Virus record (IMG/VR): IMGVR_UViG_3300046501_000233
Span: 1-64,000 of that record
Strand: one strand, 5' to 3'
Length of the DNA stretch: 64,000 bases
Origin: a virus
Shown here: positions 1 through 64,000 of the stretch, piece after piece
How the letters are laid out: each line of letters starts with the position of its first letter
Numbering within the stretch: the stretch's first letter is position 1
Made by a program: the position numbers and the translations under genes
The notes under the pieces: generated by a model
Told to the model about the DNA's origin: nothing
Seen by the model: the letters and a program-made list of their open reading frames with translations, nothing else
The model's database searches: none

Positions 1-21
1 TAGGAAAGCATCGCCTGTAAG

Positions 22-53
22 AAAAAGGGCCGCGGCACTACACTGCGGCCCTT
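22..53 (-). terminator. Intrinsic terminator after repressor-like gene
   Basis: AAGGGCCGCGG/CTGCGGCCCTT stem; the A-run at 22-26 gives a U-tract on the minus strand. Confidence 0.7.
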
Positions 54-55
54 AA

Positions 56-772
56 TCACTTGAACGCTGCAACGACAATCGCAATGTCGCTGAGTTCGTC
101 AAACGAGAGCGTCTCATCAACCTTCGCCGGCAGCGACTTCGATAGACCGAAGCCGGTCTCATCAATCGACAGCAGCATGCGGATGCGGGACTTACCCTGC
201 TTGTCCGTCACCAGGACAGTGTCGCCCTCAAGGGCGTCGCGATGCTGTGTGGCGAACACCAGCTGACCCGACTTATAAACGGGGTCCATCGAGTTGTCCG
301 GCACATAGAAAGCGAATGCCGTGGTGTCGCCGTCGAGCTGCGGCGGACTCGGAACGGTGACACCCTCCTTCGGTGTTACGTTCTTCCGCAGCGCCTCTGG
401 AAGCGCCGACACATGCTTCACTGTGACATTATGAATGAATGTCTGCGCCGCATGCTTGCGACGCTCCAGCATCGAGCCTTGGTCTTCCGTGCCCTTGCCG
501 ATGACCTCAAGGATCTCCGGCGGGATCGGAATGTTAGTCGCGTCCGAGACTTTCTGGAGTGTCCGCATCGAAGGGACAAACGTATGTTTCGGGTCATTCA
601 ACAAGCGTAGAATGGTGGACGGCGCCAACTCGGCTTTTCGAGCTAGATCAGTCCCATTCCAATTCTTGTCGATCAGGATCTTGTCGATCCATTCCACCAC
701 AAGTTGCCGTGTGGATTTCATTGTGTCAGTTACCGCCGCTAAATCCAACATCTGCGACTCTCCCAATACCAT
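56..772 (-). CDS. XRE-family HTH + S24 (LexA/CI-like) domain transcriptional regulator, probable phage repressor
   Basis: N-terminal HTH (WNGTDLARKAELAPSTILRLL); C-terminal S24-like FYVPDNSMDPVYKSGQLVF; start codon uncertain (772, 751 or 721). Confidence 0.75.
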   Translation of the reverse strand: MVLGESQMLDLAAVTDTMKSTRQLVVEWIDKILIDKNWNGTDLARKAELAPSTILRLLNDPKHTFVPSMRTLQKVSDATNIPIPPEILEVIGKGTEDQGSMLERRKHAAQTFIHNVTVKHVSALPEALRKNVTPKEGVTVPSPPQLDGDTTAFAFYVPDNSMDPVYKSGQLVFATQHRDALEGDTVLVTDKQGKSRIRMLLSIDETGFGLSKSLPAKVDETLSFDELSDIAIVVAAFK

Positions 773-1003
773 TGCTTCATATACAAAACACTAGCGAGCG
801 CGGTTATTGCGCCTGCAATTTCAAAAATACCTGTGCAGTTCTTCTTCGCATTTTCATTCCAATTCCATTTCGTTTGCGGAAATGTAATTGCAATGCGTAT
901 CGAAAGTTTCGTTCCACTGCAAATATTTTTTTGTTCTTGCTTCGTTCTATGCAAATGAACTGGCTAGGGAAATGCCTTGAAATAATGGAACTTTGGAAGC
1001 GAT

Positions 1004-1624
1004 CTACCGCTGGCGAATACTGGAGTTGATGGGGTTTGCTTTCCAGAGAGAGAGAAGTCCTGCAAATTCCGGTGTGGCTATTCCCGCATGAATGACTGCA
1101 ATTGCATCCGCAACGTGTTCGTTGTCGTCATGCAAATCACCCTTATTTCGCAGCGTTTTTCCGCTCTTGATGATAGCTTTCTCATAAAGCAACCACGGCA
1201 ACTCAGGGTATAGTTTTGCCGCCCATGCGATCATCTCCGGCTTGTCCGCCTTCGGGTTCCCGGTGACCAACTTGGTCTCGGCCGGCATAACCTCGATCAG
1301 GGGGATCGGCGATGAGGCAAGCACGCCAATCGCCATACCGAAGCCAAACGCCGAGCGCGAGTGCTGCGATCCTGACGGAATCTCACTGAACATGATGGTG
1401 CAGTCGTTGATGCTGGCGTGAAAGCCGGTCTGCAGCATCCTGGCGCGGCGCAGATCGTCGGAGTTCTGCCGCACCACCTTCTTCTTTCCACCCGACGCCG
1501 GCCTGGTGGCGATCGTCCTGATCTCGGTGACGTCGATCTTCAGCGTGTCTAGGTTGAGCCAGGCTCTGGCTATCCCGAAATTGGCCATGGCGGCGTCTGC
1601 GCCCGCCACTCGGATACGTCGCAT
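1004..1624 (-). CDS. RuvC-like Holliday junction resolvase
   Basis: RNase H-fold acidic motifs: VAGADAAMANFG, FSEIP, EVMPAETK..TGNPKADK, EHVADAIA. Confidence 0.75.
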   Translation of the reverse strand: MRRIRVAGADAAMANFGIARAWLNLDTLKIDVTEIRTIATRPASGGKKKVVRQNSDDLRRARMLQTGFHASINDCTIMFSEIPSGSQHSRSAFGFGMAIGVLASSPIPLIEVMPAETKLVTGNPKADKPEMIAWAAKLYPELPWLLYEKAIIKSGKTLRNKGDLHDDNEHVADAIAVIHAGIATPEFAGLLSLWKANPINSSIRQR

Positions 1625-1670
1625 CAGGATCTCTTGTGTTTGGAGGACCGGCAGCCCCGACATCTCGTGG

Positions 1671-1740
1671 CTTGACCGTTTGCATTTTCACAACTATGAA
1701 GCAAATCCATTTGCACGTCAAATAGTGCAAATGCAAATGA
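1671..1740 (+). promoter_or_regulatory. Sigma70-like promoter (TTGACC-N17-TATGAA) overlaid with TGCAAA boxes, in the divergent region
   Basis: CTTGACCGTTTGCATTTTCACAACTATGAA followed by TGCAAATGCAAA at 1726-1737. Confidence 0.6.
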
Positions 1741-1749
1741 GCACCCGAT

Positions 1750-2568
1750 ATGAGCATCAGAGCACTGAACTGGGTCTTCTCGCCGGCCATCACCGAGCGC
1801 GAGGAGATCACCGCATCCATGCGCCACATCCTGGTCGTCCTGGCTAACTACGCCAGCGTCGAGGACGAGACGTACCCACGCCAAAGCACCATCGCTCGGG
1901 TCACCGGCCTGACGCGATCGACTGTGAACCTTCAGCTGAGCCGGCTTGTCTCGATCGGCGTCATCTCAATGACCGGCCGGACGCACGACAACGGCGCCAA
2001 GCGCTCCTCCGAATACAAGCTTCATATTCCGGCTGAGGCTGATGTCCTCGCTGAGGATGAGCGGCCGACCCCTCGCAAGGGGGATGTCGGAAATTCGAAC
2101 ATGGGGGATGTCCGAAATTCTAACATGGGTAGTTCGAATATCGAACAGGGGATGTCTGCCAATCAGACAGGGGATGTTCGATCCTCGGACATCTTGAACC
2201 CTTTCTTAGAACCCAACCAAGAACCCAACCCTAAACACAAGCAGCCTGCGGCGCGGAAGACTACGACGTGGCCGGCTGATTATCGGGAGCAGTTCTGGAA
2301 GATCTACCCGAAGAAGAAGGGTGACAGCCGGAAGGAAGCTTGGAGGAAGCTCGATATCGTCTACCGCGAGGACGAGGTTGAGTTCGCCGACATCATGAAA
2401 GGTCTCGGCTTCTACGCTGAGCGCATGAATGCCGAAGTCAAGAAGGACGCCAGCAACATGAAATACATCGCTGCGGCCTCGGTCTGGATCAATCAGGCCA
2501 GATGGGAGACCGAGAGCGCGCCGGGCAAGGACGATGGGCCGAAGCCTAAGTTCCGGTTCGCCATCTGA
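1750..2568 (+). CDS. HTH replication initiator protein (lambda O-like organisation)
   Basis: N-terminal winged HTH (LVVLANYA..TYPRQSTIARVTGLTRSTV), central repeats, C-terminal FWKIYPKK...AASVWINQARWE domain; lies upstream of the primase-helicase. Confidence 0.75.
   Translation: MSIRALNWVFSPAITEREEITASMRHILVVLANYASVEDETYPRQSTIARVTGLTRSTVNLQLSRLVSIGVISMTGRTHDNGAKRSSEYKLHIPAEADVLAEDERPTPRKGDVGNSNMGDVRNSNMGSSNIEQGMSANQTGDVRSSDILNPFLEPNQEPNPKHKQPAARKTTTWPADYREQFWKIYPKKKGDSRKEAWRKLDIVYREDEVEFADIMKGLGFYAERMNAEVKKDASNMKYIAAASVWINQARWETESAPGKDDGPKPKFRFAI
2079..2192. repeat. Five iteron-like dyad repeats inside the initiator gene (putative origin)
   Basis: ~22-24 bp units GGGGATGT(C/T)CG-N4-5-CG(A/G)ACA repeated five times, followed by GAACCCAACC twice. 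Confidence 0.65.
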
Positions 2569-2888
2569 TGGCCGGCGTGGATGTGAAGAAGGCGCTGGAC
2601 GAGGAGCGGATCCAGGTCCGCTCCATCAAGTTCGGCAACCAGTACACCTTGTGTCCGCAGTGCTCTCACAAGCGCAAGGGTGCTCACAAAAAGATCAAGT
2701 GCCTCTCGGTCAAGATCGATGCGAGCGGCGTGTGTTGGAACTGCAAAAATTGCGGATGGGTTGGATCAGAGAATGCTAAGCGAGAATCACGTCAAGGGGA
2801 TAGTCGCCAGAAGCCTGTGCCCCGAAGTGGCAGCACATATGGGGCTCTACAGCGGCAAGCGCTTGCGCGATGGGTCAATCGAACCTGA
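2568..2888 (+). CDS. Primase-type zinc-binding domain encoded as a separate ORF
   Basis: CPQC...KCLSV...WNCKNCGWVG resembles the N-terminal Zn ribbon of T7 gp4/Twinkle-like primase-helicases; TGATG coupling to upstream gene. Confidence 0.65.
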   Translation: MAGVDVKKALDEERIQVRSIKFGNQYTLCPQCSHKRKGAHKKIKCLSVKIDASGVCWNCKNCGWVGSENAKRESRQGDSRQKPVPRSGSTYGALQRQALARWVNRT

Positions 2889-4326
2889 CGTCAACGGCAA
2901 GATCCTCTGCTTCCCGTATATGGAACGGGAGAAAGAGGTCAACACGAAGTACCGCTGGAGTGAGGACGGCCAGCGTCGCTTCATGCAGCGCAAGGACGCG
3001 GTGAAAACCCTGTTCAATGCGAACTGTCTCCTCGACGAGGAGATGCTGAAGGTTCTGGAGAACGGCGATGCAGAGCTGGTGTGGACCGAGGGTGAGTTCG
3101 ACACCATTGCCGCCGTCGAGTGCGGCTTTGCCCACACGGTATCGGTGCCGGATGGTGCGCTGCCGGCTCGCGACAAGAACGGCAAGCTGATCCATGTGCC
3201 GGACGATGCCGACGACCTCGATCCCGAGGACGACGACAAGTTCTCGTTCATGGGACTATTGATGCCGCAGTTGCAGCGGGTGAAAACCCACGTCATCGCT
3301 GTCGATGACGACGAGCCTGGCCGCCGGCTGGCGAAAGAGCTGGTGAGACGACTCGGCCCGGCGCGGTGTCGCTGGATCAAGTATCCGACCGAAGAGGTCG
3401 TGCCGGACAAGAAGAACGATGGCAGATTCCGTACCTGCAAGGATCTCAACGAAGTCAAAATGTATTTCGGCGCCGACAAGGTGCGCGAGATCATCGAGAA
3501 CTCGTTGGAGTGGCCGGTCTCCGGTCTCTACAAGCTCAGCCAGTACCCGGAGGTTGAGATCCCGGAGATGGTCGAGCTTGGCTTATCGAAAGAGTTCGAC
3601 GAGCACGTCAAGTTCTACGCCGGAATGTTCGTTGTCTGCACCGGCGTGCCGAACATGGGTAAATCGACCCTGATCAATCAGGCGTCGGTGATCCTTGCCA
3701 AGAAACACAAATGGCCGATCGCCATCTTCTCCGGTGAGAAGGGCGTCAAGCCTTTCCTCGCCCAGGAGCTGATGACCGGCTTCCTCGAAAAGGAGAAGAA
3801 AGAATGGACGGCTGAAGATAAGGCCCGCGCCACGGCATTCGTGGAGCGCTACTACCAGTTCATCGATTACGATGATGAGCGGGACGATATCGAGATGGAC
3901 GTCGAGTTCATCATCAAGAGAGCTGAGACCGCCGTCTTCCGGGAAGGCACCAAGGCTCTGATCATCGATCCCTGGAATGAGCTGGAGCATCGCTTCCCGA
4001 AGCATATGACGATGACGCAGTATGTCGGCGACGCAATCCGTCAGCTCAAGCGCTTCGCCAAACGGACTGGTTGCGCCGTCTTTGTCGTAGCGCATCCGAC
4101 CAAGGTGCCAGGCGGTGAAGTCCCGAGCCTCTACAACATCTCGGACTCGGCGCACTGGGCGAATAAGCCTGACCTGGGCCTAGTGGTCCACGGTGACGAC
4201 CCAACCCTGACGGAGCGAGACATCCACATCAAGAAGGTCCGCCTCAAGCGGATCGCCGGCAATGTGGGAATGGTGAAGCTGCAGTTCGACGAGCGCACCA
4301 ATCTGTTCGTCCCGCCAGAATTTTGA
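2773..4326 (+). CDS. TOPRIM primase + DnaB-like (SF4) helicase, T7 gp4/Twinkle-like
   Basis: TOPRIM WTEGEFD, AVDDDEPG, CKDLNE; Walker A TGVPNMGKST; IIDPWN; VAHPTK; ISDSAHWANKPD. Confidence 0.9.
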   Translation: MLSENHVKGIVARSLCPEVAAHMGLYSGKRLRDGSIEPDVNGKILCFPYMEREKEVNTKYRWSEDGQRRFMQRKDAVKTLFNANCLLDEEMLKVLENGDAELVWTEGEFDTIAAVECGFAHTVSVPDGALPARDKNGKLIHVPDDADDLDPEDDDKFSFMGLLMPQLQRVKTHVIAVDDDEPGRRLAKELVRRLGPARCRWIKYPTEEVVPDKKNDGRFRTCKDLNEVKMYFGADKVREIIENSLEWPVSGLYKLSQYPEVEIPEMVELGLSKEFDEHVKFYAGMFVVCTGVPNMGKSTLINQASVILAKKHKWPIAIFSGEKGVKPFLAQELMTGFLEKEKKEWTAEDKARATAFVERYYQFIDYDDERDDIEMDVEFIIKRAETAVFREGTKALIIDPWNELEHRFPKHMTMTQYVGDAIRQLKRFAKRTGCAVFVVAHPTKVPGGEVPSLYNISDSAHWANKPDLGLVVHGDDPTLTERDIHIKKVRLKRIAGNVGMVKLQFDERTNLFVPPEF

Positions 4327-4387
4327 GATTGTGCTTGCTTGAATGCAAACGCTATGCTAATGCAAACGGAGAAAGAGAGAGGACACC

Positions 4388-5032
4388 ATGTCGACTGTCA
4401 ATAAAGCAATCATCCTGGGCCGCCTGGGAAAAGACCCTGAGATCCGAAATGCCGGCAATTCGGATGTCGCCAACCTGTCGGTGGCAACGTCTGAGGTCTG
4501 GAAGGACAAGCGTTCCGGTGAGCGTCAGGAAAAGACCGAGTGGCACCGCATCACCGTCTGGAACGAACACGCCATCAAGTTCATCGACGAGCACCTGAAG
4601 AAGGGTGACCAGGTCTACATCGAAGGCAAGATCGAGACCCGCAAGTACGAGAAGGATGGCGTCGACGTCTACACGACCGAGATCATCGTCCCGGCATTCG
4701 GCGGCGAAGTGAAGAAGATCTGGGAGCGTGACGGAAACGGCGGCGGCGGCGACAGCAGCGGCAATGACCGTGGCGGAAGCCGCAACAACGACCGTGGCGG
4801 CAACGATCGTGGCAATGATCGCGGCAACGGCCGAAGCGGCAGCAACGACCGCGGTTCGGATCGCGGCGGGAGTCGTGGCAACGACCGCGCAAATGATCGT
4901 GGCGGCAATGACCGCGGCGGCTCGCGTGGCAACGACCGCGATAACGGACGCAGTGGCAATTCCCGTGACACTGGCCGCGGTGGCGGTGGCGGTCGCGACA
5001 ACAACGACATGGACGACGACATTCCTTTTTAA
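4388..5032 (+). CDS. ssb: Single-stranded DNA-binding protein with a long Gly/Arg/Asn/Asp linker
   Basis: VNKAIILGRLGKDPE, TEWHRI, KGDQVYIEGKIETRKY; C-terminal DDDIPF tip. Confidence 0.97.
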   Translation: MSTVNKAIILGRLGKDPEIRNAGNSDVANLSVATSEVWKDKRSGERQEKTEWHRITVWNEHAIKFIDEHLKKGDQVYIEGKIETRKYEKDGVDVYTTEIIVPAFGGEVKKIWERDGNGGGGDSSGNDRGGSRNNDRGGNDRGNDRGNGRSGSNDRGSDRGGSRGNDRANDRGGNDRGGSRGNDRDNGRSGNSRDTGRGGGGGRDNNDMDDDIPF

Positions 5033-5081
5033 CAAACCATCCGACCTCCTGAGCCGTATGCGGTACGGGTTGGTCTGATTG

Positions 5082-5129
5082 AGGGGGTGCTCCTGAATAG
5101 TTTGGCGTGCAGGGAGCACCCCTTTTTTT
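5082..5129 (+). terminator. Intrinsic terminator after ssb
   Basis: AGGGGGTGCTCC...GGAGCACCCCT followed by a T-run. Confidence 0.8.
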
Positions 5130-5179
5130 GCCTCATCGTTTGCATTTGAGAATGCAAATGCAATTCACTTGGAGAAGAC

Positions 5180-5587
5180 ATGATCAACGGCAACATCAAG
5201 GGGCTTCGCATCTTCACTCTCGATCCGACGACGATCAGAGGCGATGACGACGGCGCAAAAAGCATCGGGTTCAAGGAAATCTGCGATTGCCCGCCCGGCA
5301 CCTGCGCGAACGACAACGACCAGCCGACCCCCGTGGATATCGACCCGGAGTTCGCCCAGGGCATGGAGGCTTTCCTTCGCTCGATGATGGGCGGCGAGCC
5401 GCTCGATCTGGCGACCGACCTCCAGACCGACGAAGACGAGATCTTCGAAGGCGAAGAAATCCCCGTCATGTCTGCGCATGACAAGGTTGAAGCTGTCGCT
5501 CAGCTCGGCCGCACCATCGAGAGCGTAGCCCGCTCGCTCGAAGCCCACACGGCGCTGGTTACGGCGCTCGTCACCGACGAGGTGTGA
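5180..5587 (+). CDS. Hypothetical acidic protein
   Basis: GGAG RBS; GTGA overlap with next gene; CDCPPGTC motif. Confidence 0.6.
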   Translation: MINGNIKGLRIFTLDPTTIRGDDDGAKSIGFKEICDCPPGTCANDNDQPTPVDIDPEFAQGMEAFLRSMMGGEPLDLATDLQTDEDEIFEGEEIPVMSAHDKVEAVAQLGRTIESVARSLEAHTALVTALVTDEV

Positions 5588-5943
5588 CGATGGATGCGTC
5601 AGCAACCATTCTCGACATCTCGCCTGGAGCGCTTTCGGACTATTACGACTGGCTGAAAGACTCCAAGCACGGCGACACCCTCATCTACTGGCAGGGTGAT
5701 CTGCAGTTCGACCGGCAGGTCGTTGTTCCGGCATCCGACGTGATGCGGTCTGACGAACGCAGCCGTATCGCCGCACTGAACACGGTCGCTGATCGTGTTC
5801 GGATCGATGCGAAGAGTGGTGTGCTGTTGCTCACCCAGAAGCGCATCGGCTTCGGCATCTTCGAATACCGAGCCCAGCGGGTCCGCCCGACCTACCACGC
5901 CCCCAAAACGGTGCAACCGAATGATGACCTCGTCCTCGCTTGA
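5584..5943 (+). CDS. Hypothetical protein
   Basis: Coupled ORF with phage-like codon usage. Confidence 0.6.
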   Translation: MTMDASATILDISPGALSDYYDWLKDSKHGDTLIYWQGDLQFDRQVVVPASDVMRSDERSRIAALNTVADRVRIDAKSGVLLLTQKRIGFGIFEYRAQRVRPTYHAPKTVQPNDDLVLA

Positions 5944-6514
5944 GGATCGCATCAACGCAATGAGCTGGCTCAACCACGGTGTTGAGCTGGCCGTTGCGCT
6001 GAAGGGCGACCGCGCACAGCACAAAGACGCCATTTGGCAGCTCCTCGTGGAAGCTGTCGAGGTGATCGACAAGACCCCCGACAATGAGCGTCGCTGGCTG
6101 ACGTCAGGCAATCGCTCCGGTGGCTGGAACATGATCGGCATGACCGCTGCGGACCTGAAGGAGATCGAACGCCTTCGTCTGTTCTCGGCGATGAAGCCCT
6201 ACGATGGAGCGACCAAGTATGCCCCGCAAAGAAATGACGTCGACCGAGCTATCGGCATTCTTGACTGGCTTCGTTGGTGCTCCTCCGCCCGCATGGCAGA
6301 TCGACTTACTAAGGCAGCTGTCGCTCTTGCCCGCGGAGGAGATCAGGAAATTGTGCATCGCCTCTACTGCCCGACGCGCAAGCCGCACCGTCAGAACGTC
6401 CATGAAATCCGCACTCGAACTGTGGGCTTCATTCTCGCCGGTCTGAAGAAAGACCTCGGCATCGTGCCGGACCAGAGCCTCACCTTCAAGGAGATCTACC
6501 ATGCCGCTGCGTGA
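5921..6514 (+). CDS. Hypothetical protein
   Basis: ORF overlapping both neighbours in the operon; start taken at ATG 5921. Confidence 0.55.
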   Translation: MMTSSSLEDRINAMSWLNHGVELAVALKGDRAQHKDAIWQLLVEAVEVIDKTPDNERRWLTSGNRSGGWNMIGMTAADLKEIERLRLFSAMKPYDGATKYAPQRNDVDRAIGILDWLRWCSSARMADRLTKAAVALARGGDQEIVHRLYCPTRKPHRQNVHEIRTRTVGFILAGLKKDLGIVPDQSLTFKEIYHAAA

Positions 6515-7133
6515 TCTGCCCCTGCCCCGTCGTGTCGATATAGACGCCATCGTCGAAAACTCCTTCAAGGATTTTCATCAAAAGGGCTTCGACTATCTGT
6601 GCCTGCAGCGGTCCCCCGTCGAGACGGTGAAGCTGTATTTCTTCGATGCCGACGTGTCGAAAATGCCGGAAGTCGTCGCTCCGCACGATCACCGCTATGA
6701 TTTTGAGTCCTACGTCGCAGCCGGCGCCAGCGAGAATGTCTGGTTCAAGCGGTCGATGACCGAGGGCGAGATCTACAACTGGTTCGAATATCGCACCCCT
6801 CTGAACGGCGGCGATGGCTTCACCTTTGCCGGTGAAGAGCAGTTGGTCGAGGCGAAGCGCAGCCGGTTCGAGCGCGGCGAGTCCTACCACATGCACGCCG
6901 AGGATCTGCACACGATCCGCATGGCGCAGAACGAGACCGTTCTGATGCTGGTCCAGTTCGAGGATATCGTCGCCCTTGAGCACCCGACGTCGACGTTCAT
7001 CCAGGGTAACGCCCCGAAGATGGATGGCCTCTACTCCAAGTTCACCGCCGATCAGGTGATCGCCAAGCTCCGCAATTTCGAGGATCGCACGGGTCACCGC
7101 TTCATCACGGAGATCGAGGCCAATGCCGCGTAG
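6501..7133 (+). CDS. Cupin-like (double-stranded beta-helix) protein
   Basis: PHDHRYDFESYV and YHMHAEDLHTI match the two cupin motifs. Confidence 0.5.
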   Translation: MPLRDLPLPRRVDIDAIVENSFKDFHQKGFDYLCLQRSPVETVKLYFFDADVSKMPEVVAPHDHRYDFESYVAAGASENVWFKRSMTEGEIYNWFEYRTPLNGGDGFTFAGEEQLVEAKRSRFERGESYHMHAEDLHTIRMAQNETVLMLVQFEDIVALEHPTSTFIQGNAPKMDGLYSKFTADQVIAKLRNFEDRTGHRFITEIEANAA

Positions 7134-7359
7134 CAAGGCGCATGAGGATGCGATCCTCAGATACAGCGCCGCGCTAGACGTTCAGAAGGGTCTGCTCGAT
7201 GTCCTTCGTGCCAAATATTTAAACGGCACGAAGGAACAGCAGCAAAACGCCTTCTGGAATTACGTCTCCTCCGGCGAGGTAGTTGCCGATGCCCTGCGAG
7301 TGATCGCCTGGCACGACATGATTGAAGCCGGCATCGATCCAGTGGGGCGCCTGACCTGA
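7123..7359 (+). CDS. Hypothetical protein
   Basis: Coupled ORF (TGATG into dnaQ). Confidence 0.55.
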   Translation: MPRSKAHEDAILRYSAALDVQKGLLDVLRAKYLNGTKEQQQNAFWNYVSSGEVVADALRVIAWHDMIEAGIDPVGRLT

Positions 7360-8057
7360 TGAGAGAAATCATCCTCGATACTGAAACGACCGGATTGAGC
7401 TTCAAGGCCGATCGGGTCATCGAGATTGGCGCGGTGGAGATGATCGACTGGAACCTCACCGGCAAGGCCTATCATCGATACATCAACCCCCAGAGGGAAG
7501 TGTCGAAGGAAGCCTTCCGGGTTCACGGCATATCGACCGAGTTTCTGAAGTCCAAGCCGGTTTTCAAGCGGCTCGCCGATCGGTTCCTGGAGTTCATCGG
7601 AGACGCCAGGCTAGTCGCACACAATGCCAACTTCGACATCAGCATGCTGAATGCCGAGCTGGCCCGGATCGATTATCCGCCGATCCAGAACGAAGTGGTC
7701 GACACCATGCAGATGGCTCGGGATGTCCGAGCCGGCGGCCGGCACACGCTGGATGCGCTCTGCTCCTACTACGGCATCGACGGATCACGCCGCGAGAAAC
7801 ACGGCGCCCTGCTCGATGCTGAATTGTTGGCACAGGTCTACATCGAGCTTCGTGGCGGCCGGCAGATGCCGATGTCGCTCGAAGTCGTCGAAGACAAAGA
7901 TCTGATCATTCCGCCGGCTCGCCAACGACCAACACCGCTGCCGCCGCGCCTCACGGATGAGGACCGGCGTCTGCACACCGCCTTCGTCGCCGAGATGGGT
8001 GAGAAGGCAATCTGGCTCGAATACCAAGACGCCCCTCTGACGACCAAGGCGGCATAA
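7359..8057 (+). CDS. dnaQ: DNA polymerase III epsilon subunit (DEDDh 3'-5' exonuclease)
   Basis: ILDTETTG, VAHNANFD, HGALLDAELLA; C-terminal extension as in proteobacterial DnaQ. Confidence 0.93.
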   Translation: MREIILDTETTGLSFKADRVIEIGAVEMIDWNLTGKAYHRYINPQREVSKEAFRVHGISTEFLKSKPVFKRLADRFLEFIGDARLVAHNANFDISMLNAELARIDYPPIQNEVVDTMQMARDVRAGGRHTLDALCSYYGIDGSRREKHGALLDAELLAQVYIELRGGRQMPMSLEVVEDKDLIIPPARQRPTPLPPRLTDEDRRLHTAFVAEMGEKAIWLEYQDAPLTTKAA

Positions 8058-8096
8058 CGCTGCCCTCACGCTTGCACGAAAACAAAGGAGATACCA

Positions 8097-9050
8097 ATGC
8101 AATTGATGCGACGTACCGGACACATCCGGATGAGTGATGAAGCCCGCCTTGCCCGCATGTCATCGATCGGCGGCTCGGACGCCCGGATCATCATGTCCGG
8201 CGATCAAGAGGCAATCGAGAAGCTGTGGCGTGAGAAGCGCGGCGAGTCCACGCCTGACGATCTGTCGGACATCATACTCGTTCAGCTCGGCAACATCACC
8301 GAAGCTCTCAACGCCGATCTCTTCGAGCGCGAGAAGGGGCTCTACGTTACCAACGAGCAGGACAAAGTCTTCCACCCGGACTGGGAGCTGGCGCATGCCA
8401 CGCTCGATGGCCTGGTGCGCGAGCAGTTGGAGTCCGATCCGATCGCGATGGTCGAGTTCAAGTTCATGTTCCCCTTCGGCTTCGACAAGCAGAAGGCCTT
8501 CGACAAGTATTACGCCCAGTGCCAGCACAACATGGCCTGCACTCGGCAGCCGACGTCGTTCCTGTCCATTCTGACCGGCGCCGCGCAGCACGTAATCATC
8601 GATGTGGAAGCTGACATCTTCTACCAGATGGAGCTGCTCGAAGCGGAGAAGGACTTCTGGGATTGCGTCCAGACAGGCCGCGTCCCCGGTAATCCTGTGA
8701 TCGAAGTGCCGCTCGTCGAGCGCATCAAGGTCACCGACATGTCCACGAATAATCGCTGGATGTCCCAGGTGCAGACGCTGATCAGCACCAAGACCTACTT
8801 CGACATCCACGGCGATGCTCTGAAAGAGATCAAGAAGCTGATGCCCGGCGACGCTCAGAAGGCGTTCGGCGGCGGCTTCGAGATCAACCTGTCGAAGGAC
8901 GGCAAGAAGCTGGTGAAGCTCGATGCCGAGGCTGTCGCCAAGTTCGACAAGGAAAACGACATCAAGCGGCCCGAGGCTGACAACGACAACGAGAAGAAGC
9001 CGGTCCGTAAGCGGGCCAGCAAGAAGGCCGACGCAGCAGCAGCCGCATAA
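8097..9050 (+). CDS. YqaJ/lambda-exonuclease-family recombination nuclease
   Basis: IGGSDA, LWREKRG, GNITE, ATLDG, EFK, YYAQCQHNM. Confidence 0.85.
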   Translation: MQLMRRTGHIRMSDEARLARMSSIGGSDARIIMSGDQEAIEKLWREKRGESTPDDLSDIILVQLGNITEALNADLFEREKGLYVTNEQDKVFHPDWELAHATLDGLVREQLESDPIAMVEFKFMFPFGFDKQKAFDKYYAQCQHNMACTRQPTSFLSILTGAAQHVIIDVEADIFYQMELLEAEKDFWDCVQTGRVPGNPVIEVPLVERIKVTDMSTNNRWMSQVQTLISTKTYFDIHGDALKEIKKLMPGDAQKAFGGGFEINLSKDGKKLVKLDAEAVAKFDKENDIKRPEADNDNEKKPVRKRASKKADAAAAA

Positions 9051-9061
9051 GGAGTAATCAC

Positions 9062-9793
9062 ATGGCACGCGGAAGCAACAACAAGCGCGAGAAATTGCGC
9101 AAATACTACGACCTGTTCGACAAGCACGGCGTGGATCTGGGTGACGACGGCATCTGGGAAGTCCAGGGCACGCCGGTCGTCAAGCACAGCCACGTCGAGA
9201 AGCTCGGCGCTGCGTTGAACATCAAGTACGACCTGCCGACCATGCTCCGGTCCGAGCGTGACGAAGCAGTCATCATGGTGGTCGGACGTCTGGGCGAGCG
9301 CATGGAGTGGTCGATCGGCGAGGCCCTGATCGTCAGCGATCAGTATATCGGCGGCAACTACAAGGTCTCGGCCAAGCAGCCCGGTTATGTCTACGCCATG
9401 GCAGAGAAGCGCGCCAAGGATCGTGTGATCCTGAAGCTCGCCGACATGCACGGCGAGATCTATTCCGAAGAGGAGGCTGACGACTTCAAGGAAGCCGGCC
9501 GCGGCAACGGCAACCGCTCATCCAGCAACGACAATCGTCCGAACAACGATCGCCGTGATGATGATCGGCGCGACGACCAGCCGGATGACCGGAAGAACGA
9601 TCGTCCGGAGCCGAGCAAGACCGCCCTCGCCCTCACGGACGGGTTCGGGAAATCGAAGAGCATTGGCGAGCTGCGCAAGAAGATGGACGACAAGCTGTCG
9701 GAGATCAACAAGCTGCCTGCCGACGATCTGAACTACGTCCGCACGTTCTGCCAGAACCTGCAGTACGACCTGAAGCAGGCAGCCAATGGGTAG
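9062..9793 (+). CDS. Hypothetical protein, candidate single-strand annealing protein
   Basis: Directly follows the exonuclease; YAMAEKRAKDRVILKL..IYSEEEADDF core followed by a disordered linker. Confidence 0.5.
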   Translation: MARGSNNKREKLRKYYDLFDKHGVDLGDDGIWEVQGTPVVKHSHVEKLGAALNIKYDLPTMLRSERDEAVIMVVGRLGERMEWSIGEALIVSDQYIGGNYKVSAKQPGYVYAMAEKRAKDRVILKLADMHGEIYSEEEADDFKEAGRGNGNRSSSNDNRPNNDRRDDDRRDDQPDDRKNDRPEPSKTALALTDGFGKSKSIGELRKKMDDKLSEINKLPADDLNYVRTFCQNLQYDLKQAANG

Positions 9794-9797
9794 GAGA

Positions 9798-9929
9798 ATG
9801 CTGAACTCCAAAACTGTTGAGCTGGCTATGCGCCTGCACCGCAACTTCCTGAAGAAGAACCAGAACACCCTGCACAAGGGTGACTGGACCGACTTCTACG
9901 AGGTTGCAGCCAAGTTCCTCGGCATCTGA
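9798..9929 (+). CDS. Small hypothetical protein (43 aa, not in ORF track)
   Basis: AGGAG RBS, ATG 9798 to TGA 9929 coupled to the next ATG; MLNSKTVELAMRLHRNF... Confidence 0.6.
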   Translation: MLNSKTVELAMRLHRNFLKKNQNTLHKGDWTDFYEVAAKFLGI

Positions 9930-10210
9930 TGTCCGAGGAGCACTTTCCGTGCTCCCACATGACGCCGGCTGAGGCTTACGTCGTGATGTTCAAGTGGGCC
10001 ATCAAGCTCAGCAGAGACCCAGCGTCGATGCGGTCTTGGTGGCTCCGGGAGCGACCGAACCGGGAAAAATACGGCCTCTCTCAAGAACAGATCGATGATC
10101 TGACCGCAGCCTGCAAGGAGCAGGTCGCGATCGTCACCGAAGGGAAGTTTGAAGAGAAGGATCCTCCCGGCAAGCAGCGCAAAAAGAAACACCGTGGAAT
10201 GGCGATCTGA
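9929..10210 (+). CDS. Hypothetical protein
   Basis: Coupled ORF. Confidence 0.55.
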   Translation: MSEEHFPCSHMTPAEAYVVMFKWAIKLSRDPASMRSWWLRERPNREKYGLSQEQIDDLTAACKEQVAIVTEGKFEEKDPPGKQRKKKHRGMAI

Positions 10211-10213
10211 CGG

Positions 10214-10684
10214 ATGAGCAGCAAAGCAAGTAAGAAATCGACGAACCAGTGGCTCCTTATGGTCAAGGACGGAGATGGCAACCTCGTGCCTTACGCCGCC
10301 TACGACCGGGAGACGATGGTCAAATACAAACCTGGCGCCACGATCCGCGTGACGGTTGCGCAGCAGCGCAGCCAGCCTCGTCACCGGCTGTACCGCGTGA
10401 TGCTCCGGCAGGTGGTGAAGAATACGGACCTCTTCACCAGCGAGGATTCGTTGCACAAGACGCTGCTCGTCGCCAATGGCGTTGTCGAGCCACTGTTCAC
10501 GGTCGACGGCGAAATCATCTTCATCCCCTCCTCCACGGCGTTCGACAAGATGCTGGAGGAGGACTTCAAGGACTATTTCGACAGGGCACTGCTGACGATT
10601 CAGCAACACATCCTTCCGGGCGTCGACATCGAGGAGTTGATGGCAGAGGCCCGAGAGCAGGCTGGTTGGAAGGAGGCAGCGTGA
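10214..10684 (+). CDS. DUF1367/NinB-like recombination-associated protein
   Basis: RSQPRHRLY...PSSTAFDKMLEEDFKDYF pattern; located in the recombination block. Confidence 0.6.
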   Translation: MSSKASKKSTNQWLLMVKDGDGNLVPYAAYDRETMVKYKPGATIRVTVAQQRSQPRHRLYRVMLRQVVKNTDLFTSEDSLHKTLLVANGVVEPLFTVDGEIIFIPSSTAFDKMLEEDFKDYFDRALLTIQQHILPGVDIEELMAEAREQAGWKEAA

Positions 10685-10917
10685 CCGAAGAATATCCAAA
10701 CGAATTGGCAGCCCTATGGCTGATCCTCGGCACCATAAGCACGCTCGTGCTCGTCACAGTGCTGTTCATTAAAACTGCGCCGAAGCCCCCGCCTCCGAGC
10801 ATCTCCTACGAGGAGATGTGTAAGCGGCGCGGGCTTACCTATACCCACTCGCGGCGGCTGTCTGTTTGCTACGACGCAAACACCGGCCAGATCTTCTTTC
10901 CGGAGCTTCTGAAATGA
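10681..10917 (+). CDS. Small membrane protein
   Basis: GGAGG RBS, GTG start, one hydrophobic helix. Confidence 0.55.
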   Translation: MTEEYPNELAALWLILGTISTLVLVTVLFIKTAPKPPPPSISYEEMCKRRGLTYTHSRRLSVCYDANTGQIFFPELLK

Positions 10918-11594
10918 CGAAGTTGAAGGCTTATTCGGTCACGGAGCACGACGAGAACCGTGGCGAGATTTACTTCGCCAAGCACGCCATCGTCGCGCGT
11001 CGACTTGGCGCCGACCAGTACGGTGACAGCGAGTTGAGCAACGTCTCCTGCAGGAGAGTGCCGTGGGCTGACAAGTTCGCTGCCCAGGGCGATATCCCGA
11101 TCTACGATCTGATCAACAACGGCTGGCACTTCGAGTGTCATGGTTGCGGCGGCCAGATGGATTCCGACTGGTTCTACGACAACAACCTCAAGCTGGAGGG
11201 TGCTGTCGGTTCGATGCGCACCCCGACCTTCTGTTGCGCCCAGTGCCAGATCGAGGATGAGCATCGAAATGCGCTGTTGAAGGACCAGCGAACAGAAGCC
11301 ATCGAGATGATGAAAGGTGTCCTGCTACGTCGCTTCCCCACTGCAGAGGTCATCGAAAAAGACACGCACGCCTACGTTACCGGCGATCATCCGTCCTTCG
11401 TCTGGGAGCAGGTGATCATCCGCTTCAAATATCCAGGCATGAAGTATGGCCCAGCCGAACTTCGCCTCGATCGAAAATACGGAAAGCCTGGCCCACATCG
11501 GCCGGAGTTCACCTGCTGCGGTGGAGATGTCGAGGCATTCAATGCCTGGGCAGAAGCCAATCCCAAACCAAACCGAATGGAGCATCACTCATGA
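10914..11594 (+). CDS. Hypothetical protein with Cys motifs
   Basis: GWHFECHGCG and FCCAQC; ATGA overlaps. Confidence 0.65.
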   Translation: MTKLKAYSVTEHDENRGEIYFAKHAIVARRLGADQYGDSELSNVSCRRVPWADKFAAQGDIPIYDLINNGWHFECHGCGGQMDSDWFYDNNLKLEGAVGSMRTPTFCCAQCQIEDEHRNALLKDQRTEAIEMMKGVLLRRFPTAEVIEKDTHAYVTGDHPSFVWEQVIIRFKYPGMKYGPAELRLDRKYGKPGPHRPEFTCCGGDVEAFNAWAEANPKPNRMEHHS

Positions 11595-12127
11595 GCACAA
11601 CAATCCGCCTCGACTCGACCGCCATGCGTGTCTTGATCGAGCAAGACCCCGAGTTCAAGCTGGAGCTGCAGCGCGCCGTCGTTTCCGAGACCGTGCGCAA
11701 CCTGTTCCTGAAGGACGTCGGCAACAACGTCGTCAAGATCATCGAAGCCACCTTCAAGCAGCAACACCAGGAGCTGGTGGACGCCGTGAAGCAGGACGAA
11801 GGCTTCCGCAAGGGTCTGGAGGCCAAGCTGTCCGGCTTCATCCAGAGCATCCGCGGCGGCAGCTACGGCTACGCCGATCAGAAGAAGCTGTCGCCCGAAC
11901 TTCAGACCCTGATGAACAAGCGTGTCGGCGAGCTGGTCAACGAGGGTGTCGAGAAGGCTGTCGGCTCGATCAACAACCGCGTCAAGGAAGCTGAAGAGCG
12001 CATCTCCGCAACTCTTCTGGCCAAGATGGAGCGGATCACCGACCGTCTCGAAACAGCGACCAAGGAAGAAATGGCGCTGCAGATCCGCGAAGATGTCAGC
12101 AAAATCCTCAAGACGAAATTGGGTTGA
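11591..12127 (+). CDS. Coiled-coil hypothetical protein
   Basis: Strong codon bias; helical composition. Confidence 0.65.
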   Translation: MSTTIRLDSTAMRVLIEQDPEFKLELQRAVVSETVRNLFLKDVGNNVVKIIEATFKQQHQELVDAVKQDEGFRKGLEAKLSGFIQSIRGGSYGYADQKKLSPELQTLMNKRVGELVNEGVEKAVGSINNRVKEAEERISATLLAKMERITDRLETATKEEMALQIREDVSKILKTKLG

Positions 12128-12130
12128 AAG

Positions 12131-12382
12131 ATGTTCGTAGCGTGGCCTGACATCATCACCATTTTCGCATTCATCTGGTTCGGCATCGGAGCACTGGCGG
12201 CGGGCACCATGATCGCGGTGTCCATGGGCTTCACCGGCAGATTTCCATGGGAGGCGATACCGATCTTCTTCTTCGCCCCCGTATTACTGCTTGCGAGGAT
12301 CATGGGGCCATTCATCCTGGTCATCCCGGCAGTCGGCCTAGCCGGCGGAATGGCGCTGCTGATCCGGTGGGCGATCGGATAA
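12131..12382 (+). CDS. Small integral membrane protein
   Basis: About three hydrophobic segments. Confidence 0.55.
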   Translation: MFVAWPDIITIFAFIWFGIGALAAGTMIAVSMGFTGRFPWEAIPIFFFAPVLLLARIMGPFILVIPAVGLAGGMALLIRWAIG

Positions 12383-12433
12383 TTCTTCGCCCGATGACTT
12401 GACCGTTTGCTCATTTGCATTTACAAAAAGCAA

Positions 12434-12949
12434 ATGCAAACAACCCTCCCCCTGGCGCCCCCGACCGGCTTCCGCAAGGCGATTCCCTTGCTGGTGAAGC
12501 TCACAGTCGTGCTGCGCCAGGGCAGCCGCTGCGCCACCTGCGGGGAGCAGTTGGGTAAGATCGCTGATGTCGAGTTCGATCATATTCCGGCACTGCAGAT
12601 GAGATGCTGGGATCCCGAGGCGAAGGACACAGTTCCGCCCGCGAACGACCCGGACCACATCTTCGCCAAGCACTGCGACTGCCACGCCGCCAAGACCTTC
12701 GGTGCCAAGGGTGCATCGAAGCGTGGCTCCGACATCACCGAGATTGCCCGCATGAAGCGCATCTCGAAGACCGAGGCTGCTTTCAGGCAGCGACTCCTCG
12801 CCAAGACCGATCCAGACGCCGAGCCACCTGCGGCGCCGAAGCGACCGAAGAAACAATGGGGCAGTCGCCCTTTTGAGACGAGGAAGAAAGATGGATCGGC
12901 ACCTTCGCGAGGTGAGACAAGAAATCGACCTTCTAAAGCAAAGCGGTGA
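12434..12949 (+). CDS. HNH endonuclease-like protein
   Basis: CATCG...EFDHIPAL...NDPDH...HCDCHAAKT. Confidence 0.7.
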   Translation: MQTTLPLAPPTGFRKAIPLLVKLTVVLRQGSRCATCGEQLGKIADVEFDHIPALQMRCWDPEAKDTVPPANDPDHIFAKHCDCHAAKTFGAKGASKRGSDITEIARMKRISKTEAAFRQRLLAKTDPDAEPPAAPKRPKKQWGSRPFETRKKDGSAPSRGETRNRPSKAKR

Positions 12950-13112
12950 GATCGAAGCCTACGAGATCGAGCGCACCAAGAAGCATCACGCCGTGCGGTT
13001 CAAGGCGAAAGGCAGATGGTTCACCACGGTGATCTCGGCCTCACCCCGCACGGTCTACAGCAACCACTACACCCGGCAGAACATCAGGCGGACCCTCAGA
13101 ACTTTGGACTGA
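12891..13112 (+). CDS. Small basic protein, possible HicA-like fold
   Basis: IERTKKHHAVRF...TVISASP...RQNIRR pattern. Confidence 0.45.
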   Translation: MDRHLREVRQEIDLLKQSGEIEAYEIERTKKHHAVRFKAKGRWFTTVISASPRTVYSNHYTRQNIRRTLRTLD

Positions 13113-13146
13113 GGCTTGCTTGCATGCAAACAGGAGAGAAGGACTA

Positions 13147-13527
13147 ATGGACAACGTCACGAGAGGCTTCAACGACACGACGCTCGGTCTACTCAAGGCC
13201 GCCCACAATCTCGAAGCCCAGAGCCGCAAGAAGCTGCAGCAGCCGACGAAACGACCGGCTTACAGCTACGCCAAGGTCGGCAATGTCGTGCACGCCACCA
13301 GCTGGATGCCGGCAGAAGAGCGACTGCTCCTCGACGCCGCACTGCACGAGCTGCGGACGATCGACCCCGACACAGAATTTGGCAATCAGCGTGCCCACGA
13401 GGTTCTATCCAGCCTGTCGCACCTGAACTGCCACTACGTGCCGATCAAGCAGGCCACCAAAATCGACTATTCGAAGCGGTATCCGTACCGCTCGACCAAG
13501 CGCACTGCACCGCGCCTGGCTGCGTGA
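13147..13527 (+). CDS. Hypothetical protein
   Basis: AAGGA RBS after a TTGCATGCAA box. Confidence 0.6.
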   Translation: MDNVTRGFNDTTLGLLKAAHNLEAQSRKKLQQPTKRPAYSYAKVGNVVHATSWMPAEERLLLDAALHELRTIDPDTEFGNQRAHEVLSSLSHLNCHYVPIKQATKIDYSKRYPYRSTKRTAPRLAA

Positions 13528-13808
13528 TGCAGGACATCACCGCCACTCTCGGCAACGCCCAGCGTGTGACCCTCCCTGGTGGGGGGTTTCAGCTGCGCGG
13601 CGTGTGCTTCGGCGACGTGAAGCGTCGCTTCAAGGACGGAAAGTTCATCTACACGACGAAGGTCGTCGAGGAGATCGAGCCCAACGTCTTCAAGACCAGT
13701 AGCGGCAGCCTCTATCGGATTGAAGGGTGGTTTCCGCCCTCCAAGCCGACCGCCGCCTACGATCCGCTGCCGGCAGACTGGCCAGCGCCTCCATCACAAC
13801 AAAGGTAA
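13527..13808 (+). CDS. Hypothetical protein
   Basis: TGATG coupling; LRGVCFGDVKRRFKDGKFIYTT phage-like motif. Confidence 0.6.
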   Translation: MQDITATLGNAQRVTLPGGGFQLRGVCFGDVKRRFKDGKFIYTTKVVEEIEPNVFKTSSGSLYRIEGWFPPSKPTAAYDPLPADWPAPPSQQR

Positions 13809-13816
13809 CAAAAAGC

Positions 13817-14788
13817 ATGCTGTTCGAAGAACAGATCGCGAGAAAGCCCAACCAGTATCCGTGGACACAGGAGTTCATCGATCGCATCCGTGCCGGCTTT
13901 TGGACTGAAAATGAGTTCGACTTCAAGGCGGACTACAGCCAGTTCAAGACCGACATGACTGATCAGGAGCGGCAGATCATAGTCCGCACCTTGTCCGCCA
14001 TCGGACAGATCGAGGTGGCTGTGAAGACATTCTGGGCTCAGCTCGGCACCGTCTTCCCGCATCCGTCCATGTCCGATCTCGGATACTGGATGGCTGCGAC
14101 CGAGGTCACGCATAACCTGGCATATGAGAAGCTGCTCAGCACGTTGAACCTCAACGACGTGTTCGAGGAAAACCTCAAGGAGCCCGCAGTCGCCGGCCGC
14201 GTTAGCTATCTGCGCAAGCATCTCGGCCAGGTTTACAGCGACGACAAGAAGCAGCTGATCTACGCGATCATCCTCTTCACGCTCTTCGTTGAAAACGTGT
14301 CGCTGTTCAGCCAGTTCTACGTGGTGCTCTGGTTCAACCGCTTCAAGAACATCCTGAAGGATACCGCTCAGCAGGTGCAGTACACCCGCAACGAAGAGAT
14401 GCTGCATGCCCAGGTCGGCATCAAGCTGATCAACGTGCTGCGCGAAGAATATCCGCAGTATTTCGACGCCGAGCTGGAATCCCGCATCACGGAGGAATGC
14501 AAGTCAGCATTCGCTGCCGAGGTGGCGCTGATCGATTGGATGGTCGGTGACTACGCCGATGGCGTGATGTCCGCGCCGATCCTGCACGGCTTCACCCAGA
14601 AGCGCTTCAACGACTCACTGACGTCGATCGGGTTTGCCGCCCCCTTCAAGGTTGCCCCGACCATCATCGAGAAGACGCGATGGATGGAAGAGGAAGCCTT
14701 CGGGAACAACGTCGTCGATTTCTTTCACAAACGCCCGGTCGATTACGCCAAGAAAAACCGGGTCTTCAGCGCACAGGATCTCTTCTAA
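13817..14788 (+). CDS. nrdB: Ribonucleotide reductase class I beta subunit
   Basis: FWTENEF, QIE, EVTH..AY (radical Tyr), ENVSLFSQF, EEMLH, DFFHKRPVDY. Confidence 0.93.
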   Translation: MLFEEQIARKPNQYPWTQEFIDRIRAGFWTENEFDFKADYSQFKTDMTDQERQIIVRTLSAIGQIEVAVKTFWAQLGTVFPHPSMSDLGYWMAATEVTHNLAYEKLLSTLNLNDVFEENLKEPAVAGRVSYLRKHLGQVYSDDKKQLIYAIILFTLFVENVSLFSQFYVVLWFNRFKNILKDTAQQVQYTRNEEMLHAQVGIKLINVLREEYPQYFDAELESRITEECKSAFAAEVALIDWMVGDYADGVMSAPILHGFTQKRFNDSLTSIGFAAPFKVAPTIIEKTRWMEEEAFGNNVVDFFHKRPVDYAKKNRVFSAQDLF

Positions 14789-16431
14789 TGCAGCACAGAT
14801 GGCTCAACGACGACTCCCGAACCTTCCTCAGTCGTGGATACCTCGCTCCCGGCCAGACCGCGGAGCAGCGCATCCATGACATTGCCGTGCGTGCCGGCGA
14901 CATTCTCGGCCTGCACTGGTTTGCCGAGAAGTTCGAGCAATACATGCACGCCGGTTACATCTCGCTGTCGAGCCCGGTCTGGTCGAACTTCGGTTCGCCG
15001 AACGCGCTCCCGATCTCGTGCAACAACTCGTATTTCGAGGACACGATCGACAGCATCCTGTCGAAGACCGCCGAGATCGGCATGCAGACGAAGATGGGCG
15101 CCGGCACCAGTGCCTATCTGGGCGCTCTGCGCGGTCGCGGAACACCCATCCGTGGGGGTGGCTCGTCATTCGGTCCGGTCCACTTCATGGAGCTACTGGA
15201 AACCACGACAAACATCGTGAGCCAGTCCACGGTGCGCCGCGGCTCCTGCGCCGTCTATCTGCCAATCGACCACAAGGACATCCTGGAGTTCCTGGATGTG
15301 CGCGAGGAAGGTCACCCGATTCAGCGTCTGTCGCTTGGTGTCTGCGTGCCCGACTCATTCATGGAGCGCCTTGAAGAGCGCGATCCGGATGCTATGGCCT
15401 TGTGGCTTCGCATCCTGCAGAAGCGCTTCGAAACCGGCTATCCGTACATCTTCTGGACGGACACCGTGAACAACGCGGCGCCGGAAGTCTACAAAGAACG
15501 CGGCATGCAGATCTGGTCGAGCAACCTGTGCTCGGAGATTGCGCTCGCCTCGTCGGCCGACGAGTCCTTCGTCTGCAATCTAGCATCGCTCAATGCACTC
15601 TATTACGACGAGTGGAAGCAGACCGACGTTGCCAGGATGCTCGTTCTTTTTCTCGATGCGGTCATGACCGAATACATCGACAAGACGGCAAGCATCCCGC
15701 TGATGAAGACGGCGCACGAGTTCGCGAAGAACCAGCGCGCCCTCGGCATAGGAACGCTTGGTTGGCACTCGTATCTGCAGTCGAAGATGATTCCGTTCGA
15801 GTCATTCGAGGCCAAGCTGGTCAACACCGAGATGCACCAGTTCATCCAGGCAGAGACGCTGTATGCCAGCGAGTGGATGGCCAGCAAGTACGGCGAGGCT
15901 CCGCTCATGCGAGGCTTTGGCCGCCGGCACGTCACCCTGATGTCGATTGCGCCGACCACGTCGTCGTCGTTCATCCTGGGCCAGGTGTCGCCGTCGATCG
16001 AGCCGCTCGACAGCAACTACTTCGTCAAGGATCTGCAGAAGGGCAAGTTCACCTATCGAAATCCCTTCCTGCGGGACCTCCTGGCCGAATACGGCAAGGA
16101 TGACGAGGAGACCTGGTCGTCGATCCTGCTGCGCGGCGGGTCGGTCCAGCACCTCGACTTCCTGTCACAGCTGGAGCGCGACGTGTTCAAGACCTTCGGT
16201 GAAATCTCGCAGAACGAGATCATCATCCAGGCGGCCGGCCGGCAGCGCTTCATCGATCAGAGCCAGTCTCTGAACCTGAAGATCCACCCGGACACGCCGT
16301 TGAAGGACGTGAACACGCTGATGATGACGGCATGGAAGCTGGGCGTGAAGACGCTCTACTACCAGCGCTCGACCAACCCTGCGCAGGAATACGTCCGCAA
16401 CCTTCTGGCCTGCGTGAGCTGCGAAGCATGA
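14788..16431 (+). CDS. nrdA: Ribonucleotide reductase class I alpha subunit (short, no ATP cone)
   Basis: PISC, SNLCSEI, VCNL, APTTSSS, KTLYY, C-terminal CVSCEA. Confidence 0.95.
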   Translation: MQHRWLNDDSRTFLSRGYLAPGQTAEQRIHDIAVRAGDILGLHWFAEKFEQYMHAGYISLSSPVWSNFGSPNALPISCNNSYFEDTIDSILSKTAEIGMQTKMGAGTSAYLGALRGRGTPIRGGGSSFGPVHFMELLETTTNIVSQSTVRRGSCAVYLPIDHKDILEFLDVREEGHPIQRLSLGVCVPDSFMERLEERDPDAMALWLRILQKRFETGYPYIFWTDTVNNAAPEVYKERGMQIWSSNLCSEIALASSADESFVCNLASLNALYYDEWKQTDVARMLVLFLDAVMTEYIDKTASIPLMKTAHEFAKNQRALGIGTLGWHSYLQSKMIPFESFEAKLVNTEMHQFIQAETLYASEWMASKYGEAPLMRGFGRRHVTLMSIAPTTSSSFILGQVSPSIEPLDSNYFVKDLQKGKFTYRNPFLRDLLAEYGKDDEETWSSILLRGGSVQHLDFLSQLERDVFKTFGEISQNEIIIQAAGRQRFIDQSQSLNLKIHPDTPLKDVNTLMMTAWKLGVKTLYYQRSTNPAQEYVRNLLACVSCEA

Positions 16432-16748
16432 TCGCAGAAGTCCAGAAAGCCATGAACCTCCCCTTCGGGGGAGGTTTTCGGATTCAGCAGGGTGACCTGG
16501 CCGGCTGGTCCGTCACTTTGGACAGCCCAAACCGGATGATGGGCGTCCATGGCCAGCAGGCGTGCTTCAGCGACGCGAAGAGCATGCTCGAATGGCTTGT
16601 TGTCAACCTGATCGGCCACGGCGCGACGATCGAGATCAAGGAGGTGCTGGATGTTTACGGAGCTGGAGATAGTCGAGAGATGCCTGCTGCTCCTCTCGAA
16701 GCCCGGCCGGTGGACACAGAAAACGTGCGCCCGGACCGTCGCCGGTAA
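16428..16748 (+). CDS. Hypothetical protein
   Basis: ATGA overlap with nrdA. Confidence 0.5.
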   Translation: MIAEVQKAMNLPFGGGFRIQQGDLAGWSVTLDSPNRMMGVHGQQACFSDAKSMLEWLVVNLIGHGATIEIKEVLDVYGAGDSREMPAAPLEARPVDTENVRPDRRR

Positions 16749-16980
16749 ATCCGTTGGAGTTTTCAGCAGAGAGGCCCGCGCCTTCGATATCGAGGGCGCC
16801 ATTCGCCGCGCTGCTGGTGAAGAAGATCGGGGCGCGTATGCGCGCTTCGTTCCCCTGCTGAAGTCTCAGTTGGGAAAGCATCCGTTCGACTGGAACGATC
16901 AGTCGGGCCGTTCGCAAAAGCAGATCGTGCGGATGTTCGAAGACCTCGCCGACGAATTTCGTTTCAAGGAAGCATCATGA
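16651..16980 (+). CDS. Hypothetical protein
   Basis: AGGAGG RBS; WTQK..AR...WNDQSGRSQKQI pattern. Confidence 0.6.
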   Translation: MFTELEIVERCLLLLSKPGRWTQKTCARTVAGKSVGVFSREARAFDIEGAIRRAAGEEDRGAYARFVPLLKSQLGKHPFDWNDQSGRSQKQIVRMFEDLADEFRFKEAS

Positions 16981-17423
16981 GCGCAATCAGCACCAGACCT
17001 CTCGAAGGTGAAGTCATCACCCTCCCCGAAGGCGTAACTCTCGCCGACCTCGACAAGTTCGAAGAGTCCATCAATCACATCATCAAGGTCTCGCACCTAC
17101 TGGCACAGAAGTGGTGGACCGACCCGAAGACCGGCGAGAACCTGCGCAACAATCCGCTGATCGTCCCGACGAAGCTTCTGCTGATGGTCGGCGAGATCTG
17201 CGAAGGCATGGAAGGCGATCGCACCGACGCGATGGATGATCACCTGCCGCAGTTCCCGTCGATCTGGACCGAGATGGCCGACCTCTTCATCCGTGCCGGC
17301 GACCTGGCTGGTGCCAAGGAATGGGATGTCGGCGCCGCAGCCAAGGCGAAGCTGCTCTACAACGCCACTCGCTCCGACCACAAGGTTGAGAACCGAGTGA
17401 AGAAGGGCGGCAAGAAATACTGA
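16977..17423 (+). CDS. MazG-like nucleoside triphosphate pyrophosphohydrolase
   Basis: KLLLMVGEICEGMEGDR...EMADLFIRAGDL...KLLYNATRSDH. Confidence 0.75.
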   Translation: MSAISTRPLEGEVITLPEGVTLADLDKFEESINHIIKVSHLLAQKWWTDPKTGENLRNNPLIVPTKLLLMVGEICEGMEGDRTDAMDDHLPQFPSIWTEMADLFIRAGDLAGAKEWDVGAAAKAKLLYNATRSDHKVENRVKKGGKKY

Positions 17424-17441
17424 GCCGAATGCGCATTTTCA

Positions 17442-17471
17442 CTTGACCGTGCAAATGCAAACCGCTATGAA
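17442..17471 (+). promoter_or_regulatory. Sigma70-like promoter TTGACC-N17-TATGAA with TGCAAATGCAAA in the spacer
   Basis: Same -35 and -10 hexamers as the promoter at 1672. Confidence 0.6.
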
Positions 17472-17495
17472 AACGCATCATCTCAGGAGAGTCCT

Positions 17496-17876
17496 TTGGA
17501 CACATTAAAGGCTGAAATGCTGATCGACGAGTTGATCTCGGCCGAGTTGGCAAAGCAGAACGATCGCTTCGGCGATGTGAGCATCCGCACCGACGTAGCA
17601 AGCGGTGAGCTGATGTGGGCTGGCATGGCCCAGCTCGATGCGGAGTTCGATCGCCAGAACGGCGAACCGGATCCATTCGCCGAGGCACCCGAGATCTACC
17701 CGGCGAATTGGCGCGGCTTCCGTGATTACGGATCCACTGTTGCCAACATCGTGGTCGCCATCGCTTTCCTCACCCAGGAAGGGAAACGACTGCTGCTCAA
17801 TGGCGCGGATTACACCCGCACCGAACGCACTGCGGACCAGCCTCTCCCGGCTGCGATGCCTGCACTGGTGGCCTGA
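17496..17876 (+). CDS. Hypothetical helical protein
   Basis: AGGAG RBS, TTG start. Confidence 0.6.
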   Translation: MDTLKAEMLIDELISAELAKQNDRFGDVSIRTDVASGELMWAGMAQLDAEFDRQNGEPDPFAEAPEIYPANWRGFRDYGSTVANIVVAIAFLTQEGKRLLLNGADYTRTERTADQPLPAAMPALVA

Positions 17877-17877
17877 A

Positions 17878-17991
17878 ATGCTGGTCGTCACCATGCTCAA
17901 CCACATTCTTCCTGGCCTCGGCGTCGTTTATTTCGGCACTACGGTCTGGAAGGCAGCCAAGGGCTACCCGTTCCGCCGTTGGTTTTTCTGA
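17878..17991 (+). CDS. Small membrane peptide (37 aa)
   Basis: Hydrophobic ORF filling the gap. Confidence 0.35.
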   Translation: MLVVTMLNHILPGLGVVYFGTTVWKAAKGYPFRRWFF

Positions 17992-18062
17992 GTCCTCGTT
18001 TGCTTGCATGCAAGCACGATGAAAATGTAATGACCCCATGGTGGGGTCGATAAGGAGAGAAG

Positions 18063-18953
18063 ATGAAGAAGATCTACCTCACTGCGATGGCAGCACTGAT
18101 CGGCACGATGGCACTCGTGTCGGGCGCTTCGGCCGCCGAGAAGTTCCGTCTCTGCACGGGCAATGACCAGTTGAACTATTACAAGGCTGGGCACCTGCTG
18201 AAGGCGTCGTCGACCGGCGTTCCGATCGAAGTGATCGCGACGAAGGGCTCGCTCGACAACCTCGAAAAGATGGCGACCGGTCAGTGCGACGGCGCCTTCG
18301 TGCAGTCCGACGCAATGCTCGTCTACTCCAGCAAGAATGCGAAGGCGATCTCCTCCATGGAGCGTGCCGGCGTGCTCTATCAGGAGCAGGCGCACATGAT
18401 CTGCAACCGCAAGGTCGGCTTCGATCGTATGGTCGATCTGAACAAAACCCACACGGTTGCGATCGGTCCGGATGGTTCGGGTGCCCGCACCACCTGGGAT
18501 GCGTTCGTCCTCGCCGACAAGGCTCGCTACTCGGTCGTCAGCACCGATAGCCGCTCTGGTGTCCGCGCTCTCTCGGCGGTTGCCGAAGGAACGCAGGTCC
18601 AGTGCGCCCTGGTCGTCGCTGCTCTGAACTCGTCCTTCATGAAGAACGATGCGCAGCAGCAGGGTTCGAGCATCGTGCTGGTAGGCACCGATGATCGCGA
18701 CATGACGAAGACGGCGAAGGATGGTCGCGGTCAGCCGGTCTACACCTACGGTGAGATCCCCGCCGGCACCTACCCGAAGATCCAGCCGACCGGCGCGGTC
18801 TATGGCACTAAGGCCATCGGCACCATCCAGGTGGATGCGATCTTCGTCGCCAACTCGGATTGGATCAACGCCAACGAGACTGAGTACGACAAGCTGCTCC
18901 GCTCGTTCGCTAACGCCAAGCCCGCCATCGCGAAGCTGGCCCAGCCTCAGTAA
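18063..18953 (+). CDS. TAXI-family TRAP solute-binding-like periplasmic protein
   Basis: Signal peptide; TKGSLDNL, AFVQSDA, LYQEQAH, VAIGPDGSGA..TW. Confidence 0.75.
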   Translation: MKKIYLTAMAALIGTMALVSGASAAEKFRLCTGNDQLNYYKAGHLLKASSTGVPIEVIATKGSLDNLEKMATGQCDGAFVQSDAMLVYSSKNAKAISSMERAGVLYQEQAHMICNRKVGFDRMVDLNKTHTVAIGPDGSGARTTWDAFVLADKARYSVVSTDSRSGVRALSAVAEGTQVQCALVVAALNSSFMKNDAQQQGSSIVLVGTDDRDMTKTAKDGRGQPVYTYGEIPAGTYPKIQPTGAVYGTKAIGTIQVDAIFVANSDWINANETEYDKLLRSFANAKPAIAKLAQPQ

Positions 18954-18972
18954 TCCACCATCGCAAGACAAC

Positions 18973-18999
18973 ACGGTCGCCCTTCGGGGCGGCCGTTTT
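18973..18999 (+). terminator. Intrinsic terminator
   Basis: ACGGTCGCCC-TTCG-GGGCGGCCGT followed by TTT. Confidence 0.8.
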
Positions 19000-19013
19000 C
19001 AATGGGGACAGAA

Positions 19014-19487
19014 ATGACCGACATGAACTTCCAAGAATTTGCCGCTGAGGCAAGAAGACTTCTCCCACTTGTTGCTGGTGCAACCTGGGCAGCGAGCGAG
19101 ATGAAGCCGGCCTATCAGCACGCCTGCGACATCTCCGATATGTTTTACGACGGGCAGCCCGACTCGCATCCGTTGGTTCAGTCCGAGATGCATCTCCTGA
19201 TTAATCAGGACGGCAAGACGCTTGCTATCATCGGCAACACTATCTCCAGCAACGAACGCGCCCGTTTCCTTGCCGGCCTGATCCACTCGCTCCCCACACT
19301 CCTGGAGTTCGTTGAGAACCACACGGACGAACAGAAAGATGCCCGCATCATTGAGCTAATCAAGAGCAACAACGAGAAGCTCTTCGAAAATAGGAAGCAG
19401 CGCGAAGAGATCCGCGCGCTCAAGGCCCGCGAGGCTCGCCTACTCACCCTGATTTCCGACGAGATGCTCAACAAGGGGATCGACTGA
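19014..19487 (+). CDS. Hypothetical protein
   Basis: ORF coupled to the phosphatase gene. Confidence 0.55.
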   Translation: MTDMNFQEFAAEARRLLPLVAGATWAASEMKPAYQHACDISDMFYDGQPDSHPLVQSEMHLLINQDGKTLAIIGNTISSNERARFLAGLIHSLPTLLEFVENHTDEQKDARIIELIKSNNEKLFENRKQREEIRALKAREARLLTLISDEMLNKGID

Positions 19488-20182
19488 TGTCCAATATTTA
19501 CGCCATTCCAGACTTGCACGGTCGTCTCGATCTCCTCGAAGCCGCGCTCGTTGCCATTGAGGCCGACTCCAAGGGCACGCCGTATCAGGTCGTCACCCTG
19601 GGTGATTACATCGACCGCGGCCCGCACTCGAAGCAGGTGATCGACCGCATCATGGATGTGCAGTTCCACGGACTGCCGTTGATCGCACTCATGGGTAACC
19701 ATGAGCACATGATGCTGGCATCTATCGCCGGCCGCGAACCGCCGTCACTGTGGCTGCGCAACGGCGGCACAAAGACGCTAGAGTCCTACGGCGCTGACCT
19801 GTCGTCAGGCCAGTTCGATGCCCGTGACATTCCCGATGCGCATGTCCGCTGGTTGACCAATCTCCCGATGCGATACGTCGACGATCACCGCATCTATGTG
19901 CACGCCGGCATCATCCCCGACTACTCACTCGATGAGCAGGGGTCCGACATCATGCTGTGGATGCGTTATCCGGAGGGCTACGAATATGGCCACGGTGATC
20001 GCCATGTCGTGCACGGCCACACTCCGCACGCGGAGCCGCTGCGCTATTCGGGTCGCACGAACCTCGACACCAAGGCCTGGAAGACGGGTCGCCTGCACGT
20101 CGGCAAGTTCATCAACGAAATTCCCGGCGGTCCGGTGGAGATTCTGGAGCTGACGGCACCCAACGCCACAATCTTGCCATAA
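19487..20182 (+). CDS. Ser/Thr protein phosphatase-like metallophosphoesterase (lambda NinI/PphA family)
   Basis: DLHG, LGDYIDRG, GNHE, VHAG, VHGHTP. Confidence 0.9.
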   Translation: MSNIYAIPDLHGRLDLLEAALVAIEADSKGTPYQVVTLGDYIDRGPHSKQVIDRIMDVQFHGLPLIALMGNHEHMMLASIAGREPPSLWLRNGGTKTLESYGADLSSGQFDARDIPDAHVRWLTNLPMRYVDDHRIYVHAGIIPDYSLDEQGSDIMLWMRYPEGYEYGHGDRHVVHGHTPHAEPLRYSGRTNLDTKAWKTGRLHVGKFINEIPGGPVEILELTAPNATILP

Positions 20183-20216
20183 CCCTTGCAAGAATGCTAA
20201 GGAGCAAAACAAACAA

Positions 20217-20504
20217 ATGACTAGCATTGAGGATCGCTTCAACGACTTCCACGCCACCAACCCGGAAGTCTACCGATTGTTCGATCGCTTCACCCGCGAA
20301 GTGATCAAGCAGGGCCACCCACGCTTTTCAGCCGACGCAATCCTGCATCGGATCCGGTGGGAAACAACGGTCGTCACTCGCGGCGACCAGTTCAAAATCA
20401 ACGACCACTTCAGTGCCTACTACGCCCGCACCTGGATGGCCGCCAATCCGAAACACGATGGGTTCTTTGCGACCCGCACACTCCGCGAGGCGCTGGCAGC
20501 ATGA
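20217..20504 (+). CDS. Conserved phage hypothetical protein
   Basis: FHATNPEVY...IRWET...FKINDHFSAYYAR. Confidence 0.65.
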   Translation: MTSIEDRFNDFHATNPEVYRLFDRFTREVIKQGHPRFSADAILHRIRWETTVVTRGDQFKINDHFSAYYARTWMAANPKHDGFFATRTLREALAA

Positions 20505-21340
20505 CGATTTCAGCAACGAAGATCCTACACAGCGTCACGAGCACTGCAGTGGACATCAAAACCGTCCTCGCCCGCTACCCGCGTTTCATACACGCCGAGC
20601 TGATGACGCACCGCGTGTTCAGCCGCAACGCTTCCAGCTCTCGCGCCATCCCTGTATTGCGCCTGCTTCGAGACATCCTGCGCGACCCGGCGATGCCCAT
20701 CCACTGGGGCAAGAATCAGCCCGGTATGCAGGCCAATGAAGAGCTGGGGCCGGTGGCCAAGTTCCTGATGCGCACGCTGTGGCTCACCGGCATGTATCTG
20801 ATGGTGGCGATCGCCTACCTGGGGCACCTGCTCGGCGTCCACAAGCAGGTCGTCAACCGCCTCGTCGAGCCATGGTCGCACATCAACGTCCTGATCACTG
20901 CGACGGAATGGGAGAACTTCTTCGAGCTGCGCGACCACAAGGATGCACAGCCGGAGATCAAGGCTCTAGCCCAGGCGATTAAGGCGGCGTTCGCCGACAG
21001 CGTCCCGGATGTCCTTGAATATGACGATTGGCACCTGCCCTTTATCACTCCGGACCAGAAGGCATCTCGCAACGCCTTCACGCTCGACCTGATCAAGATG
21101 TCGGTCGCCCGCTGCGCTCGCACTTCGTATCTGACGCACGATGGCACCGCGCCGTGGCCCGACCGTGACATCAAGCTCTATGACAAGCTCGTTGGCTCTC
21201 GTCCGCTCCACGCCTCGCCGGCTGAGCATCAGGTTCGGTCTGTTTATTTCGTCAACGACAACGACCTTGGGGGAAACCTCGGCCCCGGCGTCGTTCAGTA
21301 CCGCAAGATCCTCGAACGCAAGATGAAGGAAGCCGCATGA
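20501..21340 (+). CDS. thyX: FAD-dependent thymidylate synthase
   Basis: ELMTHRVFSRNASSSRA, FFELR...AQPEI, ARCARTSY, HASPAEH. Confidence 0.9.
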   Translation: MTISATKILHSVTSTAVDIKTVLARYPRFIHAELMTHRVFSRNASSSRAIPVLRLLRDILRDPAMPIHWGKNQPGMQANEELGPVAKFLMRTLWLTGMYLMVAIAYLGHLLGVHKQVVNRLVEPWSHINVLITATEWENFFELRDHKDAQPEIKALAQAIKAAFADSVPDVLEYDDWHLPFITPDQKASRNAFTLDLIKMSVARCARTSYLTHDGTAPWPDRDIKLYDKLVGSRPLHASPAEHQVRSVYFVNDNDLGGNLGPGVVQYRKILERKMKEAA

Positions 21341-21681
21341 CAGTGAAGCCAGCAACCGCATTCTACGCCACGTCGATCGAGCACAAGGATCTGTCCGGCC
21401 ACTTCATGGGTAGCTTCGCCATTCCTGGCCTGCCCCCGCAGTGGGTTACCAAGCCGGACGGCCAGCCGAGGCACTTTCGAACAGCGGTGGAAGCGGAGCT
21501 GGCTGCCTTTCGGGTGCTCCTCTCGAAACTCAATCGGGCGCGAGACGAACAGAGGTTTCAGACCAAGCGTGATGCGAAGCGCGAGAAGGCCAAGAACCAG
21601 ATCGTCTCGTATCACGCCCCTGAGCCCAGCGTCGCCGATCGCCGCCACACAGTAGAGTCCGTGTTCGGACAAAGGGATTGA
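21337..21681 (+). CDS. Hypothetical protein
   Basis: ATGA overlap. Confidence 0.55.
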   Translation: MTVKPATAFYATSIEHKDLSGHFMGSFAIPGLPPQWVTKPDGQPRHFRTAVEAELAAFRVLLSKLNRARDEQRFQTKRDAKREKAKNQIVSYHAPEPSVADRRHTVESVFGQRD

Positions 21682-21682
21682 A

Positions 21683-22078
21683 ATGCCACACGCGGCAAAT
21701 GACCCAGACAGCAGGTACGATCAGATCAAGACCAACGTCGGAATGATCGATGCCGACACGCCAATGAGACTTGAGGACGCGGTCAAGATCGCCTTCCCTC
21801 TCGGCGGCATGACGGTCGCAGGTCTTCGCAAGGAGATCGACAAGGGAAATCTTGTGGTAGAGAAAATTGCAAATAAGCATTTTACTACCCTCGGTAACAT
21901 CAAGCGTATGAGAGACAAATGTCGCAAAACGGAAAAGGACCACGACTCTATCGTCGATCTCGATCAGACGGTCGTGACGACGTATGGGTCGTCCGAGACG
22001 GATCAAAGTTCGTCAGCACAGGAGTCGCTGCAGCACCTGGTAAGCATGCGCCGCCGGAAGCAGCGCAAGAGTTCCTGA
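21683..22078 (+). CDS. Excisionase-like winged-helix protein
   Basis: LEDAVKIAFPLGGMTVAGLRKEIDKGNL...FTTLGNIKRM; overlaps the 5' end of the integrase. Confidence 0.6.
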   Translation: MPHAANDPDSRYDQIKTNVGMIDADTPMRLEDAVKIAFPLGGMTVAGLRKEIDKGNLVVEKIANKHFTTLGNIKRMRDKCRKTEKDHDSIVDLDQTVVTTYGSSETDQSSSAQESLQHLVSMRRRKQRKSS

Positions 22079-23148
22079 AGGATTACCTCGCCGCCAAGTT
22101 CGATCCGAACCGGAAGCTGCGAGATATTGATCGTATCCCGATCACCGATGTCCTGCGCATTTACCTCGTTGACCGGATCAAGGATTACGACGAGGAGACG
22201 CAGGAACACCTGATCCGGCGCTTGGAGGCATCGATCCTCCGCCTCGATAAATATTTCGGCAAGTACAAGCTGGGTCAGATCACGACCGATCTGACCAACG
22301 GCTATACGGCCAGTCGCATAGGCGCGCGGGCTAAGCGCAAGGGCGGACGACCCGGAGGCAAGGGCGGATCGCGGCGCGATCTGGAGAACCTACGTTCCGC
22401 AATCGGCCACCACGCAAAGCAAAATCTCCATCATGGCATCGTGCATATCGACCTCCCCGAAAAGGGTGGGCCGCGCGAACGATGGTTGACGCGAAGTGAA
22501 GCTGCCCACCTCATCTGGAAGTGCTGGCGCTATCGCGAAGAGCAGACAATTCATCGCGGCGAGAACAAGGGCGTGAAGATCAAGACGGGCAAGTACACGC
22601 TCCGTCACGTCGCCAAGTTCATCCTGATCGGGCTCTATACAGGAACCCGCGCGGCGTCGATCGCATCCGCTTCGATCCATAAGGCGCCCGGCAAGGCCTA
22701 CGTCGATCTGGACGAAGGCCTCTATTACCGGAAGCGGATTGGCCACAAGGAGACCAACAAGCGGCAACCGACAATGCCGATCCCGGATCGTCTCCTCGCG
22801 CACATGCGCCGTTGGGTCGACAAGGGGATCGTCGCGAGCCATTTCGTTGAGTGGCATGGCCGGCCGGTCATGAGCGTGAAGACCGGAATGGCGAGCGCGG
22901 TAGAGCTGGCTGAGCTTGACCTGACGGAGGGTAACGTCACGCCTCACACGCTGCGCCACACCGCGGCGACCTGGCTGATGCAGCAGGGTGTCGAGCTATG
23001 GCAGGCGGCCGGATATCTCGGAATGTCGGAGAAGACCCTGATCGACAACTACGGTCATCATCACCCCGACTACATGCGAGATGCGGCTGCAATGATCACT
23101 CAGAAGCGAAAGATCACGCGGTCACGTTTGGGACGGCGCATAGCGTAG
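21919..23148 (+). CDS. int: Tyrosine recombinase / phage integrase
   Basis: YTGTR, TNKR, PHTLRHTAATW, YGHH catalytic motifs; adjacent att core. Confidence 0.93.
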   Translation: MSQNGKGPRLYRRSRSDGRDDVWVVRDGSKFVSTGVAAAPGKHAPPEAAQEFLKDYLAAKFDPNRKLRDIDRIPITDVLRIYLVDRIKDYDEETQEHLIRRLEASILRLDKYFGKYKLGQITTDLTNGYTASRIGARAKRKGGRPGGKGGSRRDLENLRSAIGHHAKQNLHHGIVHIDLPEKGGPRERWLTRSEAAHLIWKCWRYREEQTIHRGENKGVKIKTGKYTLRHVAKFILIGLYTGTRAASIASASIHKAPGKAYVDLDEGLYYRKRIGHKETNKRQPTMPIPDRLLAHMRRWVDKGIVASHFVEWHGRPVMSVKTGMASAVELAELDLTEGNVTPHTLRHTAATWLMQQGVELWQAAGYLGMSEKTLIDNYGHHHPDYMRDAAAMITQKRKITRSRLGRRIA

Positions 23149-23182
23149 CAAACCCCTTCAGTTATAGGGTTTGCTGCGTTTT
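23144..23182 (+). terminator. Intrinsic terminator after int
   Basis: CGTAGCAAACCC...GGGTTTGCTGCG followed by TTTT. Confidence 0.7.
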
Positions 23183-23187
23183 CATTC

Positions 23188-23394
23188 GGGGCACAGGCGG
23201 GGCACAGAATGAACGTGAACAAACAGGGAAAACCAGCCTAAATCGGAGACTAAAAGTGCAATTAGATCAAGAACTTAGAGGTTAGTCATTACGCTCATAA
23301 CGGTCTGGTTCCTGGTTCGAGTCCAGGCAGGCCCACCAATGATTTCAAGCACTTACAGAAGTGCTAAAATTTCGGGGCACAGTTTGGGGCACAG
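23188..23394. mobile_element. attP site: tRNA-derived core flanked by arm-type repeats and IHF-like boxes
   Basis: GGGGCACAG at 23188, 23199, 23374 and 23386; GATCAAGAACTTA at 23265 and TTTCAAGCACTTA at 23343 resemble WATCAANNNNTTR. Confidence 0.8.
23292..23338 (+). pseudogene. 3' half of a CAU-anticodon tRNA (probably tRNA-Ile2), att core; not a complete tRNA
   Basis: CGCTCATAACGGTCTGGTT CCTGG TTCGAGT CCAGG CAGGCCCA CCA gives anticodon loop, T-arm and CCA; D-arm and 5' acceptor strand are absent. Confidence 0.85.
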
Positions 23395-23458
23395 ATTGGT
23401 TTATGATCTGTCCTTCATTCGTCCACGATAATCTTCCTAAAATTCGGAGAATGAGAAC

Positions 23459-23731
23459 ATGACGAAGATGTCTATCAGCACAGCTATGGCTGTCGCAATT
23501 ACCCTCCTCGGCGCCTCTGCGGCGGTCGCTGAGAAGCCCTACGCGACCCCGACACGCGATGGCCGCGAGCGCTTGATGCGCACTGGCACCTGCCCGACTG
23601 GCTACGTCGGCAAGGGCGACAAGTGCGAAGCTTTCGATCGCGACACACCCCGCGCCTACCCAAAGATCGAGGGCGCGTCCTGTCCGTCCGGGACGTTCAG
23701 GAGCGGCGACTTCTGCAAGGCGTTTCGGTGA
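23459..23731 (+). CDS. Secreted small Cys-rich protein
   Basis: Signal peptide; two CPxG...C repeats. Confidence 0.65.
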   Translation: MTKMSISTAMAVAITLLGASAAVAEKPYATPTRDGRERLMRTGTCPTGYVGKGDKCEAFDRDTPRAYPKIEGASCPSGTFRSGDFCKAFR

Positions 23732-23916
23732 TGTCTCAGATGATCACGAGGATCCGCTGCTTGCTCGGGCTGCATGACTTCGAGGAGAAGGATATCTGGA
23801 ACCAAGAAGGCGAGTTCAGCCACTTCGATCTCAGGTGCCGTCACTGCCCCGCTCATTTCGAGCAGTGGACTGACAGGCTTACCGGGAAAGATCGCCGGGT
23901 AAAGGTCGCCCGATGA
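23731..23916 (+). CDS. Small Zn-binding-like protein
   Basis: CLLGLHDF...CRHC; coupled ORF. Confidence 0.5.
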   Translation: MSQMITRIRCLLGLHDFEEKDIWNQEGEFSHFDLRCRHCPAHFEQWTDRLTGKDRRVKVAR

Positions 23917-24125
23917 TCTTCGATGAACTGCGATGGGTCGACCTGACGGTGGGCGGGGATAAATGGCAAGTGCAGCGGGATTACACCTGCCCACCCGATT
24001 TCCCAGGTGCATACCGTCATCGGTCCATCAAAGAATTACGCACCCTGCGCGGCTGGGTAGATGGTCAGGCTCCCGAGTGGAGCGAAGGCCGCCCGCCCAG
24101 CGGCCCTCATTCGGAGAAGCGATAA
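23913..24125 (+). CDS. Hypothetical protein
   Basis: Coupled ORF. Confidence 0.45.
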   Translation: MIFDELRWVDLTVGGDKWQVQRDYTCPPDFPGAYRHRSIKELRTLRGWVDGQAPEWSEGRPPSGPHSEKR

Positions 24126-24556
24126 TGTTGCCCGGCCAGCTCGATATGTTCGGCGACACAGACCTCATTGTGCGCACGCCCGCTCCGTCCGTGGCGCCCG
24201 CACCAGCGATTGATCCCGGCAAGCTGGATCTCGCGGCGAGACGTGTTGCCATCGCCTCATACCTCTATTATCGGCACGACACGTCCATGATGTCGGACTC
24301 GGACTTCGACCAGCTCTGCAATCAGGTCGCCGACAATTGGGAACTGCTCTCGCCGCTCCGGCGGTTTATGCTGGGGTCTCCGGAAGAGATCCGGGCGAGC
24401 GGATACCACGTCTTGATGACCGACCACGCGATCAGCTCGGCGCACTCATGGCTCCGCGAAAATAATCTGTCCGGCAACGTGAATGCCGGCGCCCCGACCC
24501 AGTATAAGTTCAGCAAGGAGCATCAGCTCCACTGGACCTCAATAGTCTCACGATAG
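24125..24556 (+). CDS. Stand-alone protein resembling NAD-dependent ligase domain Ia
   Basis: SYLYYRHDTSMMSDSDFDQL resembles LigA Ia YY..D.P.ISD.EYD.L; N-terminal QLDMF. Confidence 0.6.
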   Translation: MLPGQLDMFGDTDLIVRTPAPSVAPAPAIDPGKLDLAARRVAIASYLYYRHDTSMMSDSDFDQLCNQVADNWELLSPLRRFMLGSPEEIRASGYHVLMTDHAISSAHSWLRENNLSGNVNAGAPTQYKFSKEHQLHWTSIVSR

Positions 24557-24563
24557 GAAGACC

Positions 24564-24812
24564 ATGCGAACCTTGATCATCGGCGCCATCCTGGCGCTCA
24601 ACCTGACCCCCGCCCTTGCCTGCTCGCCGGCACCATCCTGCTGGATCGACGAAGGCGGCCCGAAGTCGTCCTATCTCAAGGGCATCTGCCGCGGCTATGC
24701 CAAGGACAAGCGCACCGTCGAAGACATTAAGGGCTATGTCGACGAGCCCGAGAAGATGCCGCAGTTCGTCAGCGCCTGCAAAGCGCTCGGCGTGACCTTC
24801 AAGGAGAAATAA
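24564..24812 (+). CDS. Secreted small Cys-containing protein
   Basis: Signal peptide (ALA-C); four Cys. Confidence 0.65.
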   Translation: MRTLIIGAILALNLTPALACSPAPSCWIDEGGPKSSYLKGICRGYAKDKRTVEDIKGYVDEPEKMPQFVSACKALGVTFKEK

Positions 24813-25051
24813 TGCGGGAGAATTGGAAGCACCTCAGAGGCGGGATCTATATCGTGCGGACCCAGGCCGGCTTGCGCAAAGCGATACGGCACCACGCTAA
24901 CGATCCACAGATGGAGGTGTTTGGCCGGCCGACTTCCTACCCGTGTCTTGTCGCCCTCTCCGTTGGCTATAGCGGACGGGAATGGGTTCGCGTCGATGCG
25001 ATTCCCTTCAACTTGCTAACGCAGGCGATTACAGAGAGTGACGCGGCATGA
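24812..25051 (+). CDS. Hypothetical protein
   Basis: TAATG coupling. Confidence 0.5.
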   Translation: MRENWKHLRGGIYIVRTQAGLRKAIRHHANDPQMEVFGRPTSYPCLVALSVGYSGREWVRVDAIPFNLLTQAITESDAA

Positions 25052-25443
25052 GCGTGATGCTGGCATTCGGCGGCCGGAAATATCGGAACAAGGCGCGGCT
25101 GTTTCTCGTCCTGGACGAGGAGCACGAGCGCGAGCCGATCACCCTGCTGATTGAGGGTGAAGCTCCAGGCGCCGATAAGCTGTCACGCAAATGGGCGGAA
25201 GCCAGAGGCGTCGAGGTTCTCCCCTTCCCTGCGGATTGGGATGACATCGATCGCCCTGGTGCCGTTGTCAGGAAGAGCCGCTCCGGCAAGCTGTACGATG
25301 CCGCGGCGGGGCCGTTTCGAAATATGAAGATGTTGCGCGAGGGCCGCCCCGATCGCGCGGTCGGTTTCGCTGGCGGCAGCGGGACACGGGATATGCGAGT
25401 CCAGTGCCTCGAATACGGTCTCACGCCACGAATGCATCCATAG
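25048..25443 (+). CDS. YspA-like SLOG / DUF2493 protein
   Basis: FGGRKY, IEGEAPGAD, FPADW, AAGPFRNMKML, FAGGSGTRDM. Confidence 0.8.
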   Translation: MSVMLAFGGRKYRNKARLFLVLDEEHEREPITLLIEGEAPGADKLSRKWAEARGVEVLPFPADWDDIDRPGAVVRKSRSGKLYDAAAGPFRNMKMLREGRPDRAVGFAGGSGTRDMRVQCLEYGLTPRMHP

Positions 25444-25753
25444 AGGCGGTCGCCGGCTGGGACATCGCTCCGGGAAACGTCAGGATGTTCTCGTTGTCCG
25501 GGACGAAAGTGACATCGCTGGCCAGCTCGATCGCATCGAAATTGATGATCGTGCTCGGACAACACATCCAGGCATCAAACCAGTCTGGGATCGAGTTGCG
25601 TTCCAACGCCTCCCAAATAGCGTCAATGCCGCGCATTAATCTTATCACGGTTGAGGCCTGAAGGTTTGCACCCTCGGTGTCGTCAGGGGCTGCAACATAA
25701 TTCCCCCTGAGCTTGGTAATCGTGTGGCCCTCGTAAGCAAACACGCTCTTCAT
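25421..25753 (-). CDS. Hypothetical protein, lone counter-oriented gene
   Basis: ORF MKSVFAYEGH... preceded by a TGCA-box region. Confidence 0.5.
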   Translation of the reverse strand: MKSVFAYEGHTITKLRGNYVAAPDDTEGANLQASTVIRLMRGIDAIWEALERNSIPDWFDAWMCCPSTIINFDAIELASDVTFVPDNENILTFPGAMSQPATASMDAFVA

Positions 25754-26041
25754 GATCTTTTGTGTACCACCATTCGTTGAGCCCCCGCGGGCTCCAATGT
25801 TTGTTTGCATACGAGTCCCAGTAGGAAAATGCAAGCAATGGTAAAGAACAAACTAGGAACATATCCACAGCATTTAGACCTGATTAACGAACTGTTGCGT
25901 CGCAGCACACGGCGAGAGTGCTAATTTAGCAGGAACTTGAGGCATTTGTGGTATCGGAGTGTCATAATCCCGACGCTCGCCTAAAACTTGACGTTCAGCT
26001 CCGTTTGCATTAATCGAAATGCAAATGCAAATGGAGAGGTC

Positions 26042-26851
26042 ATGCTGAGTCGAATGTTTCGCGGTATTACAGCGCTAATCACCGGTAAAACCGCCCCGAT
26101 TAATATCGGTTCATCTGAGATGAAGGTTCCTTTTGAAGAAACCTCCACACTGATGAATGTTACGGCACGGATGCCCGCGTTTCAGTCGCCAGTAATTCGG
26201 GCGACCTTCAGCGGTTCTGTGGCACCGATGCGGCAGGTTGTCGCAGTCACCAAAATTTCACGCTTTCGTCGCTCGCAGGAAGAGATCGAGCTGGGCCTAA
26301 CTCGTGAGCAGGCCGAGGCTCGCCGTGCTCAGCAGGCGCCTCTCTATTCGAAGGGGCCAAAGGCTTGGCCGAAGCCGCACACTGTCGTGGTGAAGGAAGA
26401 CGGCGCCATCATCTCCACTCCGATCGTCTCCTCGACGTTGGGCCGGTCCATTGCCAGCCCAGAGAAGCCCGCCAAGCGCTTCCGCCGCACTCCCGCGGAG
26501 ATCGAGGCCGGCTTGACGATCGAGCAAGCCAGAGCCCAGCGCCAAGGCGTTATGACAGCAACCCACGGCATCCCCGCCGGCACCGGCCGCATTGGCTCCT
26601 TCGTCAAGCCGACCGTGTACGTCGAACGCCCCGCTGCCCCGCTGCGCGGAACGGCGGATCTGATCACTACCATCGATCCCAAGCTGCAGGCCCGCGCCAC
26701 GGTGATGACCCGCATGCGTCGCGGCAATACCAAGGGCGTGATCACGAAGGAGATGCTCGACGCCGCCATGGAGTTCACCGGCAAGGTGACGAAGTGCCCG
26801 CCCTGCACAGACAGCGATGGCTACAACCATCTGACGGGAGAGCAGGCATGA
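26042..26851 (+). CDS. Hypothetical protein with duplicated RFRR-x3-EIE motif
   Basis: GGAGAGG RBS; RFRRSQEEIELGLTREQA and RFRRTPAEIEAGLTIEQA. Confidence 0.65.
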   Translation: MLSRMFRGITALITGKTAPINIGSSEMKVPFEETSTLMNVTARMPAFQSPVIRATFSGSVAPMRQVVAVTKISRFRRSQEEIELGLTREQAEARRAQQAPLYSKGPKAWPKPHTVVVKEDGAIISTPIVSSTLGRSIASPEKPAKRFRRTPAEIEAGLTIEQARAQRQGVMTATHGIPAGTGRIGSFVKPTVYVERPAAPLRGTADLITTIDPKLQARATVMTRMRRGNTKGVITKEMLDAAMEFTGKVTKCPPCTDSDGYNHLTGEQA

Positions 26852-27297
26852 CGACGGCCCGCACTCAGCTCTTCTGGGACACCTACTTCCTCGGCATCGC
26901 TTCCAAGGTGGCCGCGGCCAGTAAGGATCCCAGCACCAAGGTCGGTGCCATCATCGTGCGCCCTGACCGCACGATCGCTTCTCTTGGCTACAACGGATTT
27001 CCCCGTGGGATTGCGGACACCGCCGAGCGCCTGAACGATCGCGACACCAAGCTGGAACTGGTCGTCCACGGCGAGATCAATGCGATCCTCAGCGCCCGCG
27101 AGCCTCTGTACGGCTACACGCTCTACACCTGGCCATTCCTGACGTGCGCGAAGTGCGCCTTGCAGGTGATCCAAGCAGGCATCAAGCGCGTCGTCGCGCC
27201 GCTCGTCATCAATGAGCGCTGGGAAGCGTCATTCCAGGCGTCGCAGCGGCTGTACGACGAGGCCAATGTTCAGTGGGCACTGATCGATGAGGCTTGA
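26848..27297 (+). CDS. dCMP deaminase family protein
   Basis: SKDPSTKVGA, GYNGFPRG, HGEINAI, TCAKCA...QAGIKRV. Confidence 0.9.
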   Translation: MTTARTQLFWDTYFLGIASKVAAASKDPSTKVGAIIVRPDRTIASLGYNGFPRGIADTAERLNDRDTKLELVVHGEINAILSAREPLYGYTLYTWPFLTCAKCALQVIQAGIKRVVAPLVINERWEASFQASQRLYDEANVQWALIDEA

Positions 27298-27586
27298 GGA
27301 CTGGCCTCTGCCCTACGTGCGGGTGGGCTGCTCCAAATGCGATCGTGAGGGCCGCGTCGCCAAGGCGCGTCTCATCGAGCGCTTCGGTCCCGACCGCATG
27401 ATGTACGTCGTCCGCGCGAGACTGACGGAAGAGAGCTGCAGCCGGCCCGACAAGAAGGTGCCCTGCCAGTCGATCTTGCCCGACGCGCTTCTGGTGCAGG
27501 CGATCACCGCAGAGGACGACAAGGATGTCCTCAAGCCCAACCTGCTCCCGGAGGCTCGGGAGTGGCGCCAGAAGCTGAAGTCGTAA
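27287..27586 (+). CDS. Small Cys-motif hypothetical protein
   Basis: CSKCDREGR...LIERFGPD...C...C. Confidence 0.6.
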   Translation: MRLEDWPLPYVRVGCSKCDREGRVAKARLIERFGPDRMMYVVRARLTEESCSRPDKKVPCQSILPDALLVQAITAEDDKDVLKPNLLPEAREWRQKLKS

Positions 27587-27667
27587 CCGCTGCTGCCAAG
27601 GGCCGAACTGCGCCCGGAGGCTTGCATGCATGCAAATGGAATGCGCGTGACCCTTATCAGACCAACG

Positions 27668-28288
27668 ATGCCGTCGCTGATCCTTCCCGGCCACCCGCTC
27701 TTCCCATTGAAGAGCAACGCCTACGGACTCGCGATGATCGACCCGCCGTGGCGCTTCACGACCTACTCGGCGAAGGGCAAAGGCAAGTCGGCCGAGCAGC
27801 ACTATCCGACGATGACGATGGACGAGATCCTCGCGATGCAGGTCGCAGATCTCGCACACCCTGCCGGGATGTACGTTTGGCTGTGGGCGACCGCTCCAAT
27901 GTACGACGAAGCCCGCGCATGCTTCGACGCCTGGGGCGTGAAGTACGTCACGCAGGGCGTCTGGGTGAAGACGACCAAGGCCGGGCTGCCGCACTTCGGC
28001 ACGGGCTACATCCTGCGCAACACCCACGAGCCGTTCCTGATCGGCAAGGTGGGCAAGCCCAAGATCCATTCCCGCTCGATCCGCTCCGTCATCATGGCGC
28101 AGCGCCGTGAGCACTCCCGCAAGCCGGATGAAGCCTACGTGGCCGCCGATGCCATGGCCGGACCCGACGCGCTGAAGGCCGACGTGTTCAGCCGCGAGGT
28201 TCGTCCTGGCTGGGACGCATGGGGCAACGAAGTCAGCAAGTTCGCTGCCGCCAACGACAACGACAGCGCGATCAGCGCCGCCGCCTAA
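27668..28288 (+). CDS. MT-A70 family adenine methyltransferase
   Basis: DPPW, HYPTM, WLWAT, GTGYILRNTHE, REHSRKPDE, FSRE.RPGWDAWGNE. Confidence 0.9.
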   Translation: MPSLILPGHPLFPLKSNAYGLAMIDPPWRFTTYSAKGKGKSAEQHYPTMTMDEILAMQVADLAHPAGMYVWLWATAPMYDEARACFDAWGVKYVTQGVWVKTTKAGLPHFGTGYILRNTHEPFLIGKVGKPKIHSRSIRSVIMAQRREHSRKPDEAYVAADAMAGPDALKADVFSREVRPGWDAWGNEVSKFAAANDNDSAISAAA

Positions 28289-28308
28289 AATCAACCTGGA
28301 GAACTGAA

Positions 28309-28926
28309 ATGAAACGATCCGTCGTCGCGCTCTCGTGCGCCATCTTCCTCACCGCATCATTCTCAGCCGCCGAGGCGCGCCCCCGCCACCACAAGCATCC
28401 CTCGGCCAAACATCACGTCGTCAAGAAGTATGTCGCGAAGTCCTATACGCGATCGCGCATAAACCGAGAATATACGCGATCACGTATATCATCCCGCAAA
28501 TATATGCCGTCGCGTGTAGCGCAGCCGCAGCAGGAGCAGTCGTTCTTCGGCGGCTTCCAGCAGAGCATGGACAGCGGATTTTCGGCAGGCAGCGGTGCTG
28601 TCTCCCGCGCCCGTCAGTATATCGGCGCCACGGCGCGCGAGGTGGGCGTCAGATCGTCCCTCTGGTGCTCAGCCTTCTTGCGCAAGGTCACTGGCGCCTC
28701 TGGTGTTGACGACCGCGCCCTCTCTTGGGAGCACAAGCAGCGCATCGCCCCGCAGGTTGGAGCAATCGTCACCATGTCGCGCGGCCGGCGCGGTGGCCAC
28801 GTTGGTATCGTCTCCGGCTTTGACGCCAACGGCAATCCTCGCGTGATCAGCGGAAACCACGGCAATCGCGTGGCGGAGTCCGTGTATCCGCGTTCCCGCA
28901 TCCGCGGCTGGTACTCGGCATCATGA
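28309..28926 (+). CDS. Secreted CHAP/TIGR02594-like cysteine hydrolase
   Basis: Signal peptide; WCSAFL, GGHVGIV, ISGNH. Confidence 0.7.
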   Translation: MKRSVVALSCAIFLTASFSAAEARPRHHKHPSAKHHVVKKYVAKSYTRSRINREYTRSRISSRKYMPSRVAQPQQEQSFFGGFQQSMDSGFSAGSGAVSRARQYIGATAREVGVRSSLWCSAFLRKVTGASGVDDRALSWEHKQRIAPQVGAIVTMSRGRRGGHVGIVSGFDANGNPRVISGNHGNRVAESVYPRSRIRGWYSAS

Positions 28927-29342
28927 GGTACGTCGCAGGTTTCATGATCGACAACGACGATCAGCTCGCCCTCGTCCGCAAGACCAAGCCCGCGTGGCAG
29001 GCTGGTCGCCTCAATGGCATCGGCGGAAAGATCGAGGACGGCGAACCTCCGCTCGCGGCCATGTGCCGGGAGTGGAAGGAAGAGACGGGCCACACCTACG
29101 ACCACTGGGATCTGTTTGCCACGATCGTGCTGCCGGACGCGACGGTCTATTTCTTCAAAGCGATCGTCGAGCAGCTGCCTCTCCTCTGGAATGTCAATGA
29201 CTCGGGAGAGCCTCTTGAGGTTCACCGGTTCGCCGACGTCGTGCGTCGCACGGACATGATCCAGAACCTGAAGTGGCTACTGCCTCTGGCGTTCGAAGAT
29301 CCAGATGGGTTCAAGGTCAATGCGGAGCTTCCGGCGGCATGA
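28923..29342 (+). CDS. NUDIX hydrolase
   Basis: GGKIEDGEPPLAAMCREWKEETG Nudix box. Confidence 0.9.
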   Translation: MRYVAGFMIDNDDQLALVRKTKPAWQAGRLNGIGGKIEDGEPPLAAMCREWKEETGHTYDHWDLFATIVLPDATVYFFKAIVEQLPLLWNVNDSGEPLEVHRFADVVRRTDMIQNLKWLLPLAFEDPDGFKVNAELPAA

Positions 29343-29563
29343 GTGAAGACTATGTCGAGCGACTCCACATTGTCGCGAAAGGCCGCGTTAGCACCACGAA
29401 GAGGGTGTTTGAGGGCCGGACGAAGTATCTCCCCACAGTCGCTGGGATGATCTGCCAGATCAGCCAGGAAGAGGAGGACTGCTTTGTAACCAGCAAGGCA
29501 GCTCTGAAGGCGGCAATTGAATTTCAGATTGAAGCGGTGCGCCGCCTAACGGGAGAAGCCTGA
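29339..29563 (+). CDS. Hypothetical protein
   Basis: Coupled ORF. Confidence 0.45.
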   Translation: MSEDYVERLHIVAKGRVSTTKRVFEGRTKYLPTVAGMICQISQEEEDCFVTSKAALKAAIEFQIEAVRRLTGEA

Positions 29564-30117
29564 TGTCGCTGTCAGTTAACCAAGACGACTATTGCTGCAA
29601 GGGGTGCATGAGCATCGGCAGTGGGTGCGGAAAGTGTAGCCGCTGCATGCAATGGAAGGCGAGCGGCGGAAAGGTACATCCTAATGGCATCGACTCCGCG
29701 GTGCAGCCCGCAGTTAGTCCGCTGGAGCAGCTCCGGCAGATGCTCAATGAGGCGCAAGAGCGTGGTCTGAAGGACATTCGCTTTGAATGGGCTGAAGGCG
29801 CTGAAACTCTGACCGCCGACGAGCGGGCGAATGCCGTCATCGAATGGCTGAACGCCACAAAGGCGTGGGACGCCCTCTCCACTGAAGACAAGATGCGGGA
29901 GCAGATCAAGCAATCCTACGAGAGCCTGAGCAACGTGATCGATCTCTGCAAGACCGACTTACGGTCAACGCTCAATCATGAGTCGATATCGCGCCGATCT
30001 AAGGTTTTCGGCGGCATCGAACAAGCGATGCTTCTGCTCGGCAACTGGATAGACAACGACACAAAGACGGCCATCCGCAAGGCGCGGAAGCCACTCGAAG
30101 AACAGAACGGAGCCTGA
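29563..30117 (+). CDS. Hypothetical protein with N-terminal Cys cluster
   Basis: CCKGC...CGKCSRC. Confidence 0.55.
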   Translation: MSLSVNQDDYCCKGCMSIGSGCGKCSRCMQWKASGGKVHPNGIDSAVQPAVSPLEQLRQMLNEAQERGLKDIRFEWAEGAETLTADERANAVIEWLNATKAWDALSTEDKMREQIKQSYESLSNVIDLCKTDLRSTLNHESISRRSKVFGGIEQAMLLLGNWIDNDTKTAIRKARKPLEEQNGA

Positions 30118-30119
30118 AA

Positions 30120-30590
30120 ATGTACGATGTGAAATACGACAACACCCCAGCCGAAGTCTTCTCGCCCGTCCAGGAGCCAGTGGTCGAATACAAGAACAAT
30201 CCGACCGTCGTGTGCGTGCTACTGCCGAGACGCGACGACAAGCTGATCCTGATCCGACGCGGCCTGAAGGATGGCTACGGAAAGCTTGCGCTGCCCGGCG
30301 GCTTCCAGAACCACGGCGAGAATATGCGCAAGGCCGCAGTCCGCGAAGTCCTGGAGGAGACCGGCATCGAGATCGATGAGAACGCCCTACTGCTCGTCAG
30401 CGGAGACACCGATGAGTATGGCCACAACGTCCTCATCTTCCTCTACATGCGCGAGATCGAGGTCGACCAGGTGTTCGCCCCGCGAAACGACGGCGAGATC
30501 CTCGCAGTGGTTCCTGTCAGCGCTGCCGTTGAGACCGCGTACCCGATGCACACGGAAGCGGTGGCCCGATATTTCCAGGGGGCGGCATGA
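30120..30590 (+). CDS. NUDIX hydrolase
   Basis: LALPGGFQNHGENMRKAAVREVLEETG. Confidence 0.9.
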   Translation: MYDVKYDNTPAEVFSPVQEPVVEYKNNPTVVCVLLPRRDDKLILIRRGLKDGYGKLALPGGFQNHGENMRKAAVREVLEETGIEIDENALLLVSGDTDEYGHNVLIFLYMREIEVDQVFAPRNDGEILAVVPVSAAVETAYPMHTEAVARYFQGAA

Positions 30591-30693
30591 CACTTCGCAA
30601 ACGCCTATACCGCTGGCGCTTCGGCGGGTTCGTGCAGAACCTGATCGAACGCGCCTACTGCGAGAAGCAGGGCTATTGGCATTGGGGAATGTG

Positions 30694-30951
30694 ATGGCTG
30701 AGATCGCAACCTATCGCTCGGGCCAGTGCCGAGCCAACACCCACGCCCTGATGCACACCTATGCCGAGATGGACGATGGAGAGCTGTGGCCCATGTGCGG
30801 CTACGGCTGGAACCGTAGCAACGGAGACCGCTTCTCGATCTTCCGGGGGTCTCCTGGCACCGAAGGTGATTGCAAGATCTGCGCTCGCAACGTGCGCCTG
30901 AAGAAGCCTCCGGTGATGGAAGGCTTCGAGCACAAGACGCGCTATCTCTGA
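30694..30951 (+). CDS. Hypothetical protein
   Basis: TGATG coupling; PMCGYGW...CKIC. Confidence 0.5.
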   Translation: MAEIATYRSGQCRANTHALMHTYAEMDDGELWPMCGYGWNRSNGDRFSIFRGSPGTEGDCKICARNVRLKKPPVMEGFEHKTRYL

Positions 30952-31136
30952 TGCTTGTCCAGGTGGACGGCGGCCACTTCTGCTGCGGCATCATCCTGGA
31001 GGACGACGTCGTCGTGGAGGCGGCGCCGATCCTCCGGAAGTGGATCATCGGGAAGCAGCGCGACTGGCTCCGCTCCTATTTCAAGCGTAAAGGCTGGAAG
31101 GCCGTGATCGTAAAGGAGATGTGCGGTGACCACTAG
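30951..31136 (+). CDS. Small phage hypothetical protein
   Basis: HFCCGI...EAAPILRKW...KGW. Confidence 0.55.
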   Translation: MLVQVDGGHFCCGIILEDDVVVEAAPILRKWIIGKQRDWLRSYFKRKGWKAVIVKEMCGDH

Positions 31137-31326
31137 GCGCGAGAGAATTGAGGCCATTCTGAAACGCGGTGATCCGAGTGAGATCCTCGCGGCATTGCCA
31201 GGGCCTTGTGGTTGCCTTGGTCCGCGCGATGGCGAGCCTGAGTGCGTCTGCCGCATGACTGACAAGCAGATCCGCAGCGCGGTATCGGTCTACGCGCTCC
31301 AGCATGGCAAGCTGCTGAAGCGCTGA
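31126..31326 (+). CDS. Small Cys-rich hypothetical protein
   Basis: AGGAG RBS; CGCLGP..GEPECVCRM; last gene of the plus-strand block. Confidence 0.5.
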   Translation: MTTRRERIEAILKRGDPSEILAALPGPCGCLGPRDGEPECVCRMTDKQIRSAVSVYALQHGKLLKR

Positions 31327-31470
31327 TTGCTTATATACCCCAGAGACTGCGGGCCATGGCCCGTAGTCCGATGTCCGCCAGATAGGCGAGACCGAAGCCT
31401 GTAGCGACAATCGATGTCCAGGCACCGGCCGCCGAGCCCACGGCGCGCCACTTATCCCCTCGCGTGATGA

Positions 31471-31701
31471 TCACGACGCCTTTTCCAGCGCTTCGAGGAA
31501 GTGCATCCGGCCGCCGCGATCGATGCACACGTCGACCCGGTTGATCCGGTGATGATCCATTCCGTGCTTTGCACAGAGGCCGGCCGCAACTTCCATCTTG
31601 GCGTTGTAGGACTTCTCCAGCGCAACGAGCTTATAGCCCGCGCCTGCAAAGCCGACGCCAAGGCAGGTGGTGAAGATGGCCATGATATAGAGCCCCCTCA
31701 C
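31471..31701 (-). CDS. Small membrane-anchored protein
   Basis: N-terminal hydrophobic helix; overlap with upstream gene. Confidence 0.5.
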   Translation of the reverse strand: MRGLYIMAIFTTCLGVGFAGAGYKLVALEKSYNAKMEVAAGLCAKHGMDHHRINRVDVCIDRGGRMHFLEALEKAS

Positions 31702-31946
31702 GACAGCTCTTTCATGGTTGCCAGCTCCAGCTTGAGCGCAGCCAGGTATTCGAACAGTCGGCGGACGTAATAGCCACGGATGATCGAGATCACGGTGAAG
31801 GCGGACACCATGCCGACGCTCTGCCAGAGGTTCGGGTGCATCCCGAACAGCGGCAGGATCGCGAAGTTGGCGAAGACGGAGATGACGAAAGCGATCGCGT
31901 TATTCGCGACCGCCTCCACCAGCGACATACGCTTGGACTGCGCCAT
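31698..31946 (-). CDS. Small two-TM phage membrane protein
   Basis: QSKRMSLVEAVAN...FTVISIIRGYYVRRLF. Confidence 0.65.
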   Translation of the reverse strand: MAQSKRMSLVEAVANNAIAFVISVFANFAILPLFGMHPNLWQSVGMVSAFTVISIIRGYYVRRLFEYLAALKLELATMKELS

Positions 31947-32620
31947 CAGATGCGAGCCAACGTGAGTAGGCCCAGAGCCGCGGTGCTCTGGGGCGATCCC
32001 TTCTGCGTGGTCGCGGCGACGTATTTCGCGTGCGAGAGCATCGCCTCGTCGAGATCGTCGTACAGCGCCTGGACGTCACCATCGTTGTGGATGATGAAGC
32101 TCGGGGTGAGGCGGTCCGTGCGCTCGCTGTCGTGCACGCCCCACATCAGACCGAAACGGTCGAACAGGAACTTGCCGAGCTTGCCCCACTTGAAGGCGAC
32201 CGGGCCGGTGCCGGGACGCACGATCATGATGGTGAAGCCGCCGAGCAGCTGGATCTCTCGCTCCTCATTGGGGAAGCGCACGGAGTCGTTCATGACGTTG
32301 CCGGCGTTGCGGGTGAGACGCGCCCAGGTCTTCGCCCAAACGTCCTGGGACACGCGCTCGCGGCCCCATTCGGTGCCGATCGAGATCTGCAACTCGCGAC
32401 CACTCTTCCCGATCTCCGGGATCACCTGCTCCTTGAGGTCGCCCTCCAGATAGCGCGTGATCATGTCGCTCGGGATGCCGTTGTTCTTCAGTAGAACGGC
32501 GAGCATGGACCGCAGCGTCTCTGCGATGTGCATGCGCTGGAAGCCGTACTTCTCCTCCAGATAGAGGGCAGCGGTGGTCTTGCCGGCCTGGGCATAGCCA
32601 GACAGTCCGATAGCGGTCAT
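31946..32620 (-). CDS. Deoxynucleoside monophosphate kinase
   Basis: IGLSGYAQAGKTT, RELQISIGTEWGR, DSVRFPNE, HDSE. Confidence 0.85.
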   Translation of the reverse strand: MTAIGLSGYAQAGKTTAALYLEEKYGFQRMHIAETLRSMLAVLLKNNGIPSDMITRYLEGDLKEQVIPEIGKSGRELQISIGTEWGRERVSQDVWAKTWARLTRNAGNVMNDSVRFPNEEREIQLLGGFTIMIVRPGTGPVAFKWGKLGKFLFDRFGLMWGVHDSERTDRLTPSFIIHNDGDVQALYDDLDEAMLSHAKYVAATTQKGSPQSTAALGLLTLARI

Positions 32621-32659
32621 TTGCTTTCCTTCTCCATTTTGATGCAAACAAACGTCAGG

Positions 32660-34606
32660 TCACACGAATGCCGCGACGGCCCCGGTGCTGATCTCTTCAG
32701 GGCGCCACTTCCCGTTCTGCAGGGTGACGAGGGTGCGCTTGCCATCCGCGTATTGCAGGATGTGCGTGACCGCCCAGCCGGACGGCCCCTTGTTGTAGCC
32801 GTGGCGCAGGTTCATCGCGCCGGCCACATAGACTCCGTCCATGATCTCGGGTGAGTGCTTGTCGCCGATCGACATCTTACGACCGATGCGAGCGAAACCG
32901 GCCACAGTCCCCTTGGCGCCATTGGCACCGCGGAAGCCGTGGTTACCGACCTCAATTCCGTCGATCAGGTGGCTGTAGCCATCGTGGCACCACTGGACAT
33001 AAGGCAGGTCGATCTTGCGGCGGACCGCCCATTCGAACAGCGAGAAGCGCGGCACCGGCAGGCCATTATCGAGCGCGTGCGACCGCTCCTCGACGTTCTT
33101 CAGGTAGGCCATTTCCAGCTGCAGGCCGAACATGACGTTGGTGCCATCATTGCGATAGCGCCCCTCACGGGCATACTTCTCCAGGGCGATGTCGTGATTG
33201 CCCTCGGCGACGATGACCATGCGGCTCGCGCTCGACAGCAGAGACAGCAGGTGACCGCCTGTCTCACACTCGTCCTCGACGTTGTCGCGGCCCCGGATGG
33301 CCATCTCGTAGCTGTAGGCATTGTCGTGGACGTGGTGGTGGTTTCGCGCCTCGTTGTCGTGGATGTCGTGAACGATCACATTCTCAGGATCGAGCACGGC
33401 GAACATGCTGTTCCGCTCGCACGAGACCTCCTCCATGTTCCAGCCGAAGGTGGCCAGAGCATTCTTGGGATCGAGCTTGCGGGCGTGAAGATCTGCGATG
33501 GTCATCGCCTTGACGCGGTGGCCGGTGGTGACGTCTGCATTGGCGACGTAGCAATCGAGATCGTAGAACGAACCGTCTTCGCTGGCGGTGATCTGCCGGC
33601 AGAACACGTCGCCATCCTTGTCGAACTGCACCACGGTGGCGCCGAGGATCTGATGGAAGATCGACTTCACGCCGGCCTTGCGCGGGATGATCTTCGGGCG
33701 CGTGACGCAGCCGGTCGTCATCACCTGATGCGCCTGGATGGCGGGATCGGTGGACGGAACGCTCTTGAGCTGGCGCTTGGCGTGCGGGAATACAGCCCAG
33801 CGACCCCGGCTATATGTCACCAGATCCGAGATCGGCGCATTGGCGGTAGGCAGCGTATTCATCTCGCCGGCAAACATGAAATTGCTGCCGATCTTCATCT
33901 GTCCGAAGCACAGATGCGGGACCAGTTCTTCGGCGTAGGTGCGCCCCTGAGGATCGTTCTCAGCCCACCACTGGGTCTCGTAGGTGAACGGGCCGACCAC
34001 AATCTCGGCATTGATCCAGGCAGCGTAGGTCTGCAGGTTCGCCCAGAACTCCTCGTGGAGCATGGTGTCGTTCTGCGCGGCGGTGAAGATGAAGTTCTTG
34101 CGGCGCGAGTCCTTGATGGGCGCGACACGCAGGGTGTCCTTCATCCAGGTGCGCGGCTTGCCTTCCTTCTCGACGTATTTCCCATACTTGTTGCTCCAGA
34201 CCTGGAGCGTGGGCGAGTCGATGATGACGGCTTCCGGATTGATGACCGGGTATTTCGATTTGGTGATGAGGGTGGTCACGTCGGCCGACAGAAGCTCAGC
34301 GCGGGTGAGCGCGTTGGCGTCGGCGGACAAGGCCTCGCCCGCTTCCACGGACCCGAAGGTCACGGTGGCGGCAGGGGCCGGTGGCACGTAGAGGGACCAG
34401 TCTACGGCGTAGTTCTCCTTGCGGAGCTGTTTCAGCGCTTCTTCGTTGCGCACCCAGTTGGGGAAGTTGATGCCTTCGCGGCGCTCTGCCGTCTTGGTGG
34501 CAGATGCCAGGCCGCCCGTCGCACCCTGGGGGTGGTAGCCGAGCTTGAGCAGGTCTTCGATGACGGCTTTTCTGCGGGCGCGTTCTTCAGAGGAGAGCGT
34601 GGACAT
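32660..34606 (-). CDS. Large metallophosphoesterase-fold protein, T5 A1-like
   Basis: FIFTAAQNDT, ADLH, HDIHD, EGNHD, NHGFRGANGAKG, GDKHSP, YNKGPSGW; family assignment from recalled motifs. Confidence 0.6.
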   Translation of the reverse strand: MSTLSSEERARRKAVIEDLLKLGYHPQGATGGLASATKTAERREGINFPNWVRNEEALKQLRKENYAVDWSLYVPPAPAATVTFGSVEAGEALSADANALTRAELLSADVTTLITKSKYPVINPEAVIIDSPTLQVWSNKYGKYVEKEGKPRTWMKDTLRVAPIKDSRRKNFIFTAAQNDTMLHEEFWANLQTYAAWINAEIVVGPFTYETQWWAENDPQGRTYAEELVPHLCFGQMKIGSNFMFAGEMNTLPTANAPISDLVTYSRGRWAVFPHAKRQLKSVPSTDPAIQAHQVMTTGCVTRPKIIPRKAGVKSIFHQILGATVVQFDKDGDVFCRQITASEDGSFYDLDCYVANADVTTGHRVKAMTIADLHARKLDPKNALATFGWNMEEVSCERNSMFAVLDPENVIVHDIHDNEARNHHHVHDNAYSYEMAIRGRDNVEDECETGGHLLSLLSSASRMVIVAEGNHDIALEKYAREGRYRNDGTNVMFGLQLEMAYLKNVEERSHALDNGLPVPRFSLFEWAVRRKIDLPYVQWCHDGYSHLIDGIEVGNHGFRGANGAKGTVAGFARIGRKMSIGDKHSPEIMDGVYVAGAMNLRHGYNKGPSGWAVTHILQYADGKRTLVTLQNGKWRPEEISTGAVAAFV

Positions 34607-34689
34607 TCGACCCCGGTAATTGTGGAACTCTGCAGCTGAAGGCAAAAAAGCGCTTGACAGCTTGCATTTGCACTAGCACAGAAGGAATG

Positions 34690-34764
34690 CAAATGCAAAT
34701 ATTCGAGCTTCACGGGGGGTGAAGTTGGCCCCGCCAGGGCGCATACCAAGGCGGGGCCGGTTTT
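34690..34764 (+). ncRNA. Candidate small RNA (hairpin plus terminator) downstream of a TTGACA box
   Basis: TTGACA at 34654; CTTCAC-G5-GTGAAG hairpin; TTGGCCCCGCC/GGCGGGGCCGG followed by TTTT, oriented on plus while both flanking genes are minus. Confidence 0.35.
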
Positions 34765-34803
34765 CATCGACGGTGTGCGAGTCCTTCGACGATCGATCGC
34801 CGG

Positions 34804-35133
34804 TTACCCAGCGATATGCTTGAGCCACCAGTCCTTCGTGCCCAGCAAGATGAGGCCGATGGTGCCGGTGACGAGGACGTTGACGATGGTGGTGATGGTT
34901 GCGCCGGACGCCTTCTCGGTGGTCAGACGCAGACGACGGATGAACGCCAGATCGTCGACGAAATCCTCATCGTCCAGCTTCTCCGCGAGCAGGCGAAGCG
35001 CTGCAAATTCGGTCTGAACCTTGATCGGGTTCGTGACATCGAAGCCAAGATGAAGCATCACGGATTCGACGGCACGCTTGGCCGCCTGCTCTGCGATGAG
35101 CACCTGGGTCTGGATCTCTGCATCAGAAGGCAT
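34804..35133 (-). CDS. Single-TM protein of the lysis cassette (holin/antiholin candidate)
   Basis: C-terminal TM helix; follows the spanins. Confidence 0.5.
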   Translation of the reverse strand: MPSDAEIQTQVLIAEQAAKRAVESVMLHLGFDVTNPIKVQTEFAALRLLAEKLDDEDFVDDLAFIRRLRLTTEKASGATITTIVNVLVTGTIGLILLGTKDWWLKHIAG

Positions 35134-35431
35134 TGATCACCTGCAGTTCTGCGAGGCAGGCCGAGGCCTTCTCTTCGCTCTTGTTCTTCCGAACGGCATA
35201 CGCCCGGTACGTCGCAATAACGGCCCGCGGGTCCATGCCGGCTTCGATCGGAGGAAGCCCCTCCTTCTTCAGGAATGCCTGACAGGCTGCGAGAGCACCC
35301 CGGTTGGCGATTACGAGTTCGGAACGGACGACCGCCTCATCACTGGATGGAAAGCAGGCCGCGCACGTCATCGGGAGAAAGAGCGCAAGCAGCACGCTTG
35401 CCGTCTTTCGATTTGCCCAGCTTCGAAACAT
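35123..35431 (-). CDS. o-spanin-like lipoprotein
   Basis: Hydrophobic signal and lipobox-like CAAC; overlaps the 3' end of the i-spanin. Confidence 0.6.
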   Translation of the reverse strand: MFRSWANRKTASVLLALFLPMTCAACFPSSDEAVVRSELVIANRGALAACQAFLKKEGLPPIEAGMDPRAVIATYRAYAVRKNKSEEKASACLAELQVINAF

Positions 35432-35798
35432 AGTCTTCGACTTTCTTCTGAAGAGCTGCGTTCTCATTCTGTTGAGCAGCCAGGCGGGCCGCAGCGTTCT
35501 CTTGTACGCGGCCCAGCTCTTCAAGTTTTCGGTTGGTATAGTCCGCCTGCCCTTTGTGAAGTCCCGCGACGATGCGCGCGAGTTCTAGGTCGCCGTTGAT
35601 CTGAACGATCTGTGCGGCGAGCCGGGCGTTTTCAGCGGCACCAGTGGCGACACCTCGGCCAAAACTCCAGATCCCGAGCAGAGCCAGGAAGAGGATGATG
35701 GCGAAGGTCTTCGCGTAACTGGTGATGAATTTCCAGACGGCTTTCGCACAGCTGGAAACCGTGGGCGCGAGGCCCACGATCTTATCGAAGGTGCTCAT
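35340..35798 (-). CDS. i-spanin-like protein
   Basis: N-terminal TM, periplasmic coiled coil, C-terminal Cys; follows the endolysin. Confidence 0.65.
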   Translation of the reverse strand: MSTFDKIVGLAPTVSSCAKAVWKFITSYAKTFAIILFLALLGIWSFGRGVATGAAENARLAAQIVQINGDLELARIVAGLHKGQADYTNRKLEELGRVQENAAARLAAQQNENAALQKKVEDYVSKLGKSKDGKRAACALSPDDVRGLLSIQ

Positions 35799-35801
35799 GG
35801 T

Positions 35802-36974
35802 TTAGATCCCGAGGTTCGAGCCGATCTGGTGCTCGCGCAGACGGGCCTTGATGACATCCCGGTAGGCGTAGATGCCGTAGATGCCGATACCGAGCGCTGC
35901 GATCCACCAGTACGGTGCGACCGCGGACACCACGTTGTGCATGGTGTCGAACACGCCCTTGGCGGTTTCCGCTTTGTTAGCGATCTCCTGCGCCTGATCG
36001 AGCAGACCCAGCTTCTCAGCGCCGCCGACGCCGCCGGAAACGACGAGCAGCTTGTTGACGAGAGAGCCCTTGTCGGCCGCCGCAACCGTGCTGGAGCCGG
36101 CTTCCCGGAGATCCTGGACGGTGGCATTGGCGCGGGCCGGATCGACCTGGCGCTTCTCGGTGTCGGAATCGAAGAGAACCTCGCGGGTCTCGTCGTTGAT
36201 CAGGCCGGTCACCGTCAGGCCTTCGCGACGCTGAAACGAAGACAGCGCGCCGGAGGTCAGGTCGCCCCACTTGCCGTCGATCTTGCCGACGTTGTAGCCC
36301 AGCTCCTTCAGGCGAGCCTGAATGGTGGTGGTCTCGGTCTTACTCGGCAGGGCCTCGATCGGGCCGGCCGCCAGCTTGCGAGCCCAGCGCTTCTCGGCAG
36401 CCGCCATGCGGGTGTCGTACTGGTTATCGGCGTAGCGCGGGCCGTTGTAGCCCCGAGCGAACTTCGCAAAGTCCTTGCTTCGCAGGTGAACGTCGAGCTT
36501 GCTCTTCTTGATCTCCCGGATCATGGCCTCGACCTGGGCTTTCACCCGGCCCTTGACCATCCAGTCCACCATCTCGGTGGCGTTGTCGAAGCCCAGACGT
36601 TCGGCGTTGAAGCCCATCGTCTGCCCGAGACCCCATGAGGTGGCGCGGTTGGCGACTTCCTCGTCTACGGATCGCGCCTTGGCGATCACTGCGAGACGTC
36701 CAGAGCTGTTGCCCTGATCCTTATATTGGGTCTTCTTGTTCCACGTCGGGATCGCGAGGCCGGCCTTGATGGCCTGCGTCAGCTTGCTCGGCTCGTGGAG
36801 CTTCATCTCCGAATAGAACTTGTGGCGCTCAAACAGAAGGCGCGGAGTCTCGCCGTCCTGCTCGTATGGAGCGCCAGAGGTTTCGCACTCGACGACGGCC
36901 AGTAGCGACGACTTGGGGATGTTATTCGCATCCGCCGCCGCGCAAACCGCGTCGATGATCTCTTTACTGAACAT
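35802..36974 (-). CDS. Endolysin: N-acetylmuramidase (DUF3380) + peptidoglycan-binding domain + C-terminal hydrophobic region
   Basis: ETSG, LFERHKF, SWGLGQTMGFN, FARGYNG; IQARLKELGY..DGKWG..T..A...FQ. Confidence 0.9.
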   Translation of the reverse strand: MFSKEIIDAVCAAADANNIPKSSLLAVVECETSGAPYEQDGETPRLLFERHKFYSEMKLHEPSKLTQAIKAGLAIPTWNKKTQYKDQGNSSGRLAVIAKARSVDEEVANRATSWGLGQTMGFNAERLGFDNATEMVDWMVKGRVKAQVEAMIREIKKSKLDVHLRSKDFAKFARGYNGPRYADNQYDTRMAAAEKRWARKLAAGPIEALPSKTETTTIQARLKELGYNVGKIDGKWGDLTSGALSSFQRREGLTVTGLINDETREVLFDSDTEKRQVDPARANATVQDLREAGSSTVAAADKGSLVNKLLVVSGGVGGAEKLGLLDQAQEIANKAETAKGVFDTMHNVVSAVAPYWWIAALGIGIYGIYAYRDVIKARLREHQIGSNLGI

Positions 36975-36998
36975 GTTGGATTCCGATGTTGTGAGCGC

Positions 36999-38150
36999 TC
37001 ACCACTGGAAGTCCGGGAAACCCCAATAGGAGCCGTCCTTCAGGACTTCGCCGATAAGCTCGCCGGCCTCGGGCTTCAGGAAGGCGTTCTCCTCCTGCCG
37101 GTTGGAGAAGTTCGCGCCGTCGCCCGGTGCTTTGCATTCGAGCGTCGACTTGATGCCGGTGCTCTTGACGTAGGTGTGGACCGCCTTGTTGATAGTCCAC
37201 GAACCGTTGATGCCGTCGCGCATGTTCTCAACGAGGAGGGTCATCTGATCCTTTATCCAAGGATCGCCCTTCGCGAGTTCGAACGTCGCTCGGCCTTCTG
37301 AGCGCTTCAGCGCTTCTTGCATTGATTGGATGGCAGCCTGCGCCTCCTGCATGGAGTTGAAGATCGTGCCGATCGTGAAGGTCTCGGTGGCCTGGCCGGA
37401 GCTGGCATCCGAGGAGGTCTCGCCGCCGGCCTCGCCGGTAGCGGTGTTGACCCATTTGCGGACCATGTCCGACTTGTCGCGCCAGGCTGCCCGGACGCTG
37501 CCATACTGGTTGCGGCTGTTGTAGGAGCAGTTCCAGGTGCCGAAATGCTCCGGCTGCAGAACAAGCGTTGGCATCGAGATGCCGCTTGCGGTCGTCGTGG
37601 AGTCGCGCGGCACGAACATCAGTCGGCCGTTGGCGATCTTGGCGACCGCGCCGTAGATGCGCTCCAGCTCGTGGATCATGTGAAGATTGCTCGTCACCTG
37701 ATTTTTGAACGGGATCATCTTCCCGGCGAGTTCCGGCGAGATGGACATGCCGATCCCAGCCGAGCCCGCGATGCTACCGAGGATGGAGCCGAGCGACTTG
37801 TTGGCGTAGTTTGCGATGGCCGGCGCCTTCATCACCGAGCGCATGCCGGTGGAGAGGCCGGTCAGCTGGATCGCACGAGGCGGCCCAATGAAGGCGAGAT
37901 CGTTCATTTCGAACGAGCCCATGAACGAATAGCCGACCTCTTCGTATCCGAGCCAAAGCTCGATGACGGCGCCGAGGCCCGGCTTGGCGATTGCCCAGTC
38001 GCGGTCGTCGAGTTTGATCTGCAGCTTGTCACCCTCACCGTCGCCCGAGTTCAACTCGACCTGGATGCTGGTGACGCGATCATTGAAGTGATTGGTGATA
38101 TCGAGATCACCCTTCATGAGCTTGTAGATTGGGGTGTAGCCGGTGGGCAC
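36999..38150 (-). CDS. P2 gpD-like late control / baseplate hub protein
   Basis: DKLQIKLDDRD, LWLGY, position after gpX. Confidence 0.8.
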   Translation of the reverse strand: MPTGYTPIYKLMKGDLDITNHFNDRVTSIQVELNSGDGEGDKLQIKLDDRDWAIAKPGLGAVIELWLGYEEVGYSFMGSFEMNDLAFIGPPRAIQLTGLSTGMRSVMKAPAIANYANKSLGSILGSIAGSAGIGMSISPELAGKMIPFKNQVTSNLHMIHELERIYGAVAKIANGRLMFVPRDSTTTASGISMPTLVLQPEHFGTWNCSYNSRNQYGSVRAAWRDKSDMVRKWVNTATGEAGGETSSDASSGQATETFTIGTIFNSMQEAQAAIQSMQEALKRSEGRATFELAKGDPWIKDQMTLLVENMRDGINGSWTINKAVHTYVKSTGIKSTLECKAPGDGANFSNRQEENAFLKPEAGELIGEVLKDGSYWGFPDFQW

Positions 38151-38166
38151 GCGCTGGCTCCAAAAG

Positions 38167-38193
38167 AAAAAGCCGCCCCCGAAGGAGCGGCTT
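38167..38193 (-). terminator. Intrinsic terminator, 26/27 identical to 58105-58131
   Basis: AAAAAGCCGCCCCCGAAGGAGCGGCTT. Confidence 0.7.
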
Positions 38194-38222
38194 GTCTGAC
38201 GAGATCATGCTCGCCAGGGGGA

Positions 38223-38450
38223 TTAGTCCCAGAGGAAGATCTGCTTGATCATCGGCGCCTGAGTGACGGCGATGGGTGGCTCTGGGAGAATGACGATGAT
38301 GCCGGGCGGCAGGACGATGGCATGCTGCTCGATGCCGGGGTTCTGCGACAACACCCATTCGACGATGCGATTGGTCGTGTTGCCATACCGGTCGTAGCAG
38401 ATGCGATCGATGCGATCGTGCATCTTGGTGCGATAGGTTTTCGTTGGCAT
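38223..38450 (-). CDS. P2 gpX-like tail protein (LysM-like)
   Basis: DRIDRICYDRYG...NPGI...LPPGIIVILP...IFLWD. Confidence 0.85.
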   Translation of the reverse strand: MPTKTYRTKMHDRIDRICYDRYGNTTNRIVEWVLSQNPGIEQHAIVLPPGIIVILPEPPIAVTQAPMIKQIFLWD

Positions 38451-38986
38451 CAGGTGCGATCCGGCTGGATGTTTGCGTTGTCGACCTGCTGATTGACGAA
38501 CAGATCGTTCTCCACTGCGGGAGTCGCCAGATCGTCGCCGTATTTCGCCAGCTCAAGGGTGAAGTCGATCTTGCGGGCGATTGCGTCGCGGCCGATCTTG
38601 GTCTCGATCGTTCGTACCCGCTTGATGACGTAGTTGCCGAGCGTGTCGCCTCCATATCCATTTGGATCGGTCAGCGGATAGAAGCGAACCAGAGCAAGGG
38701 GCTTGCCCCTGGCGCCTGCTTCTCGCAGCAGCTTAATCGTGTTGAGACCGCCGAAATGATAAGGGTACATCTTACCCTCGACGGTGATGTTTTCCTCGCC
38801 GATGCCCGTGAACTGAAATGCTGGATCGCGCGACAGTCGCTCGGAATTGACCCAGTTGTACTGGCTATCTCGCGTGAGCGACTCGAAGCCCGGCGTATCG
38901 GCGTCGAGATGGGGAACGAAGAAGTAAATCGGAGACGTCGTTGAAGTGGGCGATTTGTCGCCCAGTCCCATGAGAACCTGGGGCAT
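38450..38986 (-). CDS. P2 gpU-like tail protein
   Basis: W....R....A.QFTGIGEENITVEG...KIDFTLEL..Y. Confidence 0.8.
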   Translation of the reverse strand: MPQVLMGLGDKSPTSTTSPIYFFVPHLDADTPGFESLTRDSQYNWVNSERLSRDPAFQFTGIGEENITVEGKMYPYHFGGLNTIKLLREAGARGKPLALVRFYPLTDPNGYGGDTLGNYVIKRVRTIETKIGRDAIARKIDFTLELAKYGDDLATPAVENDLFVNQQVDNANIQPDRT

Positions 38987-39043
38987 GTCGTCCTCTCAGT
39001 TGAATTGAAGGAGATCCCCGGCCCCGTAGGGCCGAGGAAATTG

Positions 39044-42000
39044 TCAGACCATCGACGCATCCACGTCGTTGAGACGGTAGTTGTGCTGCTCGTCGATGCG
39101 ACGCTGCACCAGGGTGGCGAGCGCTTCGGGATCGTGCTGGCTACCGTTGATGTGGATCGTCGATCCGCCGTAGCTGGCGTTCTGCATGCCCGGCACGGTG
39201 CCCGAGGACGTACCTGCGGGAGGCACGTTCTGGATGTTCGCGCCTGGTACATTGGCAGTCGGCGGCACGTTCGCCGTGGGAGGGACGTTGACGCCGGGGA
39301 CACCGCGTCGCGCCATCAAGTTTCCGTTCGCCGGAGTCCACTTGTAATTGGCGCCGTCCTTCTGGTTGCCGCCGAACATCTGCAGCTCAAGTCCGTTCGG
39401 ACCCATGCGGGTCTTGCCCGTAGCGAAGCCGACGTGACCGCCAGTCTCACCCGCGCCGCGGCCCTTGGTTTCGACGAGAACGTCACCAGCTTCGACTGCA
39501 GCGTGATTGACCGCCTGCCCCCACTTCTGGAAGCTGTTGGCCACTGCGCTGCCGGTGCCCTTGCCGCCAACCGCCTTGAGGGACGAATTGACGAAGGCCG
39601 CACACCAGGCATTGGCTGCGCCGCGAGGATCGCGACCGCCCATGAAGCCCTTCAGAGCACCGACATCGCGGTACTCGTTCATGTCCTTGAACTGCTCTGC
39701 GACCTTGAGGGCTGCCGCGCCGCCTGCACCGGTGTTGCCGATGACAGAGCCGCCGCTGCCGTCCGAAAGCTCATTGCGGAACTTGCTGACGTTGCCGGGC
39801 CAGTTCTTATTCAGGCCGTTCGGATCGTTCGCAGCACCCGGAGGTGCATACCTGTTCGCGAGAGCGGGGATGCCGCCGCCGGTTTCACCGACGCGCTTTG
39901 ACAGGTTCTTGGCGGTGTAGTCGATGCCGTCAGCAAGGCTGCCGAACTGCATCTTCTTCGACCAGTTCGTGGCCGGGTCCATGATCCCGCCGGGATTATT
40001 GCCCGACAGGTTCTTACCCTTGCCCGTCTCCTGCGCCATGATGCCGGCGAGAAGCGCCGGATCAACGCCGTGCTTCTTAGCAGCAGCGATGATGGCTCCG
40101 CTCTGGCCCGCAAGAGGCGTGCCGGCGAACATCTTGTCGAAGGCTGAGCCGTTAAGGCCACCACCCGACGATCCACCCGGACCGAAGCCACCCAGATTGA
40201 GTGCGCCGCCCTGAGTGGTCGACATCATCTTGCCAGCAACCGTGCCGGCCAGGCCCTCGGACACGCGGGCCGAAGATCCGACAGCAGCAGCTTCTGCAGA
40301 TGCAGCGCCGACGCGCCGGGCCGCCGAGAAGTCGGTCAAGCCTCCGCTGCTTGACAGCGAAGCCCGCTCGATCTTGGCGCCGAACTTTTCAAGGGTTTCG
40401 TTCAGGTCGTCGACCGACTGAGTGAACGACATCTTCTTGACTGGCTGGCCTTCTCCGTCTCCGGAGCCGCTGAACCAATCCGACCAACCCTTGCGGCTCT
40501 TCTCGACCCGCTTCTCGCGCTCTTCGAGCTTCTTCTTGCGCTCTTCCCTCTGCTTCGGACCCTGACCGGGTCCGTCCTTGAAGGCGAGATACGAAGCGAT
40601 GCCAAGAGCGCCCGCGAGCGCTGCGATTGCTGCAGCGCCGGCCGCGCCGAACGCGACAACAGCACCGACGATTGCGGTGATGCCGGTAACGAAGGCAGCA
40701 AAGATGGTAATGACCGGCGACAGGATCGCGAGAGCTGAGGCGAGTCCAATGATCTCTGCGGCGAGCTTGCCGATGTCTTCGGTCTTCGACGTATCGAGAC
40801 CAAACATCTTGCCGACAGACGTGAAGATCGCCTTGAGCTGATCCCAAACGACCCGCAGACCTTCCGCGAAGCCCCTTCCGAACAGGAAGAAGTTGGCAGA
40901 CATGTCAGCAAGGTTCGAGTTCTTTCCGAAAATGCTCTCGAACAGCTCTGCCCAATCCTTGAAGCCAAATCCGACAGCGAGACCGCTGACGAAATTGTCG
41001 ATCAGATCGGTGATCGCCTGCAGATTGCTGCCGGTCAGGTATTCCGTTGCGAAGCTGGTGATCGCGAGGAAGATGCGATCGAATCCTTTGCCGAACGCTT
41101 CCCAGAACTGCTCAAAGGCAGACGTGAGGCTGTTCCAGCGGCCCTGGAAGCTACTGGTCTTCTTGGCTGCTGCATTGGCCAGAAAGTCTTCGTTGCCCGG
41201 AGCCTTCTGAGCTGCGCGGATTTCCTTCAGCTTTGCCAGACCGGACTGGCCGGTCATGACCTCGCCGCGCCATTCGCGCATACCGATCAGATCGGCCGCG
41301 AGAGCACGGTTGGCCTCATCCATCCCTTCCATCTTCTCCATGATGGCGATGATGGTTTCGGTCGGATCAGCGGCGAACTGTCGGGACAGCGACTTCTTGT
41401 TGCCGAAGCCTAGCTTCTTGGCGAACTTGTTCAGATCCTGACCGCGCTTGCCGGTGTCGTGCTGGCCGTTGACGATTTCACCGACGAGGAAGTCGAGGAA
41501 GGTACCGGCCTTGCCGCCCTGCATACCTGCCGAGACGTTCATGGCGTTGATGGCGCTCATGTCGGCGAAGGACATCTTGGACGTCTTGAGGACGCCCATC
41601 GATCGACGGTTCGCCGCGACGATTTCGTCAGGGTTGGCACGAGACTCTGCCGCCGCAATACCGACCGAAGTCAGCGCGGAGCGGGCCTTCTTGGGGTCCA
41701 TCTTTGGATCGACCGAGAACAGCGTACCGATCAGCTTGGTGGTTTCGCTGGCGTTCAGATCCACGCCGGTCTTGCCGGACAGGATGAGGTCGGTGACCTC
41801 CTGCTGATACTCCTTCTTGATACCGGCCTTGGCCGCTTCAGTGTAGGTGTTCAGAACTTCAGCAAGGCTGGTGCCGTATTTAACGGCTGCGCGATTGCCG
41901 TAGCTGCTGCGCATCTGCTTGATGTCTTCAGGCTTCATGTCGCCGAAGATCTGCGCCATGACTTCGGCGCTATCGATCTTCATGCGAGTCCGAAAGGAGG

Positions 42001-42670
42001 ACACGGCAGCTGCACCGCCGACAGCCGTAGCAGCGGCAGCGCCGTGCTGGACTGGCCGATAGACCATGTCGTTCATGCGGCGATGAGCAGTCAGCGGCAT
42101 GTTGCCGGCTGCGGCTATGCGACGGCCCCACTTCTCGCGGGCCTTGTGCCGCTCGCTCTCACCCTTTTCGAGAAGGCGGGTCTTGCGGCGGTCGTAGGCG
42201 TCGCCCAGCTCTTCGAGCTTGCGGTGGACGCCCTCTTCGTTCTTGACGCGGTCGCCGCTGGCCTGGTTCCAGATATGGGCGTAGGCCTGCTCGCGCTTTG
42301 CAAGGAGGGCTGCCTTTCGGCGCCACGCCTTGTAGTCAGACTTGCTCGTTGCCGAGTTCATCTTGTTGACGGCGTCGGTCATATCCTTCTGAAGATCGCG
42401 GAAACTGTCCGCGGTCATCTTGTTGGCGTTGCGCACGCCCTTCGCCCAATCCAAGTTTGCCTTGGTCAGGCCGTTCAAAATCTTGCCGCCGCTGGTCAGC
42501 TTCTTGATGTCGTCAGCGCCGAATACGGTGGGGGTAAGGGTGCCGCGGCTGTTGGCGCTCTTGATACGGCGCTCCAGATCCTGGATCTGGCGCATCAGCC
42601 GGCGGATCGGGTCTGATGCCTTGTCTTCCGCGCTAAGTTGAGCGCGTACGTCGATAACCTGCTGGGTCAT
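39044..42670 (-). CDS. Tape measure protein with C-terminal lysozyme-like and CHAP/TIGR02594-like domains
   Basis: 1208 aa, helical and Ala/Gly-rich, follows the chaperone; HGVDPALLAGIMAQETG..NNPGG; AWCAAFVN, GHVGF, GGNQ. Confidence 0.88.
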   Translation of the reverse strand: MTQQVIDVRAQLSAEDKASDPIRRLMRQIQDLERRIKSANSRGTLTPTVFGADDIKKLTSGGKILNGLTKANLDWAKGVRNANKMTADSFRDLQKDMTDAVNKMNSATSKSDYKAWRRKAALLAKREQAYAHIWNQASGDRVKNEEGVHRKLEELGDAYDRRKTRLLEKGESERHKAREKWGRRIAAAGNMPLTAHRRMNDMVYRPVQHGAAAATAVGGAAAVSSFRTRMKIDSAEVMAQIFGDMKPEDIKQMRSSYGNRAAVKYGTSLAEVLNTYTEAAKAGIKKEYQQEVTDLILSGKTGVDLNASETTKLIGTLFSVDPKMDPKKARSALTSVGIAAAESRANPDEIVAANRRSMGVLKTSKMSFADMSAINAMNVSAGMQGGKAGTFLDFLVGEIVNGQHDTGKRGQDLNKFAKKLGFGNKKSLSRQFAADPTETIIAIMEKMEGMDEANRALAADLIGMREWRGEVMTGQSGLAKLKEIRAAQKAPGNEDFLANAAAKKTSSFQGRWNSLTSAFEQFWEAFGKGFDRIFLAITSFATEYLTGSNLQAITDLIDNFVSGLAVGFGFKDWAELFESIFGKNSNLADMSANFFLFGRGFAEGLRVVWDQLKAIFTSVGKMFGLDTSKTEDIGKLAAEIIGLASALAILSPVITIFAAFVTGITAIVGAVVAFGAAGAAAIAALAGALGIASYLAFKDGPGQGPKQREERKKKLEEREKRVEKSRKGWSDWFSGSGDGEGQPVKKMSFTQSVDDLNETLEKFGAKIERASLSSSGGLTDFSAARRVGAASAEAAAVGSSARVSEGLAGTVAGKMMSTTQGGALNLGGFGPGGSSGGGLNGSAFDKMFAGTPLAGQSGAIIAAAKKHGVDPALLAGIMAQETGKGKNLSGNNPGGIMDPATNWSKKMQFGSLADGIDYTAKNLSKRVGETGGGIPALANRYAPPGAANDPNGLNKNWPGNVSKFRNELSDGSGGSVIGNTGAGGAAALKVAEQFKDMNEYRDVGALKGFMGGRDPRGAANAWCAAFVNSSLKAVGGKGTGSAVANSFQKWGQAVNHAAVEAGDVLVETKGRGAGETGGHVGFATGKTRMGPNGLELQMFGGNQKDGANYKWTPANGNLMARRGVPGVNVPPTANVPPTANVPGANIQNVPPAGTSSGTVPGMQNASYGGSTIHINGSQHDPEALATLVQRRIDEQHNYRLNDVDASMV

Positions 42671-42703
42671 CGGACCTCCTCAACGGAAAAGAAGAAGGCG
42701 CGG

Positions 42704-42901
42704 CTACCTCTTCTGGGCAGCACGCGCCTTTGCGATGGCCTCGGCATCACGAGTGTTCAGCTCGGACACGCCGTCAGCGATCATGAGGAAGTCATCCCAT
42801 TCCAGCTCCTCGACCGTCTGAAGCGTCCAGTGGAAGCGCTCGAAGATCGGGAAGCTGTCAGGGATGATCTGAGCTATTCGCTCAGCATGGGTTTCAAAAA
42901 A
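42704..42901 (-). CDS. gpE'-like extension of the tail assembly chaperone, reached by -1 frameshift
   Basis: FHWTLQTVEELEWDDF motif in the -1 frame after TTTTTTG. Confidence 0.7.
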   Translation of the reverse strand, partial: FFETHAERIAQIIPDSFPIFERFHWTLQTVEELEWDDFLMIADGVSELNTRDAEAIAKARAAQKR

Positions 42902-43149
42902 TCTTCGAACCACTTCTTCATGGGTGCGAAGTCTTCGGTGTCGATCTCGGAGATGACAGCGGGCTCGACCTCACAGAGGTTGCCGAGGACGATCTCCATG
43001 GCGGCGATGCCGTCCTTCTCGACTTCCTTGATGAAGCTGCGCAGGTCGCGCACCTTGGGACGACGGGCTTCCAGCGACGGATACTTCTGGCCGCGGAACT
43101 CGAAGGGGAACTTAAATTCGAACGTGGTCTTGGACATTGTGTTGCACAC
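42874..43149 (-). CDS. Tail assembly chaperone (P2 gpE / Mu gp41-like)
   Basis: RRPKVRDL...ISEIDTEDF; between tube and tape measure. Confidence 0.85.
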   Translation of the reverse strand: MCNTMSKTTFEFKFPFEFRGQKYPSLEARRPKVRDLRSFIKEVEKDGIAAMEIVLGNLCEVEPAVISEIDTEDFAPMKKWFEDFLKPMLSE

Positions 43150-43161
43150 CTTGATGTTGGG

Positions 43162-43196
43162 AAACGAAAAAGGCCCCGCCGGTTAGGGCGAGGCCT
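43162..43196 (-). terminator. Intrinsic terminator after tail tube
   Basis: GC stem followed by TTTTTCGTTTC on minus. Confidence 0.65.
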
Positions 43197-43213
43197 GGGG
43201 GAGTTGGCTGGGC

Positions 43214-43735
43214 TTAGAAGCCGAGCAGGAACCGCGCTTGCGCGCTCTTGTCGACGCCGTTGATGAACGTCACTTTGTTGAACACATCGATCTCGGTGAT
43301 GCGCTCACCGTTCACCATGTGCTTGTAGTAGTGGGCGGTGCACGAGATGGTCTTCTCGTACTTCTTGCCCGGCTCCACCTTGCCCGGCTTGATCGACTTG
43401 ACGAGGCAGCGGGTGTTGACCATCACGCCCTTCTCGATGCCGAGGGGCGTCTGCATGTAGCCGCGGAAGGTGATCGGCACGTTCATGCTGCCGGGGCCGT
43501 AACCCAGGACCGCCCAAACGTCCGTGTTGTAGGTGTGGAGATCGAAGTCGAATTCGATCTTTTCGATACCCATCGGGACATCCACGGTGCCGTCCATGCC
43601 GCCGCCGCGGAACTCTTCCGTCTGGATGTTGATCTCCGGCAGCTGGAAGCCGGGGGACTCGCCGATGAGTCCGATGTCGTTTCCGAGCCAGACGGTGAAG
43701 TCCATCAGGATGTCGGAGTCGCGAAGATTACCCAT
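43214..43735 (-). CDS. Major tail tube protein (P2 FII-like)
   Basis: LPEI....EEFRGGGMDG.V.VPMG...YYK....EIDVFN....NGVD. Confidence 0.9.
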   Translation of the reverse strand: MGNLRDSDILMDFTVWLGNDIGLIGESPGFQLPEINIQTEEFRGGGMDGTVDVPMGIEKIEFDFDLHTYNTDVWAVLGYGPGSMNVPITFRGYMQTPLGIEKGVMVNTRCLVKSIKPGKVEPGKKYEKTISCTAHYYKHMVNGERITEIDVFNKVTFINGVDKSAQARFLLGF

Positions 43736-43821
43736 GTGTGTTCTCCATCCACAGCAAAGCGATGGCCGAGATCACTCCCGGCCATGCTGTGCTTGGATTT
43801 GTTGTGGTGTTGAGTTCGGGC

Positions 43822-45273
43822 TTAGCCGTTGGTGCTGATCAGGCCCGTGAACTCTTCGATGAAGTCGGTGTAGTAGTTCGGGTTGCGACGAGCCCGGAAC
43901 TGCAGCTTCTCCAGGAGAGCCGGCGGTTCGATGTCGTAGTCGACGGTCAGCTCGCCGTTGGCGAAGGTCTGCGGCGTGTTCACGCTTCCCTCGATCCAGC
44001 ACTCGCCGCCGATCAGAGCACCGCGGCCCTTCAGGACGCGCATGTACTCGTTGACGTCTTCCTGGATAGCGGTCAGCAGCTGGAGGCTGAACGGCTTGTC
44101 CATGCGCGAGCGCTCGGCCACTTCGAGGCTCTCGTAGATCATGTCGGCCGTGCGACGGACCGACAGGTGAGCCCAGAGAGGATCGGTGCTGGTGCTGCGG
44201 ACGCCCCAGAAGCGGTAGCCGTCGTCGTGGATGACCGTGGTCACCTGCGCGGCGTTCAGCATGTTCGCTTCGCATTCACGATCGTTGATCATGAAGTCGA
44301 CGGGACGGCCAGGGCCGCCGATGTTCTGGATCGGCTCGTTGGAGAACGAGTACCAGAAGCCCTTCTCGTTATCGATGCGGGCCTGGATGCCTGCGGCGTA
44401 GGCCGAGGCCGGCTTGTTCACGTAGAGCGAGTTCTCGGTATCCCACTTGAGGACGCCGGGATCGATCACGGAGACGCGCTGGCTGCCGTAGTCGCCGCGG
44501 TACTGAACCGCATCGGCATAGTTGGTGCCGGGGCCATCCAGGAAGGCAACGGCGCGGAGGCGGCTGGTGATCGCCGACAGGGCGACGCCGACCGGGTTCG
44601 CAACGCCGCCGAGGACTGCTCCAGCAGCTGCGTTCGTGCCTTCACCGGTGATGGTGACGGTCGGGGTGCCGCCGGTGTAGCCGAAGCCAGGGTCGGTGAT
44701 CGAGATGCCGGTCACTGAGCCGCCAACGACCTGAGCAACCGCCGTAGCGGTGCGACCGCCAGCAGCCGGGGCGCCGATGGTGACGTTGGTGGTGGCTGCT
44801 ACGTAGCCCGTACCAGGGGTGGTGACGTTGATGTTGGCAACGCCGTTCGTCGGGCGGGCGCCGGTCATGCCGGGGGCGATGAGCAGCTTCGGGATGACCC
44901 GGAGCATCGGGCGCGACTTGAGCAGCGACCAGATGCCGGTCTTGGCGGAAGGCGAGCCGACCGCGTTGGACCAGGTCTGAGCATCCTGATTGGCGCCGGA
45001 AGCACCTTCGGCGACACGAACCACCACGACGGTGGCAGAGCCCTGACCGTAAATGGCGTCGATGCCGTCGAGCAGCGTTCCGTTGGTCTTGAGCTGGCCA
45101 GCCTTGAGCGTGTCAGCGAAGACAGGGACCGGCGTGTTCAGCGGGAACAGATCGGGGTCTGCATCCGGCGCGGTGCCGACGAGGCCGATGACGTTGGACT
45201 TGACGGTCTGAACCGGACCGGAGGGGCTGTCGAGTTCGATCGTCTCGATGCCGTGAAGATAATTCGTAGCCAC
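43822..45273 (-). CDS. Contractile tail sheath protein
   Basis: YLHGIETIE, VIGLVGTAP, GFWYSFSN, GYRFWGVRS, SVRRTAD. Confidence 0.93.
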   Translation of the reverse strand: MATNYLHGIETIELDSPSGPVQTVKSNVIGLVGTAPDADPDLFPLNTPVPVFADTLKAGQLKTNGTLLDGIDAIYGQGSATVVVVRVAEGASGANQDAQTWSNAVGSPSAKTGIWSLLKSRPMLRVIPKLLIAPGMTGARPTNGVANINVTTPGTGYVAATTNVTIGAPAAGGRTATAVAQVVGGSVTGISITDPGFGYTGGTPTVTITGEGTNAAAGAVLGGVANPVGVALSAITSRLRAVAFLDGPGTNYADAVQYRGDYGSQRVSVIDPGVLKWDTENSLYVNKPASAYAAGIQARIDNEKGFWYSFSNEPIQNIGGPGRPVDFMINDRECEANMLNAAQVTTVIHDDGYRFWGVRSTSTDPLWAHLSVRRTADMIYESLEVAERSRMDKPFSLQLLTAIQEDVNEYMRVLKGRGALIGGECWIEGSVNTPQTFANGELTVDYDIEPPALLEKLQFRARRNPNYYTDFIEEFTGLISTNG

Positions 45274-45287
45274 GAAGTGGTCTCCTT

Positions 45288-45321
45288 GAAACGAAAAAAG
45301 CCGCCCGGTGAGGGCGGCCTT
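45288..45321 (-). terminator. Intrinsic terminator upstream of sheath
   Basis: GGCCGCCC/GGGCGGC stem followed by TTTTTTCGTTTC on minus. Confidence 0.65.
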
Positions 45322-45345
45322 GGTGGTGGGTTGTTGGCGATGTGT

Positions 45346-45771
45346 TTACGGTCGAGAGATCAGTGGGTAGTGGGTCCACTTCTCTTGTCCGGGGACGATC
45401 GTGATGCCCCGCTGGACCGTGATGCTTCCCGACACGAGTCGGTAAATGCCATCGCCAGCAACGAGGACGATGTCATAGTCGTAGAGGCCGGGCGCCACTT
45501 GGGACGTCTCCGACATCTTGATCTGAAGTGCGAACTTGCCAGCAGCGCGGTCGGTGACCACGATCTTCTGATTGTCCGAATTGATATTGGCAGCGACGTT
45601 GCCGTTGGAGTCCTGCATCTGCATGTAGAACTTCCAGCTGAGGTCGATGGCGAGAGGTTCGTCATCCTTCTTCAGCTGATATTCTCGGCTCCAGTCTTCA
45701 TTCGTCGCCGCATTAAAGGCATCCAGAATAACATCCGGAGGCGAGTCGATCAGAGAGACCGTGATGCTCAT
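45346..45771 (-). CDS. Virion-associated beta-sandwich protein (BppU-like)
   Basis: YDYDIVL...RLVSGSITV..GIT pattern. Confidence 0.55.
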   Translation of the reverse strand: MSITVSLIDSPPDVILDAFNAATNEDWSREYQLKKDDEPLAIDLSWKFYMQMQDSNGNVAANINSDNQKIVVTDRAAGKFALQIKMSETSQVAPGLYDYDIVLVAGDGIYRLVSGSITVQRGITIVPGQEKWTHYPLISRP

Positions 45772-46385
45772 TCCGGTGCTGGCCTTAGATCCGGGAGAGC
45801 TTCTTCAATCTCACCCTTCGTCGTGATCTCGCCGCTCTGGATGCGTCCCTGCACTTCCTCTTCCAAATCGAAAAGGTTCTGCACATATGCCACGATCTCC
45901 TGAGAGATCGCGACGAACAGCGGGCGGGTCAGCGACAACCAGCCGCCATTCGCCTTGAAGCGGATGGGCTCCTGGGCGATGCCAAGATCGATTGACTGGA
46001 TCGCCTGCGCGATAATCGCGCGGGTGTCTCGATCCGTATCCAGCGCGCCGAAGTTCGGGGAGACCATGCCACCAACCTCTCTGTCATAACGAACCGATGC
46101 AAGGTGAGCCATGAGCTGCTCCTTTGTAGGAGCTTCCGGCGACGCGACTTCGAGGATCTGAACGACCGTCCCTTCGACCCGCTCGTAGCGAGATCCGGTG
46201 ACAACCATTTCAGGATTGAGAGGGCGCTGGGCAGGCTCGACACGATAGACGCCGACACCCGCCAACTCCTGATCACTCCATAGTTCAGTGATCTGCCAGG
46301 CATGTGTTACATCCTGGGCTCGGATCGATGATCCGTAAGGCACATCGATAAACGTGCCGTCTTCAAGCTCTTGTGCGATGAGCAT
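45768..46385 (-). CDS. DUF4376-like tail fibre assembly protein
   Basis: RYDREVGG...TDRDTR...FKANGGW...YVQNLFDLE. Confidence 0.6.
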   Translation of the reverse strand: MLIAQELEDGTFIDVPYGSSIRAQDVTHAWQITELWSDQELAGVGVYRVEPAQRPLNPEMVVTGSRYERVEGTVVQILEVASPEAPTKEQLMAHLASVRYDREVGGMVSPNFGALDTDRDTRAIIAQAIQSIDLGIAQEPIRFKANGGWLSLTRPLFVAISQEIVAYVQNLFDLEEEVQGRIQSGEITTKGEIEEALPDLRPAPE

Positions 46386-46388
46386 TTA

Positions 46389-47342
46389 TTATCCCCATGA
46401 GGTGTAACAGGCACCATTGCCGCCCCAGCCGCCACCAGTCCGAGAAAGACCGGCGTTGTCGTATGGGTCTCCGCCCGGTCCACCGCCTTGCCCGACGTTG
46501 ATGATAAGGCGGGTGCCCGGCGTCAGAATGCCACGAGCAACGCTGCGATACGCGCGACCGCCGTAACCACCAGGTCCCGAGTAGACATCGTTCTCCCACG
46601 CATAAGTGTACCCGCCAGCGCCGCCGCCAGCGCCGCCAGCGTAGACGTTGCCGTCACCGCCTTGAGCATTGCCGTGACCGCCACCGCCGCCGTTGTAGAA
46701 TGATCCGATGCCGCCGGAGATGCCGTAGTACGAGGCACCACCACCGCCGCCAGCCCATCCGATGACGTTGACCTTGCCGCCGCCGGTTTCCTCGTCATAA
46801 ATCTGCGAGTAGCCACCAGCGCCGCCGGGGTTGGCGTTAATCCAGCCGGGCGGAACACTAGAGTTGTATCCCAACGGGGAGCCACCACCTCCGCCAGCTC
46901 CGTACACATCGAAGTTGAACACGCTGTGGTACGGGATCGTGAGAGCGTACTGCCCCGGAGACCCCCATGAGGCGGACCCGCCTGAAACGGCGACAGTCAC
47001 GACGTACCAAATCGCGTTGGCCTTTCCGACCGTCACCGACATGGATGCCGTGGCGCTGAAGGTGTTCGAAGAGGTCTGGCGTAACTGAATACACTGACCC
47101 TTCTTGATGCTTCCGAAGGTCGACCAATCCTGAATGACTTGCGTCTGGGTGGCGTCCAAGACTCTGAACTGGCCGGTGTTGACCGTCACCGGAACAGGAA
47201 CACTGATGCCGGTGATCTGCACGATGTTCGAGGACTGGAGACTGTTCGGGGCCACGCCATTGAGCTGCGTGAACGCGAACGGGTTCGGCATCATATCGAT
47301 GTCGGCGCCGCCGATGCGCGCCTTCAGGAATGGCAACATCAT
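46389..47342 (-). CDS. Glycine-rich tail fibre / receptor-binding-associated protein
   Basis: YGAGGGGG...GGYGG...INVGQGG...GGNG glycine-rich domain in the tail module. Confidence 0.65.
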   Translation of the reverse strand: MMLPFLKARIGGADIDMMPNPFAFTQLNGVAPNSLQSSNIVQITGISVPVPVTVNTGQFRVLDATQTQVIQDWSTFGSIKKGQCIQLRQTSSNTFSATASMSVTVGKANAIWYVVTVAVSGGSASWGSPGQYALTIPYHSVFNFDVYGAGGGGGSPLGYNSSVPPGWINANPGGAGGYSQIYDEETGGGKVNVIGWAGGGGGASYYGISGGIGSFYNGGGGGHGNAQGGDGNVYAGGAGGGAGGYTYAWENDVYSGPGGYGGRAYRSVARGILTPGTRLIINVGQGGGPGGDPYDNAGLSRTGGGWGGNGACYTSWG

Positions 47343-48508
47343 TACGGTGTCACCTTCCATCCGGCAGCGATGACGTCACCGTTCCAGGCGCCAGCGCTAG
47401 TTACGATGACAGCGTAGCCATTGGCGGCAGTTGCCACCTCGGGAGCAGATCCACTTGGCCATTTGAACTTGGTATTCCAGCTCACCGTGCGACCGCCCGT
47501 GGCATCCTGAAGGAAGGCCAACTCAAACGGCGCTCCGTCCTTGAGGTTGGAGACGTCGATGGTGACGTTGCCAACAAGCGTGGCGCGGAAGCGAGCGCCG
47601 GTATTGGCGTCGATGGTCACAGCGCCCGTGATATTGCCAAGCGGCACCCACTTCGCTGCTTCCCACGCCTGATCGTTCGTGACGATTGCGGTGTTGGCCT
47701 TCGAGCGAAGCTCGGCAGCAGTCGCGGCGTTTCGCGTCGCGGTATTGCCAAGCTCAAGCGACGTACGGGCAACCGACTTGTCAGTCAGGCTGGCCAGATT
47801 GTCGGACTTGCCGAGGTAGTTCTCCGGATCCCAGACTTCCGCGCGATCGGCTGCCGCGATGGCAGCGTTTCGAGCAGCGATCGACGTTGAAGCGTCGGCT
47901 CCCGTCTGCACTCGGTCAGCAGCAGTCTTGACCGCATCCGCAGCAGCGCTCGTGCGCGATGCGAAAGCATTGACGCGGGCGGCTTCGATCTGGGTCAAGT
48001 AGGCCTGAGCAGCCAGATTGGATCCTGCGGTTGCTCCGATCCACCAATCGTTGAAGGGACCGGGATTGCCGTAGATCGACAGGATCGTGACCATCAGGGT
48101 TCCGGTCGACTTCTCGTAGGAAATCAGCCGGCCGATGGCGTAATCGGTGGCGTTCGCCTCGCGCGTGATGGCGACGAAGGGCGTCGGGGTAAAGAGGTCT
48201 CGCTTGACCTCGTCATTAATGATGAACGTGACGCTCTGGTCATTGACCAGCGTGCGTTCACTGTTCGACTCCGCAGTCAGGAAGCCCATCGCGGACAACT
48301 GCTGAATGCGCTGATACGCAGGCAGGATGGCGTCATTCAGACGCGCGAGCCCAACCAGACGAAGATCGTTGACCGCCGCCTCCCACGAAGGGGTGAAAGG
48401 CTCAAGGCTGCGGAGGCGAGTATCAATCACCTCCATAGCTTTGTTCAGACGCTCGGCGTCAAAATCTTCCGTATCCTTGAACGTAAGCTCAGGGTAGCTG
48501 CTTGACAT
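47342..48508 (-). CDS. Tail fibre-like protein
   Basis: DNLASLTDKSVARTSLELG and QDATGGRTVSW...WPSG..P fibre motifs. Confidence 0.65.
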   Translation of the reverse strand: MSSSYPELTFKDTEDFDAERLNKAMEVIDTRLRSLEPFTPSWEAAVNDLRLVGLARLNDAILPAYQRIQQLSAMGFLTAESNSERTLVNDQSVTFIINDEVKRDLFTPTPFVAITREANATDYAIGRLISYEKSTGTLMVTILSIYGNPGPFNDWWIGATAGSNLAAQAYLTQIEAARVNAFASRTSAAADAVKTAADRVQTGADASTSIAARNAAIAAADRAEVWDPENYLGKSDNLASLTDKSVARTSLELGNTATRNAATAAELRSKANTAIVTNDQAWEAAKWVPLGNITGAVTIDANTGARFRATLVGNVTIDVSNLKDGAPFELAFLQDATGGRTVSWNTKFKWPSGSAPEVATAANGYAVIVTSAGAWNGDVIAAGWKVTP

Positions 48509-48674
48509 CTGCAACCACTCCCGCTGCATTCATCGCATCGAGCGTCACCTGGTCGACCACATGGTGGTTGCCAGGCAGATACCAAAACTGGTGCAGCTCG
48601 AAGCGACCATTCAGCGTGACGTCGTAGCGGACGTCATCACCCGCCGGAGCGGGTTCAGACTTTTTGGCGGCCAT
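48489..48674 (-). CDS. Small virion-module protein
   Basis: AAGGA RBS; fills gap in the operon. Confidence 0.55.
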   Translation of the reverse strand: MAAKKSEPAPAGDDVRYDVTLNGRFELHQFWYLPGNHHVVDQVTLDAMNAAGVVADVKQLP

Positions 48675-48707
48675 TGGATTGTCCTTGTGAGAGGAGGAGC
48701 TACGCGC

Positions 48708-50969
48708 TTAGAGCGCGTAGTCCTTCTGGAATGCGACGTGGAACAGCTTCTGGTTCGAAGTCGTGTCGATCTTCGTCATGACCCGATACTGGGTGACGGA
48801 GGCGCCGAGGTTGAACACGTAGGTTCGCTCGGTGGAGCCATCGACAGGATCGATGACCGTGGTGGCGCTCGACGGATTAACCTGAGTGGCGAAGCCAGCA
48901 CCCGTCATCAGCTTGACTGCCGCGGTGTGGTAAGCCGGCTCCATGAACTCGTAACGCTCGATCACTCGGATCTGCGTCGAGGCCACTGGCAGCGTGCGGG
49001 TCTGCGTGATGTGCGTCGCGGTGATATCCGGACGCGACACGAGCACCGAGCTGTCGAGCAGGTTGATTGCCGCCTGACAGTCGACCGAACCGTTGAACAC
49101 TGCGCGGAGCGGCAGCAACGGAGGAACCGAACCACCCTGGCCAAGCAGGTACTTCTCGGGCTCCTGCAGATTGTACCAGATGCCGCCGACCTGGATCTCG
49201 TAAGAGAGGGTCGCGCCGGCCGGGACGATCGTGCCGGCGATGAGGTCGATGCCGAGGATGCCGCCGGACAGCTGCAGCGGAGCGAGCGTGACGACCTGTC
49301 GAGCCTGCTTGAACTTGCAGCGGTAGAGACGCATCCACAGATCGCGGAATGCATCGCCCTGCGCATATGCACCGTCCAGCACGTAGAAGAACGTGCCCTG
49401 GGTGAACTGCTGGCCTGGGACCGTACCAACCCAGTGGTCGGCGGCGGTGGTCAGCACGAGTGCGTAACGCTTGCCGCCCTGCAGATAAGTCGGCTGCAGC
49501 GGGACCGTGGTCTCGGTGTTCAGCTTCATGTCTGCGCGGAGCAGCGTGGTCTCGGCGATGACCTTCTTCAGGTCAGGCAGGCCGAAATCGGAGACCTCGA
49601 CGATAGCGACGTGGATCGAACCTTCGGCAGCGAGCCGCGTGATCCAGATGCCGACCGCGTCGAGCCACATGTTCTGGCCCTGGAGCCAGGTCTCGGCGAT
49701 CTGGGCGCCCGTCACCGTCTTGGTGATGGTCACCTTGTCCCAATAGGGTTCGTCGTAGGTGTCGATCCAGATCTGCCGCAGACGGATCCAGTTGTGGCCT
49801 GGATAGTCGATCATGGTGATCGACTCGACCTCGTAAGTTTCGCCGTCGCGATAGAAGCGCGAGCCGCCGTCGTAGGCGCCCGTCTGCCACCAGAGGCTGT
49901 TCGAACAGACCGTAAATTCGGCGCCGTAGCGGATGCGCTGACGTGCAACGGTCCGCTGCACCATGTCGAAAGACGACTGCGAGTAAGCCGCGATCTGGGT
50001 TTCGGCAACGATGCCGCCCGACAGCAGCCAGGCTTCGCGGTCATAAGCCGGAAGCAGCATGCCGTTCTTGATGTTGGCGGCGGGATCGAGCGGGTTGAAG
50101 ATCTGCAGAGCGGACGAGCCCTCCGCAGCGTTCGGCATACGAATGCCCTCTTCCACCTTCACATGCGACAACGGATCGTCGAGCTTCGACTTGACGTGAT
50201 CGAGGAAGAAGTTGGCGCTGGAGTCGACTGCGGTTGAGAGAACACCGTTCTTCGCTTCCAGAACCGCGAGGCGCTGGAGCGTACGGCCGAGCGAAGCCTG
50301 GTCGGCCTGGCCCTGGTTGCCCTGAGCCTTGATGCCGGCGATGTCGGATGCGAGCGTCTTGATCTGGAAGCCGGCCGAGACCTCAAACTCTTCCAAATCG
50401 ACGATGCGATCTTCGTGACCTTGCACGCTGGGGAGCTTATTGCTCTCGACCATCGTGATGGTGTCGACACCAGTGGGGCTCAGCGTCACCAGTGCGATGA
50501 TCGTGTAGCCTACGTCGACCAGCGGTGCGGTCGGATCCGGCGCTTCCGTGCCGATCATGACGTTCAGGTTGGCGATGCGCGAATGCACCATCGGCACAGC
50601 CTGCGGCTCGGCCTGACGGGTCTCAGCGTTGATCAGGAACTGGCGCGGACGAATATCGACGTCAGCTTCCGTGCCCCAGGTGACGATCGCCGCAATCTTC
50701 TTGCCGGCAACCGGCAGCTGCGTGATGAAGTCCTTGGACCAGCTGGTCGTGCCCGAGCTGTAAACCTTACCCGCCGAATAGAGCCGGCCAGTAGCGACCG
50801 AGATCTGCGTGACCGCAGACTTGGTTACGCCGAAGCCGGTGTATTTGGCGCGGTCCGTGATGCCGTCGAGAACGACGTGATCCAGAGCCGCCTCGGCGAA
50901 ATCCTGCAACGACGTGAAGTCGGTCGGATCATCGTCGATGTTCGGGTGAAAGATAATCTTATTTTCCAC
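48708..50969 (-). CDS. Large baseplate / tail fibre-associated protein
   Basis: 753 aa, beta-rich, in the gpH position after gpI. Confidence 0.65.
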   Translation of the reverse strand: MENKIIFHPNIDDDPTDFTSLQDFAEAALDHVVLDGITDRAKYTGFGVTKSAVTQISVATGRLYSAGKVYSSGTTSWSKDFITQLPVAGKKIAAIVTWGTEADVDIRPRQFLINAETRQAEPQAVPMVHSRIANLNVMIGTEAPDPTAPLVDVGYTIIALVTLSPTGVDTITMVESNKLPSVQGHEDRIVDLEEFEVSAGFQIKTLASDIAGIKAQGNQGQADQASLGRTLQRLAVLEAKNGVLSTAVDSSANFFLDHVKSKLDDPLSHVKVEEGIRMPNAAEGSSALQIFNPLDPAANIKNGMLLPAYDREAWLLSGGIVAETQIAAYSQSSFDMVQRTVARQRIRYGAEFTVCSNSLWWQTGAYDGGSRFYRDGETYEVESITMIDYPGHNWIRLRQIWIDTYDEPYWDKVTITKTVTGAQIAETWLQGQNMWLDAVGIWITRLAAEGSIHVAIVEVSDFGLPDLKKVIAETTLLRADMKLNTETTVPLQPTYLQGGKRYALVLTTAADHWVGTVPGQQFTQGTFFYVLDGAYAQGDAFRDLWMRLYRCKFKQARQVVTLAPLQLSGGILGIDLIAGTIVPAGATLSYEIQVGGIWYNLQEPEKYLLGQGGSVPPLLPLRAVFNGSVDCQAAINLLDSSVLVSRPDITATHITQTRTLPVASTQIRVIERYEFMEPAYHTAAVKLMTGAGFATQVNPSSATTVIDPVDGSTERTYVFNLGASVTQYRVMTKIDTTSNQKLFHVAFQKDYAL

Positions 50970-50987
50970 AGTGGTCTCCTGCGCCGC

Positions 50988-52220
50988 TTACGCGACTGGT
51001 TTGATTTCACCGAGCTTGAAGGAGCCAAGCTTCCGCCTGTCCCCGAGGCGCACGACCCGGTGAGTGATGGTGTTGACGAGGACGGTGTCTCGAAGCGGCT
51101 TCGCGGCGACGATCGCGTCGCAGGCGTTCCAGAGCTTCGAATTGTCGGTGATCATCCGGAAACCGTTCCGGAAGCGCCCGCCAAATCCCCTTGATGGTGA
51201 TCGCTTGCTGAAGACTTCGACCTTCGCTTCGGCGGTGAAGGCTTGGATGCCGTAGCGCGAATGGCCGCGATACCACTTGGCCCGAAGACCAGCTGGCAGA
51301 TCAGCCTTGTCGTGAAGAGAGAGTCGGTCGTAAACGAACTGAGCAGCGACCGTTTCGGTGCGGAAGTGACCGTCACCGCGGAACGACTTTGCAAAGGAGC
51401 GAAAGTTCTCCGCCGGCCGCGGCGTGTGGCGCTCGTAGATCGGGACCGGCTTGACGTTCTGAGGTGTCAAACCAGGCGTGATAGAGACCAGCTCGGAGGC
51501 GGCCTGGCTAATGCGAACCGTGACGATGTGGTCGGCGGCGTCAGACAGTTCGTAGAAGCCGTGACCACGAAACCCGGTGGAGCGGAAGTCGCGGGTGACA
51601 ATCCCGGCGAAGTGAAGCCGATCGACCGTGAGGCCGCCCAGCTCAACCGTGGACTCCAATCGAACCGGGACTTCAACGCCCTGACGATAGAGTGTTGCTC
51701 GCCGCCCGTAGATGCTGGGGCCGATGCTCTTCTCGCGGAAGTTATCGTTCCGGAAGGTGTAGCGCGGCATGCGGAAGTCGCGGGGGCCGGCGGGATCACG
51801 GATCAGGAACGGGTAGACACGAAGCTGCGGGAGCTTCCCGAGCCATTCGAGGAATACCTCGTTCGTCATGGCGGGGATGCGATACCCCCGCGCAGGCGGA
51901 ACGATCAGCTCGCGAAGCTTGGCGTCGACCAGTTCGAGATATGTCGCGACACCAAGCTCGGTGCCCTTCATACGGTGATGATCGACCGCGTCGGCGACGA
52001 CACGGCGCTTCTTGTCCTCGCTCCAGTCAGGATCCCAGATGTCGACCGACATAGACCAGGCCAGGTAGGCCAGGTCGTCGATGTGACACTTCCAAGGGTT
52101 CCAGAGATTGCGCAGGCGTTCGGTGTCGAGCGCCAGCAGTCGTTCAACCTGCGATGCCAGCGTGCGCTCATAGAACGTCGCGTTCGGCGGCAGGATGCCT
52201 TCCAACAGCCGAGCGGCCAT
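50988..52220 (-). CDS. P2 gpI-like baseplate protein with long C-terminal extension
   Basis: LPPNAT..ER...LWNP..C....LAYLAW.MSVD.WD..W...KR......H..KGT. Confidence 0.88.
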   Translation of the reverse strand: MAARLLEGILPPNATFYERTLASQVERLLALDTERLRNLWNPWKCHIDDLAYLAWSMSVDIWDPDWSEDKKRRVVADAVDHHRMKGTELGVATYLELVDAKLRELIVPPARGYRIPAMTNEVFLEWLGKLPQLRVYPFLIRDPAGPRDFRMPRYTFRNDNFREKSIGPSIYGRRATLYRQGVEVPVRLESTVELGGLTVDRLHFAGIVTRDFRSTGFRGHGFYELSDAADHIVTVRISQAASELVSITPGLTPQNVKPVPIYERHTPRPAENFRSFAKSFRGDGHFRTETVAAQFVYDRLSLHDKADLPAGLRAKWYRGHSRYGIQAFTAEAKVEVFSKRSPSRGFGGRFRNGFRMITDNSKLWNACDAIVAAKPLRDTVLVNTITHRVVRLGDRRKLGSFKLGEIKPVA

Positions 52221-52223
52221 GGG

Positions 52224-53093
52224 TTACTCCTGACGAGTGTTTAAGACCTGCACGCTTGCGGAGTTGATCCAGACGACGGCGTTGGTGCCGACATCGATGT
52301 CGGTGAAGTCGATCTCGACATCCTGCACACCCTCTTGCGTGAGGGCGGCGAGCACTGCAGTGCGCTTCAGATCTCGACCGATGATCGAGACCCGCTGCCG
52401 CAGATTGGTCAGCGCTTTGTTAATGTCATTCAGAACGACCGAAGCGTCGGGGCCGGGGTAGAGCCTGATGTAGGCGTTCAGATCCGCAGGGATCTTGGTG
52501 ACGGGTACGACGGCGATTTCATCCGTCAGCGGCTTGATGCCTTTTTGCATCAGCTTGTCGTAGACGGCGTCCAGAAGCGTCGACGTGGGGACCGGTTCGT
52601 TGCCCTTCGCCATCACGGTGACGGTCACACGGCCTGTGCCGCGCTCCGCAACCACGGTAACGTCGTGGACATCCGCTGAGACGCTGAGGGCGTGATAGAT
52701 ATACGCGCCGTGCGATCCCGCGGTCGAGAAGGTCTCCATCGAGATCTGAATGCGACGACGGAAATGATCATCCAGCTCGTTGGTGAGCCGGAAGCACTGG
52801 AAGCGAGCGCCGATAACGTCGAGATCGGACCCGGTGGCGAAAGGCAGCATGACTGCCCGAGCCGCAGCGTTGATGCGCTGCCGGACGATCATCTCGCCGT
52901 AGGCCTCGGTTTCCAGAATGATGTTGGTGCCGGACTGCTCCAGCTTCAGCGCTGCGGCGAGTGCCGGGTTCTTCTCCAGAACCTCGGCCTTGTAGATCGC
53001 GAGCAGAGCTTCGTAAGTGATCTCCTCGATCACCTTCGGGGGAGGAAGGCGAGCGAAGTCGATATAAAGGCGGGGTGACTCGAAAGACGGCAT
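52224..53093 (-). CDS. Baseplate J protein
   Basis: IDFARLPPP, RQRINAAARAVML.FA.GSDLD, STAGSHGAY.YHA, PLTD. Confidence 0.93.
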   Translation of the reverse strand: MPSFESPRLYIDFARLPPPKVIEEITYEALLAIYKAEVLEKNPALAAALKLEQSGTNIILETEAYGEMIVRQRINAAARAVMLPFATGSDLDVIGARFQCFRLTNELDDHFRRRIQISMETFSTAGSHGAYIYHALSVSADVHDVTVVAERGTGRVTVTVMAKGNEPVPTSTLLDAVYDKLMQKGIKPLTDEIAVVPVTKIPADLNAYIRLYPGPDASVVLNDINKALTNLRQRVSIIGRDLKRTAVLAALTQEGVQDVEIDFTDIDVGTNAVVWINSASVQVLNTRQE

Positions 53094-53125
53094 GTTCCCT
53101 CTTGATGATCAGAGTGGACGCCGCA

Positions 53126-53479
53126 TCAGACGAGCGTTGTTCGGACCGATTTGATTGCGCTCTCAACGAGATCGACACCTTCAGTGGTGATGGTGATCGA
53201 GCCATCCGGGCCAAGGGAGTCGATCACTACGCGCCGGACTTTGAACTCCGGCTCGTATGTGTTGATCGCTGCGATGGCGGCCATGATGCCGTTCATCAGG
53301 ACTTCCTCGTTTCCGGGCTTGTCCTGCATGTCGAGAAAACTCGATCCCCACCAAAGGCGCATGATGCGCCAGCGCAATCGCGTGGTGAGGATGGTCCTGA
53401 TGCTCTGCTTGATGCGCGGCCAGCCCGAGATGTACTCCCCAGTGTCCCGGTCGATATCGACCAGGTACTCGGTAGCCAT
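53126..53479 (-). CDS. gpW/gp25-family baseplate wedge protein
   Basis: IKQSIRTILTT...RIMR..WGS...D.P...AI..YEP. Confidence 0.88.
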   Translation of the reverse strand: MATEYLVDIDRDTGEYISGWPRIKQSIRTILTTRLRWRIMRLWWGSSFLDMQDKPGNEEVLMNGIMAAIAAINTYEPEFKVRRVVIDSLGPDGSITITTEGVDLVESAIKSVRTTLV

Positions 53480-53491
53480 GGCGGCCTCGCT

Positions 53492-53731
53492 TTACTTCCG
53501 GCGCTTGGCCGGCTTGTCTTCGGAGTCGACTTCCAAGAGGTGGATGTCGAACGAGCTGGTTGCGACTTCGTCGGTTTCTGCCGGAGCAGTAGCCGGCGCG
53601 TCGGCGGGCTTCTTCGCCAGCGCGTGGCCGAGATACTTGGCTTCGGCGTCCGTCAGCTCGATCGGAGTTCCGACTGCGACCAGAAGGCCATGTCGCCAGA
53701 TCTCGGTCGTGGTGGTGTAGGTCTTCTTCAT
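53492..53731 (-). CDS. Small virion-module protein
   Basis: GTPIELTDAEAKYL; AAGGA RBS. Confidence 0.6.
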   Translation of the reverse strand: MKKTYTTTTEIWRHGLLVAVGTPIELTDAEAKYLGHALAKKPADAPATAPAETDEVATSSFDIHLLEVDSEDKPAKRRK

Positions 53732-53742
53732 TCTTCTTTTCC

Positions 53743-55140
53743 TTATGACGCCGGGATCGGAAGCCCGGTCTGGGCAGGTCCGGCCATGACATCCGTGTGC
53801 TTGTGGGTGGCGCCGACGTTCTTGCCGTCGTGGGCCATCTTGCCGCCGGTCTGCTTGAAGCCTTCGCCGTTGAAGAGCCATTCGACTCCCCCGGCTGAAA
53901 TCTTCAGCGAGCCCGCTTCCTGGATGAAGGTGCTGTTGTCGCCGACGTTCGTCGTGATGGCGTTGTCGCGAACGCTGATCATGGAGTCGCCCTTGGACGC
54001 CTTAATCGTGTCCTCGGACATCTCGACCTTCGATCCGTTCTTGGCGGCGATGGTGATGAGATCCTCGGTCAGCGACATCTTGGTGTCGCCCTTCGAAATC
54101 TTCGCCTCTTCCTTGTTGACGTGGAAGGCCATCTTCTCGTTGACGATAAAGATGTCGTTCTCGTCGACAGCGATCGATGTCTTCGACTTGCCGTGCGTGA
54201 GCAGCCAGCCTTTGTCGGTGGCGAGGATCTGCAGCGTCTTCTCGGCGCCCTCTTTCGGGACGTCGGGCATCTCGCGCTTTTCCTGGGTCTTCTGACCCTC
54301 CCCGAGGGACTCGCCCTTGGGGTTCTCTTCCGGCTTGCGGCCGATCACAGTGTGGTGCGAGTTATTGGTCTCGCGCGTCCACATGTTCTGCTTGTCGGTC
54401 TTCTCGTCGTTCTTGGCCTGCATCAGGCCCTGCATCTTGCCCTGCAAGAAGCCCATCATGTTTCCGGCAGCGCCCTTGATGGCCTGCTGGATGGCGGCTT
54501 TCGCGAGACTGATCGGATCGCCTGCTGGGCCGATGACCTGATTGGCGAGAGCCTGAACCGATTGGACGTCGGGGATCTGGATGCCGTTCGGCCCGAAATT
54601 CAGGATCGATGGATCGATGCCGGCTTCCTGGAGCTTCGAAAGCCCCATGCTGATCGGGTCTATCTGCGAGAAGCTGGCAAACGATCCTGTGCTGGCAGAC
54701 CCGAAAATGCTCGGGGCCGGCTGCGATTTCTTGCTGTTCTCTTCATGCTCGATCAGCGTGACGATCTCGTCAGGCTTGCCGCTGGGCGACGGATGTTCCG
54801 GGCCGTAGTGATGCGGCTCGACGGTCGCCAGCTCGGCCATGCCGCCAACGGAGCGCATCAAGGCGTACTGCCCCTTTTTCGGGGGCACCGATTTCTTGAT
54901 GGTGCCATGGGAGAAGCTCTTCCACGGCTGCCAATCGCTCTTGAAGGTGGTCTCATTCGAAGGCGTCAAGCCTCCGGATGCTTCTTCGCTGCTCGGCTTG
55001 TCGTCCTCGCCGTCGTTCATCTTGACGTACCAGCGGTTCTTTTCGAACTTGACGTCAACGATCTTGCCGAGGCGCTCCTTGTTCTCGAACTTGCGCTCAA
55101 GATCCTGGAGCCGGCGCTCGGTCGCGAGTAGCGTCTTCAT
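53743..55140 (-). CDS. gpV-like baseplate spike with large internal insertions
   Basis: N-terminal OB-like SDWQPW...PPKKGQ; beta-helix repeats; C-terminal THKH metal-binding tip. Confidence 0.75.
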   Translation of the reverse strand: MKTLLATERRLQDLERKFENKERLGKIVDVKFEKNRWYVKMNDGEDDKPSSEEASGGLTPSNETTFKSDWQPWKSFSHGTIKKSVPPKKGQYALMRSVGGMAELATVEPHHYGPEHPSPSGKPDEIVTLIEHEENSKKSQPAPSIFGSASTGSFASFSQIDPISMGLSKLQEAGIDPSILNFGPNGIQIPDVQSVQALANQVIGPAGDPISLAKAAIQQAIKGAAGNMMGFLQGKMQGLMQAKNDEKTDKQNMWTRETNNSHHTVIGRKPEENPKGESLGEGQKTQEKREMPDVPKEGAEKTLQILATDKGWLLTHGKSKTSIAVDENDIFIVNEKMAFHVNKEEAKISKGDTKMSLTEDLITIAAKNGSKVEMSEDTIKASKGDSMISVRDNAITTNVGDNSTFIQEAGSLKISAGGVEWLFNGEGFKQTGGKMAHDGKNVGATHKHTDVMAGPAQTGLPIPAS

Positions 55141-55149
55141 CGGAAGGCC

Positions 55150-55725
55150 TTAGTCTTCCGGCGAAACGTCCAGCTCATCGTGCAGGGTGTTGCCGGCCAT
55201 ATGGATGTTGCCGCGAGCCGTGACCGTGCCGGGCGTCTGGGTGACGTGGCGGTTCTCGAAGAAGACCTGATCTCGATCGTAGGCACGGTTGTTGCCGATC
55301 GTCAGACATGTCTCCCATTCGACAACGCCGATCGTCACGCCGTCGCGGCGCAGGTCGGTATCGCTGAGGCGGGTGAGGTTAACTTCTGTGGCGGGGCCGG
55401 CGTTGAGGTCGCCGAACTTGTTGAGGTTTGCGAAGACTGCGATCTGTTCGATCCAGTCCCAGACGCGCATATCGCCGTCGCGCTGACCGCGACCGTCCGT
55501 CTCGACAACCACACACACGACCCGGAGGTAGGTGTTCAGCTCACCGGTGGAGTGATGCTTGGTCGGAGATTTCATGACGGCAACGCGGGCTGCCGGCGTG
55601 CGGAGGATCCACTCGCCGACATCCTTTTCGTCGAAGATGCCGTCGTACCATTCGACGTCCATCTTGGGGATGAGCGTCCGGATCGCGTCGCAGACGCGCT
55701 CGCGATATTCCAGGATCTTGCCCAT
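55150..55725 (-). CDS. Tail completion / terminator-like protein
   Basis: Position after neck genes (Mu gp37-like); TPAARVAV. Confidence 0.55.
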   Translation of the reverse strand: MGKILEYRERVCDAIRTLIPKMDVEWYDGIFDEKDVGEWILRTPAARVAVMKSPTKHHSTGELNTYLRVVCVVVETDGRGQRDGDMRVWDWIEQIAVFANLNKFGDLNAGPATEVNLTRLSDTDLRRDGVTIGVVEWETCLTIGNNRAYDRDQVFFENRHVTQTPGTVTARGNIHMAGNTLHDELDVSPED

Positions 55726-56207
55726 TAGCCCTTACCTTGGTCGATGTAATCGCGCAGGATCTTGGCGATCCGCCGATTGTTCTCATCGGAGAAGCCGATG
55801 AACGGGCGCGGTGGGATGCCGGCCTTGGGCCGATACTTGCCGCGCATGTTCTTGACACCCTTCTGGTGCCACTCGGACTTCGGGTCCGTGCTCTCGATCG
55901 AGAAGCCGTTCTTGCTGAGCCCTTTGACCTTGATCCCCTTGTAGAGATCACCTTTGTCGTAGAGCGGCTTGTCGTGGCCTTTCAGCTGCACGGTGAGTGC
56001 GGCGAGGTTCGGCCATCGTTCGCCGTCCGGCCCGGTACGGGTGCGGAAGCGGTTCTGCGTCGAGCGCAGCATGTATTTTGATGCCTCGTCCCAAGCCGGC
56101 CGCATATTGCGTGACCGGTCGGTGATTTCTTCGAGGCGCTTCTTCAGCAGCGAGATCTTCTCGGCGCTGAAGCGGATCTTGACCGATCCGTTACGCTCGC
56201 GAGGCAT
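55725..56207 (-). CDS. Virion morphogenesis protein (Mu gpG / P2 gpS-like)
   Basis: RF....GPDG.RW..L...L...G.L...IPPRPFIGFS. Confidence 0.85.
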   Translation of the reverse strand: MPRERNGSVKIRFSAEKISLLKKRLEEITDRSRNMRPAWDEASKYMLRSTQNRFRTRTGPDGERWPNLAALTVQLKGHDKPLYDKGDLYKGIKVKGLSKNGFSIESTDPKSEWHQKGVKNMRGKYRPKAGIPPRPFIGFSDENNRRIAKILRDYIDQGKG

Positions 56208-56613
56208 TGAAGGAGCCGCCGCGGCGCTTGATGTTCAGGTCGGTGTCACCCGTCCCGTCGCCATCAGTGTCCTGCGGCGGAAGGCCGAGGCCGACCTTGC
56301 CCTGGCTGATCTTGTCGAGCAGAGCGAGTGCATCCTCGTAGCGGACGCGCATTTCATCGGTCCGGCCGCCGCGCTGAAGGGCGATCTTGTAGACCGCAAT
56401 ATCGATCGCGCAGTTGCGGACGACTCCGGGGACTGCCGGGAGCGGCAGCGAATATTGGGCTGACAGATAGGCGTCGCAGATCTCGTCTGCGGAAGCCAAT
56501 CCACGATCGACAATCGCCGGGTCGGGGGTGCCGTCCCGGTCGTTGTCAGCCAAACGAACAAGGAGGTCTTCGCCGTAGAGATTGTCGATATCTTCCTTGG
56601 TCGCGTAGGGCAT
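56191..56613 (-). CDS. gp436/DUF1320 (Mu gp36-like) head-tail connector
   Basis: YAT..D...A...DAYL..QY.LPL...DIAVY....RYEDA...L..I..GKV.LG. Confidence 0.88.
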   Translation of the reverse strand: MPYATKEDIDNLYGEDLLVRLADNDRDGTPDPAIVDRGLASADEICDAYLSAQYSLPLPAVPGVVRNCAIDIAVYKIALQRGGRTDEMRVRYEDALALLDKISQGKVGLGLPPQDTDGDGTGDTDLNIKRRGGSFNASRA

Positions 56614-57017
56614 TACTTGTCCTTAGCCTTGTCGGCTTTCGCCTTTGCCTTCTTCGCAGCGGCGGCCTTTTCAGCAGCTTCCTTTTCGGTAGCAGCCTTC
56701 TCAGCAGCAGCCTTCTCAGCAGCAGCCTTTTCAGCAGCAGCCTTTTCAGCAGCTTCCTTCTCGGCAGCAGCTTTTTCAGCGGCTTCCTTTTCGGCAGCGG
56801 CAGCGATGGCAGTGTCGTCGGCGGGGTCAGAGGTTGACGTCGAGGCCGGGTTGTCAGCAGGCACCTTGGCCTCGGCGGCAACCACAGTCTCGTCGCCCTC
56901 GGCATAGTCCGGCAGCATGGCAGCGCGCTGGGCGCGGACTTCTTCGCTCACCAGCCGGCGGTTATTGCGCAGCTTGGCGGCGGCCTCACGGGCGCGGTAG
57001 CCCTTGGGGACGATCAT
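56613..57017 (-). CDS. Capsid-adjacent protein with (EKAAA)n repeats
   Basis: About 9 tandem EKAAA/EKEAA units. Confidence 0.7.
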   Translation of the reverse strand: MIVPKGYRAREAAAKLRNNRRLVSEEVRAQRAAMLPDYAEGDETVVAAEAKVPADNPASTSTSDPADDTAIAAAAEKEAAEKAAAEKEAAEKAAAEKAAAEKAAAEKAATEKEAAEKAAAAKKAKAKADKAKDK

Positions 57018-57084
57018 ACGGGTGTTTCTCCAAACAAAAGCAAAACCCCTCCCGGCGAACCGAGAGGGGCAATTGCGTTGAGGC

Positions 57085-58062
57085 TTAGGCGGCCAGCATG
57101 TGCTTGAACGCGACGATGCGGATCAGCTTGCTGTCGTACACGCGCTCCCAGTTCGTGCCGGTGGCGAGTTCAGCGTTGGTCGGCGTGACGCCGGCCGAGC
57201 TGCCCTTCCACTTCACGCCGCGGGGGTGCATGACCCACTGGCGACGGTTCACGATGTACTCCTGGCCCATGCCCTTCAGAGCCTGGCGCTCCACTTCGAC
57301 CGGCACCTTCGGCGACTTCTCGCCGTAGCCGATCGCGCCCTGACCGAAGATGTAGGTCGTGAACACGCGGGTTGCGCCCGCGCCCGACACCGGCATGCTG
57401 TCATCCTCGATGACGGTCTTGCCCATGTAGGTCGGGATGGTGAGCTTGCCCTGGCTGTCGGCCACGTAGTCGATGAGGTCAGCCTTGACCATCGCCTTCA
57501 GGGTCAGCGAGTGAACGGCAACGCCGGTCAGGCCACCCTGCTCGTCGCCGAGCAAGAACGCCGAGTCGATGAACGAGTCAGCATCGAAATACTGAGCGCC
57601 GCCGGTGCCGGCCGAGATGTCATTGACGTTCGCAGCCATCGTAGCTGCGCCCATCGCGCCGGCCAGCGAGGCGAGCAGCGCCTTCTGGAAGCGGATGTCC
57701 CACCAGGTGGCGAAGCGGTCAGCGATCGCTTCGATCGGATCGGCGCCGGACAGGTCGGCCGCGAGGTCCGACGTACCGAATGCCTTACCGCGCAGCAGCT
57801 TCACTGCCACGTCCTGGCCGGTCGTCATACGACCAACGGTCAGGTCAGCGGTGTCGTCGAGCACGACTTCGGCGTCCTCGGAGTCGAGGTCGTTGAAGAA
57901 GGGCATGTTGACGGTCTTGCCGGCGATTTCGGCGTCGATCGTCGAGGTCAGGTCGGTGATGATACCCGACTGGAAGAGCCGCGACTTCTGGGTCGTCAGC
58001 GTCTGGACGTAGTTGTTGAACTTGGTCGGGACAATCATGTCCGCGAGACGGGTCTCAGTCAT
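57085..58062 (-). CDS. Major capsid protein
   Basis: Follows the scaffold; T.LAD.IVP..F..Y, NMPFFNDL, DL..DLSGADP, HPRG.KW; strong codon bias. Confidence 0.9.
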   Translation of the reverse strand: MTETRLADMIVPTKFNNYVQTLTTQKSRLFQSGIITDLTSTIDAEIAGKTVNMPFFNDLDSEDAEVVLDDTADLTVGRMTTGQDVAVKLLRGKAFGTSDLAADLSGADPIEAIADRFATWWDIRFQKALLASLAGAMGAATMAANVNDISAGTGGAQYFDADSFIDSAFLLGDEQGGLTGVAVHSLTLKAMVKADLIDYVADSQGKLTIPTYMGKTVIEDDSMPVSGAGATRVFTTYIFGQGAIGYGEKSPKVPVEVERQALKGMGQEYIVNRRQWVMHPRGVKWKGSSAGVTPTNAELATGTNWERVYDSKLIRIVAFKHMLAA

Positions 58063-58104
58063 TTCTCACTCTTGAGGTTCTGACTGGCCTGACCCCTGAA
58101 ACGC

Positions 58105-58131
58105 AAAAAGCCGCCCCCGAGGGAGCGGCTT
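58105..58131 (-). terminator. Intrinsic terminator-like hairpin between scaffold and capsid genes
   Basis: AAGCCGCTCCCTCGGGGGCGGCTTTTTGCGTTTC on minus. Confidence 0.65.
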
Positions 58132-58157
58132 CGTATTCGTGCGAGCTGCGTGAAGAC

Positions 58158-59042
58158 TTAGTCTTCGACGCCGGCTTCTGCCTTCAGGCGCTTGGCCAGT
58201 TCTGGTTTGGTGTTTTCGAGCAGCATCTGCTGCGTGAAGTTCCGGCTCTCTTCCTTCCAGGGGTTCTTTTCCTTGGAAGCAGGAGCGCCGTGGTTGGCCG
58301 GCTTGACGCCGATGCCGCGCTTGTCGTCGGGCTTGAACAGTCCAGCCCGCGTCTCGCGGATCTCACCAAGGAGATCTGCGACCGAAACTGGGGTGCCCAG
58401 GTGGTCCTTGATCCGGGGATTGCCGTTGGCATCGATCACGTCCACCTTGATCTGCCCATCGACCAACGAGGTCTTGATGGACTTGGTGGCGATCATCTCG
58501 ATGGCTTCGCGCGCATCATCCAGCGGATTGAGTTTTGCAAGTTCATCCTTGATGGCGTTGTCGCGCATCAGAGTCTGAAGCTGCCCCGTGAGGCTGCCGA
58601 TCGTCTTCTCCGCGCCGGTGACCTTCTGGGTCAGCTCGGTCTCGCGCAGAGTGAACTGCTGAGTGAGCTGGTCCTTGAGGGTGCCGAACTTGGTGTTGGC
58701 GATCGCTTCAGCTTCTTTCTCGGGATCGAGTGCTGACAGTCGTGCTGCAGTTTCCATGGCGGTGCGAGCCGCGTCCGGAGTGATGTCACCGAAGGCCGTA
58801 GCACGCTCGATGGCGGTGCGGGCGACGGTGGGATCCAGGCCTTCGAAAGGCTGGAGCTGCGCCTTCAAGACTGAAACGCTCTGGCGCTCGGCGCCGAGGG
58901 CGGTCTTGAGACCGGTGACATTGTCGAGTTCGAAGCCTTCGACCGGCGTTACGTTGACATAGAACTTCCCGTTCCGTTCGACGTAAAACCCGCGATGCGC
59001 TTCATCGACGGTGTTGAGATCAGTAACGACTGCTTTAAGCAT
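58158..59042 (-). CDS. Capsid scaffolding protein
   Basis: MLKAVV.DL..VDE.HR.FY.E..GKF...GLKTALGAER, coiled coil, NPWK..S.NFTQQ; start set at ATG 59042. Confidence 0.8.
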   Translation of the reverse strand: MLKAVVTDLNTVDEAHRGFYVERNGKFYVNVTPVEGFELDNVTGLKTALGAERQSVSVLKAQLQPFEGLDPTVARTAIERATAFGDITPDAARTAMETAARLSALDPEKEAEAIANTKFGTLKDQLTQQFTLRETELTQKVTGAEKTIGSLTGQLQTLMRDNAIKDELAKLNPLDDAREAIEMIATKSIKTSLVDGQIKVDVIDANGNPRIKDHLGTPVSVADLLGEIRETRAGLFKPDDKRGIGVKPANHGAPASKEKNPWKEESRNFTQQMLLENTKPELAKRLKAEAGVED

Positions 59043-59398
59043 ATCCATCCCGGAAATGCGGGGCATCCCGCCCCTCGTAGAGAAAAGACCTTCAGCATCC
59101 CGCCGAAGGTCCGGTGTCATCCCCGAGGTTCGGGGAATCGGTAGAGACAGCACTGATCGTTCCAAGGGCCATCCCGGCTCTCGGTTGGTTTGATCAGCGA
59201 TGTCGAATTGGTGCGTAGGGCCGGAGACGATCCAGCACCTACACGGTAGGTTCTCAGCGGCGGCGCGGGCGTGCGACGCGCTCTTTAGGCATCCCTGCTC
59301 GTCTTGGTGGAGTGCGAGCTGGGACCGCTGAAGTCGCGCTCGACTGGTGGCACCCAGGAGCGCGAAAAAGAGAGGGCCGCTTCGCCGCATCCCGCGGC
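59039..59398 (-). ncRNA. Highly structured 5' leader with five GGGAU-loop hairpins
   Basis: Hairpins at 59384-59398, 59162-59184, 59087-59111, 59060-59074 and 59039-59059 have different stems but the same loop; additional stems lie between them. Confidence 0.7.
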
Positions 59399-59399
59399 A

Positions 59400-59437
59400 G
59401 AAACGAAAAAGCCCGCCGCGAATGAACGGGGCGGGCT
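59400..59437 (-). terminator. Intrinsic terminator immediately upstream of the structured leader
   Basis: AGCCCGCC...GGCGGGCT followed by TTTTCGTTTC on minus. Confidence 0.75.
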
Positions 59438-59459
59438 GTCTTGGATCTTGGTGTTGCGC

Positions 59460-59747
59460 TTATGCAGCGCTGCGCAATGCCTCGGGCTCGATCACCGTGT
59501 ACTGGGTGAAGGTCTCGGGCTTGCAAAATTCTATGATGCCGTCCTCGTGGAGGAGGACGATGTCTCCTGCGATGCAGGAGAGGATGCCGAAGGGGGAGAG
59601 CGTCGAGAACCCGCCCTTGTTGTTGATTTGCAGCTCACCCGACTGGATGCGCTCGATCAACCACTGCGGCGGCGTGTCGTCAGCAATCTGACCCCAGAGA
59701 GGCAACTTGAAGGCTTGGACAATCGAAAGTCGTTCGAGCAGCTTCAC
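59460..59747 (-). CDS. Conserved phage hypothetical protein
   Basis: GDIVL...G....CKPETF...Y motif; GGAG RBS with GTG start. Confidence 0.6.
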   Translation of the reverse strand: MKLLERLSIVQAFKLPLWGQIADDTPPQWLIERIQSGELQINNKGGFSTLSPFGILSCIAGDIVLLHEDGIIEFCKPETFTQYTVIEPEALRSAA

Positions 59748-59853
59748 GGGCACTCCATTTGCATTCTGCATGACTTATACGCACGGTTGGGCGCATTTGT
59801 CAACCCCTGTAGAGCAAAAAGCAAAACAAAATGCAAATGAGTTCGAACTGTGG

Positions 59854-59991
59854 TCAGTTCTTGGCCGCAATGCGGAAAATAAACCACGCAACCAGGGCAA
59901 AGGGTGTCATCAGCCCGAGACCAACGGCGAGGAGAACGATGCCGGCCGCCTTGCGGGCGGGGCTGATCTTGACGGGGGGTGCTTCAGACAT
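59854..59991 (-). CDS. Small membrane protein (45 aa, not in ORF track)
   Basis: MSEAPPVKISPARKAAGIVLLAVGLGLMTPFALVAWFIFRIAAKN; overlaps the upstream stop. Confidence 0.5.
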   Translation of the reverse strand: MSEAPPVKISPARKAAGIVLLAVGLGLMTPFALVAWFIFRIAAKN

Positions 59992-60286
59992 TGGAGGCCT
60001 TTGCAGGATGCAGCGGCGTGACCGAGGCGGCGGTGCGCTTCTCCCCGCGCTTACGCGGAGGCTTAGACACCGTCGCCTTGTCGTTCATGACCGACCGGCG
60101 GGTTTTGACGTCGAACTTCGGCTTGAAGCACACGGCGCAGCAGTAGGCCTCACTTCCAACGAGCTTGCCCATGAACACCACGGAGGCGGGGATCATCCGG
60201 ACGAGCGCCCGGACGTCTTCCCCACGCTCCTTGGAGCAGGGCTCGCATCGGTATTCCGATGCTTCAATGTTGAGAACGATTGCCAT
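59984..60286 (-). CDS. Zn-ribbon protein with basic tail
   Basis: CEPC...CAVC; KPPRKRGEKR. Confidence 0.55.
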   Translation of the reverse strand: MAIVLNIEASEYRCEPCSKERGEDVRALVRMIPASVVFMGKLVGSEAYCCAVCFKPKFDVKTRRSVMNDKATVSKPPRKRGEKRTAASVTPLHPAKASNV

Positions 60287-60325
60287 TTGCTTTCGGCTAC
60301 CATGCGCTTGCAAGCGCGTCAACGA

Positions 60326-61894
60326 TCAAACCTCGCGCGTCGGACGGCTCTGGCCGTTCGGGAAGTCAAACGTCTTCTTGGCCGGAGCGTTCCCTTCTGT
60401 GTCGCCCGCTTCAGCGTCTGGGTGCTCGATCGTTGTCTTGGCGCCGGGGTCCGACGTCAGTTCGCCGGACGAGATCAGCGCATCGACCTTGGACCAGAAC
60501 GCGATCTCCTCGTCCTTACTGAACTCGGCGCTCAGCAAGTTGCGATTGACCATCTCGTCCAGCAAGACCGGACGGGAGATGCCGCGCTTTTCCCAGAGCT
60601 TCACGAGCTGGGCGATCTCGGTGATCTTGTCCTTGGTGTTCGAGAACTCCGTGTTCAGTGCGACCGTCACGTTGCTGTAATCGGCGCCGGTCCACTGGCT
60701 CATGAACCGGATGGCCTTCTCGATCGTGTCCTGCGCATTGATCGCCATATCGTGGACGACCGAGTGGACTCGGGTCTCCTGGATGTCGCGCTCGTTCTGC
60801 GGCACATACTGGCGGTGCGTGCCCGTGACCGGGTTCAGCGCCATCATGTCCATCTGCATTTCGAGGGCGTTGAGATCCTTGAAGCCGGACTCGATCGCAG
60901 TGCCCTTGGGTTCGACGTAATACCAGCGGCCATTGGCCTCGGGCGCGTAGAGCACTTTCCAAGGGCCGATCTCGAAGCCGGTCTGATCGTCCGGGTCGAT
61001 CTGCACGCCGGAGCACGCCAGCATCGGGAAGCGGGCGGCCGACAGGATCGAGCGCTGATCCGACGTCGAGATCCAGTGCTCGATCTGCTTGTAGGCCAGA
61101 TCGATGAACACCGGACGCACGAGATAGTCGGCTTCCTTTTCACCGGCATAGAACGTGGCGAACGGCACCTCGGCCATTTCGATCGGGGTCTCTTCGATAA
61201 AGTCCCAGTTCGAACCGCCGGACGTCGCCTTCTGCTCCCAGAGCTGAACGATGCCCTTGGTGCTGCCGGGGTCGACCTCGATCACACGCATCTGGTTGTA
61301 GAGGACTTCCTTGAAGCCTTCACGCGCCGAGCGCTGACCGCGGATGCGGACGTGGACAGTCTTGGTGTCGCCGCCGACGTATTCGTCATAGGCAGCCGCC
61401 ACGTCGTCCACCTTGTAGAGCTTCATGAAAGGACGAGCGCCGGACTGCTTCTGCTCGGCGAGGTTCTTCATGTTGAAGGTGTCAGGGTGATCGACCAGGA
61501 CGTGCGACATGCCGTCCAGAAAGCCGTTGTTGAACATCTGGTGGGCAAAGACGTGCAGGTGATTGCCCTGCAGATCGATGTCCTGCTGCCACAGGTCGAG
61601 ATCGGGCGTTGAGTTCGTGAGCTTGAGCAGCGTACGGAACGGCTTGGCTGACGCAGCGTCCACAGCCTCGCGCAGCTTGTTCAACGCGAAGGTCGAAGCG
61701 AGCCGCGCATTGTAACGCAGGTCGCTCTCCTTCTCGTACTGCGGAAGGAAGCTCTTGCCCTGCGCACGCATGGTCTCGGTGCCGCCATAGACGGCGCGGA
61801 GCATCGCGGTGCGCTCCCGCATGGTGGCGGCTGCCGAAGACAGTTCGCCGGGATTACCCGACTGTGGAGACGGGGTGTAAACGATATCGACCAT
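60326..61894 (-). CDS. Portal protein (DUF4055-like)
   Basis: GGT..MR..G..FLPQ...E....Y..RL; DIDLQGN.L..FA; follows terL. Confidence 0.85.
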   Translation of the reverse strand: MVDIVYTPSPQSGNPGELSSAAATMRERTAMLRAVYGGTETMRAQGKSFLPQYEKESDLRYNARLASTFALNKLREAVDAASAKPFRTLLKLTNSTPDLDLWQQDIDLQGNHLHVFAHQMFNNGFLDGMSHVLVDHPDTFNMKNLAEQKQSGARPFMKLYKVDDVAAAYDEYVGGDTKTVHVRIRGQRSAREGFKEVLYNQMRVIEVDPGSTKGIVQLWEQKATSGGSNWDFIEETPIEMAEVPFATFYAGEKEADYLVRPVFIDLAYKQIEHWISTSDQRSILSAARFPMLACSGVQIDPDDQTGFEIGPWKVLYAPEANGRWYYVEPKGTAIESGFKDLNALEMQMDMMALNPVTGTHRQYVPQNERDIQETRVHSVVHDMAINAQDTIEKAIRFMSQWTGADYSNVTVALNTEFSNTKDKITEIAQLVKLWEKRGISRPVLLDEMVNRNLLSAEFSKDEEIAFWSKVDALISSGELTSDPGAKTTIEHPDAEAGDTEGNAPAKKTFDFPNGQSRPTREV

Positions 61895-61912
61895 TTCTGG
61901 TGTGTCCTGACA

Positions 61913-63376
61913 TTACCAGTCAAGGATCACGGCGCGACGGGGGCCGAGCAGCGAGTTGAATGCGTCAGACGCGGCATCGACCTGGTCGTCGTTGACACCG
62001 AGCGGGAATAGCTCCAGCTCGTCGAGGAACGCTTGGTTCCAGCTGCCTCTGACCAGTTTGACGTTTCGCGCTTCGCACTGCGCCGCAAATGCGGACGCTC
62101 GCGTTTCTTTCGGACCCGTGGGACGGATTGCCTTGACGTTATAGCCGGCGAGCCGGCGGATGAAACTCTGGGCCTGGCTCTTGCCGGCCTGACCTGGATC
62201 TTGCGGAAGGAAGATCTGCGTGGAGCGACCGTCCTCTGCTGCGGTCGAGAAGACCTTTCGCTCGACAGCCAGCGGCGTGTCGCGCATGCGGATGACGTTC
62301 TCGATGTAGAAGATGCCAGCAGAGTCCTTGGACATCTTGACGCCGACCGTGTAGTCGCCGTCCTTCGATGCCGCGAGATCCCAAGCCCGCACGACCGATC
62401 GCTTGGCCGGCAGCTCATTCACGATCTCGAACCACGAGGCCTTGAACATGCCGCCGTCGTCGGACATCGGCTTCTGCTGATAGAGAGCCGCAAACGACCG
62501 CTCGCCGAGAACGTCCTGACGATCCATCAGAGCGGCGTAGGAGAAACGGTTGGGAGCCAATGGCTCGTTCGGCATGCGCCGCAGCGGATCGCCGGGCACC
62601 GTGCCGTCATCGTTGAGGATCAGCTCCTTGGTGCCGTCTTCCTTGGTGATCGACTTGGTGTACGGGAGCGCCGGCAGATACAGGATTTCCCAGGGGAGAC
62701 CCTTGCCGTCGTTCATCAGCTCGATAAGGCGGCCGGCGATGTCGTCGTAGTGCCAGCGCGTGAGCGTGAGCACGATTGCCGCGTCTTCTTCGAGACGGGT
62801 GTAGACGACGTCTCGATACCAGGCCCACTGGTCTTCGCGGAAACCTGGCGACTCCACTTCCTTTCGATCCTTGATCGGATCGTCGATGAGGAAGAGATGG
62901 GCGCCCTTACCGGTCGTGCCCGAGCCGACGCCGACCGCGTAATACTGACCGCCCTGCTCCAGCTGCCAATCGTCTGCGGCGCGCTGGTCGGTTCGGATAC
63001 GGACATCGGGGTAGAGCGTTTGGAACTGCTCGCCCTTGATGATATCGCGGACGTTACGACCGAAGCCGGTGGCGAAGTCGGCGTTGTATGAAGCCGAGAT
63101 GACATTCTTGTGGGGGTTCCGGGCCATGTAATAGGCCGGGAAGCGGCGGGTCGACAGCTCGCTCTTTCCGTGCCGAGGCGGCGCGAAGAGCATCAGACGC
63201 TTGATTTCACCCCGCTCAACAGCCTCAAGCTTCTTCGCCACGATGTGGTGGAAGGGATCGGCGTAGTATTTGGGGAGCGTGTAAGTGGTGAAGTCGATGA
63301 GGTTTTCGCGGCCACGACGGCGATGCAATACCTCGGCTGCCGCCGCCTCGGGTGAGACGTCGGTGAGATCGAGCAC
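61913..63376 (-). CDS. terL: Terminase large subunit
   Basis: APPRHGKS, TGKGA...IDDPIK, TRWH.DD.AG, ALYQQ.P, WDLA, DDQVDA. Confidence 0.95.
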   Translation of the reverse strand: MLDLTDVSPEAAAAEVLHRRRGRENLIDFTTYTLPKYYADPFHHIVAKKLEAVERGEIKRLMLFAPPRHGKSELSTRRFPAYYMARNPHKNVISASYNADFATGFGRNVRDIIKGEQFQTLYPDVRIRTDQRAADDWQLEQGGQYYAVGVGSGTTGKGAHLFLIDDPIKDRKEVESPGFREDQWAWYRDVVYTRLEEDAAIVLTLTRWHYDDIAGRLIELMNDGKGLPWEILYLPALPYTKSITKEDGTKELILNDDGTVPGDPLRRMPNEPLAPNRFSYAALMDRQDVLGERSFAALYQQKPMSDDGGMFKASWFEIVNELPAKRSVVRAWDLAASKDGDYTVGVKMSKDSAGIFYIENVIRMRDTPLAVERKVFSTAAEDGRSTQIFLPQDPGQAGKSQAQSFIRRLAGYNVKAIRPTGPKETRASAFAAQCEARNVKLVRGSWNQAFLDELELFPLGVNDDQVDAASDAFNSLLGPRRAVILDW

Positions 63377-63380
63377 GGTG

Positions 63381-63579
63381 AACTTTCAGTTGAAGTTTAG
63401 ACTCCGCCCGCGGCCTTGCGGCGAACGCCCCCGAAGCGGCGACTTGGGCAGAGTGAAAAAGGAAGACCCCACGCCCGCTGGCCTAGCGGATCGTCATGTG
63501 CTCATGACTCCTGGTGCGGTCAGACGTTCACTGGGTAACTAGATGTCCAGCTGCAGCGTCTGATCCCGAGGGGGGACTT
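63381..63579 (-). ncRNA. Candidate structured RNA upstream of terL
   Basis: Nested stems with C(UUCG)G and GCAA tetraloops and multibranch junctions. Confidence 0.45.
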
Positions 63580-63591
63580 GTTCTCGTGGCC

Positions 63592-64000
63592 TTACTGGCC
63601 GGCGGGCACCTTGCGAACGTAAGGACGTCCGAAGGTCACATCGGCAGCGACAGCGCCAGCGGCGAACGTCAGGTAAGCCTGAAAGCTCGTCGAGGTGTCG
63701 GTGCCAGCCAGTGGCGTGTTGATGGGCGTGCGCAACGTGCCGGACAGCGCGCCCGCTCCGTCCATGACGACGGCTGCAGTCGAACTGGGCGACAGAGCGG
63801 TGTCACAGGATAGCGACAGGGCGCGGAGACCCGTGTGACCCGCAGCGAGGGTGAAGTCGATGCACGCTTCGACCTGATCACCGGCAGCGCCGGAATAGGC
63901 CGCGGTGTTTTGGAAGTTGACCAGACGGCCAGCCGCATTGCTCGTGCCGGAGACCACGATCTTCTGAGCGGCAGCGCCGTTCTGCGTGGTTTTCGAGGCA
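63592..64000 (-). CDS. 3' part of a gene truncated by the window edge (Ala/Gly/Thr-rich, beta-rich)
   Basis: Frame stays open to the end of the window. Confidence 0.6.
   Translation of the reverse strand, partial: ASKTTQNGAAAQKIVVSGTSNAAGRLVNFQNTAAYSGAAGDQVEACIDFTLAAGHTGLRALSLSCDTALSPSSTAAVVMDGAGALSGTLRTPINTPLAGTDTSTSFQAYLTFAAGAVAADVTFGRPYVRKVPAGQ

Follow-up and report, generated by a model that had tools for sequence, protein, structure and literature searches.

The targets of CsrA and RsmA-RsmE, such as the glgC and hcnA leaders, and their sponge RNAs, such as CsrB and RsmZ, offer GGA in the loops of several hairpins with different stems, and in the target leaders one of these sites lies over the ribosome-binding site. 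The repeat of CsrB reads C-AGGAU-G, and the SELEX consensus of CsrA includes RGGAUG. A second type of loop-defined RNA site is boxB of phages lambda and P22, a 5-bp stem with a pentaloop that is read by the N proteins. Also, the scaffolding gene of P22 is reportedly subject to post-transcriptional autoregulation, and we know of no RNA operator for it. More generally, to our knowledge, little is known beyond a few model phages about how phages come to make scaffold and capsid in large excess over portal and terminase. The leader described here gives a concrete handle on head-protein levels, being a sequence-defined RNA, absent from Rfam, with covarying stems, that recurs before head genes in unrelated phages. 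Elements of this kind are known; the GGGAY variant is new and widespread.

The stretch of DNA analysed (the window, 64,000 nt) is part of a complete virus record of 108,080 bp. The relatives of this phage are two Bradyrhizobium genome contigs and Bradyrhizobium phage BDU-MI-1, a cultured member of the group, on B. diazoefficiens USDA110. On the minus strand, the genes for the large terminase, the portal, a 100-residue protein with a CxxC...CxxC motif (Zn protein) and a 103-residue protein (p103) are followed by a terminator-like hairpin (T1), a gap of about 400 nt that contains the leader, the scaffold gene and the major head protein gene (Table 1). A hairpin array starting right after a terminator had been proposed in the first-pass annotation of this DNA, and T1, read from 59430 to 59412, occupies that place; a GC hairpin with a U-run like T1 also stands ahead of the leader in many relatives. 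No sigma-70-like promoter is found at 58900-60400 or at 50000-64000, and no repeat of the leader is present elsewhere in the phage genome. Strong terminator-like hairpins, with 11 pairs and a U-run, lie directly 3' of the scaffold gene and of the capsid gene, and head and tail genes continue on the same strand downstream of the second one.

Table 1. Coordinates of the genes and RNA features around the scaffold leader, in the order of transcription of the minus strand
Feature	Position	Strand	Description
Large terminase gene	61913-63376	minus	
Portal gene	60326-61894	minus	
Zn protein gene	59984-60286	minus	100 aa, CxxC...CxxC
p103 gene	59460-59771	minus	103 aa
Terminator-like hairpin T1	59412-59430	minus	3' of the p103 gene, 5' border of the leader; 6 pairs then CTTTTTCGTT
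hp1	59384-59398	minus	GCCGC-GGGAU-GCGGC; only in the window phage, absent from this place in relatives
Distal structured RNA	59253-59365	minus	about 113 nt; P1 hairpin, then three-way junction P2, P3, P4
tRNA remnant	59209-59244	minus	7-bp acceptor stem GUGUAGG/CCUACGC, T-arm-like hairpin, ACCA; D and anticodon arms lacking
hp2	59162-59184	minus	CCGAGAGCC-GGGAU-GGCCCUUGG; one mismatch, one G.U; loop 59175-59171
hpX	59120-59136	minus	UCCCCG-loop-CGGGGA; GGGGAU copy held in the stem by a CCCC run
hp3	59086-59112 (with U-run to 59080)	minus	GC-rich, 11-12 bp, GGGAY loop, terminator-like
hp4	59060-59074	minus	GGGGC-GGGAU-GCCCC (family loop GGGAY)
hp5	59039-59059	minus	GCAUUUCC-GGGAU-GGAUAUGC; one U.U mismatch
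Head scaffolding protein gene	58158-59042	minus	PHROG 206, E = 9.6e-36, profile match from residue 3
Terminator-like hairpin between scaffold and capsid genes	58107-58132	minus	
Major head protein gene	57085-58062	minus	PHROG 247
Terminator-like hairpin after the capsid gene	57045-57070	minus	

The five GGGAU hairpins proposed for the minus strand (hp1 to hp5) are all found at the places given for them, and they are more clustered than expected by chance. Over the 64-kb window, CGGGATG occurs at chance level (16 copies against 15.7 expected from shuffles), and five of the copies are clustered on one strand within 356 nt. If the minus-strand copies outside the cluster (24 in 108 kb) are taken as background, a Poisson estimate gives 0.08 copies expected per 356 nt and P ~1e-5 after correction for the number of windows. 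Moreover, the leader is the only place in the 108-kb genome where C-GGGAY-G hairpins of four or more perfect pairs occur. The GGGAU copies number seven, one being masked in the stem of hpX (59136-59120) and another lying in the distal RNA (59294-59290). An outer stem, CGCUGAUC/GAUCAGUG, lengthens hp2 into a long bulged hairpin (59151-59199), and hp3 has the sequence of a predicted intrinsic terminator, with 12 pairs followed by TTTCTCT, its family consensus being GGCCC..GGGCC then UUUUAUCAC. The RNA fold of the leader region is more stable than that of shuffled sequence (z = -4.4). The folding energies of the sense and antisense strands are equal, so that energy does not distinguish the strand, and the proposal that G-U pairs favour the minus strand fails for the region as a whole and is retained for hp3, where 25 G.U pairs are counted against 8 A.C. 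The orientation of the leader relative to the head genes is constant.

The last hairpin bears directly on the start of the scaffold gene. The GGGA of the ribosome site is in the loop of hp5, 5-6 nt ahead of the AUG and 5 nt ahead of it in the window, and the start AUG itself (59042-59040) is paired in the stem, in agreement with the first-pass annotation. The scaffold starts at the second AUG, at 59042, because in one related contig (L253) the AUG of the hp5 loop is out of frame with the scaffold, and because the scaffold of BDU-MI-1 is annotated from the second AUG. A function of the loops as decoy start codons was rejected, since most hp2 loops and many hp3 loops read GGGAC.

An ORF of 410 aa (59390-58158) stays open through the whole leader in frame with the scaffold. 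Together with the equal folding of both strands, this would fit a signal that does not act as RNA, either an N-terminal extension of the scaffold or a DNA-level site for packaging, a promoter or an activator. However, in relatives the open frame upstream of the scaffold start comprises 16-139 codons and is not conserved, so that the reading frame expected of a coding extension is not kept. As the frame varies in this way and the scaffold profile begins to match at residue 3 of the shorter protein, the leader is taken to be non-coding. Also, a DNA-binding dimer would require the opposite of conserved loops on compensating stems, the orientation is always sense to the head genes among the matches listed, and G.U pairs in hp3 are three times as numerous as A.C. 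An explanation outside RNA is consequently considered very unlikely.

The conservation of these structures was evaluated in leaders collected from 28 IMG/VR loci, whose scaffolds are 62-73% identical, from BDU-MI-1 and from the two Bradyrhizobium genome contigs. In all the collected leaders (about 30 related contigs), hp5, hp4, hp3, hpX and hp2 are in register with the start codon. In an alignment of 28 sequences realigned with a covariance model (A4), 92.4% of the cells are paired, as compared with 37-46% when the partners are slid by 1-3 columns, and double-sided changes are observed in 26 of the 49 pairs; the observed values are reached by none of 500 shuffles. This covariation is carried by the stems of hp2, whose outer and middle helices show double-sided changes at every pair, and of hp3, with such changes in 9 of 11 pairs. 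The arms of hpX are invariant and its loop is variable (27 sequences). The stem of hp4 is invariant in 27 distinct sequences, and its loop varies between U and C at the fifth base alone. Since hp4 and hp5 are both invariant, their pairing is not proven by covariation.

Across every aligned sequence, the C-G closing pair of hp2 to hp5 and the GGGA that follows are invariant, and the fifth loop position is C or U with one exception. Then, of the common loop and closing pair proposed at first, the closing pair holds, and the conserved form of the loop is GGGAY instead of GGGAU. Moreover, the check that had been suggested, covariation among the leaders of homologous scaffold genes, gave conserved loops together with the covarying stems of hp2 and hp3. 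RNAalifold pairs the first G of the loop with the fifth base; by this prediction, the C-GGGAY-G tip may be a GGA triloop with a closing G-Y pair. A search of the 64-kb window gave no Rfam match at the gathering score, and at E up to 10 the region 58900-59600 returned only noise; for 12 other loci with such arrays (see below), tRNAs were the sole Rfam matches. The leader is a genuine structured RNA that is conserved among relatives and displays its fixed loop on stems that covary.

Because a conserved fixed loop is presented on covarying stems and hp5 holds both the ribosome site and the start codon, the reading that fits best is that of a multivalent binding site. The leader would be a docking site for several copies of a candidate RNA-binding factor that controls the translation of the head genes and possibly attenuation, a reading to which we assign a probability of roughly 45%. 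In this case, the proximal 160 nt would offer the same C-GGGAY-G tip on four different stems, those of hp2, hp3, hp4 and hp5, and the tips would be recognized by one sequence-specific RNA-binding factor other than CsrA, most likely a protein that the phage produces late in infection. This factor would bind in several copies side by side, and the occupancy of the tips would set the output of the scaffold-capsid unit at two points. Binding to hp5, with GGGA in its loop and the AUG in its stem, would control the initiation of translation, and binding to hp3, a terminator-like hairpin, might control attenuation. What is observed is the structure, its conservation and covariation, its position, the absence of CsrA and a wide but patchy spread among phage head modules; the binding of a protein, its identity and the sign of its effect are inferred. 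The first-pass idea of a multivalent protein-binding RNA is thus kept in its general form, being the best-fitting reading of the element, and its association with CsrA is abandoned for the reasons that follow.

The likeness to the CsrA/Rsm systems is in the layout. Hairpins with different stems carry GGA in their loops, one of them lies over the Shine-Dalgarno sequence, and C-GGGAU-G is one base from the CsrB repeat and fits the RGGAUG of the SELEX consensus. These similarities would be expected of a CsrA/RsmA target or sponge. However, no CsrA is found in the phage that carries the window array or in the host genomes searched. As the first-pass annotation had remarked for the window, no CsrA-like gene is visible, and the CsrA profile (PF02599) matches nothing in the phage, nothing above the cut-off in two host genomes and nothing in 61 genomes of the host family, whereas the control genomes gave matches. 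The leader is therefore not a CsrA target, and a link to CsrA/RsmA is regarded as extremely unlikely. Further differences are that the first base of the loop is always G in arrays of the window type, that GGGAY strings are seen in phage head modules and not in host genes (in the host genomes and the listed matches), and that C-AGGAY-G strings are not seen in phages among the matches listed. In the two host genomes, no array is present beyond the phage copy. Also, triple CGGGAYG matches in 401 genomes of the host phylum are at control level, and among 30 loci fetched from these genomes a string of at least three hairpins is observed in one phage contig only (G001).

A second comparison is with the nut sites of lambda-type phages, which share with the leader the 5-bp stem, the fixed pentaloop on a phage transcript and the terminator-like hairpins that come after. 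Such a likeness to boxB would suit an antitermination mechanism, in which a small phage protein, or the leader RNA itself, would be loaded at the hairpins onto RNA polymerase and lead to read-through of the later terminator-like hairpins. The coding strand does carry four of these in series (T1, hp3, post-scaffold and post-capsid), the location of strings in other phages, within the preceding ORF or at 50-100 nt from the following gene, would be compatible with it, and proteins of the N type are too divergent for detection by homology. However, known nut sites are single, belong to early operons and come with boxA. A single boxB with a GNRA-like pentaloop after an early promoter is not what is seen here, where 3-5 copies with another loop sequence, GGGAY, lie in the late head region and the last copy overlaps the start codon. 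This overlap of hp5 with the start site points to translation; moreover, hp3 is itself one of the hairpins to be read through, no NusG-like gene is found in the phage, and terminator calls in the region do not exceed those in shuffled sequence (12 against 12.8). Antitermination is thus judged an unlikely explanation.

GGGAY strings are not confined to one scaffold family. In a pattern scan of IMG/VR that required at least three hairpins with different stems within 200 nt, with flanking genes annotated with PHROGs, such strings are observed just upstream of the scaffold or capsid genes of at least about 12 further head-module lineages among the matches listed, all of them on the sense strand and with GC contents of 0.41-0.69. 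One contig (L053), whose portal and scaffold-like proteins have no similarity to those of the window, displays the same layout, with loop spacings of 31 and 17 nt compared with 32 and 18 nt in the window, and its last loop contains the start AUG. The string lies ahead of a PHROG 206 scaffold in L207, L234 and L253, and just upstream of the capsid gene in L178, L216 and L224, this capsid gene coming after a PHROG 206 scaffold gene in L178 and L224. In L157, it is located within the 5' portion of a scaffold gene from another family, and in L118, L152, L205 and L223 it falls within the 3' end of the head protease gene, with an HK97-type capsid gene 50-150 nt further on. When loops of the GGAGY or AGGAY type were scanned for as controls, the matches listed were tandem repeats only, with no true arrays, and a literature search on GGGAU hairpins in phages and on the GP20-b motif found nothing usable.

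In the protease genes, GGGAY is read mostly as Arg-Asp. A peptide repeat, LRDAG, was rejected as the whole cause of these in-gene arrays, because L205 and L223 have one hairpin that is read in a different frame, and the stems reach 12-14 bp; for the same reasons, the constraint in these two genes is on the nucleic acid. A widespread LRD(A/V)G motif is present in the C-terminal tail of head proteases of the ClpP type and overlaps GGGAY hairpins in some phages only; in SfI and D14E, the peptide is kept with other codons and no hairpin is formed. No array is found in the named relatives of two array-bearing lineages (SfI, vB_PaeS-D14E, vB_DshS-R5C and Pan1), from which the distribution of the strings is seen to be patchy. 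Moreover, in several other lineages the last hairpin is 25-65 nt from the start codon or inside the upstream ORF, so the mechanism cannot in general be one of covering the ribosome site.

This spread over unrelated modules bears on what reads the loops. A lineage-specific phage protein is difficult to reconcile with one loop shared by unrelated head modules at GC contents of 41-69%, a spread that a universal partner would explain. The ribosome would be such a partner if the GGGA loops were Shine-Dalgarno-like standby sites on which 30S subunits land, raising the translation of abundant virion proteins without any dedicated protein. In accordance with this, the GGGA of the hp5 loop is at Shine-Dalgarno distance from the AUG, other genes of the window phage use weak ribosome sites of the AGGA/GGAG type, and the strings are always ahead of scaffold or capsid genes among the matches listed. 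However, neither the invariant pyrimidine at loop position 5 nor the C-G closing pair would be needed for pairing with the 3' end of 16S rRNA, for which GGGAG would be better, and no consensus GGAGY-loop strings appear among the matches listed from the same scan. Also, a loop of 3-5 nt is a poor partner for a helix of 4-5 bp, and close relatives of array-bearing phages manage without strings. We therefore hold landing pads for the ribosome to be possible but rather doubtful.

Another reading of the same distribution, which we advance tentatively and find somewhat improbable, is that the GGGAY string is a portable RNA tag, acquired independently by unrelated tailed-phage head modules and read by a common feature of head assembly. 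The reader of the tag would be scaffold, capsid or procapsid protein that has not assembled, or else a small phage regulator that is mobile. If so, the translation of scaffold and capsid would be coupled directly to the demand of assembly, which would add a general and new level of feedback to phage morphogenesis and give scaffold autoregulation of the P22 type a molecular basis. The comparison with P22 is apt in that both cases concern the level of scaffold synthesis, set after transcription, here through a candidate RNA element; the difference is that GGGAY strings are found ahead of capsid genes and within protease genes as well. A reading in which the element is specific for the scaffold is weakened by these other contexts of the strings, some of which separate the scaffold gene from the capsid gene, while others fall within protease genes or precede scaffold-like genes that are not homologous.

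Neither the searches for CsrA and NusG-like genes nor the neighbours of the leader gave a binding partner for the docking-site reading preferred here. The genes for the Zn protein and p103 are kept just upstream of it throughout the lineage, including L253 and L234, and adjoin an array in the window lineage only. The Zn protein has an invariant CxxC-32-CxxC motif and a basic tail, and p103 is mostly beta. Neither has a Pfam or PHROG match, and comparison of their structure models with the PDB gave no confident fold match, the best for p103 being a weak one to the decoration protein of phage L (E = 0.02) and those for the Zn protein being zinc-ribbon-like noise. Also, a profile of the Zn protein has no match in five other array-bearing contigs, which are 10-64% complete. 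A reader of the GGGAY loop, if found, would represent a new RNA-protein or RNA-ribosome recognition pair and could yield a portable part for the control of expression.

The distal part of the gap, between T1 and hp2, holds further RNA features. Among the intervening stems listed in the first-pass annotation, UCGCGCUC/GAGCGCGA and UCAGCGG/CCGCUGA are real and correspond to P1 and P2 of the distal RNA, whereas ACCUAC/GUAGGU is located in the tRNA remnant. In the distal RNA, P1 spans 59365-59334, and P2 is formed by 59332-59324 with 59261-59254. The sequence is nearly invariant in 25 sequences, with compensatory changes in P1, P2 and P3, and CCGCAC is present in both of its large invariant loops. 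Neither an Rfam match nor a second copy in the phage genome was found for the distal RNA, which could act in cis or be a small stable RNA made on the same transcript as the tRNA.

In the window, ARAGORN detects no tRNA. At the place of the remnant, between the distal RNA and the hairpin string, a tRNA-Asn(GUU) is present in about half of the relatives, and a related contig (L026, 2700-2790) has a tRNA-like sequence that is longer than the remnant, shares its 3' end and has a possible GUA anticodon. The string of hairpins could then be an element of processing or stability, which would protect the 5' end of the scaffold-capsid mRNA after excision of the upstream tRNA or structured RNA, or serve as nuclease sites. 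This agrees with hp2 starting only a few bases past the 3' end of the tRNA, and with the presence of tRNA genes directly upstream of strings in the window family and in L253, L216 and L224. However, a stabilizer would need stems and not an invariant loop with its closing pair, and many strings have no tRNA nearby, which makes a role in processing or stability quite unlikely. The tRNA genes just upstream of GGGAY strings outside the window family number six in L253 (7398-8550), two in L216 (1942-2192) and one in L224 (3410-3482), and the head-gene leader may be a preferred site for phage tRNA genes.
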